Positions 1-64,000 of a stretch of DNA of 64,000 nt are shown piece after piece. The position numbers and the translations under genes are program-made. This DNA comes from Salpingoeca rosetta (taxonomy: Eukaryota; Protista; Choanoflagellata). A model generated the notes under the pieces. It did not search any database. It saw only the letters and a program-made list of their open reading frames with translations, and was not told where the DNA came from. The DNA is taken from positions 504,318 through 568,317 of the forward strand of contig JAWQFM010000015.1 of assembly GCA_033442325.1 (NCBI GenBank). The letters run 5' to 3'. How positions within the stretch are numbered: the first letter of the stretch is position 1; every line of letters begins with the position of its first letter.

Positions 1-48
1 CCCATTGTGATTTACGGTAGCTCTCGTGTTTGCCGCCCGCTCACGCGC

Positions 49-81
<33 letters not shown>

Positions 82-114
82 CCACATGTTCTTATTCACC
101 AATTATTTTTGTAG

Positions 115-529
115 TTGTGATTGATGAGGCTGCTGCCATTCCACTCCCACTGGTCAAGGACCTCATGGGCCCTTACATTGTCTTTATGGCGTCAACTATC
201 AACGGGTAAGCACACACACGCACGTTGCAGCTATCATTTGTGTGTTAAACGTGTCTGCGGAAGCAAACACAGAACTAGCTGACACGCCCCCATCACCACC
301 ATCAATGATCACGATCAAGAGAGCGCTCGCATTCTGCTCACGGCCACGCGCTTGTATGTGTGTGACGTGTTTGTGTTGTGTCGTTGTTGTACAGCTATGA
401 GGGTACTGGACGCTCGCTGTCACTCAAACTGATCCAGCAGCTACGCAAGCAGGCTGGTGTGGCAGCATCAAAGGGCGCCACGCACTCCAAGCTCCGCGAG
501 CTCACCCTTGACATCCCAATCAGGTTTGT

Positions 530-616
<87 letters not shown>

Positions 617-3600
617 GGATGTGATGCAGAACGTTTTCAAGTTGACAGAACATATCACGTGTTGAATGTCAAAACAATTTTCACCATCTATCGGCTGATC
701 CCCGTTGTCATGTCGCGTGCGCTCCCTCGCGCACAATCATTACGTCGCTTCCGCTCACCAACACACGTTCACTGTCTCCTGGTCGCCGTCTACAAACCCC
801 TTACTTTTATGCTCGCACACGCACGCACACACACAGGTATGCTGCCAACGATCCCGTGGAGGCGTGGCTTAACGGCCTGCTGTGCCTTGACAGCACCATC
901 GCGCCGCCGTCTGCTGGCGCCTGCCCGCACCCGTCCGCGTGCGACCTCTACTCCATTGACCGCGACACGCTCTTTTCCTACAACAAGGTCTCCGAAGTGT
1001 TCCTGCAGCGCATGGTTGCCCTCTACGTCGCATCCCACTACAGAGTACGTCCATCACAACTGCCACCATACCAAACACATCGTTGTTGCGCGTTGTTGCT
1101 GTTGTTGTTGTCGTCGTCGTCGTCGTCTTTGCTGTTGTTGTTGTCGCTGCTGTTGGATGCTTGCTTGCTTTGCTGAATGAAAACACCTGTGTTTTTGTCT
1201 CTTGGCCCACCCTTGAGGTGCTATGATGATGACTAGTTCAAATTTACTTAGACATGCAACTGAATCATTCTTGATGATCTCTTGGCAATGTCTGAGTACC
1301 TCAAAACCCTCCCTCCCTTGGCGGCCCACACCCTTACTCGTTTGAATGTGTCTCCTCTGAGCTTGTTGAATCGTCGTCGATCGCACTTTGCATCCACTTG
1401 TCCAGCGCTCACGCCTCCCACATGCATGTGCCCGTTGCCACACCACCAGAACACGCCCAACGACCTGCAGCTGTTGTCGGATGCACCCGCGCACCGAGTC
1501 TTCTGCCTCCTCGCCCCAATCACCAACCCACAGGAACTCCCAGAGATCCTCTGCGTCATCCAGGTATGCCCGTGCGCTTCTCTGTGCTGGTGTGCGTTGG
1601 TGTACGTGTGTGTGTTTGTTGGTGTGTTGGTGTGGCTTGTGTCGCGCGATTGTGATGCCTGCTGTACACTCTGACACATTACTTTGCCATCGACGCTCAT
1701 CTGCGTTACCTGGTTTTTCCCACCCCCGATTTTCTCAGGTTGCCCTGGAAGGTGAGATTTCGGCCAAGACGGTCAGAGCGACACTGAAACAAGGCATCAA
1801 GCAGGCTGGTGACCTCATTCCTTGGACAATTTGCCAACAGGTATGCCTCGCTCGTGGTGCCCAAGTGCTGACGTTTCTGATGACGATTGTTGGTTGCGTG
1901 CACCTGGAGTATCAATTGGCGCATGCCCTCCATGATATGTTTCGTGTCTCACTGTGTGTGTGCTTGTCTTTCTGTCAGTATCAAGATGACGACTTTGGCC
2001 AACTGTCGGGTGCTCGTATCGTTCGAATCGCCACCCATCCTGGTGAGTTTAGCACCGTGTGTGTGTGTGTGTGTTTGTCTGTCTGTGTCCGTGTGTATTC
2101 GTGTGTTCTCATCGCAGAACAATGTGTGCCATCATGCCGCGTGATGTGTGCCATCATGCCAGGCCATTCCCAGTCACTGACTCATGCGCTTGCACATCTG
2201 CATGCACAACACCCAACAAACACGCTGTACAGACTATCAGGGCATGGGTTATGGAAAGCGCGCCATTGAGCAACTGAAGGCGTTCTATGACGGCAAACTT
2301 CTGGAGTGAGTCCATCTTCCCTTAAATGCGTGCTTCTTTCTTTCGCTGGCTGGTGACCGCATCTGTGCGTTGTGCCTGTGTTTGCGTTTTCTCCACTGTG
2401 CACTCATCGGTGTTCCATCCACCTCCATCTGATATGGTGCAGCCTCTCTGAATCTGGCACGCGCGAGAAGATTGAGGCCCACAGCTTGGAACTTCATGAG
2501 GGTAATGAATGCGTGTTGTTGTTGCATCAACCGGCTTCGTCTGGACCACCTACCTCCGTTGCTCTCCGAACATGTTCCGTTTATTTCGCACATGTCGCCA
2601 TCCCCCCCCCCAGTATTTCCTCTCTGCTTCCTTCCTCCCCTCCCCCCTACCCTAATCCTGCACTTCCCTTGCTGAGAAGACGCGATCGAGCCGGGCGCAG
2701 CTGCCACGCCACACCTTTGTGTGGCCGTGTGCTTCAAGGCCCCTCAATGACGATTGCGACACGGCGAGCCACCCAGTGGCGGGGAAGAAGAACAATCCTC
2801 ACTGTGCCCCGCCTTTTTTTTGCGCGCGATGCCTCCCATCATCTACCCCATGTGCTGTCGCTTCCATGTGACGCACGTGTGGTGGCTTTGATGATGTGTC
2901 GTTTGGGCTTGGTGTACTCGGGGGCTCTTGGTGTCGGTGTTCACTTGCTTCGTCAAGTGATTCATGAGGCTGCTGAACCACTTTCCTAATGTTCCCTGGC
3001 ATGCCCTCACGCCGATGCGTGCCCCCACAAACCCTACTCTTCACCACCTCTTGCTTCTCTCCCTTTTCCTTTCCTTTCTTGCCTTCTTCCGTGCCGTTGT
3101 GTGTTTCTCTCATTTGTTGTACTGTCTTTCCTGTGTTTTCATTCCATCGCACCCTGGTATGCCCTCACACTTGCGGCGCTGTGTGCTGCTGTCCCCGCCT
3201 TTCCTTTCCCTCGTTTGCCACACCAGAGGACCACGAGTCGCTGACGCCGCGGAAGAACCTTCCACCGCTCATTCGCAAGCTGGACGAGCTTGAGCCGGAT
3301 ACGCTCGACTATCTTGGCGTGTCATACGGCGCCACGCCTTCCCTCTACAAGTTCTGGAAGAAGTGCGGGTTTGCGCCCTTCTACATGCGTCAGACCGCTG
3401 TGAGTTGCATGTCCTCTTCGTGGTCGTCGTATGGTGCTTGTGCGTGTGTGCGTGTGTGTGTGTGTGTTCTCGCTTGTGCGTACGTACGTCGGCAGTCGTC
3501 CTGCTCTGATGGCTTTCTTGGTTTGTTGTTACGATGCTTCCTTCCCACCCCGCTCTCCTTTCGTTGTTTACGGTGACGGGTTGCTCTATCGCCCTTGCTC

Positions 3601-6129
3601 ACGTGTGTTCGCGCTGTTGAATGATGCAGAACGATCTTACTGGCGAGCACACGTGCATCATGCTCAACCCGCTGGAGACAGCGCGCCTGAACGGCAAGTG
3701 GCTTCGCTCCTACTGGCTCGATTTCCAGCAGCGTTACATGGTCCTCCTTGGCTCTGCCTTCCGCGTAAGTTCTCGTGTTTTGTTTGTGTCAGTGTGAGGG
3801 GGCGGGTAGAACACGTATCTATTGTGTTCATTTGTCACGTGCGTGTTGTGTATATATGTGAATGTTCGCCAACCAACAATGTGCATTCATCAAAGTGTGA
3901 GCGATTGGCAACCTCACCGCGTGTGTTCTCACTTTTCCTTTTCGCTCTCGTTTCGTTTGCACGCATGCGCTTGCTCATGTCATGTCAGCATTTTCCGCCG
4001 GCACTCGGTCTTGGTGTTCTCGAGCCCGTCCCATGTGTTTCCCTGGAAGATGACGAAGAAGAGGAGCAGAAACGTGAGTGACACAGGACAGCATACGCCA
4101 TGCTGTATATGCGCAAGCGTGTGTGCGTGTGCGTGTGTGTAACTATGTACGCGCCTCTGTCTTGTGCTTGTATATGTCTATGGCATGATCGCACCTTTTG
4201 TGTTGGCTGCTTGGTTGTGTCAGCTCTAGCTCACATGCAGCCACTCCCTGATCTGCGTGATGCTATCATCTCAACCCGCGCTCCTCACTACAGATTTGCT
4301 GACAGTCGATGAGCTGATGACGCATTTCACGCCACACGATCTCAAGCGCCTCCAGGCATATGTCAACCAGATGGCGGACTTCCACATCATCCTCGACCTC
4401 GTTCCACGCGGTTCGTGGCTGCGGCGGTGTTGTGATGCGTGTGCGTGTGTCTGTGATTTGGTTGTTTGGTTAGGTTACGTAGTACCTGCCAACCGCCTTT
4501 GTGCCGGTATGATTTGGTCGCACGCACACTTACAGGTGGTCACCTTTGTTATTTGCTCGCTCTCTGTTGTAGCTGCACGATTGTTCTTCACCCAGAAGCT
4601 GCCGGTGCGCATCTCGCCAGCGCAGCAGGCCATCTTGCTTGGCCTGGGTCTCCAACACAAGGTGGGCGACCTTGCAACTTCTGGGTTAATGCTGCTGCTC
4701 TTCTTGCTGTGTGCCGCTCGCTTGCCACGTGCATGTATGCTTGCGTTGTGGTGTATCACCTGAGCCGTTCGCACATTCACACACACACGCACACGCACAG
4801 ACGATTGAGGACCTTGAGAAGGGCATGGGTCTTGGCTCGGCGCAGCTGCTTGGTGAGTAGTTCTTAATCGCACTGTGCGTGTGTTTTGATGGTCATGTTC
4901 GTCGTCCTTGTGTACCGTCGCTCACAGCTGTGTGTGTGTGTGCAACTTTGACCAGGGCTGTTCCGGCGTGCCGTTGAACAAATCAACAAGGCGTTTAGGC
5001 GCCTCCGGGAAAAGCACATTGAGGCACAGCTGCCAAAGACACGGGTGAGTCAGCCTTTGTTGTTGCGCTCTCGATTGTGGTGTCTTGTTTGCTTCCTTGC
5101 ATGGCTCGTGCTCCCATGACAACAGCGTCTTGCGGATTTGGTGCTAAAATTCACTTCACGCTCATCGTTTTGTGTACAAATACCGCACGCACGCGCGCGC
5201 ACACACACACACACACGCATGCAGCTTGAGTTTGCTGGCGAGGCTGTTGAGGAGAACCTTGAAGAGCAGCTGGAGGAGGCTGGTCGCGAGGAGATGAAGA
5301 AGCTGGAGGAGGAAGAGCACACCGAACAAGTCGACCAGGAGCGAAGAGAGCTGTACGTGTGTGTGCGTGAATGCGTGCTCAAAGGCTTATTTTGTTTTGT
5401 CGTGCTTGGAACAGAATCGAAGCTCATGCTGTTGTTGCATTTTTCCTTGCTTCTCTCACGTCGGCTCACTTGATGACGCAACAGGCTGCTGCAAACGTTC
5501 TCCAAGTACTCGATTGACGTGGATGATGAGACGTTCGAGAAGGTATATGCTTTGTGTGTGTGTGTGTGTGTGTGTGTGGTCATCAAGTACGCAGACTGAA
5601 CAGGCTTGCTCGTGTCCGGCGTGATTAAGCACGAATATCTCACGTGCGTGTGTTTGCTGTGTTCGCATGTTCGATCCATCTCTCTCTTCGCTTTGATGCA
5701 GGCTGTGAGTGGCAAGACCGAAGTCAGTCGCGTCAGCATTCCAAGGAAGCAGGAACTCAAGCCCGCGGTACGTTTGCATGGGTCTGCAAAGTCACGCGTG
5801 CTTCCGCACACTCGCACGCCCCTTTATCCTTGCCGTATTCCGACACATGTGTGTTGTTGATTCTCATTCTCCATCTCTCATTGTCACACTCACACTCGCC
5901 CACACACTTGCTCACGCGACCACTGATACAGGGAGAGGACGATGGCGCGAAGAGGCGCGCTGACGACGATGCTGACGAGTTTGACATGAAGGGGAAAAAG
6001 GCGAAGAAGGGCAAGAAGTCGAACAAGAGCACACCGAGCAAGAAGGGCAAGAAGGGAACACCGAGCAAGAAGGACAAGGGCACGCCTGGGAAGAAGAAGA
6101 AGGGCGGAAAGAAGGGCGGGCGGCAGTAG
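115..6129 (+). CDS. NAT10: RNA cytidine acetyltransferase NAT10/Kre33, multi-exon, 5' part outside the window
   Basis: Spliced exons give VIDEAAAIPLPLVKDLMGPYIVFMASTING|YEGTGRSLSLKLIQQLR, YAANDPVEAWLNGLLCLD, LYVASHYR|NTPNDLQLLSDAPAH, GDLIPW, GARIVRIATHP|DYQGMGYG and LDYLGVSYGATPSLYKFWKKCGFAPFYMRQT, all hallmark Kre33/NAT10 helicase and GNAT motifs. Lys-rich tail; TAG at 6127-6129. Confidence 0.96.
614..704 (+). ncRNA. Intronic box C/D snoRNA, snR39/SNORD32/SNORD51-like guide to 28S rRNA
   Basis: Perfect terminal stem CGGGGA(614-619)/TCCCCG(699-704), C-like box GTGATGC 621-627, D box CTGA 695-698. The guide TTCACCATCTATCGG is antisense (1 mismatch) to the conserved LSU sequence CCGAAAGAUGGUGAA. 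Confidence 0.85.
1213..1304 (+). ncRNA. Intronic box C/D snoRNA with an 18S-antisense D' guide
   Basis: Terminal stem TTGAGGTGC/GTACCTCAA, C box ATGATGA 1223-1229, D' CTGA 1260-1263, C' TTGATGA 1271-1277, D CTGA 1292-1295. D' guide TACTTAGACATGCA is antisense to conserved 18S UGCAUGUCUAAGUA. Confidence 0.9.
2881..2982 (+). ncRNA. Probable intronic box C/D snoRNA (target unassigned)
   Basis: C-like box TTGATGA 2888-2894, D box CTGA 2973-2976, short closing stem GTGG/CCAC and internal hairpin CACTTG..CAAGTG. About 100 nt, in a NAT10 intron. Confidence 0.5.
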
Positions 6130-6369
6130 GCAGCAGCAGCAGCTTGCCAGGCTACAGCACGATTTTATTTTTGTTTTGCTGGAAGCACTTCCTTTTCAAC
6201 TTGTCTCGCTTCGCCTCACCTGTTGTTCATAATTTTCTTTCGACCATTCATTTGCCATAGTGTACAAACGAGGTTGCGCCTCTGTAGTTTCGACTTTGTA
6301 TCTGTTCAGGACTAAAAGACTTGTTTCACTCGAGATTAAACCCAGTTCCACCGAAAGACTAAACCCACG

Positions 6370-6383
6370 TTTTCCCGCCAAAA
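6370..6383. promoter_or_regulatory. E2F-type binding site TTTTCCCGCCAAAA
   Basis: Exact match to the E2F consensus (TTTCCCGC, reverse strand TTTTGGCGGGAAAA), about 250 bp upstream of the ATG at 6632. Confidence 0.6.
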
Positions 6384-6631
6384 CGCCACTCACCCCTGCT
6401 TTGGCCTGCACACCAGCCCCCAGCATTCATTGTCTCAGTGGCTTACTTCCTTCCCCCTCTCCCTTCCCTTCTGTCACTGACCTTGTGTTCAACTCCCTCA
6501 CCCCTTCTAACCCTTCCATCACTTCACCACCTGCACCCGTTGTGAGGGTGCCATCCTCCCTCATCCCTCCTCCCTCGTTCCCGGTACCAGGGTACCTTCC
6601 GTTTCCTCGTTCCACACAGACACACATCACC

Positions 6632-9012
6632 ATGCAGCGCGTTCGCACGGTGCAGGCTGAGATGAGCCGCCTGCAGCACCAACACCACCAACACCACCAT
6701 GACAGCAAAACACTCTCCGCATATGACCTCAACCATGGCCTGAAACAGCTGCAGCGGCACCGCAAGCAGCTTGAGACCAAACTCAGCTCTGCCGAGGAGC
6801 AGGTCAAACACCTCACCGACACCATCGCAACCATTGAAAAGTCCAGGCGTTCCTTGCAAGTGAGTTTCTGGCGCTGCGCACGATTGCTACCGCTGCTGTC
6901 GTGTTGTGCAGTGAGCAAGGAAGTCATGCCCATACCGTTGCATTTGCAAACATCGCCATTGCTTTGCACTGTCACGCAACACCATGACGTTGTCCACTCT
7001 CATCGTCCCTGGTTACCTCTGTTTATTCGTATCTCACAGCGCCAGAATGACAAGTTGGATGCCGACCTGCGAATGCGAGAGAGCGAATTGGAGACCTTTG
7101 CTCGAAAGGTGAGATACCTGCGTGCACTGCTGCATGAATGTATCTGTGTTGCTAGTGCACTTGCGAGAACTTCCACGGGTTGAACCCGTGGAATCAAGTC
7201 ATCGACAGAGCCAGAGCCTTCTCCTGCTGTTCTTGGCACCGTTTCACATGCATGTACGCTCACCTCTCACTCCAACACCCGCCTTGCCCCACGCCATGCA
7301 TGTGTCACGCTTGCAGTTTGACTTTGTCAAGACGCACACTCATATGGCTGTCGCCACGAGCGAGGATTGCCGCAAGCTCTTCGACACGCTGTCAGCCTTC
7401 AAGGCTGACATGGAAACCACCATTCAGCAACAGGACGATGAGCTGGATGAAGTTCGCGCCAGCTATAAAGCGCTTGCAGGTGTGATGGCTCAGTTGTTTG
7501 CTTGCACTGTTTGGCCCTCTTCTTTGACAAGAGGGGCATTGCTGGGCTTCGTGGTAAGGGGAACATCCCACCGGGGCCAGCCTAGTTGCGAAGGTTGCTG
7601 GGTGTTGTGCCCTTGCTGCTTTTTTGCCGCCAGTGTTGTGCTGTTGCTGCTCGCCAACTTGCCCGCCGCTGCTTCGAGACCCGCGAGATGTTTGGTGTCG
7701 ACCGACTCACCCGTGTGCTCTGGGTTATTCGTTCACTTGCTTGCAGAATCCAAGCAGGAACTGACGGCTGCCAAGGCGACCCTCATGGCGCGCGTGGAGG
7801 AGCTTGAGCAAGCCTTGCAGGCGCAGAAGAAGACGCTGAATGAAGCGCTGCTCGCCAAGCAGCGGGAGGTTGAGGCCTTGGATCAGCGTCTCGCAAACAC
7901 CAACACTCAGCTCACCAACACCAAAGGTAACACAGAGCAACTCTGCCATTGTCTGTGAAGACAGCCTTGGGGTTGATGTGCAACAGCATGCCAGGAGGGA
8001 GACAGGGGCCGAGAGCCCCATGGTGATGTACCTTCTCTGTCGCCATTCGCCATGCCAGCTTACCATCATGTGTTCAATTGGAATCATCCTCGGCATGTAC
8101 CTCACAACACACACATACACACACATTCACACATTCACACTTACACACTCTTACACACACACTCACACACACTCCCTCTCTTTGTCTCGACTTGTTCGCG
8201 ACTCCCTTCTTGGACAGAGGAGCTGCAGGCTTGGAAATACAAACATGACAAGGCCACGAGCGACATTGAGGGCCTGAAGAGCCGCCTTGAAGCGACTCAA
8301 ACTCAACTCAGTGACTCACGTGACGAATCCCAGCAGCTACAAGCGAAGCTTGCCAAAGCCAAAGGTGCGCCGCTTTGATATTGACTCTGCTGTGTCCAGT
8401 CGTCTGTTGGTACAGTCTTTCCTCACAGGATCTGACGTTAGTCTTTTCCCCCTGCCGCTCTGCTTCTTGCATGCATCCGCTCTTCACGCTATCTCGCCCT
8501 GGTTCTGGGTTGCATACGCCACCACCCTCCTTTCCATCTGTACATGCAACGAATTACAGAGGAGCATGCAAAGGAGCTGGAAGCCGCTCGGCAAGCAAAA
8601 GACGCTGCCGAGGCTGACCTGAATGCCCAGCTGGGTACGGCTCAGGCCAGCCTACAGGCCAGCAACGACGAGCTGGCCAAGCTGAAAGCGCACTGGTCTG
8701 CCAACGCCAGCGCCTGGACAGCACAGGCACAGGATCACGCCCTCGCCTTGGACGCTCTCAGCGTCGTCATCCAGCAGCAAGACCGCAACCTGCTGCAGTC
8801 TCGTAAGCAGCATCACGATGCAACTGCCACCATCACTTCACTGCAAGGTCGGTACCCCTGCCTGTGCAAGGTGTAGTGTGGGCGGGCTTCTCAGCGAAAG
8901 TGGTCCGCAAGCCTTGAGTCTTCCCTTTCGAGCCTCACAGCATGACCGCGGCTGTCTCTCACCATACACACACATGCACACGCACACACACACACATGCA
9001 CACAACACCACA

Positions 9013-9045
<33 letters not shown>

Positions 9046-9885
9046 CACACAACACCACACCACACACACACACACAAACACACACACATACTCTCTCGCG
9101 CTGCGAAATGTGAAGATGTGTTGGGCAAGGCCAAAGGCAACGTGGAAGAGCTCACGGCGGCACTCAAGCAAGCAACCGACGAAGGCGCAAAGCTTCAAAA
9201 AGCGGTCAGCGAGAAGGACACGCTCATCACTGCAAACCATGAGCGCATCGCGGCGCTGGAACAGCAGGTGCTCGCAATGCAAGGTACGTACACGACCGTG
9301 GTTGAGGCCTGGTGCCGGTCTAGCCTTGACACAGTTGCATTCACACAGCTGCATTCACACGCGCACACTCAGTTGTATCCACACGCGCACACGCAGTTGT
9401 ATCCACACACACACCAGATAGACAGACAGACAGACAGAGAGACGCACACACTCACACAGAGAGACGCACACAAAGGAACGAGTCACAACTTACCACCCTT
9501 TCCTTGTGCAACTGGCGTGACAGAGGAAAAGGCAAAGCACGCCAAGGCAATGGAGGAATCAGTCACACAGGCACAGCAGGAGTGCCGTGATTTGGAGAAC
9601 AGGCTCAAGGAGATTGAGGCCACCTTCAAAGAAGCAACTGAGGTCAGGGGCATATGTTGCGGGGCAAGGGAATTGGCTGCTAAGGGGTGACAGGGAGGAT
9701 GGAGAGAGGGTCAGCAAAGTTGTGCTGAGGAGAATCACCCGACACTCGCACCTACACATGCGGCAAGCGTGATCCACTCGTTCACATGAAACCACCCACA
9801 CCCACCCACACCCACCCACCCACCCACCCACCGACCCACCGACCCACACACACACCCACCCACCCACCGACCCACCGACCCACAC

Positions 9886-9975
<90 letters not shown>

Positions 9976-10472
9976 CCCACTTCCGGTAGGAACTGTCGGC
10001 CAAGCTGAAGGTGCAGACGGAAGCGAGCACTGCGCTGGAGAAGCAGGTGCAGGAGAAGGAGGCCAAGCTGGCAGAGGTGGAGAGCACGCTCGCTGCCACA
10101 CAAGAGGCACGCGACAAAGGTAAAGCCGGTCAGGACGAGCTGCAGGCCACTGTTGCCAAGCTGCAAGCAGAGCTTCTGGAGGCCAAGGCCATCAAGGAGC
10201 AAGATGCCATGTGGAAGGACAAGGCTGAGGACTTTGAGGCGCAGTGTACAGCTCTACAGGCGGAGGTGAAGCGAGTGACGGAAGCAAAGGAGGTCGCTGC
10301 GCGCAAGATGGGCTCCGTCCTCGACAAGCATGCGGTGTGTAAAACAAGGAGGAGGAGAGAAAGGGAGACAGCTTGCGTGTGTGTGTGTGTATGAACACGT
10401 GTGCTGCTGCGCAATGACGGTGGGCATGAGAGGGTCAGGGAAGAACTCCCTTCGACACCTACCTTGTCCCAT

Positions 10473-10571
<99 letters not shown>

Positions 10572-10957
10572 GCACATAGCTGGAAGCCAAGCGTGCCAAG
10601 GAAGACCTTGCGAAGGAGAAGCAGATCGTGGCTACACTGAAGAAAGAGCTCGAGGAAGCTGTTGCCAAAGCCAGCAAGTTTGAACTCATGGCTGAAGCGG
10701 CAGACAAAGCAGTACCGCCCGCAGCTTCGCCCAGCACCACTTCTCGTGCCACTGCGCACACACCTCGCACACCTTGCACCCCACGCACGCCCCTCGCTCC
10801 CCACACACCGCGTGCCAAAACCAAACGCCAGCCCGTCTCCCCAGACTCGCCTCCAAGCTCTGCGTCCGACAGCGAAGCCAAGGTAACAAGACATGGACCC
10901 CCGTGCAAAAGTAACGAGAACAACACATGTCCCCCAACACCAAAACACACACACACA

Positions 10958-11008
<51 letters not shown>

Positions 11009-11390
11009 GCACAACACACACACACACACGCATACACTCACTGTTGCGATGCATGCGCTGGATGCTGCCCAAACAGGATGATGTGGCAGTGGAGCCACCG
11101 AAGCCACGGTCGACTCCAAGCACAGTTGCGCCGAGTTTCCCCGTGCCAGCGCGGAAGAAGGTCAGCAAAACCCCGCGCGCGAGCCAGCAGCAAACGCGTC
11201 GCAAGGCTGCTGCAACCCCCAAGACGCCAAGTACGCCACGGACGCGCAAGCGCACCACCACATCAACACCGAAAGCGCCCGTTGCCGCCACGCCAAAGCC
11301 AACCAGCACACCGCGCGGCAAACGCACCTCCGCAACGCCCAAGCTCGCCTCCAAGGCGCCCAAACGACGCACCAAGGTAAGCCAGCCGCT

Positions 11391-11434
<44 letters not shown>

Positions 11435-11772
11435 CACATGATATGGAGGGTGGAGTGGGTCTAATCACAAACCAAGACAGAAGCCCATGCAAGGGTGAAC
11501 ACACCAACACAAGGGTGGCGGAAAAGGAATCAAGAATGTTTGTAACTCACGCAATGATGGTGCATGCTTGTTTGCAATGCACATGGAATGGACAGGATGT
11601 GGCACGAGTGCAAGAGGCGGACGAGTATGCTTTTGCAGATGCAGAGAAGACGCCATCGGCGTCGAGGTTCTCACGGCACCGCAGCCGCCGCGCCATCGCC
11701 CCAGCGCTTCCGCGCAAGGAGCAGCAGCAGCAGTGGGACTTCATGTTTGGCTTTGCGCCATCGTCTCCATGA
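6632..11772 (+). CDS. ~830-aa coiled-coil protein with basic S/T-P-rich C-terminal tail (about 12 exons); candidate SYCP1/Zip1/ZYP1-like transverse filament
   Basis: In-frame GT-AG exons encode continuous heptad-rich helix (LKQLQRHRKQLETKLSSAEEQVKHL ... ATLKKELEEAVAK). This is followed by ~220 aa rich in K/R/T/P (about ten TP[KR]), a DEYAF motif at 11620-11634, and ...WDFMFGFAPSSP*. Confidence 0.8.
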
Positions 11773-11776
11773 TCTG

Positions 11777-21731
<9,955 letters not shown>

Positions 21732-21823
21732 CGTGATGTTGGATGCTGTCCTGCGTGTTCACTGGTGCCGTTGAGGGGTGTATGAGACCGTTTTTTCTTG
21801 CTTTCTTCTCTTCTTTTTTTTTT

Positions 21824-21905
<82 letters not shown>

Positions 21906-22070
21906 ATGTGCACAACGCACTGAAGAGGTGTCTTCTTCTTCTCCAAGCAGCTGCAGCGGCGTTGTTGTTGTTGCTTTGATGATGGAGTTTGGAGTTCACT
22001 CAAGCGTGGAGCGGCGAGCAAACAAAACACACGGAGCGAAAAGCAAACAGGCAACTGCTTCTACACAGGA

Positions 22071-22122
<52 letters not shown>

Positions 22123-22127
22123 CACGG

Positions 22128-22952
22128 TCACTTCTTTGCGTATGTGACGCTGAGGGTGTTGTCCTCGCCCATGCTGAACCCGTCCAAGTTCTGCATTGCA
22201 ACCGCACTTGCGCGCGCTGTCTCATATTCGACAAAGCACATGTCTGGCCGCCCGTCAACCATCCGCACCTGGCATCGTTGCGAGTGAGCGTGAGTGCACA
22301 CGTGTGTGTGTGTGTGAGTGAGTGAGTGAGTGAGTGAGTGAGTGAGTGAGTGAGTGAGTGAGTGAGTGAGTGAGTGAGTGAGTGAGTGAGTGAGTGAGCG
22401 TGTGTGTGTGTGAGTGCGTGTGTGTGTGTGCGCTGAGAACAAGTGCGTGGTGCATGCCACAGCACTCACATTTCCTTCGCAGACCCGCAATCGTTTACAA
22501 ACACACACACACACATGCACACACAAAATGCAACCTCACCTCGACGAGGCCTTCAAACTTGGCAAAGAGGTTGTGGACGTCAGACTTGGTTGCTGTCGGT
22601 GGAAGGTGCGACACGTACAGGATCTTGTTTGTGCCCGCGTCCCCGCTCTCATCCATTGCCCGACGGCCCGTCTCCGTTCGCGCCGCCTTTGTCGCTGTGT
22701 TTGTGTGTTTGTTTGTGTGTTGTGTGTGTTGTGTGTGTTGTGAGTATGTGTGTATGTTTGTGTGTATGTGTGTATGTTTGTGTGTGTTGGGTGGCAAAGG
22801 GGAAGATGTGTCGTGTTCAGTGAAAGGATGCGCCATGGTCAGTGCGAGGAGTAAGAAGTCGCGTGCTGAGTAGCATACATCTCTCAGGGGTCAAAAAGAC
22901 GAGCACCCCCCACCATGTCAACGCACTCTTGTGTTGTCGAACACACACACAA

Positions 22953-22985
<33 letters not shown>

Positions 22986-22986
22986 C

Positions 22987-23060
<74 letters not shown>

Positions 23061-23325
23061 AAAACGCGCGCGCGCGCGACAACAAACCTGGCTCCTCCTC
23101 GTCTCTGCCGCTGGTCTTTTTCCTCTGCTTGGCGAGATATCGCTGATACGTGCCATCCTCCTTCATGCTTGCAATCGACTTTGACTTGGCATACGCGATT
23201 TTCTGCACGTCGGACGTGGGTGGGCAACAGCGTGGCGTGAGGTGGAAGCGCACCATGGATAACAAGGACCAACAGAGAGGCCACTAGAGTACATGCCAGC
23301 CTCAAACTTGCATGTGCAAACCGCT

Positions 23326-23397
<72 letters not shown>

Positions 23398-24096
23398 CAC
23401 ACACACGCGCGCGCACACAAACACACACACACACACACACTCTCTCATTCACACACACGCATGCACACACACGCATGCACACACACACACACACACGCCC
23501 ACTGACACGCATGCATACGCACCATGGGCTTGCCGAAGAGGTTGAACGATTGCAGTGCACGCATGGCATTTGTGGCGCATGTGATGTCCTGAAGAAGCAC
23601 GCGCGGAAGCAAACGGACGGCGCATCAAATTGCTGCGGGGGCGGTCGATCGGTTATCCCTCCGTCTCGTCCACCACGTCTTGCATGTGGGATCGCAAGTA
23701 TATATGGGGATGGGGGAGTGCCAGCCGAACTGGTGGTGGGGCACATGCATTCTGACGCACCTTGAAGGCGATGAATGCTTGCCCGCGCATCTTTGGCGTC
23801 TTAAGCGCGACGACATCGAGGATGGGCCCAAACTGTGAAAACAGAAAGTACAGCGACCGCCGCAGCTCTGTGCGTTGATTCAAACAGGGTCATTCGCGAG
23901 AGTAGAGCCAGGTCCGTGTCAGAGGGAGTGGTCACCAGCACCAGAATTGCAGGCGCGCGCAACATGCCGTCGGCGGTGCATTCACCACCACCACCACCAC
24001 AACAACAACAAAGACAACATCCACATCCGCACCTTCTTTGTGGATTTTGTCGTTGAGGTTGTTGACATACAACGTTTGGTTAGGCAAGTTGGCCAT
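22128..24096 (-). CDS. U1A/U2B''/SNF-family two-RRM snRNP protein
   Basis: [21 protein letters not shown]|[36 protein letters not shown] ... KIAYAKSKS; second [13 protein letters not shown] ... CFVEYE ... LSVTYAKK*. Confidence 0.95.
22314..22398. repeat. (TGAG)n tetranucleotide microsatellite
   Basis: About 20 tandem TGAG units in an intron of the SNF gene. Confidence 0.9.
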
Positions 24097-24117
24097 GGCT
24101 GTTCTGTGATCTCCGTG

Positions 24118-24165
<48 letters not shown>

Positions 24166-24398
24166 GCGTGGGGTCGGATATGATGATGGTCTCAGCTCAG
24201 TCAGTCAGTGTGTGAGAGCGAGTGTGGTCGTCGTTCGCCTGTTGACTAACTACGCTTTGTCGTGTTTCCTCAAAATTGGGCAAAAAGCTGTATTTGGCCA
24301 TAGACGCGAAGTGGCGAAATCGCCGCATTTACAATAAAGGGGAAGGGAAGGAAGGAGGGAAGCAAGCACGTTGTTGGTGTGGTGGTGTGGGAGCAAAC

Positions 24399-24441
<43 letters not shown>

Positions 24442-24458
24442 AGACACACACAGACACA

Positions 24459-24532
<74 letters not shown>

Positions 24533-24641
24533 CAATATGGCCACGAAGCTGGTTCAAGATATATGGACAGGTGATGCACGATGGTTTGGGTTGCTTTGTT
24601 GTGGGAGCTGCCACGTTGTCTTGCTTGTCTTTTCCTGCGCG

Positions 24642-25501
24642 CTATCTCACGCAGGTGATGATGGGCTTGGTGGAGCGTGTGCGGGCTTGCACGCGCTTGC
24701 TGTGCGGCGAGTGCGCGCAGAGGCCGTTGGCATCCTCGCCGGGGGAAGGCAGGATGCCCCACGTGAGCGGTTGGTCTGTCACGGGGCTGACGCGGTGGGA
24801 GGCGCGCACGGTGTGGCCGTGGAACATCCACAGGTGGCCGTTGTTGCACGCCTTAAGGCACGACTGGCAGGGCTCCACGACGTGGTAGCCAAGCACGTTG
24901 CCGCTGTACACAAGAACAGCACGAAAATGCAGGCTTTGGTGAGCAAGAGATGGCAGCAGATTGTTGGATGCGGTGCAACGCCACACTCACCGCACGCACA
25001 TTTGTAAAGAGTGACAACGACAGGACAACAGCACACAAACAGCCAGCCAGACAGACAGCCAGCCAGAAAGACAGACAGACAGAGAGACAGACAGACAGAG
25101 AGACAGATCCACAGCACATCCACATGCCACGACACATACATACAGCACGGACACAACATAACACAACACATATACATACACGACACACACAACACAACAC
25201 ATACACCGCACATGCCACACGCTGCACAAGAACAACAGCAACTCACCAGCAGCGGCAGGCGACGTCTGTAATCTGGCAGGCGCAGCTCGGGGTGCTGTAG
25301 AGGCGGCCCACGGGGCTGCAGCGTTCCTCAGGAGCGGCGTCAGTTGAGAACAACTCCGTCGACGTATCTGCGAGCAACAGCGCCTTCATGGCCCGCCGGC
25401 ACACCACTGTTTCGCAGTAGCTGCACTGGAGATCAAACACAACCTTATCTGCAAACATGCGCTGGCGGTAGCTGTGCGACACGCTCATTTGTGGCTGCTG
25501 C

Positions 25502-25535
<34 letters not shown>

Positions 25536-25875
25536 GGCGTGTACTCCTGTAGTGTTGGTGGTAGTGGCTAGCGTGGTCCTCAAAGGGATAGGCGGGGGCG
25601 GCGCTGTGCTGCTGCCGCGGCGAGTCTGGTGGCGAGGAGAGCGGGGACGACGTGTGGCTGTGTGAGGACGTGGCGGATCTTGGGGACGGTGACAAGGGCG
25701 CAGCATCGTGGTGGTGGCTGTGTTGGTGGGGGTGGTTGTGGCTGTGGTAGCTGCTGTTGTGGCGATGGAGGCTGGAGACGGAAATGTCGCCGTGGCCGTT
25801 GTACAGGAACTGCTGGATGGCGTTGAGCGCACTTCCGCTGTGGTTGTGCGCCGTGTTGATCATAAACTGGCTCAT
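24642..25875 (-). CDS. FAM72: FAM72 family protein (exons 25875-25247 and 24903-24642) with His/Ser/Gln-rich N-terminal extension
   Basis: LQCSYCETVVCRRAMKALLLADTSTELFSTD...CACQITDVACRC|CGNVLGYHVVEPCQSCLKACNNGHLWMFH...LTWGILP...TCVR* matches recalled human FAM72 ([48 protein letters not shown], C-terminal ECIR). Confidence 0.93.
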
Positions 25876-27178
25876 CGTCGGTGGTTGTGGATGTGGCGTG
25901 TGGCTGGCTGAAGAGAGTACACACAACTGCGTGCGACGTTGAGGAGGGGGGGGGTAGCAGCAGACGGTGATGTGGCGGCGATATGGTGCTCTGGGAGGGT
26001 TTGATAAGGGCTGGTATTGGTGCTGGTGTTGGTGTTGATGCTGGGTGGTGCTCGTGTGGTGCAAGGGGTCGGTTCAACAGGCGACGAAGAGAGCGGGGAA
26101 AAAAATGAACACGGCGATGCTCAAGTGCCAAGATGTAGCTGTTGTGTGTTTGCGTGTTGCTCTTTGTCTTGCTGGGCTGTGAATGTTCCGAATGACGGGC
26201 AGGCTGACTGGTTGGCTGGATTGGCTGGATGCCACTCTCTCTCACGCGCTCTCACTTGCTCGCTCGCTGGCTGTCTCTGCTTGTCAGGGAGAATAGCTGC
26301 GTGTGGTCAGTTAAATTAGGTCCGCCAATGTCAACGCCAACAAAGAGCGCGCACGCTCGTGGATCGCGGAGAAGCCAACCCGGGCAGGCACGCAGCAGAT
26401 GTCAGTCAGGCACGACGATGGTGTCAGGCGGTCAGGCAGTGGCGGCGGCGGCGATGGTGAATGTGAATGGTATGCGAGAGCGCGGGTGGATGGGCGATGG
26501 ACGTTCCAGGCCTTGGTCGGTCGTTCGTGCGTGTGTGGAATTTGGCGGATGCGGAAGTAGAGACACACAACAACAACAACAACAACAACAACGAATCGGT
26601 GGCATGCGTGTCACTCAACTCCCAAAAGAATGCCGGACCAGGAGCAATCACATCACGTCAGCCAGCACGTCAAAACACAAAGCGTGTCTTGGTGACGTGA
26701 GCGGAAGTGTGTGTTGTGCGCCTGTTGTGTTGTGTGCGTGTGTTTGGTTGGGGAGGGGGAATTGGTCGCGGGGGTGAAGGAATGCGGTTGGTTGTGTGCG
26801 CCCTTGAAGACACAAACACTGACCAGCACGCGTGTGTGGGATGATGATGATGATGATGATGATGTGAGAGGTTCCACACCTGCCTGTGTGGGTTGCAGGC
26901 AAGCACAGTCGGAGGGTTGGGTGTTGTTGCTGCGTGCGTGCGTGCGTGTGCGTGTGGTGGATGCTGACCAGCTGACAAGCGTTGGTTCGCCAACGCGTTG
27001 CGTGGCGTGGCGTTGGGACGATCAAGGGGCGAGGCTGACGCGCAGCCGGTTTGGGTCCGCCGTCAGGGTGTCGCGGGAGCGCGAACCGTGGTCAGGCAGG
27101 CAATCGCATTGAGTCCTCCTTGCACTCTCAAACCCAACCAACCGTCAAGGCCAACAAAAAAAAAACCGTCAAGCACAT

Positions 27179-27683
27179 CCGTTGCACGCATGCACGCACG
27201 AGCTCATCACATCATCACCAAAACAACAACAACCAACAAACGAAACACGCATGATGCATGCAGCCTGCTCGTGCGGAATCGATGGTGGTGGTGTTTGGTT
27301 TGCTGTGGAGGGGAGCCATGTGATGGATGCTGTGTGGCTGTGTGGCTGTGTGTGGCCTAAGGTGGGGCTGTGGGGGGCTTGAGGCTGCAACAACGCCAAC
27401 ACGCCTTGCTTGCTTGAAACATGGTTCGCGTCATCTTCGTTGTTGTTGTTGTGCTTCCTTCGTTGCCGCAACGGAAATCCCCCCCACCACACATCTCATT
27501 TTACCAACACGACAGGTGTCAATTGCTATTTTACCACAAGGTTGCATGCGTCGCCATCGCAAACAAAACAGCACAACCCCCGCTTCGGAACGGTGGATCG
27601 TGCATATGCGCACAAAGGGTTGTTGAGCGTTGTGTGCGAAACATACATTATCGGGCCAACCATTTGCCCGAGGGAACTTTGAA
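27179..27683 (+). promoter_or_regulatory. Putative G2/M promoter elements upstream of cyclin B (Myb/MSA-like AACGG x3, CHR TTTGAA)
   Basis: CCGTTG 27179-27184, CAACGG 27469-27474, AACGG 27589-27593, E2F/CDE-like TTTGCCCG 27663-27670 and TTTGAA 27678-27683. Motifs are short, so chance matches are possible. Confidence 0.4.
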
Positions 27684-28053
27684 TCTCGTGGTTTTTTGTC
27701 TTGACGCCAAAAGCACCAACACAAACGCGGCCACGCTTCTTGCTTCTTTGCTTGTTCGCCGCCACTTGCCACACCACATCACCACCACAGTGTTCATTCC
27801 TCACCAACACAAAGCTCCCCCCCCCCCCTTGCGTCGCTCTGCCGCCCTCTTGCTCGTTCACTCACGGCACCTTTTTCTGGCCTTCTTCCGCTCCCTTCTC
27901 CCATCACAAAACCATTTTCTCCACCGACCACCGCTGATCGACCGACCGACCGACCAGACCGACCCACTCCTCGCCATAGCTACACAAGCAAGCGCCGATA
28001 CAACACACCAACACCACCAGCACACACATTAGCGATACACAACACAACCAGAC

Positions 28054-30051
<1,998 letters not shown>

Positions 30052-30357
30052 ATGGCGGCGCGTTGCGTGCTTGCGTTCTGCTTGCGTTGATTCGGTGTGA
30101 TGAGCATTTTGCTTTCCCCACACAGCTGTACATACAAAGCCCTTGTGGTTTGCTCGTTTGTTTGCTTGTTCGTTTGGTTTCCCCCTCCTTCTTTCTCCTA
30201 CTCTTTTTTCACTGTTCTGTCATTTGTTGCCTTACTTCCCAGAAAGCCTATTTCAGAGGTTGCTTTGCCATCATCATCATAAAAGGATCATCTTTCTTCC
30301 ACAGTGATGAAGACACATAGACACACACACACACACGTAGACACATAGACACGCGCG

Positions 30358-30513
<156 letters not shown>

Positions 30514-30519
30514 ACAAAC

Positions 30520-30926
30520 TTCCCGCCACTACATTTTGTGCTGTTTTCTTACGTGGCGGGCAATCATCGCCACCACCACTCGCATCATCATCATCGGAAG
30601 GTTGCCCCAACCAACACCACACACCCCGCACACACCTCACCCTCTCCCCCAGCGTTTGAAACTCCACCCAGCACGAACACGCAGCTTGCTCCTCAGCATC
30701 TTGCACAAACCTCAGCAAATGTGGGCGTTCAGCGCCCTTGCTCTTCGCGGGGAACAAACCCCTCATCCCAGTCACACGCACGCATGCACTTCCCCAAGCA
30801 ATTCCGATGATGATGTTGTTCACGCGAGATTGCGTCCACCACAAAGCATGGGATGACGTTTGTTGACTTCCAGAGTGTCTTTGCGAGCTGATGATGCGGC
30901 AACACAGCAAACCCAATTGGCGGGAA
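30520..30926. promoter_or_regulatory. Cluster of E2F-like sites upstream of the F-box gene
   Basis: TTCCCGCC 30520-30527, TGGCGGGC 30554-30561 and TTGGCGGGAA 30917-30926. Confidence 0.45.
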
Positions 30927-31498
30927 CACCACCTGCCGCCCGCTGTTTGGTCGTTTGCACTTCGGTTTTGCTCGATCACATCATCGGTGTCGACTCTGAC
31001 TGTCCCACCAACACCAAAAAGTCAACCAACGCGCCTGCACGCGAACAGGTTTGACACCAATGTTCATGTGGCTTTGTCCCGCTTTCACACACATGCAAAA
31101 CTCACCAGCACGCACAAAACAACAGCTGCTCGTACATACACACACACACACTCTCTCTCATGCACAGAGAGAAAGCTACACACACTCTCGTCAACGCCAG
31201 ATCCCCCGTTTCTCTCTTGGCGGTTCATTTTCTTCTCAACCCCTTCCCTTGCTTCACCTTCTGCGCTACCATCCCCTCCCGCCTCCCGCCCGCGCCTTGC
31301 CCCCCGTAGTCGCATCGGCCCTTACCATCCCCTCCCGCCTCCATCTGTCCAACATCATCAGCGCCGCCCCATCGTCCCTGTGATCTCGCTCCGCCTCTCC
31401 GACACTCTCGACACATTCATTCATCGCGGCTCCCCCTCCCGCCATCAAGCATAGAGCCAACACAACAACAGCAATTCACAGATAGCCAGCCGTCCAAG

Positions 31499-32350
31499 AT
31501 GAGCAGCACCCGCCATCCACAGGTTACGCGCCACAACGGCGACAACGGCCTGAACTCTGGCGAGGCCGCCCTCCCCTTCCACCAAGATCAGCCCCGCCAA
31601 CAAGCTGCCGCAACAGCCGTCTCGCAGCAAGATGGCGCCACAACGCTCATCACCCCAACAGCCACCTCCACCGCCGCCATCTCAAACACCACCGACACAA
31701 ACACCGTCGCCCGCGCGCAAACTACCGCAGTGCCCGCCACCCCGCCAAGCGTTATTGGCAACGACAACGACGATATCGAATCACCCCCACCAACACCGCA
31801 CAAGCAGGTGTACTGCCAACCGGAGAAGCCACAGACGCGCCAAGCGGCGTCTTCGCGCCAACTCCACCCACACCAGCTCGCCCGTATCCTGGAGGAACCC
31901 TCGGTGTCGACAGAGGCCGATGGTGATGCCACGCGCCATCGCCACACTGTGGCGCACCTCCAAGACGCCGCCGCGTCGCCGCAGCCACAGCGCAGCCGAA
32001 TTGCGCGCCAACTCTGCTTCATGGACTCGTCCGATGAGGACACCCCTGACAACCACCCGGATGATGGCATGCCCCCGCCGCTCTCGCCATCCCGTAACAC
32101 AGCGCCCGCCAACGCCAACCCAGGGTCACAGGCCACGCTTCCTGCCACGTCCATTGAAGAGCTTGCCGCCAGCACATCTGCTGTTGAAGACATCCTCGAA
32201 GTTGTGCACCCGCTCCACTTGCCAGAGATCCTGCGGCTCGTCCTCAACAACCTTGAAGATGACATGGCCTCCATCATCACTTTTGGACTCGTCTGCCGCA
32301 GGGTGAGCGCCCGCTGTTGTGCGTGCGTATGTGTATGTGTGTCTGTGTTT

Positions 32351-32420
<70 letters not shown>

Positions 32421-34121
32421 CTGTGTGCGTCTGTGTGCGTGTCAGTATGTGTGCATTTTGCGCGCCATTTTGCTCAACACGCGCTCTGCACGTTAAGAAC
32501 GCTCGTGCAACCCCCCCTCCCTTGCCCCTCTGTGTTTTGTCGTCAAACTCACCTAGTGCTCACATTGTGTCGTCTCCCTTCCTTCCTCTGCTGCTGTTGC
32601 GTACAGTGGTGGGCTGCGTTGATTGAGTACCGCCCCATGTGGGAGCGCATCGTGCCCAAGTACGTGCTGCCCTTCTTTCCACAGTGGAAGGTCTACTTTG
32701 GCAACGAGTCTGATGCGCGCATCGGCGCCCTGGCCGCGTACCGCCTCCTCGCCGCACACTGCTTCTTCTGCGGCAAGTCCACGCCGTGGTTCATGGCCAT
32801 TGTTGGCGCGCGCGTGTGCCGCTCCTGCTTCCACAAACCAAACGGCCCCGTGGAACTGTGCACTGTCTCCCACGCCAAGGAAGTCTTTGGCATTGACGAT
32901 GACGTGCTGCAGGTGGTGCCGCGCCTCGACTGCTCTGCCGCTGGTCTCGGCGCACCGGGCCAGGATAAGCTCACCCTCGTCGTCAAGCGCCACGTCCTCA
33001 TGCAGACCCCAAACAAGACCGCAGAGCCCTCAAACCCAACGTGCGTGTTGTATGTATGTATGTATGTGTGTGTGTGGGGGGGGGTTGTTGTTGTTGTTGT
33101 TGTTTATGCGCGTGTGCGTTCGTTAGTCCGTATCTGTGTGTGCGTTCGTCTGTCCGTATCTGTGTTTATCTACGTGTGTGTGTGCGTGTGTGGCGTTCGT
33201 CTGTCCGTATCTGTGTTTGTGTGTGTGTGTGTTTGAACATTGTCTACGTCGCCCTCCTCCTGCTTTCTTCCATGCACAGCGACGCGCCACACACGATTGA
33301 CTCACACTTCCTTCTTCTCCCCCTTCCCCACACCTCCCCTCCACCTTTTGTTCTCCATCCACAGGAAAAGGTCACGCAGCGTGAACCACATTGGGCAGCT
33401 GCAGGCCCTCGACATGCTCAAGCCCTACCAGGCCGTGTCCTACCACTTTGCAATCCCGTTCATCAGCGACTTTGTTGGCATTGGGGAGCACCGTTACACC
33501 GTGCACACGGAGGCGGAGCTGCGGCAGGCGCTGGAGATGCCCGAGTACAAGCGGTTCCCGCACGACGACATCCGCAAAATCTTCCTCTTCAACGACATCC
33601 ACCTCAAACACACGTGCGACGTGCACATTCCAACCATCATCATCGGCGTGCCTGACCCCGTGACAAAGGCCCGCCCCCGCCTCACCATCACGGGCGCCAA
33701 CGGCATCCTCGTCTCCCACCGCCACCTGCGCATTGAGAATGTGGAGTGTGCGCAGGTCGACGTGCCGCTGGACTCTTACATGTGTGCGCTGCAGGCCGAC
33801 GAGTATGCGACGCTTGTGGTGGAGCGGTGTCGGGTGATTGCCTCTGGCAGCGCCGTCCGCGGCCTGGACAACTCGCTCGTGCACCTGCGCAACAACCACC
33901 TCGTCGGCATCACCGCCATGTGCATCAACAAGGAGTGGAGCGTCAAGCTGTGCGAGCGCAACACGCTGTGCTACTACGGCGAGTGGTCAGTGCAGGTCTG
34001 CTCCAACCCGCTTGAGCGGCCAATGTCATACCCGTTTGCAGACCTCAACGACATCACCTTTGACGGCACCCTCCCCGAGCTCATCTTCTCCACAGTTACA
34101 GCACCAGCACCCGCACCCTAA
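31499..34121 (+). CDS. F-box protein, 664 aa (exons 31499-32302, 32607-33040, 33365-34121), with C4 Zn finger/XPA-like segment and C-terminal pectin-lyase-like beta-helix
   Basis: F-box-like LPEILRLVLNNL...FGLVCRR|WW...MWERI; CFFC-x15-CRSC followed by LCTVSHAKEVFGIDDDVL; beta-helix-like ITGANGILVSHRHLRIENVE..LVVERCRVIASGSAV..LRNNHLVG. Exon phases sum to an open frame. Confidence 0.8.
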
Positions 34122-34461
34122 TGTGGTGTGTGTGTGTGTGTGTGTCTGTCTGTGTGTGTGTGTGTGTGTGTCTGTCTGTGTGTCTGTCTGTGTGCGTGTG
34201 TGTGTGTGTGGGGGGGGGGGTGGTTTGAACAGTTGACATTTGCTTTGGCCCTTTTTGTAGCCATCTGATAGGCGTGTTCTTTCAACGTTTGTTGATATCG
34301 CAATACAATTGCAAGAAATAGAGCAGTCATGTGTGAAAAAAAGGAAAAAAAGGAAAAAAAGGAGACAGCAATGAGTGTGCTGATGCTGATAACAAGACAT
34401 GAAAAGAAGATTTGAACCGTTTGTGTAAGTGTGTGAATGAATGAGTACAAGAGCATCACCA

Positions 34462-39638
<5,177 letters not shown>

Positions 39639-39979
39639 TGTCCTTCCTTCCTGCCTTTCTCTTGTGTCTTTCCCCTGCTCCTTCTCTTCCCGATTTCTGT
39701 GTATGTAGTAGCGAATTGTCTACAACGCCAATCAAATTTGAATGAAGGCAATGTTGTTGTTTGCGCCCCACACCCACACCCACACGACACACACCCCTTT
39801 CTCTCCACTCCCATCAACAACAACAGCAACCGTCACAAGTACACACAGGTGCACACGCACACACAGGTGCACACACATAACCACACACACACACACACAT
39901 AACCACACACATACAAATACACATACACATACACATACACATACACGCAGGTGCATACCACTACGTTAGAACGCAAGCG

Positions 39980-40223
39980 ATGGCTGGGCGGCGTGGTCGT
40001 CGAAGCCAAGTTGGCTCCACGAGCGACCTGTCAATGGAAGAACAGCTCGCCTTGCCCATTGATCTCAACAAGCGGCGCTCCTTTCAGGTACACGGTCCCT
40101 TGACGTTGTCACCATCAGCTGGCCCCACGCTGTGTTGTTGGTGTGTGGTCATTTTCAATTCCACCGCAACAAACTCAACGTGCATGACACACACAACACA
40201 ACTCACACACACACACACAACGC

Positions 40224-40270
<47 letters not shown>

Positions 40271-42899
40271 CACATCACACAACACAACACGCCATGCCAC
40301 ACGCACACACAACACGCAACACAACACAATTCCTTCATGGTTGCATGCAGTACGTACCTGCAAAAGTGAGCAGCAAGAGCAAGTCACGCGTCTCGCCCGT
40401 TGTGGCACCAGCAACATCATGGCACAGCCCGTCAACCACACGCAGTCCAGACGCTTCCCACCCCAGCAGCAAGTCTGTCAAGCACGCAGCATCTGCGTCG
40501 TCATTTTTCCTGCGTCGTCGTCACCCAAAGGGAGGCGACAGCTCATCCCCAAAGCCGCGCTCCAGCAAGCGACGGTCAAAGGCACACAGCACCAGCAGCA
40601 ACGGCAGCCGCTTCTCGCCTCACCGGCGATCCAAGAAGCAGCACGCGCGCAGCCCCAAGCACCTCAGCGCCAGCCACATATGGGAGGATCCGTTTGGCGA
40701 CTATGGCGACGAAAGCGACGAGGACGACGAAGATGACGACTTTGATGACGACGACACCGACTACTACGACGAGAGCGACCGCTCTGGTCGCGCCAGCGCA
40801 CTGAGCACGAGCAGACCGCGCAGCGCCAACGATTTCAGCCGCCAGCAGCAGCAGCCACGAGCACGGCGGCGGCGCAGGCGGTACCGCAACTGGTCGTACA
40901 GCCGCAAGCTGCAGATGTGGCGGGAGAGCGGCACATCGACATTCTCCGCGCGACACCACGTGCGGTTTCCGCACCGGCTGGAGGTACCGAGTACCCGGCT
41001 CACGCCCCTGGCCGTTTCCCTGCTCGAGCGCAGCATCTTCGCGCACGGCAACCACCCCATCATTGAGACCATGCCTGTATATCCGCTGCCGCCCGTGGCG
41101 CTGGACCGGGAGGGTGTGGCGTGGAATGAAACGTCGCCACCGACCATGTCGCCATCGTCGTCGGGGATGGTCGGGTGGGTGACTGCCATGAGCAGCTCGT
41201 CGGCAGCAGGGCGAGGACAGGAGCAGCTGGTGCAGTCCATCACATTCAAGCAGATGGAGGCACCAGCGAGGAGTGATGGGGGTGATGGTGGTGGTGGTGG
41301 TGGTGATGGTCGAGTGGCTGTGAATGGACACGGCAGCGGTGGCAGCGGTGGCGGTGTTGTTGCTGCAGAGTTGGCCGAAACAGCAACAGATGGCGATGAG
41401 GATGGTGCGAGCAGTGATGGCGACACGTTCAATGTTGTGAGTGGTGGTGGTGGGAGGAACAGCGTCCACCCAGCAGCAGCAACGTCGACAACAACAGCAT
41501 CAACAACGGTATCGGCGACATCAACGACAGCGACAAGAGGAGCAACGCCATCGTCACCACCACCTCGACCACGGTCTGCCTGGGCTGAGTCCGCGTCACC
41601 GCACCAACCGCGCAAGACAAGCGGTGGCCGCGATGGCAGCGGTGGTGGTGGTGGTGGTGGTGGTGGTGGTGATGGTGGGGGGCAGCGCAGTGCACAGGCA
41701 GCGTTTGGCGAGCTGGAGATGACGCAGGGCCACAATGTGGAGGCGGACACGTCTGTGTTTGTGGTTGATCGCCCGCTCTCTGTTCTCGACAGGCTGCGCA
41801 TGCTGCCCTCGCACATGCCCATGCAGGTGAGGGGTTTGGGGTGTGATGGTGGTAGAGGGGATGATGGTGGTGTGTGGTGGTGGTGGTGGTGAATGTGGGA
41901 GTGAAAACAATGCATGATGAGCATCCTGTTCTTGTTCTTTTGTCCGACACATACACACACACACACACACACCAACACACACCATCCCACACACACCACC
42001 GTCGCCACCTCCTTAGGTTGAAAATGAGCGGCCGCGCGACGTGCCCGCTGTTGAGGATGGCATGACATTCTTCCGCCTCTCTGCCCTCCAATACGTTTTC
42101 GGCGACCGCGCAGCCGACCCAGGCCAGCGGGTGAGACGATGTGGCCGTGGCTGTGCTGCTAATGATGTGTGTGTGTGTGGGGGGGGAGGGGTGTGTGCGC
42201 GCGCGCGCGTGTGTGGGTGGGTGTGGGTGTGGGTGGGTGTGGGTGGGTGTGGGTGGATGGGTGTGTCTGAGATCTGGGAGTCACGCAGCATATTGAGCTT
42301 GCGCTCATACACAAACGCATGCACACTTGGCCATGCAATGACCATCCCCCCCCCCCCTCTTCTCTCTCTTGTCTGGTTGGTGTGCCCAACACAGGACGAC
42401 ACGGACTTTGAGTTTGATGCTGACGCCGTTGCTGCCGTCTATGACGAGGACCTGCGATCCACCACGAAACCAATCGGACACCACATGCTCGAGAGCGTCA
42501 CAGAGGACGGTGTGTTTGCTTGTTTGGTTATTGGGTTGGTTGGTTGATTGGTTGGTTGGTTCTGCCGGCTGGTTGCCTGAATTGAGCTTACCTCCCTCAC
42601 ACTCTGCCCCTCCAAAAAACACTGCGTCCCCCCCCCCACACACACACCCACACAAAACATACACAACATACATTCTCCCTCGCGCCAGTCGAGGTCGACA
42701 TTGACAAGGACGAGGCACCAACAGCGTCAACTACAGCAGCACCGGCCGCTGTTCTCCTTCGGCGTCGCTCCACGCGCGCGTCGGCGGAGGCGTTTGGATT
42801 CGCATCGCGGCCGGCCTCCATATCCGCCGACGACCGCCGCCGCTCCGTCGCATCCGTCTACGGATTTGAATTTGGCGGCGGCGAGTCAACAGGTGTGTG

Positions 42900-42959
<60 letters not shown>

Positions 42960-43917
42960 TGTGTGTCTGTGTGTCTGTGTGTCTGTGTGTGTGTGTGTGT
43001 GTGTCTGTGTGCGTCTGTGTGCGTCTGTGTGCGTCTGTGTGTGTGTGTGTCTGCGTGTGTCTGCGTGTGTCTGTGTGCGTTTGTGTGCGTCTGTGTGTAT
43101 GTGTGGGTTCATTGCCTGCCTGAGCACCTTCGTCTATGTTGCCGTATTTCCGCTCACATTTGCGCCCTTGTGCCTCGCATGTGTGCATGTGCATGTGTGT
43201 GTGTGCATGTGTGTTGGTGTGTGTGTGTACAGTGTGCATGTGTTGGTGTGTGTGTGTGTACAGACGTGGATGTGCCTGGACAGGTTCGCCAGCGCGGCAA
43301 CTCCATCTCCATCGCCGTCAGTTTCGGCATATGAATGCGCATGTTGATGTCCTTCATGTCACGTCTCAGTGCGAAACCGTGATGTGTTGTGTGTGTTGTG
43401 TTGTGTGTGTTGTGTTGTGTGTGTTGTGTGTGTTGTGTGTGTGTGTGTATGTCTATGTGTGTGTGTGTGCTTTGAGGTTGGCAGCCGTCGCAATTGCATG
43501 GATGCGTGCACCACGTGTATTTCCCCTGCCAGTGATGATCATGTTCATTGCTGTTGATTGTGTGTCGTGTCCCTGCAGGGTCTTGGAAGTACGGCTGAAA
43601 CCGACGACCACCATCCACAGCAGCAGCAACAGCAGCCGATGGCGACAACACAAGAAGAGGTGTGTGTGTATGCGTGCGTGTGCGTCTCTGTATGTTTGTC
43701 TGCCAACCGCATGGGCACAGCTCAAACCCACTTCCAAATTGAACACCTTGCTTCAAGTGCTATTTCGCTGATGGGTTGCATCACGCCTTACCCACTCTGT
43801 GTGTGTGTGTGTGCAGGAGGCGCCGCTGTCTCCGCTGAGCGATCGCAGCGATTCCGCATTTGGTTTTGGATTCGATGAACTCATTGATGACCTCTTCTTC
43901 AAGGTGATGATACATTG

Positions 43918-43971
<54 letters not shown>

Positions 43972-46642
43972 CGCTCGTTTCTCCGCGATTGAGTCGTTTG
44001 CTGATGCACACATACGCACGCACTCTCACCACAACCACCACCGCTACCACAACTCACCATCAACGAACAACGTTTGCTTTGCTGCAGTCCTCTGATGAGT
44101 CATCCCCCGCCTCCGCCCGCGCCGCCCTTCGCAAACATCGTGAGAACGCCATTTGAGACTGTTGCCTGCAGGCAACGCAACCTTTTTGTTCCGCTCTTGT
44201 GCGCCTTTACTCAGGCCATGCGCTCCTCCTAGCGCTTTGCTCACCTCACCACTTCACCGCCACCGCCGCCCAACGCCACCACAACTACCATCACCACCAC
44301 CATCGTCATCATCATGACATCCCACCCCCACCCCAAATCAGCGCGATCTGTGCGTCTGTCGCGCCGATTGAGCGCCGGCGACACTTCAGGCGATGACACA
44401 CCGGCAACGTCCCCGCACAGGAATACAAGCACACATGCTGGTCATGACAGTGGTCGTGGTGGTGATGGTCGTGGTGATGGTGGTGATAGTGATGGTGGTC
44501 GTGGTAATGGTGATGGTGATGGTGATGGTGACCGTGGTCGTGGTGGTGGTGGTGGTGGTGGTGGTGGTGTGCGTGGACGGTGGCACAGTGTTGAAGATGA
44601 GACGACGGATGACGATGAGGGCGATGGCGGGCGTGGATATATGTCCGTTCTCCCAGAGGCGGAGGGCGCAGACACTGACCACGATGATGATGATGGTGGT
44701 GATGGTGGTGATGGTGGTGATGGTGATGATGGCGGTGAAGCGAAGAGACGAGACACGGATGCGATTCTCGGGTATGGATTCACAACAGCAGCGGCAGCAA
44801 AGACGACGACGACGACGATGATGGGTGGCGTTGCCGTGAAGACTGTGGAGGAGGAAGTGCAAGACGCAGGAGAAGCAAACGCATCCACCGCACATGAGAA
44901 AGTGAGCCGTGCTGGGAACCTGTTGCTACCGGCCGGTGATGGTGATAGCAATGGTGGTGATGGTGATGGCGGTGGTGTGCGTGGCAAGACGCGTGGTGGC
45001 AGCATCATGCGTGTTGTGCGGAACACGAATCACGCGGAGGAATTGGCCCGGATCAACGGTAAGCGGAAACAAAACCAGGAGAGAACGTGTGTGTGTACGT
45101 CTGTCTGTCTGTATGTGTATGTCTGCGTGTATGTGTATGTCTGTCTGTCTGTGTGCCTGTGTGTGTGTATGTCTGTGTATGTGTGTGTGTGTGTGGTGGC
45201 TGGAGGATACACCGGGTGTTGTCGTTGTTGTTGCTGTCGACAAACACCCAAACGCGCGCGCGCACCTGTGTGAATGCCCCCCCCCCACTGTGCTCACCCA
45301 AACCACCATCATCCTCACCATCATCACTGCCACCACCACCACTTCCACGTTGACGCACGACCATCGTCAGCGCATACAGACACGGCAGCCACCAACGAAC
45401 CGCTCACAAAGGAGCAGGAGCAGAAGATGGCTGACGTAAGTCAATATGGTGGTGGTGGTGGTGCTGTTGTGTGGTGTGTGTGTCTGTCTATGTGTCTATG
45501 TGTCTGTCTGTGTGTGTGTGTGTGTCTGTCTGTGTGTGTGTGTGTCTGTCTGTCTGTCTGTCTGTGTGCGCATGTGTGTCTCTGTGTGTGTGTGTGTGTG
45601 TGTGTGTGTCTGTGTCTGTGTGTCTGTGCCAGTTTTGGCGTGTCAGGCCTACCCACGTCTTCTCACCGCCCGTCACTCCAATCATCGCCACTGTTGCGTG
45701 CAGACGGTCGAGAGCTTGGGCGACGCGGACGACCAATATGAACAGCTACACTACCGTACGTATCGCAATGCCTCGACCCATCTATATGTGTGTGTGCATG
45801 TGTGTGTGTGTGTGCTTCTGGCGCTGCCATGCATATCCCCCACCACATTTCCCTGTCTCTCACCGCAAAACACCATGAACATGTATGCAGTGAAAGAGCT
45901 GACATCTCTTCTGCAAGAAGATTCTCGTCTGCTGCAGGTGCATTGTCTTCCACCCACGCTGCAACTGTGCTTGTCATTGCGTGCGTGTGTGTGTGTGTGT
46001 GTTTGGATGTGTGTGTGTGTGTGTCACGGTGTCTGTGCTGATGCTGTGACATCTACGTGTGACTGTTATTGTGTCTGTTCTGGTTTGTGCGGTGTTGTGT
46101 TGTGTTGTGTGTTGTGTTGGCACATGTTCCCCTTCTGTTTGCTTCCTTCCCCCAACACACGAGCTCGTTGTTTGCTCACTGTTCTGCTTACACCTCACAC
46201 ACTGTCTGCTTCATTTCTTTCGCCACAGGAGTGCATTGACTGTGGGGGTGTTGTTGTCCTGAACGACCTCGCAAAGAACGAGGTGCGGTGATGACAACAT
46301 CAATGGCCGAACGAGACGTGTCTGTATGTGTGTCTGTATGTGTGTCTGTATGTGTGTCTGTGTGTGTATGTGTGTGTGTCACTTTGGCTCCATCACACCG
46401 CCTTACCTCCCCAATCACACTCTCACTCGTTACACACACACACACACACTTACACCCCCTTTGAACCTGCTTCACCATGGCCACAGGCGTTTGTCGCTGT
46501 GCAGATTGCTGCTGTTGATGTGATGACGATTCTTGCGCAACAGCACGCGTCCTGTCTCGAGCTCTCTGACGCAGGTGAGCACTGCCGTCGTTTGGGTGTG
46601 TGTCCGTGTGTCCGTGTGTCTGTCTGTGTGTGTGTGTGTGTG

Positions 46643-46697
<55 letters not shown>

Positions 46698-47773
46698 GTG
46701 TGTGTGTGTCTGTCTGTCTGTCTGTGTCTGTGTCTGTGTCTGTGTCTGTGTATCTGTGTTGTTGTGGGCGGTTATTCCCCTTCCGCTTGCCGTCGTGTGT
46801 CTTCTCGCATGTCTCGGGCGCTTCCCTTCTGCCCCCCCCCCTCCACACTACACACCCACCACACATTACCCCACATCACACCCCACACCACATCACACCA
46901 CCACCCCCCCCCCGGGTCAGGCTGCGTGTCGACATTGAAGTATCTGCTTGAGGCGTATTCTGTCGCCGAATCTGCAGCGCGTGCCCTCGTTGCCATCGCC
47001 AGGCACACAATCGACGTACGGGCGGTGATGCGGGGCTAGAGTGGCGGTGGTGCAGGTGATGATGGGAGGTGGAGCCGAGGGGTATCAACGCATCAACGCA
47101 TGCAACGCGTGCAACACGTGCAACACATGCAACACAGTCACGAGCACGCACTCGTAATCACGACAACGCACAAGCATGCACACACACACTCACTCTCTCA
47201 CATGCATACATACACCATACCAACACGCACGTGTGCGTCTCACCTTCGATCACGCGTTCCATGTCGCAGATTGTGGTGCTAACGGGCGTACTGCCGAAAC
47301 TGGTGGCACCAATGCCACGGTTCGACGTGCAACTCATTGGGGATGTTGTGTCGCTGCTGTACGCGTGCCGTCGCAACCACGCAGCCGCACTCGCCCGCGC
47401 ACACGCCGTTGACCCCCTCCTCACGGCACTGCCAGGTGGGCGGAGGAGAGGGGCGGGAGGGTGTTGGCAGTCGAGGGTGGTGTGTGTGGTGTGTGTGAGT
47501 GTGCGTGTGCGTGTGCGTGCGTGTGTGTGTGTGTGTGTGTTTGTTTGTTTATGTGTCTGTCTATCTATGTATCTGCATGTGTTTGTGTCTGTGTTGCAGA
47601 GAGAATGCTCTTTGTTTCGCGTTCCTGACCCATCTGCTCGATTCTCACCATCAACCACTGCCCCCACAACCCCCTTCAACCTCTGATCAGCCCTGACAGC
47701 CGCTGGCGACGAAGAGTCCGTGTTGATGGCGCTGCAGGTCATCGCCGCCATCAAAGCCCGCACGCCGTACGTA

Positions 47774-47816
<43 letters not shown>

Positions 47817-47864
47817 ATTGTTGTTGTTGTTATTGTTGTTGTTGTTGTTATTGTTGTTGTTGTT

Positions 47865-47899
<35 letters not shown>

Positions 47900-48098
47900 G
47901 GATGTTGTTTCAGTTGTTGTTGTTGTTTCAGTTGTTGTTGTTTCAGTTGTTGTTGTTGTTGTTGTTGTTGTTTCAGTTGTTGTTTCAGTTGTTGTTTCAG
48001 TTGTTGTTGTTGTTGTTTCAGTTGTCTTTCTGTGTGTGTGTGTGTGTGTGTGTTTCTCTCTGTCTCTCTGTCTCTCTCTCTCTGTCTCTCTCTCTCTC

Positions 48099-48185
<87 letters not shown>

Positions 48186-48325
48186 AGCGGGATTGCGTCT
48201 GCTTGTTCCAGCTCACGCGTCTCCTCGTTATGTTCTCTTGTTCAGTGCTGTTGTTGCGCCGTTGCTGAAACTGCCACTCGCTGACAAGGCGCTTGCCCCT
48301 CTCAAGGTATTGCACATGTATCTGC

Positions 48326-48358
<33 letters not shown>

Positions 48359-48549
48359 CGTGCGTGTGTGTGTGTGCGTGTGTGTGTTTGTTTGCAGTGC
48401 TTGTTTGTCTATGCTTTTCATTCTCGCCCTCCACCCTTTGTCGCCACTCACCTGCTGCTCGTTCCTCCTGCTCATGTCCTCACTGCAACAATGTGCAGAC
48501 ACACACCAATCTTCGCATCAGGGACGCAGTGTCATCTCTGTTGGCATAA
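39980..48549 (+). CDS. Large multi-exon protein: low-complexity S/R/D/G-rich N-terminal two-thirds and armadillo-like repeats at the C terminus
   Basis: Long exons at ~40366-41826 and ~44340-45058. C-terminal exons [57 protein letters not shown] and [11 protein letters not shown] are ARM-like; ends [11 protein letters not shown]. Could be two genes. Confidence 0.6.
47776..48020. repeat. (TTG)n trinucleotide repeat with TTA/TTCAG interruptions, intronic
   Basis: Seen directly. Confidence 0.9.
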
Positions 48550-48810
48550 CCACAGCTGCTACATTACAATGACCTGTTTTGGTTTGTTGGGCTCTATACA
48601 TACATGCGCAATTACACGCAAACCCACAACACATCTTTGATTCCATTCTCCACTGTTTAGTTTTTTGCTTGGCTGTTCGCCTGATACACGAACAAATGTG
48701 CATCTGAGAGCACGAAAGGGAGTGAGTGTGTGTGTATGTGAGAGAAGGAGAGAAGGTGTGTGTGTGTGTGTGTGTGTGCGTCGATGGTGTGTGTGGTCGT
48801 CGTGTGACCG

Positions 48811-48860
<50 letters not shown>

Positions 48861-49493
48861 ATGGCTCCTGCTGAGTCATCGCTTGGGAAAAGAAGGAACC
48901 ACAAAAGAAGCAGCAAAATCCCCACACGCACACACACACAAACACACACAAACAAAAACAACGACACGACGACGTGGAGCGCCTTTTCTTGTCTTGTCCT
49001 GCTGTCGTCCTGCACCATCACCACACACGCCCACACGCACACACACACACGCACACACACGCACACACACACACGCACGCACGCACACACGGCGCGGTGG
49101 TGTTGTGGTAAGTCAGTCGCCGATGCGTGGCAGGTGCACGCTTGCTGACGATGTCCTGGTACTCCTTGACCTGTCCGCAATACACATGCACGTCGCGTTC
49201 TGCAACTTGCTTGGTTGGTTCGTGTGCGGTCATCCCACCGCCCACAAGAAGAAGAGTCATCGACACGCTAACGTGCTTGCACCTTTGCCCTTGTGGTGTG
49301 CATGGCTTTTCAGGTTCGCAGGTAGCACAAGGGGCATCAGGCTCTCCATACGTGGGGCTCTTCTTTCGTTACCATCCGCAGTAGTGACCATCGACAACAA
49401 CCCCAGATCAACAGCACGCGGATACACACGCCGCGCATTTATTCCGCACCAAGACACAATCGCGCCCACAACACACTCGACGAGGACACGACA

Positions 49494-52152
<2,659 letters not shown>

Positions 52153-52677
52153 ACGCACGTGCACGTGTTGGTACATGTTTGCTTGATTGTCGTGTGTGAT
52201 TGTTTTGTTGGGTTGTGATCTGTGATGCGTTTGTGGATGCATTTGGGCATGTTGCACACGCGCTTTGGTGTGTCTGTGTGTCTGTGTCCGTGTGTGTCTG
52301 TTTGTCTGTGTGCATTTGGAGCACAGCGTTGCAAGGACAGCCGCGTTGCAAGGACAGCTGCTGTCCCGTGAATTGCTTCACTGCCTTGCCTGATGATGTT
52401 GCTGTTGCTGTGTTCCTGTTGCTTTCCAACCCTTATTTGCTGCTGTTGCTGGACTGTTGATGTGGAGCGCGTGCACATGTGTGTGTGCGTGTGTGTGATG
52501 TGATGTGATGAACACAATTGCACCTCGCTCTGCTGTGTACGCTTTTCCCTTGTTACCTTTGCATTGGCGTGGTTTTGGTGTGTGTGTGTGCGCCGTGTCG
52601 CGTTTTGTTAGCAGTAAACGCAAATGACGCAAGCGAACATGTGGTTGTGTGTCTGTGTGTGTGTGTGCGTGTGTCTG

Positions 52678-52717
<40 letters not shown>

Positions 52718-53645
52718 TGTGTCTGTGTGTGTCTGTCTGTGTGTGTGTGTGTGTCTGTGTGTCTGTGTGTCTGTGTGTGTCTGTCTGTGTCTGTATCTGT
52801 GTGTGTCTGTGTGTGTCTGTGTGTCGTGTCGTCACATTGTGCTGATGTCAGCAATAAATTCAACAAAGACAGACCACTTCCATGTGACACACAAAAAGCA
52901 GGCACGCAGGCCAGCAAAGCAGCAAGCACACCCACCAGACTCACCACACCCATCTCAGGTGACAAGCCTACACTCGTCGAGTCGTCGACAACGCTGCTGC
53001 GTTCTGTCCCGCCTTGAGCACTTTTGGAGGTGACTGGGATTTCCTTGAGCACAAGCGCTGGCGCAACGAGGGAACAACAAAAACAAGAACAAAGAGAACA
53101 AAGAGACTAGCACCGCACTGCGTGCACTGGCGCAGGCCTGCGCACTCATCAGTGAACAGCGCAGCCTCACCCCCTGCTGCTGCTGGTGACACACCAATAT
53201 TCCGCTCTGACTCACGACATTATTTGCATGCGGGACACCACCCAAAGGTCTGCATGCCTCTCTGACAGACGCAGACACAACAATCCACCATGGGAATTGT
53301 CGACAAGCAGACGCCACGCACACAAAACGTCCTGCACACAAGAGGACACAACGCAGCACCAACCTGAGTTGACACACAGTTTGGTGGCAGTGGATGAGTT
53401 GGCATCTGCACTTCTGTTCATTTTCCTTCCAGCACTCCAAGCAAGCACTCTGAGCACTGAGATTGCGATCGCTTGAGACTTCTGCCGACAGCAAAGCAAG
53501 CAAGGAACACACACAAAACACCCCAGCAAGGAACAAGGAAGAAGCACCTCACTGCTTCACCTGTCTACCTGTCTACCTGTACGCCGCCACGCAAAACGGC
53601 CTCAAGCCTTTCAACCAGAAGGACCCAACAGGACCTTGAGCGAGA

Positions 53646-56600
53646 ATGCCACCAAAACGCCCACCAACGGGGACGGGTCGCGGTGCGGACCAGCGCGATC
53701 CACCGCCGCCATACCAAGAGACCCAGCAGCAGGAACAATCGGATGCTGTGCCTACAGGCACACGCACGCCCGCGGCGAACGCGCCATCGTTTCACCCTTC
53801 CCGCCGCACGACCCGGGAGGCGCAGGAGGCTCACCGCGCAGATCATCAGCATCAGCAACAAGACCCCCCACAACAGGACCATCACGACGGCGAGGAGGAC
53901 GAGGACGTGGATCTGGAGGAGGAAGAAGCCTCGACCACTGACGTGCCCGACCAGGATGCCACAGGCGACGCAAGCAACAAGCGTTACATGCTTGAGCCGA
54001 TGGAGGACGTGAAGCGACGTGTTGAAATTGCCCCTGCCTCGACTCAGAAGTTTATGGAATACCTCAAGGTCAGTTCCAGCATGTGCGCATACGCTCTGTG
54101 TGGTGTGTTCTCTCTCTCTCTCTCATACGCACTCCTCTCTATCTGTCCTTCTGCTTGTATGTGTATGTGTGTGTATGTGTGTGTGTGTGTACGTACGTGC
54201 CTACATATACAACCCACTCCCCTGCTTCCATACAACCACCGAACACACACACTTAACACATACCAAACCACCTCGCTGCTGTGTTCAGGTGCTCCTCGTT
54301 CTGCTCGTGACGGCCGCCGGCGATCCCACGGACAAAGCCCAGCTGCTGGAGACCCTCAAGGATGCCAGGCAGCGTGCCGAGGAGGAGCGCTACCTCCCCT
54401 GCGATTTGGACGACTTTGACCGCATTGGCCGTGACATCGAGGATGGTCAGTTCAAGGAGGCCCTTGCCAAGACAACGCTGCTGCTGAAGGTCATCCGCCC
54501 ATTCGATATCCACATGACACAGTATCTCATCGACCAGAGTCGCGTGTATGCGGAGGCGATGAAGAACAAGAACGTCGTCGTCTTCCTTGGTCGATCGGGC
54601 GGCGGCAAATCCACCTCCCTGCTCTATCTCTCTGGCTGCACGATGATCCAGCGTACCAACGCCTATCGCGACATTGGCCCTGCCCCTGGCGCTGCTCCTG
54701 AGGGCTTCAAGGTCAATGGCAACCCTGAAAGCGAGACGGCTTTTGTGCGTGGTGTTCGCTTGTCAGCCGATTACCTTGAAGAACATGGTGTGATGCTCGC
54801 AGATGACGACACAGACGTCCTGATTGTGGACACGCCAGGTTAGTTGCAGCTTTGCTGTTTCGCACCCAATACACGCACACACACACACACATACTCCCGC
54901 ACACACACGCACATACACACGCACATACACACGCACACATACACACACTCTCTCTCACAAGCAAGCTTGATTCACACTTGTGTCCCCACCTCGCCCCACT
55001 AACTCACTAACTGCTCCCCCACCCCCACCCATTCCACAACTCAATACACAGGCATCGGCGATAACTGCGGTGCAGAGATCGACGTGGCCAACACCATCGG
55101 CATCCACCACGCCCTCAAGGCATGTAATGGCTTCTGGCCGGTCATCGTCGCTTCCAAGGATGGTGGCCCCAACGGGGAACTGACCAAGGCAAGCCTGCAA
55201 GTCGCCTCCAACCTCTTCAAGAGCATCAGAAGCGTCAACCAGCAGCTCTCGTTCCTCTTCACCAAGTACCAGAGCGTTGACGAGCATGACGCAATCGCTG
55301 AAATGTTCAAGGTGTTCCAGGAGCAAGCACGGGAGCGCCCTAGTGATGATCCGTATCGTGTCATCGTCCGCGTCATCGCCGCCAAGCTCAGGCAACTCAA
55401 GAGTCGGAGACAAGCCGGAGATGAGATTGTCCTCCCTCTCGAACCAGATCGCATCGCAATCCACCTCAGCGACATCTTCAACAAGCAACCCATTGCCCCG
55501 TTTAGCGTGGCCGACCACCCATCCCTCCTCTCCACCTCGGAGGCAGCCATCGCTGACCAGGCCCGCCTCAACATCGCCGCCATCCAGTTTGCCATGGAGC
55601 GTGGCGAGCACAAGCTCGCCGTTCAGCGCGTCAAGGAGCTGCAGGGCCTGCAAAAGGTGGTGTCGTCCGAGGAGGTGACGCGGGCCACAAAGAACGCCCA
55701 GCAGGCGATTGTGCAGCATCTCACGCGTGAGTTCAACGCTGTGGTGGAGCGCATCAACGAGTTCAAGGATGCTTCCACCGGCTTCATTGCCGTGGACGTG
55801 CTGGACACCCTCACCGCCATTGGCGACGCCACCCGCTTCTTCCAACGCGAGCTGCCGAACCTCGACCTCTCCGCCGTCTCTGCAGAAGTGACGGCCTCCG
55901 CCCTTGGCGATCTGGTCAACACGCTGCAGCGGGACGTGGGCCGCGCTGAGCTCTCTGCCCACGCGCGCGTCAACCAGGCCAACAAGCTGCGCACCCTCGT
56001 CGGCGCCATCAGCAGCATCCCTGCCGAGCGGTACGAGAGCGCCGTGCAGGGCCTGGCAGATGAAGTGCTTTCGATGCAGCGGCGTGCCGTGGAGGCGCTC
56101 GAACAGCGGCAGCTGCACGAGGCAGGCGAGCTGAGCACAGCCACACTGCAGGCTGCAGACGCCTTTGCCGCCCACCTCGACGCCACCCGCACGGGCCAGC
56201 TGACAGGCGCCAGCGTGGGCTCCGGTGGCGCCGGCAGCAGCGGCAGCACATCTTCTTCAACAACAACAACAACAACAACAACAACAACGACGACGACGAC
56301 GACGAGCACTGCCAGCAGCCAGAAGACCAGTGCCAGCAGCCTTCCTCAGCAGGTGGGCGAGTTCACCGGCCAAGTCGAAGTCGAAGCAGAGACCGCCCAG
56401 TCAGCGTCGCAGCGCATTGCTCCCTGGCGGGGGGCATTCATCAAGTCCCTGCGTGCTGCCGTGCATCGCCCTGTTGACCAAGCCCGCCACACGCTGACCG
56501 ACCTCACCCCAAACAACTTGGGCCTGAAAGGACAGACTGCTGTGGATGCGCTGGCAACAGCGCTGGCCCTCATCACCGATGTGCAGAAGACGCCCCAGCT

Positions 56601-59600
56601 TGCAGCCGTCATCGGCGCTCAGCAGCTGGAGTCACTGCTCGACCAGCTTGTGTTCGTGTGCGACGAGCATCTCACCCACATCATCGACGAGATTGCGGAA
56701 GTGTGCCAGCAGGACCTGACCGACGCCCTTCAGCAGGCAGAGCCGCTGGTGCTTCACCTCATTCGGTTCCGCGACCTCCCCTCCGTGGATTTGGCGCGCA
56801 AGTACACCCGTCATGAGGCCGCAGCGCGTACAGAGGTTGGCCGGGTCGTCGGCACCGCCCAACAGCTCGTGCGTGACATTGTCCACAATGCGTTTAACAA
56901 TCACGACGACAGTGGCATTCACTGCTCGCTGCCAGCCCTGCTGGCCTCGCTCAAGGCCGCAACGTATGCCAACGAACTGCAGGCTGGCATGATTGACAAG
57001 GCCACCGACAAACTCATCGGCAGTGTGCGAGATGAGGCGTACCAGTTTGAAGCAAAGGCCACGCGCTTCCCCATGCAGCTCGACAACCCCGACATTGTTC
57101 CCGAAGTGGCGGAGGCCATCACCCAGCTGTCCAGTCTGCGCGCACTCGGCAGCGTCCTCGAAGGCATTGATGGGAGCTACACAAAGGCCATCGACCACGT
57201 TACAGAAGGTGTCCAACGCATTGTGGATGCAGCCAAGGAGTTCTTTGCCAAGGTCCCAAAAGACATCGCATTTGACAACCCTGCAACGGGCGGTGACGAA
57301 GACGTCTCGAGCACTTCACCATCGACCACGCGCCTTGACTTCCAGCTCGACCTGAGACGTGTGAACCGCATCCACCACTTCCTCCACAAGGCGACCAAGG
57401 AGTCCCATCTCAGTCTCTACGTTGCCAGCATCAACGCCTTGAAGAACGTCTTGGAGGAATCCATGGCCAACTACGGAGCGTACATTCGCCGCTGCCTCTC
57501 TCATCTTTACCACAACGTGCTCGAAACGTTTGTGAACGATGCGGCTGAGGATGCAGTGGCTGCCACCAAACGCCTGAGGATGGCTTGCCTCACGCTCCAG
57601 ATTCGACTGGAGGAGTTGCAGCGCATGGAAGATCAGTTCCCAGAACTGCATGTGCTGGCGTTCCAGAACCCGCCACAAGAGCTCCGCACCTTGGGTCAGG
57701 ATGCAGCAACCCGAGATACGGAGTGCCGTCAATTTAAGCAGGACGGACGACTCAATGAACTGCATCGCCACGTGCTGGCTGCAGGCATCTTGCGACAGCT
57801 CGACGGCGTCCTCGGGGGCGCCATCACGTATGCCCAGCTCTACAAAGAATTTTCTGGGGAGGTTGCCGACTTCAGGGACAACGCTGTGCAACAACTCACG
57901 CAAGCCGTGGAGGCGCGCGATTTCCCCCGGGCAGCGACCTTGCTCAAGCAGCTTCACGACACAAGCACCCAAAAGCGGCCAACGTTGGACCAGTCCATCA
58001 TCACTGCAGTTGATGCAACCTACGCCAACTGCCTGAAGCGTGCTCACCAGATCACCTACGTTAACAGCGAGAGGTCGCGTCTGCGGCGGTTCGAGGAACT
58101 GCAGCAAGCCCTCAACATGGCAAAATCGACCAAGCAGCTGCAGGCGCCCGGCCTGAAGCTCGTTACCGCAGAGCAGGCAGAAGAGTGGGAGAAGAAGATC
58201 GCTGCCGTGAGGAACACAGTGAACACATTCCTAACAGATGAGTGCGACCGAGTGGAAAACGACATGAAGCGATGCTGCTTCGCCGAGGCCCAAACCCAAC
58301 TGCAGGAGCTTGCTTCCTGTCTCCAAGCTGTTGAGCACGAGCTTGAGGGCTTGGATGAAGCACACGCGCGCATCAGCGACCTCAAAGCAAGCATTCTCAG
58401 GGGCCCCGAGGAGGCTGTCGCTGCGTTTGAGGGCCTGACATTGGAGAAGGCCATCAGCAACCCGCCGCAGGTCTTGGCACACCTTGCCAAGGAGAGCGCT
58501 CAGGTGAAGGCAGCCGTGAACCAGCGTGTGATGAAGCTGCTGACAGACTTTAAGGCCCGCATGTCCAGCGACGATGTGATGAGTGTGAACCTGGAGGTTG
58601 TGATGCAGCACCTGGAGCACTTCAAGGAGCTGTGCCCTGATGACATGCAGAAGCAGGTGACTGCGACATCGGATGACATTCTGGCGACGCTTCGCCAGCG
58701 CATTGTATCACGGGCGAGCGAGCTCAAGGAGCGGCTTGACCACGACGACTGGGATGGCCTCAAAGCTGACGTTGGGCTGATGCGCAAGCAGCCTGTGGGC
58801 CAGCTTGCCAACACCATCAACGCGCAACTCACGTCCAAGGTTGACGGCATCGCCGAGGACGCCTTCCAAGCGCTCGAGGACCGCAGACAAGACCGGCAGC
58901 TCCTCAAGGTTGTGAAGCGCCTGGCCAAGTGCAACGAGATTGGCGTGCCGACTGCAGCGGCCAAGCTGAAGGCCATGGTGCAGCAAGCGACATCGAAGCT
59001 GGGCGTTGAGCACCAAACCATGGCGCACGTGTTTGCCTCGCCCCAACTGACGGAGCCAGGCATTGCCCGTGACGTGTCCCAGGACTTTGCAAGGAGCGTG
59101 GTGCGCGCCCTCTATTTGGAGAGCAGCATTCAGCTGGCAAGCAACTCCATCAAGAAAGACAGGACAACTGGCGGCGGAGGCAGACTGCAGCGTCGCGAGA
59201 CGGACGATGGTGCGTCTGTGCTCGAGGACCTCCGTGCATGGGCAGTGAAGTGCTCGAAAGATGTGGCCAAGTTGCAGCAGGACGTGGGCCATCTCAAGAC
59301 CGCGCTGGCAGAGCTGGAGCCCTCCAAAGTGGACTGGAACGCCTTTGCATCCGTCAACACGATGATGCTGTCGCACCAGTGCGGGCTGGTTGCATGCACT
59401 GGTTCGGAGCTTGCCCGCCCCGCAAAGGAGCTTCACATCGCACCAGCTGTTCTGGAGGAGTGCCAGAAGTGCAAGCAGTCGCTCGATGCAGTCGTGTCGG
59501 AGCTGGATGACGTGACATCAAAGTGGTTCGACGAGAGCATGGGCATCAACGTGCTGGATGACCAGTACAATGTCAACTCAGAGGAGATGCGCAAGGCATA

Positions 59601-62600
59601 CGCACGCCTCCACTGCACGAAGCAGCTCCTGGAGCTGACACTTCCCTTTGCGGCCTATTTTGCAGACGGGGTGGAGGCGGTGCGCTCACGCCCGGAGCAG
59701 CTGTCCGAGCACGTGCAGCTGCAAGAGGAGCACATTGCATCAGAGCTCGACGCAGCCCAGACGTCACGCAAGTACGATAGGATGGAGACCCTGATGCAAC
59801 ACCTGAGCATTGTCGGTGCCGTGCAGGATGCCAGGCCACCCCAGACTGTGGGCAGGTACTCGGGATCGGGTTCAGGCTCAGGCTCCCCTTCGCGGCGGCG
59901 CAGTGCACGACGCGGGCGCAGCAAGCGCACGGAGATCATTGCCAAGCTTCAGCGGTCACTCATGGCGGACGCCATGGGCAAGGTGAAACAGCTGCACGAT
60001 GCAGCCACCGACGACGAGATTGCAGGTGTGCTTGTTGAGCTGCAGCGGATGAGTGACAACGTGGACTGTGTTCGCGATGAGGTCGAACGCCGTGTGAGGG
60101 AATTCCTGGGCAGCTACAACAAGAAGAGCAACAAGCACATTCCCAGGCTTGGCCTTCGGCTGGACGGGCTACAGTCCCCAGAGGCACAGCGTGTGCTGCA
60201 GGCGTACGATGTGTTCACCGGGTATCTGCGTCGCCTCTTCAACGACAAGATCAGCTCTGTGGGCATCGACGACGCGCTGAAGACGCTGAAAGAGGATGAC
60301 ATCAACAAACTCACACTCGAACACTGTGACGAGCTGAAGCGCATGTTTGACGAATTCCTCAAGCAGTACCACAAGAACTTGAAGATGATCACCGATGGAC
60401 CAAAGGCAGTCGACGAACTTGCTGCAAGTGCGAGGGCTTGCGCTGCCGAGATCACAAAGAACCCAGACCTTCACGCTCAGGGCATGGAATGGACGGCTCC
60501 AATGAGGTCGCGGCTGCCGACACTCATGGCGCACATCTTTGGCATGTGGACGCTGCACCACGCGAGCAACCCCAACCAGGCACGTGAGGAGCTCCTGCAG
60601 CCGCACGCCTCCCAAGCCCTGGCCATCTTCCGCCTGCTTGGCGCTGGCACTGAGAAGGGCGAGCTGCACTCAAACCTGGTGCAGGTCCTGACGGGACAAG
60701 GCAAAGCCGTCATCTTGGCTGTCACGGCATCTGTGCTTGCGCTGTACGGCATGCACGCCAGCGTTGCCTGCTACTCCGAGTACCTGACCACGCGCGATTA
60801 TGGCGATTTTGTGTTCTTGTTTGACAAGCTGGGCGTGGCTGAGCATGTGGAATACGGCACGTTCAACGCCCTGTGCGAGTCGCACATCAACAAGGAGGGC
60901 GACATCCGCGAGCGCGTGCAGCACTTGATCCAAGAAGACAAGTTCCAGAAGCCTGGGTGGATCAAGCGCGCCAAGGACAAGGCTGCTGCCTTGAAGGACA
61001 AAGCAGCAAGCTTCCTGCCTGGAAGTGCCAGTTCCTCCAAGGTTCCGCGCCCTCGCGTGCTGTTGATTGACGAAGTTGATGTTGCGCTCGACCCAAGCAT
61101 CATGAGCAACACGTACGCGCCCAACTGCAAGGTGACCAACGAGGCTGTCAAGAACTTGGTGATGCACCTGTGGGACAATCGCACAACTGGACTCACCTTC
61201 GCCAAGGTGGCCACCTCGACGCAGTATGAAAGCCTCCAGCAGCAGTTTGCCAAGCCGTACCACGACCTCCTCCGAAGCTGCGTGAACGCCATGATTGTTG
61301 ACCTGCAATCGTATGAGAACCACGGGTACGTGTTTGAGGGCGGCCGCATCGGTTACAAGCTGCACGACACCGTCAACTACAAGATGCGCATGCGCTACAA
61401 GACCTTGTTCGCGCTCATGCACGAGCTTGAGAAGACCGGCGTTGACGTACACACTTCCCAGGACGTGGCCAAGGAGGTTGCCTTCCTCATCAACTGCGGC
61501 GCGTTCTCGTACTTTGAGGTGCAGCGCACGTTTGCCTGCACGCTCGGTGTGACGGGCACGCTCAAGGACCTGTCTGCTCCCGAATTTGGGGTGCTGAAGG
61601 AAGACTACGGCATTCACACGTACACGGTGATGCCGTCCATGTTTGGCGCGTCGCAGCTGAAGCCGTTTGAGGCAAACGACCTGAAGATTGTGCCCGCTGA
61701 CCAGTACCATCTGACCATCACCCAGGAGATTCGCAAGCGCCATGGACAGGGCCGCCCCGTGCTTGTGTTGTTTGAGACTGCACGTGAGCTTCAACAGTAC
61801 TACAAGCACGAGTCCCTCGCTGGCCTCATGCAGCACGTGCAGATTCTGAGCGAGACACTGGATGCTTCCGAAAAGGAGAAGATTGTGCGCAATGCGACGC
61901 AGCAGAAGCGCATCACCCTTTGCACCCGCTCGTTTGGGCGCGGCGTGGACTTCCAGGTGCGTGACCCGGCCATCCCAGACAAGGGCGGTGTGCACGTGCT
62001 GCAAACGTTCCTGGCAGAGACGATGGCTGAGGAGCGGCAGTGCATGGGCCGCACGGCTCGGCAGGGTGAGCCGGGCAGCTACTCGATGGTGCTGCGCCGT
62101 GAGCAGCTGGAGAAGTTTGATGTGGACTTTGAAGCGCTCGACAAGCAGGAGAGCAGTCACGAGCTGCGCAAGTATCTTCACGAGAGGCGCGATGATGCGT
62201 TTGGGAAGCAGTTCAAGCAGTCGTACGAGATTGCGCGGGCTGTGAAGAAGGAGCACGAGGAATCGATGGCATTCCTTGAGGAACTGAGTGGCGAGCGCAA
62301 GGCTGAAGTGGTGAAGGCGCTTGAGAAATGGAACTACACGCGCGAGGTGGCGTCCAAGGTCACGCGCACATTCTACGCGCTCGATTGCACTTGCTCCATG
62401 AGCACCAGCTTGAAGAAGACCACGCAAGTCATTGGCACCGTCTTTGAGCGCACCGAGAAGATTCTTGACGACGCCGGCTTGCTTGGCAACAGCGATGTCG
62501 CCATGCAGCTGGCGGCATACCGCAACTACAACGTGGATGCGGACCAGCTGCAGCAGGTGTCGGGCTGGGAGCAGAACCCGCTTGCACTGCGGCAGTTCCT

Positions 62601-63054
62601 GTTTGGCCTGAAGGTGAATGGTGGCTGGGGCAACGAAGCCATTGAGGTTGCGCTTCACCGCGCCAACACGGAGAAGGACGTGTCGCAGGTGATTTTGATT
62701 GGCGACGCACCAGCCAACTCCCCAGATGAGGTGGCATCCAAGCGAAACAGCAAAGGTGAGCGTTACTGGTCCAAGTTTCCCGAGTTTGCCAAATCCACGA
62801 CCGCTGAGACCGAGCTGCAGAAGCTGAAAGAGAAAGGCATCCCGGTTCATGCCTTCTACATTCAACCGCGCGCAAAGGACTTCTTTGAGCACGCCGCTCA
62901 GGTGACTGGTGGGCGCTGCGAGTTCCTGGACATTGATGATGCGTCTGGGGCTGATCAGCTCACGAACCTTGTCTCCGAAGAGCTGCTGCGGCGCGCGGGC
63001 GGCGAACAAGGCAACCAACTCGTTGACACCTACCGAGCCACTTTCTGCAAGTGA
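53646..63054 (+). CDS. ~2,991-aa protein: P-loop GTPase + long helical region + SecA-like SF2 ATPase + vWA (exons 53646-54068, 54289-54838, 55052-63054)
   Basis: Exon lengths 423+550+8003 = 8976 nt, in frame. G1 GRSGGGKS (54589-54612), G3 DTPG|IGD, G4-like FTK; SecA-like motifs QVLTGQGK (60691), YLTTRD, LIDEVD (61069), GVTGT, GRPVLV, TRSFGRGVDF, GGVHV, GRTARQGEPG (62047); vWA MIDAS-like DCTCS (62383), GGWGNE, ILIGDAP. Confidence 0.9.
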
Positions 63055-63451
63055 TCTGATTTGTGATGTGATATGTGTGTGTGTGTGTGAATGGACCTAA
63101 AGACTGACTCGTTGCGATATTGTTTTGTTTGGGTTGTCTGTGTGTGTTGTGCCTGCATGCTTTTGCGTTTGCCCTCTTTTCTGTTGTGAAACGAGTTGCT
63201 GTCTTCTGTTTCTACGTTTAAAGAGCATGTGTACGTTGAGTAAACATCAAGAACAACGAGCAAACAGAGACCCTTTTGTCGCTTGAGTGAAGGAATAGAT
63301 GCGGTGTGAGTGCCTGAGCGCCTGAGCGCTGAGCGACATCATCACGCAGAAGACGTGGGTCAGACAGCAATGGGTGCATGACCGGCCAGGTAAGACCTCA
63401 TTGCGACACCACAAATTCATCGCCGCCTCGTGTGTGTTTCGTGCAACAACG

Positions 63452-63708
63452 ATGATGCTCTTCGCTGACGGTCTCAAAGTGTGGCACGTCCAGGTGCGTT
63501 CACACTATCAAACCTTTGCCCCCCCCCCATCAATCCCCATCAACCCAGCCCAGGCACCATTCCCTCCCAGCTTCGCGCTCATCATGCTCTCTGACTTCAT
63601 GCTTTCCTTAAATGCCGTAGGCCGCTGGCCTGGCGTTCCTTGGCGGACTTGCGACCGTGATTGAGCGCCGTGCCGCCATGCGCGGCTGCAACCGCGAGCC
63701 CATGCCAG
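63452..63708 (+). CDS. Possible first exons of a downstream gene that runs off the window
   Basis: MMLFADGLKVWHVQ|gtgcgt...gtag|AAGLAFLGGLATVIERRAAMRGCNREPMP|gtcagt: canonical splice sites and a consistent frame, but no recognised homology. Confidence 0.35.
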
Positions 63709-63727
63709 GTCAGTGGACCAGAAGGTA

Positions 63728-63765
63728 GTGTGTGTGTGTGCGTGTGCGTGTGCGTGTGCGTGTGC

Positions 63766-63797
<32 letters not shown>

Positions 63798-63836
63798 GTG
63801 CGTGTGCGTGTGCGTGTGCGTGTGCGTGTGCGTGTG
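63728..63836. repeat. (TGTGCG)n alternating purine-pyrimidine hexamer repeat
   Basis: Seen directly; about 17 units. Confidence 0.9.
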
Positions 63837-64000
63837 CTCTGTGTATTTGTGTGCGTGTGTTCGGTGTGTGTGTGTGTGAATGTGTGCTTGCACAAACACA
63901 CTGCCTGCGCCAACGTTGAGCATGAATGGTGACAATCACATAGTCCCCTCGCACACTCACACGCACTTGCACACATTCACCCACTCTCTTCATGCAGCAT

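What the first reader, a model, noticed from the sequence alone, without database searches (positions are those of the whole stretch)
6632..11772. Candidate synaptonemal-complex transverse filament (SYCP1/Zip1/ZYP1-like)
Seen: ~830 aa with a short N-terminus, about 570 aa of coiled coil, a ~220-aa basic tail with about ten TP[KR] sites, and an acidic-aromatic motif ADEYAFAD near the end. Known: transverse filaments have this size and layout, diverge too fast for BLAST, and plant ZYP1 ends in a similar DPYAFD motif (from recall). An exact E2F site lies upstream. Inference: a hitherto unrecognised meiotic SC protein in a unicellular relative of animals. Alternatives are a kinetochore, centrosome or nuclear-lamina coiled-coil protein.
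Basis: inference. Interest (0 to 1): 0.7.

Follow-up and report, generated by a model that had tools for sequence, protein, structure and literature searches.

The report
Orphan chromosome-linker-like coiled-coil gene
A choanoflagellate gene really does encode an 828-residue rod-shaped protein with a DNA-binding-type tail, and it shares a rare promoter element with the meiotic genes DMC1 and SPO11, so it is a testable but unproven candidate for the protein that zips paired chromosomes together in meiosis.

Summary
A 12-exon gene (6632-11772, +) encodes about 828 aa: a conserved N-terminal zipper, a proline-free heptad rod to residue 614 and a 216-aa tail (pI 11.7, ten TP[KR]). The tail ends in ADEYAFAD, F.R.RSRR and QQQWD.MFGFAPSSP.

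No exon matches Pfam SCP-1 (SYCP1) or any other family above cut-off. INCENP and Mad1 lie elsewhere in the genome.

Only three fragmentary relatives turned up, all from uncultured marine organisms. The N-terminal exon is 71-74% identical, the mid-rod 39% and the last exon about 53%, and intron positions are shared.

The upstream "E2F site" is a 14-nt palindrome, TTTTCCCGCCAAAA. It occurs 22 times in the 55-Mb genome against 0 for the control, and a relative has an identical 16-mer before its ATG. The same 14-mer lies about 490 bp upstream of the DMC1 start. The 12-mer form lies by SPO11, but the degenerate 12-mer class also lies by PCNA, RPA1, a kinesin and a TOG gene.

The transverse-filament reading therefore stays open at about 0.3; I rank it the best single named role, but it is not demonstrated.

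The parts
6370..6383 (.). E2F-type palindrome TTTTCCCGCCAAAA, about 250 bp upstream of the ATG
   Evidence: The 12-mer class occurs once in the window against 0.00 expected. Genome-wide it occurs 155 times against 12 for the control, and the exact 14-mer 22 times against 0. An identical 16-mer lies 110 bp upstream of the ortholog's ATG in L010.
6632..6859 (+). Exon 1 (aa 1-76): conserved N-terminal leucine-zipper-like head with a variable His/Gln tract
   Evidence: It is 74% and 71% identical in P0004 and P0005, with the same donor after ...LQ. Database matches are generic coiled coils only.
7040..7108 (+). Exon 2 (aa 77-99), part of the conserved N-terminal block
   Evidence: Splice logic. 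The ortholog exon in L010, about 1665-1728, has the same donor.
7317..7479 (+). Exon 3 (acceptor uncertain, 7317 or 7365)
7747..7926 (+). Exon 4, rod
8218..8364 (+). Exon 5, rod.
8560..8847 (+). Exon 6, rod
9116..9283 (+). Exon 7, rod (acceptor uncertain, 9116 or 9137)
9524..9642 (+). Exon 8, rod
9990..10334 (+). Exon 9 (aa 455-569), rod. Its last 33 residues (10236-10334) begin the conserved rod-end block AQC.AL.AEVKRVT.AK.VA.RKM..VLDKHA.
   Evidence: It is 39% identical to P0001 over 113 aa without indels, has the same donor, and its end is nearly invariant.
10580..10882 (+). Exon 10 (aa 570-670): end of the rod (conserved LE..R.KE.L.K.KQ.V) and start of the TP[KR] tail from about 10715
11077..11376 (+). 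Exon 11 (aa 671-770): basic TP[KR]-rich tail with NLS-like RRTK and RKRT
   Evidence: It is fused with exon 10 in the relative L001.
11596..11772 (+). Exon 12 (aa 771-828 plus stop): ADEYAFAD (11617-11640), F.R.RSRR (11668-11691), RKE.QQQWD.MFGFAPSSP (11713-11769)
   Evidence: 30 invariant positions against the L001 ortholog. It is single-copy in its own genome, with no Pfam, PDB or Atlas match.

Best explanation
This is a real single-copy gene of Salpingoeca rosetta for an orphan, fast-evolving rod protein.

Shown:
- a strongly conserved N-terminal zipper of about 100 aa;
- a heptad coiled coil of about 580 aa whose middle diverges quickly;
- a conserved block at the C-terminal end of the rod;
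- a very basic TP[KR] tail;
- a conserved C-terminal peptide with an acidic-aromatic motif, an arginine cluster and a terminal W..MFGF;
- a conserved high-affinity E2F palindrome in the promoter, shared with DMC1 and SPO11.

Inferred: the protein forms parallel coiled-coil dimers that are anchored on DNA or chromatin through the basic tail. TP phosphorylation tunes the binding, and the R.RSRR cluster is a possible nucleosome acidic-patch anchor. The conserved N-terminal ends meet a partner or each other. The most likely single named role is the transverse filament of the synaptonemal complex: C-termini on the chromosome axes, N-termini head-to-head in the middle, and the gene switched on by E2F together with the recombination genes at pre-meiotic S phase.
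For: - Architecture and numbers. The rod is 582 aa, which from my own recall is close to the roughly 570 aa of the Zip1 coil.
- Conservation is uneven: N-terminal exon 71-74%, mid-rod 39% with a nearly invariant end, last exon about 53% with 30 invariant residues.
- It is an orphan. An exhaustive phmmer search of 1.84 billion representatives with exon 9 found one relative only. No Pfam family reaches cut-off for any exon.
- INCENP and Mad1 are encoded elsewhere.
- The E2F palindrome is 13-fold enriched in the genome. The exact 14-mer occurs 22 times against 0 and is conserved with 16 identical bases in the AT-rich ortholog promoter.
- The same 14-mer lies about 490 bp upstream of the DMC1 ATG. 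The 12-mer lies in the region upstream of SPO11.
- The literature places recognisable SYCP1 in Metazoa only and finds only chance-level hits in choanoflagellates (PMC5803294; PMC4132317; bioRxiv 10.64898/2026.01.18.699972). S. rosetta is sexual and has a putative HOP1 (PMC12678776), so a transverse filament is still missing there.
Against: - There is no sequence similarity to SYCP1 or to any known transverse filament.
- A rod plus a basic tail also describes spindle, lamina and kinetochore proteins.
- The E2F palindrome class also sits next to PCNA, RPA1, a kinesin motor and a TOG-domain gene, so it marks proliferation genes in general, not meiosis alone.
- None of the TP sites has the full CDK consensus [ST]P.[KR].
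- Two 2023 runs of unknown library type hold 0.44-0.46 of the locus words, about the exon share. If these are RNA, the gene is well expressed in ordinary cultures, which would speak against a meiosis-specific role. This could not be checked.
- No synaptonemal complex has been described in a choanoflagellate in any paper I found.
Confidence: 0.3

Rival explanations
1. It is a mitotic chromosome-associated linker, such as a kinetochore or centromere protein, a cohesin regulator or a chromosome-scaffold protein. It would be made in S/G2 under E2F control, bind chromatin through the basic tail and arginine cluster, and recruit a partner through the N-terminal zipper. The terminal FGF could be a Pds5-type contact like the FGF motif of Sororin and Wapl.
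For: The E2F palindrome class lies next to PCNA and RPA1. The tail has a basic NLS-like region, [KR][KR].[ST] sites and an FGF at the C-terminus. Sororin-type proteins are defined by a K/R-rich stretch, a linker and a short C-terminal motif, and they use FGF to bind Pds5 (PMC11148194). Kinetochore and cohesion factors also evolve fast.
Against: No exon matches Sororin, Shugoshin, CENP or any other such Pfam family, and none was found in the genome for Sororin_middle. The order of motifs differs from Sororin. There is no KEN box and no clear degron.
Confidence: 0.2
2. It is a spindle or centrosome-associated coiled-coil MAP of the HMMR, NuMA or TPX2 type. The basic TP-rich tail would bind microtubules under phospho-control, and the conserved N-terminus would bind a motor or kinase.
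For: E2F palindromes also flank a kinesin motor gene with a kinesin-14-type microtubule-binding region and an XMAP215/CLASP TOG gene. Basic S/TP-rich tails are common in MAPs (general knowledge). Weak sub-threshold coiled-coil hits to GAS, HMMR_N and CEP63 appear for the relative.
Against: All those hits are far below cut-off and are typical coiled-coil noise. There is no SxIP, no motor-adaptor motif and no PACT, GRIP or TACC domain. The tail resembles S/TPKK-type DNA-binding repeats at least as much as a MAP tail.
Confidence: 0.2
3. It is a nuclear lamina or nuclear matrix rod protein, a functional analogue of lamins or of plant NMCP/CRWN. The rods would assemble under the envelope, the tail would bind chromatin, and TP phosphorylation next to the rod end would drive mitotic disassembly.
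For: It has a long rod, phospho-acceptor sites starting right after the rod, NLS-like basic clusters and conserved short C-terminal motifs. Only a weak, sub-threshold lamin-tail match was found elsewhere in the genome.
Against: It has no CaaX box (the protein ends ...APSSP), no Ig-like tail domain, no Filament match and no phospho-sites in the head. A structural housekeeping protein would be expected to have more than three detectable relatives.
Confidence: 0.12
4. It is a cytoplasmic or ciliary coiled-coil protein unrelated to chromosomes, and the E2F site serves the neighbouring NAT10 3' region or is incidental.
For: Choanoflagellates have many flagellar and collar coiled-coil proteins. P0001 carries a precomputed weak CCDC39 hit.
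Against: The CCDC39 hit was not reproduced among the best 25 families. The pI 11.7 tail with NLS-like clusters argues for a nuclear protein. The palindrome is conserved immediately upstream of the ortholog's ATG.
Confidence: 0.08

Closest known systems
SYCP1 (metazoan transverse filament; Pfam SCP-1 PF05483; 83-aa CM1 motif)
   Same: The overall size is similar. Both have a long central coiled coil and a basic C-terminal tail with S/TP motifs, and the strongest conservation is at the N-terminal start of the coil (CM1 in SYCP1, PMC5803294). The predicted orientation is the same: tail on chromatin, heads in the middle.
   Different: No exon matches the SCP-1 profile even at E<=10, and none is found in the genome. 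No SYCP1 chain appears among PDB matches. The non-helical N-terminus is about 30 aa rather than about 100. Any relation is analogy at best; membership was not met.
Zip1 / ZYP1 / C(3)G (non-homologous transverse filaments of yeast, plants and flies)
   Same: They are lineage-restricted, fast-evolving rods of 490-650 coiled-coil residues with basic C-termini (general knowledge; PMC4132317). This protein has the same layout and is likewise an orphan.
   Different: No sequence relation was tested or expected. Those proteins are defined by localisation and mutant phenotype, which are unknown here. The recalled ZYP1 'DPYAFD' motif was not verified.
Sororin / Wapl FGF-motif cohesin regulators
   Same: Both have a very basic S/TP-rich region, a K/R cluster followed by a short conserved C-terminal motif, and an FGF tripeptide (PMC11148194).
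   Different: Sororin is short and has no rod, and its FGF lies upstream of the K/R cluster rather than at the extreme C-terminus. There was no Sororin_middle match.
Plant NMCP/CRWN and lamins (nuclear lamina rods)
   Same: Both have a short head, a long rod, and a tail with an NLS and phospho-sites.
   Different: There is no CaaX box, no Ig-fold tail and no Filament or LTD match.
E2F-bound promoters of mammalian meiotic genes
   Same: A TCCCGC-core E2F site sits in front of meiotic genes here: DMC1, SPO11 and this gene. That mouse meiotic promoters are silenced through E2F6 is from my own recall.
   Different: In S. rosetta the same palindrome class also flanks PCNA, RPA1, a kinesin and a TOG gene, and it is unknown which E2F binds.

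Membership tests
SYCP1 (Pfam SCP-1, PF05483) | Significant match to the SCP-1 profile | tested here: not met
   hmmscan of all 12 exons at E<=10 shows no SCP-1 row. The six-frame search of the genome with PF05483 gave 0 matches. That search is exon-wise, so its sensitivity is limited. The joined model was not searched.
SYCP1 (Pfam SCP-1, PF05483) | Conserved 83-aa CM1 motif at the N-terminal end of the coiled coil (PMC5803294) | tested here: inconclusive
   A conserved block of about 100 aa exists at the equivalent place. Its profile finds no SYCP1 chain in PDB sequences at E<=10. That the PDB holds the SYCP1 N-terminal fragment is from my own recall. No CM1 alignment was available for a direct comparison.
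Transverse filament (functional class: Zip1, ZYP1, C(3)G, SYP-1, SYCP1) | Long central coiled coil between short non-helical ends, of a length able to span half the SC | tested here: met
   Residues 31-612 are proline-free and their heptad score has z = 12.
Transverse filament (functional class: Zip1, ZYP1, C(3)G, SYP-1, SYCP1) | Basic C-terminal domain with S/TP-type DNA-binding motifs | tested here: met
   The tail is 216 aa with pI 11.65, net charge +29, 19 [ST]P and ten TP[KR]. The composition is conserved in L001.
Transverse filament (functional class: Zip1, ZYP1, C(3)G, SYP-1, SYCP1) | Expression in meiotic prophase | not testable with these tools
Only indirect evidence exists: an E2F palindrome shared with DMC1 and SPO11.
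Transverse filament (functional class: Zip1, ZYP1, C(3)G, SYP-1, SYCP1) | Localisation between paired axes and a requirement for synapsis | not testable with these tools
   This needs cytology and a knockout.
INCENP | C-terminal IN-box (PF03941) | tested here: not met
   Exon 12 has no IN-box match. A clear IN-box exon lies on contig C26 (E 2.8e-9).
Mad1 | C-terminal Mad1 domain (PF05557, end of the profile) | tested here: not met
   Exon 9 gives only a 13.7-bit coiled-coil match. The true Mad1 C-terminal exon lies on contig C3 (E 1.9e-33).
Sororin | Sororin domain or Sororin_middle profile, and an FGF motif | tested here: inconclusive
   FGF is present at residues 821-823. There is no Pfam match in the tail or in the genome (where the control was silent too).
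Lamin / intermediate filament | Filament rod profile, Ig-like tail (LTD), CaaX | tested here: not met
   No S. rosetta exon shows Filament or LTD among the listed matches. The relative P0001 gives only a sub-threshold 16-bit Filament match. The protein ends ...APSSP.
E2F target genes | High-affinity palindromic E2F site near the start, conserved in relatives and enriched in the genome | tested here: met

The most novel reading that the evidence does not exclude
Choanoflagellates build their synaptonemal complex with their own, non-SYCP1 transverse filament, which is this protein. It would be co-regulated with DMC1 and SPO11 through a TTTTCCCGCCAAAA E2F palindrome. That would mean SYCP1 arose, or replaced an older filament, on the animal stem, and that E2F control of meiotic genes predates animals.
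Probability: 0.3. Interest if true: 0.75.

Novelty: new variant of a known kind. Interest (0 to 1): 0.5.

Why it matters
Recognisable SYCP1-type synaptonemal complex proteins are reported only from animals (PMC5803294; bioRxiv 10.64898/2026.01.18.699972). Nobody knows what holds homologs together in their closest unicellular relatives, which do mate and recombine. S. rosetta has inducible mating; that it is also genetically tractable is from my own knowledge, and I read no paper on it here. A short candidate list is therefore directly testable. Whatever the protein's role, the conserved 14-nt E2F palindrome shared with DMC1 and SPO11 gives a handle on how a relative of animals wires its chromosome-biology genes. 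If the protein proves to be a mitotic or lamina factor, it is still a lineage-specific chromosome or spindle component with sharply defined interaction motifs.

Tried and rejected
- **Rfam on the window:** nothing.
- **Pfam on every exon and on the relatives:** only sub-threshold coiled-coil noise. Examples are STX6_N at 27 bits against a 29.4 cut-off, Mei4 and MAD. The precomputed CCDC39 hit was not reproduced among the best 25 families.
- **PDB sequence searches with profiles of exon 1, exon 9 and exon 12:** only a His-tagged GCN4 artefact, apolipoprotein and designed proteins, or nothing.
- **ESM Atlas on exon 12 and exon 1:** nothing, or generic myosin tail.
- **Word searches:**
  - The C-terminal profile found only the L001 peptide.
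  - The same motif scored within a 285-aa stop-free frame, to admit candidates of 157-499 aa, found nothing.
  - Exon 1 found two relatives.
- **Two metagenome scans with back-translated motifs:** no confirmed locus.
- **Own-genome family searches:** SCP-1 none; Cor1 (SYCP3) only a 17-bit chance hit; Sororin none.
- **INCENP and Mad1 readings:** rejected because both genes lie elsewhere.
- **A meiosis-only regulon for the palindrome:** rejected. The variants next to PCNA, RPA1, kinesin and TOG show a general proliferation set. The 13 further CCCGCC 12-mer loci showed no recognisable DNA genes.
- **Joined 828-aa model:** built only inside scripts for composition and heptad counts and sent to no search.
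- **S. rosetta's own annotated protein:** never returned by any search.
Full report
**Organism and setting.** The window is G000:C15:504318-568317. The locus lies downstream of a gene whose last exon ends in a lysine-rich tail at 6129. On the other side the locus is convergent with another coiled-coil gene on the minus strand.

**Gene model.** Three-frame translation shows a chain of open, alanine/glutamine/leucine/glutamate/lysine-rich pieces on the + strand, separated by (CA)n-rich introns.
- Requiring GT..AG, frame continuity and no stops gives 12 exons: 6632-6859, 7040-7108, 7317-7479, 7747-7926, 8218-8364, 8560-8847, 9116-9283, 9524-9642, 9990-10334, 10580-10882, 11077-11376 and 11596-11772.
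- That is 2487 nt, or 828 aa plus a stop.
- The acceptors of exon 3 and exon 7 are uncertain, so up to 16 residues could change.
- I built the joined protein only inside scripts, for counts. I did not send it to any database, so the joined search step was left out.

- There is no proline in residues 1-614.
- The heptad score of residues 31-612 is 12 sd above shuffles.
- The tail (613-828) has pI 11.65, net charge +29, 19 [ST]P and exactly ten TP[KR]; none has the full [ST]P.[KR] form.
- ADEYAFAD is residues 778-785.
- TTTCCCGC lies at 6371.

**Relatives.** An exhaustive phmmer search of 1.84 billion representatives with exon 9 found one true relative, P0001, at 39% identity over 113 aa without indels.
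- P0001 lies on a 2-kb Tara Oceans contig (L001) that also carries the rod end, the tail and the last exon. In L001 exons 10 and 11 are fused.
- A word search with exon 1 found P0004 (Tara, L012) and P0005 (two SRA assemblies, L010 and L011), at 74% and 71% identity.
- Splice donors after exons 1, 2 and 9 are at the same codons.
- L010 has a lysine-rich ORF end upstream, as in the window.
- These are therefore orthologs from uncultured relatives. That they are choanoflagellates is an inference.
- Nothing else was found, and there is no paralog in the genome.
- The length filter of the word search and the apparent withholding of the genome's own records limit what absence means.

**Conservation pattern.**
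- The N-terminal block (exons 1-2) is nearly invariant apart from a His/Gln tract.
- The mid-rod diverges, but its last 33 residues and the first 30 or so of exon 10 are conserved.
- The tail keeps its composition but not its sequence, and its length varies.
- The last exon keeps D.Y.F.D, KTP, F.R.RSRR and RKE.QQQWD.MFGFAPSSP up to the stop.
- This is the signature of a spacer rod with specific contacts at both ends.

**Family tests.**
- No exon, and no relative, reaches any Pfam cut-off. SCP-1 does not appear even at E<=10.
- PDB-sequence and Atlas searches give only generic coiled coils.
- INCENP (IN-box on C26) and Mad1 (C3) are encoded elsewhere.
- Cor1/SYCP3 and SCP-1 were not detected in the genome exon-wise.
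- A HORMA exon exists, and a paper lists a putative S. rosetta HOP1 (PMC12678776).

**Promoter.**
- The 12-mer class TTTSSCGSSAAA occurs once in the window against 0.00 expected.
- Genome-wide it occurs 155 times against 12 for the reversed control.
- The exact 14-mer occurs 22 times against 0.
- In the AT-rich ortholog locus L010 the identical 16-mer, TTTTCCCGCCAAAACG, lies 110 bp before the ATG. This is a clear phylogenetic footprint.
- The same 14-mer lies about 490 bp upstream of the start codon of the DMC1 gene. The gene was identified by its best PDB matches and its N-terminal exons.
- TTTCCCGCCAAA lies upstream of SPO11.
- Sampling 48 further palindrome loci gave these neighbouring genes:
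  - by the 14-mers, a family-A DNA polymerase;
  - by CGCGCC and GGCGCC variants, PCNA, RPA1, Mei5/Sfr1, a kinesin motor and a TOG-domain gene;
  - by 13 other CCCGCC 12-mers, nothing recognisably chromosomal.
- The element therefore marks a general replication, recombination and spindle set that includes the meiotic recombination genes. It is not a meiosis-only set.

**Interpretation.**
- Shown: an E2F-marked, orphan, single-copy rod protein with conserved ends and a DNA-binding-type tail.
- Inferred: a nuclear, chromatin-anchored coiled-coil linker.
- The transverse-filament role fits the layout, the orphan status, the conserved coil ends and the shared palindrome with DMC1 and SPO11. It also fills a real gap, because recognisable SYCP1 is confined to animals (PMC5803294; PMC4132317; bioRxiv 10.64898/2026.01.18.699972).
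- The layout and the E2F link fit mitotic chromosome, spindle or lamina proteins almost as well.
- A hint from word shares (0.44-0.46 in two runs of unknown type) could mean solid expression in ordinary cultures.
- My estimates are: transverse filament about 0.3; mitotic chromatin, kinetochore or cohesion factor 0.2; spindle or centrosome MAP 0.2; lamina-type rod 0.12; other 0.08; the rest is unassigned.

**Verdict.** The candidate is sharpened by the conserved end motifs and by the conserved E2F palindrome shared with DMC1 and SPO11, and it is directly testable in S. rosetta.

Noticed in passing
The ortholog contig L010 has a similar K-rich ORF end upstream of its copy, so gene order seems conserved between the two species.
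   Followed up: partly
window 11788-13243 (-): Another multi-exon coiled-coil gene lies convergent with this one. Its exon peptides include ELEAKVARLEEKVAQLQEDL and NSNLQTRLDNEVTTREALEYEISELK. It was not analysed.
   Followed up: no
G000, 155 sites; e.g. C11:703365-703378, C2:1525487-1525498: The palindromic E2F element TTTSSCGSSAAA is 13-fold enriched over its reversed control. It lies by DMC1 (about -490 from the ATG), SPO11, PCNA, RPA1, Mei5/Sfr1, a family-A DNA polymerase, a kinesin and a TOG gene. This could define the S. rosetta E2F regulon.
   Followed up: partly
G000:C3:22214-22504 and C3:2793019-2793309 (both -): The Mad1 C-terminal exon matches twice with identical scores, near the two ends of contig C3. 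This could be a duplicated contig end or an assembly artefact.
   Followed up: no
window 6674-6700 (aa 15-23): A His/Gln tract (QHQHHQHHH) in the otherwise invariant N-terminal exon is poly-Q in one relative and absent in the other.
   Followed up: yes
window introns, e.g. 8930-9080, 9790-9980, 10470-10575: The introns of this gene are packed with (CA)n/(TG)n microsatellites. One of them (8098-8147) tripped the read tool's filter.
   Followed up: no
window 6400-6630: A strongly C-rich, pyrimidine-biased 230 bp (GC skew about -0.4) lies between the E2F palindrome and the ATG, presumably the 5' UTR or core promoter.
   Followed up: no

Follow-up and report, generated by a model that had tools for sequence, protein, structure and literature searches.

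SecA, the protein-translocase ATPase of bacteria and plastids, is the textbook motor of bacterial secretion. GTPases of the AIG1/GIMAP/Toc type dimerise or oligomerise in a nucleotide-dependent manner and are often linked to immunity, with GIMAP-type members being immunity-associated in plants and vertebrates. Midasin (Rea1) is a giant soluble protein whose NTP-driven motor is connected, over a long helical stretch, with a vWA domain at the C-terminus; the MIDAS of that domain grips a protein ligand, which the motor can then pull off. SecA-like domains without scaffold and wing have been described in giant proteins of Omnitrophota and Actinobacteria and in actinobacterial toxins, where an aid to secretion has been suggested (bioRxiv 10.1101/2023.11.21.568195; PMC8195603). 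Furthermore, secondary SecA_DEAD proteins are encoded beside type I secretion genes in Planctomycetes, Verrucomicrobia and Proteobacteria (PMC4452313). These two themes, SecA embedded in giant proteins and secondary SecA proteins, were what full-text searches offered on the subject; they turned up no characterised member of the family described here and no paper on a GTPase–SecA-like–vWA family.

A protein that combines all three elements is encoded by the choanoflagellate Salpingoeca rosetta, in a window of 64,000 nucleotides (the whole stretch of DNA analysed; contig JAWQFM010000015.1 of assembly GCA_033442325.1, positions 504,318 to 568,317). A first-pass annotation, made from the letters of the DNA, had proposed a GTPase, a SecA-type ATPase and a vWA domain in one chain and knew of no characterised protein with this architecture. 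Both statements held, the first down to the places of the motifs, in a protein of 2,991 aa. The gene has a single open frame in three exons on the plus strand, and both introns have GT..AG borders (Table 1). The first half of the G domain, with the P-loop, switch I and the DTPG motif at residue 322, lies in exon 2 together with a helical bundle, and intron 2 falls inside the switch II motif, between DTPG and IGD.

Table 1. Features of the gene, in positions of the window.
Feature	Position	Strand	Evidence
5' UTR, minimum extent	53431..53645	+	Transcript contig start at 53431
Exon 1, residues 1-141	53646..54068	+	ATG, open frame
Intron 1, 220 nt, GT..AG, rich in TG/CA microsatellite	54069..54288	+	Joint 54068/54289 in RNA-seq
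Exon 2, residues 142-324 and first base of codon 325	54289..54838	+	
Intron 2, 213 nt, GT..AG	54839..55051	+	Joint 54838/55052 in RNA-seq
Exon 3, intron-free frame of ~8 kb	55052..63054	+	
G domain, predicted second half, and C-terminal helices, to ~residue 520	55052..55638	+	Foldseek, VIA-align, ESM Atlas
Middle rod, residues 521-2129, ~1,600 aa	55639..60465	+	Matches no known family
SecA-like ATPase module, residues 2130-2735	60466..62283	+	Pfam, PDB phmmer, AF2, Foldseek, VIA-align
C-terminal vWA-like domain, residues 2736-2991	62284..63051	+	Conservation, weak Pfam matches, language model, AF2
Stop codon TGA	63052..63054	+	

Transcript data confirmed that the gene is real, expressed and spliced. 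The first exon junction is covered by 14 stranded RNA-seq reads and the second by 4, each together with one transcript contig and at exactly the modelled positions, and all three exons are joined in a single transcript contig (53431 to 56222). A second transcript contig of 6,954 nt starts at 56316 and by its length extends past the stop codon. The sole break between the two lies at a repeat encoding 15 threonines (56260-56304), a stretch skipped in the transcript analysis. RNA-seq depth is present from the bin 53300-53498 onward and unbroken from the G domain on. Separate transcripts for the GTPase and the SecA-like ATPase, which the first-pass annotation had named as a ground for rejection, were not seen; the RNA-seq data and the single frame join both. 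The gene is transcribed in ordinary culture, and its read count differs 11-fold within a pair of RNA-seq samples from the same study.

An artefact, either bacterial contamination or separate genes misread as one, might be suspected from the close full-length bacterial relatives of the protein and from the 8 kb of intron-free sequence in exon 3. This is hardly conceivable in view of the two spliceosomal GT..AG introns found in RNA-seq (one of them within the G domain), a GC content in line with the remainder of the window, the presence in this genome of three paralogues spread over two large contigs, a nearest relative, 55% identical, among choanoflagellate-style transcripts, and the continuity of both the frame and the read depth. 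Contamination and mis-joined genes were ruled out by the spliced reads. The other large open frames in the window gave no informative domains except a glycosyl-hydrolase fragment.

The ATPase module carries the nucleotide-binding motifs of SecA in full and in order: Walker A TGQGK at residue 2205 (K2209), DEVD at 2331-2334 and TGT at 2492, and in NBD2 GRGVD at 2620 and GRTARQG at 2657. In 42/42 family members there is no variation in Walker A, DExD, motifs III and V or the arginine-finger motif. Pfam SecA_DEAD (PF07517) scored 29.1 bits (cut-off 24.6) and P-loop_SecA (PF21090) 35.9 bits (cut-off 27), with Helicase_C also above its cut-off; the two SecA families match 42/42 and 41/42 members, respectively. 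PDB phmmer matches of the module were nearly all SecA or SecA2, and PDB, Pfam and NCBIfam, when queried by sequence, returned essentially only SecA. With an AF2 model that includes the module (pLDDT 86), the top 36 Foldseek matches were all SecA (E 8e-18), followed by DinG and UvrB at ~1e-8, and VIA-align gave Z 31 over 524 aligned residues for SecA against Z ~23 over ~320 residues for DEAD-box enzymes. These comparisons of sequence and of predicted structure confirmed that the ATPase is SecA-like and not an ordinary DEAD-box enzyme.

What the module has in common with SecA and SecA2 is a two-lobed DEAD-like motor with SecA-type motifs, an insertion in NBD1 and a long helix after NBD2. The predicted insertion (~115 aa, AF2 model residues 226-340) lies at the site of SecA's PPXD; the alignment of the TIGR03714 SecA2 profile spans it, VIA-align pairs ~200 residues outside the motor core, and the PPXD family PF01043 matches 0/42 members. 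Between NBD2 and the vWA domain, the model has a long helix of ~45 residues (564-608 of the AF2 model) and one short helix. The helical scaffold/wing family (PF07516) likewise matches 0/42 members, the two-helix finger was not seen in the AF2 model, and the C-terminal Zn/SecB-binding tail is absent, the C-terminus being the vWA domain instead. Scores against the equivalog models are far below their cut-offs of 800-1,085 bits, at 19.7 bits against 800 for SecA (TIGR00963) and 57-60 bits against 930-1,085 for SecA2. Unlike in SecA, the motor sits near the end of a soluble protein of ~3,000 aa, and to our knowledge the opisthokont cytosol has no SecYEG. The full ordered set of motifs noted in the first-pass annotation thus stands, and a SecA translocase is unsupported, since the wing, finger and tail of SecA are lacking.

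For most SF2 motors the substrate is a nucleic acid, and XPD is regulated by the vWA domain of p44. The SecA-like lobes could by analogy belong to an SF2 translocase or helicase, with the vWA domain in a partner-binding or regulatory role, in a nucleic-acid machine for RNA surveillance, genome defence or repair. The next structural neighbours after SecA in Foldseek, namely DinG, UvrB, XPD and DEAD-box helicases (E 1e-8 to 1e-7; VIA-align Z ~23), would agree with such a machine, as would the failure to detect the PPXD and wing Pfam families in 42/42 members. It is nevertheless unlikely, given that sequence matches are essentially confined to SecA, that the SecA alignment in VIA-align is ~200 residues longer than that of any helicase and takes in the NBD1 insertion and the long helix, and that Pfam found no nucleic-acid-binding domain anywhere in the protein.

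At the C-terminus, several lines of evidence support a divergent vWA domain, as predicted from sequence and from the AF2 model. Its motifs are DCTCS at residue 2769, GGWGNE at 2848 and IGDAP at 2874. The predicted metal site is MIDAS-like and consists of D2769, T2771, S2773, E2853 (in the GGxGNE loop) and D2876 (in IGDAP), all invariant in 42-46 sequences; it would be a DxTxS...E...D variant of the canonical DxSxS...T...D. The domain ends in a conserved YRxxF tail, and no other part of the family is as well conserved (41-62% identity). Pfam vWA matches are weak and occur in 20/46 members (best E 4e-5; Med25_VWA, VWA_4, VWA, VWA_2 and VWA_3), the S. rosetta copy had no Pfam match at E<=0.5, and a profile of the domain found nothing in PDB. 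Language-model neighbours were all vWA clusters (0.90-0.93), and the corresponding AF2 model residues (631-861) form alternating strands and helices at pLDDT 80-97. The domain was modelled jointly with the motor, and the fold searches were filled by motor matches. Midasin offers a functional analogy here and is not a homologue: its motor is a six-module AAA+ ring in place of SF2/SecA lobes, it lacks a G domain, and eukaryotes universally carry it as an essential protein.

The G domain has the motifs GRSGGGKS at residue 242 (K248), DTPGIGD at 322 and FTKYQ at ~393. As the domain of the S. rosetta protein is split by an intron, its fold was examined on P0001, the closest available relative, which is 45% identical. 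The predicted model of P0001 (pLDDT 85) has a TRAFAC G-domain fold; Foldseek ranks 1-20 were mostly Toc34/33 and GIMAP1/2/5/7 (E 6e-5), VIA-align ranks 1-2 were GIMAP7 (Z 12.8) and GIMAP4, with Era and EngB within 1 Z unit, and 9 of 10 ESM Atlas neighbours of the G domain were AIG1 clusters. A fold of the AIG1/GIMAP type, one of the GTPase types named in the first-pass annotation, was confirmed on this modelled relative. Weaker structural neighbours were IRGs and members of the dynamin family (MxA, OPA1 and SynDLP). No match to Pfam AIG1 (PF04548) was found at E<=1 with the S. rosetta domain scanned as two exon halves, and relatives have precomputed matches to MMR_HSR1, RsgA or GBP. A G-domain profile gave P-loop-level matches in PDB, along with weak longer ones to SRP54/FlhF and septin-9. 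Midasin also appeared in this search, through P-loop matches only.

Besides the TRAFAC fold, the domain shares with the AIG1/GIMAP/Toc34-Toc159 paraseptins a switch II of the DTPGxxDT type and the T-K of G4. It differs in its modest structural scores, in an extra invariant E..D..AN box after switch II and in being fused to a C-terminal machine of 2,500 aa. G1, G2 and G3 are invariant across the family (GxxGxGK[ST]T, T150 and DxPG). The G4 consensus is FTK[YF]P against the canonical [NT]KxD, with TKYQ in the S. rosetta protein, and the guanine-specifying Asp is present in 4/49 members and absent in 45/49. Because this residue is mostly missing, GTP use is no more than putative. A predicted complex of two G-domain copies with GTP scored 0.00, which counts neither way on dimerisation.

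Residues 1-141 are rich in P, Q, E and D, a composition from which they are probably disordered, and contain a PPxY motif (PPPY, residues 20-23) that is also found in one paralogue (C15b) and in P0001. The middle rod contains the 15-residue poly-Thr tract and an SGSGSGSG tract at residue 1928. Pfam assigned it to no family, neither internal repeats nor membrane-spanning or hydrophobic segments were found in it, and an ESM Atlas search with it gave no usable match. The rod is fast-evolving and barely aligned by BLAST among family members; it is homologous to the middle of the bacterial members (hhalign 99.6%, 1,407 columns, E 1e-24). No membrane-spanning segment, amphipathic anchor or signal peptide-like hydrophobic stretch is evident in the whole protein, which is, as judged from its sequence, soluble. 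Thus the membrane-remodelling role suggested in the first-pass annotation is unsupported by the sequence, which has no hydrophobic segments.

The protein is neither a one-off nor specifically eukaryotic. Its gene is one of three paralogues in the S. rosetta genome, all intact (dN/dS ~0.35), with purifying selection along the whole length and mosaic gene conversion among them. A sliding scan among the three found no segment with dN/dS above 0.6; none exceeds 1 and there is therefore no direct sign of an arms race. Elsewhere there are hundreds of relatives. Homologues that cover 99-100% of the C-terminal module form 308 clusters at 90% identity, and a profile search returned 1,550 representatives with E<=1e-30, a ceiling in which ordinary SecA proteins and fragments may be counted; the best 150 of these 1,550 all had E<1e-219. 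Members were found in choanoflagellates, bdelloid rotifers, Reticulomyxa, Hexamita and uncultured Gammaproteobacteria, and among the named matches bdelloid rotifers are the sole animals and fungi are absent. Lineage-specific expansions are apparent in rotifers (33 of the 120 best matches), in Hexamita (9 of the 120) and in S. rosetta with its 3 copies. Full-length intron-free members lie on genuine bacterial contigs, and a core of ~2,800 aa is conserved, by sequence comparison, between eukaryotes and uncultured Gammaproteobacteria. Partial relatives occur in Wolbachia and Legionella. In viral contigs, a pattern-limited search gave one weak match, to the vWA part only, and no sign of an origin in giant viruses.

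Some relatives with long N-termini carry heads from the ubiquitin system, namely U-box heads or heads of deubiquitinase type from the CE protease clan (RickCE, Ulp1), and all three members with a U-box head come, or probably come, from bacteria. At relaxed thresholds, Pfam gave no further secure match in the long N-termini of eight relatives. The N-terminus of one relative (P0002) is OTU-like in look, as an impression only. PADLOC defence models did not match the S. rosetta protein and matched two bacterial relatives at P-loop level only (E ~1e-3).

The dynamin-family and IRG neighbours of the G domain, together with transcription in ordinary culture and purifying selection, would fit a housekeeping GTPase, a scaffold or organelle-dynamics protein of dynamin, atlastin or GIMAP style that does routine membrane or cytoskeletal work with no conflict link. 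Such a role is quite unlikely. The range is very patchy, lineage-specific expansions combined with mosaic gene conversion are unusual for genes of this sort, no membrane-binding segment is present, and ubiquitin-system heads on bacterial members are only sensible inside a eukaryotic host.

The bacterial members bear on a further alternative, in which the motor helps to export the giant protein itself and the eukaryotic copies are transferred bacterial effector genes put to another use. Scaffold- and wing-less SecA-like domains do recur in giant bacterial proteins and toxins, and some of the bacterial members here have effector-like U-box heads. The giant proteins resemble this family in that a SecA_DEAD-type motor, different from the SecA that the cell has in addition, is embedded in a multidomain protein of very large size, and self-export has been proposed for their motor. 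They are, however, membrane-anchored and 10-30 times longer (30,000-85,000 aa), with many membrane-spanning segments and with enzyme and adhesin domains, and they have neither a GIMAP-like G domain nor a terminal vWA domain. The secondary SecA_DEAD proteins (PMC4452313) are likewise divergent and not housekeeping SecA, but they are of ordinary size and defined by their type I secretion neighbourhood, whereas no type I secretion genes were seen next to the bacterial loci of this family. Self-export is very unlikely on several further counts: the protein has no membrane-spanning segment or signal peptide-like stretch, the motor motifs are invariant in eukaryotes, whose cytosol has no SecYEG partner, and the eukaryotic paralogues are under purifying selection over their whole length.

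The best explanation, to which we give a rough probability of 0.45, is a two-NTPase remodelling protein with a G-domain-gated, vWA-aimed motor of SecA type and a role in host-microbe conflict. The G domain would gate assembly or activation through nucleotide-dependent self-association, in the manner of GIMAP, Toc and septin GTPases. The vWA site may grip an acidic residue of a protein ligand, and the SecA-type motor would then pull or remodel the captured polypeptide by ATP hydrolysis, with no involvement of a Sec channel; the coupling of motor to C-terminal MIDAS would resemble that in midasin. SF2 motors act more often on nucleic acids, and the handling of polypeptide is extrapolated from the motor lobes alone because the PPXD, the wing/scaffold and the two-helix finger are undetected. 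Bacterial members may be secreted effectors in host-microbe conflict, and eukaryotic members could act in the cytosol, in surveillance or remodelling and perhaps with a link to ubiquitin. Hints at a conflict role include the expansions, the patchy range, the U-box, RickCE and Ulp1 heads, the Wolbachia and Legionella relatives, the fast rod and the 11-fold gap in read count. The function that we infer from the combined evidence is protein remodelling, driven by ATP and gated by the GTPase, and its most likely setting is host–microbe conflict. The defence role and the threading of a substrate, both put forward in the first-pass annotation, remain hypotheses. A more far-reaching version, offered tentatively and rather doubtful, is an undescribed cross-kingdom family of ~3,000-aa dual-NTPase proteins in which a channel-free SecA-type motor of the cytosol, under the control of the G domain and directed by the vWA domain, extracts or unfolds protein targets, perhaps ubiquitin-marked ones, and which has moved between intracellular bacteria, as an effector with U-box or deubiquitinase heads, and protist or rotifer hosts, in immunity.

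A conserved SecA-type motor that is under purifying selection in the channel-free cytosol of a close relative of animals points to a second, unknown use of the SecA engine. Across hundreds of diverged members, the architecture of ~2,800 aa is very constant and consists of a GIMAP-type GTPase, a motor and a putative ligand-capturing vWA domain. The family is common to bacterivorous or bacteria-exposed eukaryotes and host-associated bacteria, and genes have clearly passed between the bacterial and the eukaryotic side. Salpingoeca rosetta is genetically tractable, which makes direct tests possible in a family that could represent a new class of bacterial effectors or else a new innate-immune machine of eukaryotes.

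The window gene is a genuine, expressed gene of Salpingoeca rosetta. Its three exons (Table) are joined via two GT..AG introns into a single frame of 2,991 codons, and both introns are crossed by stranded raw RNA-seq reads at exactly the modelled junctions (14 and 4 reads). In a study other than that of the raw reads, a transcript contig (53431-56222) joins exons 1-2-3. A second transcript contig of 6,954 nt begins at 56316, and its length takes it beyond the stop codon. The sole gap between the two is a poly-Thr repeat (56223-56315), a repeat skipped in transcript mapping, and raw-read depth is unbroken across it. Intron 2 cuts switch II between DTPG and IGD, and a single 8-kb exon holds both the remainder of the G domain and the SecA-like part. 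Thus, the possibility that the GTPase and SecA-like exons are separate transcripts was not borne out, and the GTPase–SecA-like–vWA architecture proposed in the first-pass annotation holds in an expressed frame. Reads from the gene differed ~11-fold between samples X17 and X18, sequenced to similar depth in one RNA-seq study (92 vs 1,038; window 53300-59250). TG/CA microsatellites are abundant in both introns (54092-54207 and 54865-54966), and a 15-threonine run in exon 3 (residues 728-742; 56260-56304) interrupts short-read transcript assemblies. Elsewhere in the window, a 462-aa frame on the - strand (37174-38562) matches glycosyl hydrolase family 2 (E 2e-6), and the other large open frames have no Pfam matches.

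Table. Coordinates of the window gene and of related genes in the Salpingoeca rosetta genome (C, contig) and at bacterial loci (L)
Feature	Location	Strand	Remarks
Window gene, exon 1	53646-54068	+	open frame
Window gene, exon 2	54289-54838	+	open frame
Window gene, exon 3	55052-63054	+	open frame, 8 kb
Paralogue C15b	C15:~1281167-1290004		intact, full-length
Paralogue C31	C31:~422833-431540		intact, full-length
C-terminal fragment, last ~270 residues of family	C31:328491-329285		93% identical to window copy; one in-frame TAA
Two further genes with related G domain	C16:455363-463622, C5:990818-993432		exon 2 identity 49% and 35%; intron likewise after DTPG
Second SecA_DEAD pair	C6:619395-624509, C16:871693-876468		1,705 and 1,592 aa; motor ~29% identical to the window's
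Wolbachia frame, 1,509 aa (Wolbachia of Tribolium confusum)	L014 7382-11911		C-terminal SecA-like module 28% identical to the window's
Small gene downstream of P0013	L007 19122-19700		192-aa TPR protein; TPR_1/TPR_11, E 6e-30

The ATPase module is of the SecA motor type but is not itself a SecA. Matches to SecA_DEAD, P-loop_SecA and Helicase_C exceed the Pfam cut-offs, and the only NCBIfam models matched are SecA and SecA2, with scores far under their full-length cut-offs. Searching the PDB with phmmer returned almost exclusively SecA/SecA2 (best E 4e-12). The last 862 residues were modelled with AlphaFold2 using 42 homologues (pLDDT 86, pTM 0.81), and in Foldseek each of the top 36 PDB matches of this model was a SecA (E 8e-18 to 2.5e-9), with DinG, UvrB and DEAD-box proteins next (E about 1e-8 to 1e-6). 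VIA-align gave SecA a Z of 31 over ~520 aligned residues, vs ~23 over ~320 residues for DEAD-box enzymes. The added SecA-aligned stretch comprises an insertion of ~115 residues in the first motor lobe (NBD1), at the site of SecA's preprotein cross-linking domain (PPXD), and a helix of ~45 residues past the second lobe (NBD2). No better DEAD-box match was therefore found by any of these approaches, and the SecA-like assignment was upheld. None of 42 family members matched the Pfam families for SecA's wing/scaffold or PPXD, and the two-helix finger and SecA C-terminal tail are absent from the window protein.

As the window's own G domain is split by an intron, its model was built on the equivalent segment of P0001, the nearest relative (45% identical there), with 49 homologues (pLDDT 85). 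Foldseek placed Toc34/33 and GIMAP7/2/1/5 first, with MxA and IRGs next (best E 5.7e-5), and exhaustive VIA-align was led by GIMAP7 (Z 12.8) and GIMAP4 (Z 12.7), with Era and EngB within one Z unit. When the ESM Atlas was searched by shape, nine rows out of ten were AIG1/GIMAP/septin-type clusters. The DTPG-type, GIMAP-like character suggested earlier is thus retained, tested on P0001, and by this model the window's G domain is AIG1/GIMAP/Toc-like. G1, the switch I Thr and DxPG do not vary across the family alignment. The G4 consensus is FTK[YF]P, with the guanine-specifying Asp in only 4 of 49 members, and nucleotide preference is not fixed by this motif.

The last 256 residues are the most conserved part of the family (41-62% identity). 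The vWA-like region of the window copy has no Pfam match, and 20 of 46 relatives have weak matches to vWA families (best E 4e-5). Its language-model neighbours are vWA clusters throughout, strands and helices alternate with high confidence in the AlphaFold2 model, and a DxTxS…E…D variant of the MIDAS is invariant (D2769, T2771, S2773, E2853, D2876). A putative vWA assignment is supported by these data, the strand–helix pattern being read from the model of the joint 862-residue segment. Between the G domain and the motor, the rod (residues 521-2129) matched no family and contained no internal repeats or hydrophobic segment. Residues 1-141 are rich in P/Q/E/D and carry a PPxY motif (residues 20-23; 53703-53714), which also occurs in paralogue C15b (locus L026) and in P0001 (residues 18-21) and is kept near the extreme N-terminus, where the surrounding sequence is poorly conserved. 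For paralogue C31, the first 1.5 kb retrieved did not contain it. PPxY motifs are targets of the WW domains in NEDD4-type ubiquitin ligases.

The protein is not the single unusual one first envisaged, given that it has two paralogues in this genome and a large family elsewhere. The C-terminal 862 residues, searched against 5.8 billion proteins, retrieved 308 clusters, the best 120 of which are 1,500-3,700 aa long with query coverage of 99-100% and identity of 35-55%. These 120 include a choanoflagellate-style transcript (55%), dozens of bdelloid rotifer proteins (Adineta, Rotaria, Didymodactylos), Reticulomyxa, Hexamita inflata, many metagenome proteins and one Gammaproteobacteria MAG. An exhaustive profile search yielded 1,550 representatives (50% identity clusters, E<=1e-30; top 150 all E<1e-219), an upper bound that possibly counts ordinary SecA proteins and fragments. 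The distance from the G-domain P-loop to the motor Walker A is near-constant (~1,790-2,040 residues), and profile-profile comparison aligned the choanoflagellate and bacterial rods over 1,407 columns (probability 99.6%, E 1e-24); the core of ~2,800 aa is thus one conserved architecture. In a FastTree tree, the three paralogues and P0001 group with support of 100, Hexamita, Reticulomyxa and two rotifer expansions form separate clades, and bacterial sequences are interspersed. The direction of transfer was not read from this tree because it is unrooted with long branches.

The bacterial members are genuine, and the proposal of a eukaryote-specific machine fails on these contigs. P0013 (3,046 aa, with a U-box at its start) lies on a 216-kb MAG contig amid ribosomal-protein, poly(A) polymerase and dUTPase genes, P0002 (3,376 aa) lies amid TPR genes on a compact 126-kb contig, and a compact contig carries P0080 and P0019 in tandem. 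When one genome per bacterial species was scanned, full-length copies turned up in MAGs of uncultured Gammaproteobacteria and Pseudomonadota, and relatives confined to the SecA-like module in one Legionella MAG and two Wolbachia strains (L014, and L013 from Pentalonia nigronervosa). A vWA is missing from the L014 frame, and nothing matched its first 800 residues. Relatives with long N-termini carry Pfam heads of the U-box (n=3), RickCE-type CE-clan protease (n=2) and Ulp1 protease (n=1) types. At the bacterial loci a small gene begins where the giant gene ends or slightly ahead of that point, and may encode a partner or chaperone of the giant protein. Large TPR_12/TPR_10 genes adjoin P0002 on both sides, and the 205-aa gene adjoining P0019 (19175-19792) has no Pfam family on record.

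Within the Salpingoeca rosetta assembly (55.4 Mb, 68 contigs), the three intact paralogues share an identical exon plan and a dN/dS of ~0.35, indicating purifying selection. Their divergence is strongly mosaic, with dS from 0.05 to >1.3 by segment and a closest pair that switches along the gene (compared over window 55054-63051). Residues 626-773 are 95-99% identical in every pair (dS 0.05-0.17), residues 1668-1807 of the window copy are 96% identical to C31 and ~45% to C15b, and residues 2694-2843 follow the opposite pattern. Such shifting affinities suggest repeated gene conversion or recombination. The C-terminal fragment on C31 is probably a pseudogene remnant. One of the two further G-domain genes runs into a 2,631-aa frame matching no more than the first part of the rod, with neither SecA-like nor vWA sequence in it, indicating that the G domain and rod also exist with other C-termini. 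Furthermore, the second SecA_DEAD pair lacks a vWA and ends in ...DNFPY / ...DDFPY; this genome therefore holds at least two families of SecA-like proteins.

Family members combine two NTPase modules with invariant catalytic motifs and an invariant MIDAS-like site. The window protein has no membrane segment, and the membrane-remodelling role once considered for it is not sustained. GIMAP, Toc and septin-type G domains work through nucleotide-dependent self-association, so by analogy the G domain would probably gate assembly in this manner. In vWA domains the MIDAS holds a protein ligand by an acidic residue; the MIDAS-like site may likewise grip such a residue, and the SecA-type motor would then pull or remodel the gripped ligand. 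Alternatively, the SF2 motor could act on nucleic acids. For traction on a gripped ligand, midasin, in which a long linker joins a motor to a C-terminal MIDAS domain, is a working precedent, although it has no sequence relation to the window protein.

SecA/SecA2 resemble the window protein in the motor only, and AIG1/GIMAP/Toc GTPases in the G domain only. SecA-like domains embedded in giant bacterial proteins (bioRxiv 10.1101/2023.11.21.568195) or toxins (PMC8195603) and secondary SecA_DEAD proteins beside type I secretion genes (PMC4452313) are near comparisons with other architectures. A literature search found no papers describing the GTPase–SecA-like–vWA family, and the names that its members bear in databases were assigned automatically ('SecA family profile domain-containing protein', 'predicted GTPase', 'Helicase-related protein'). 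The parts are known; their combination and cross-kingdom range appear to be undescribed.

PADLOC defence models gave no match, the three paralogues showed no signal of positive selection at 150-codon resolution, and the G4 Asp is missing. Some relatives, bacterial ones among them, bear heads from the ubiquitin system, and the window protein carries the conserved PPxY. The distribution is patchy among eukaryotes that feed on bacteria or host them, copies have expanded in particular lineages, and the rod evolves fast. Taken from sequence, such features would fit a possible part in host-microbe conflict, with a tie to the ubiquitin system.
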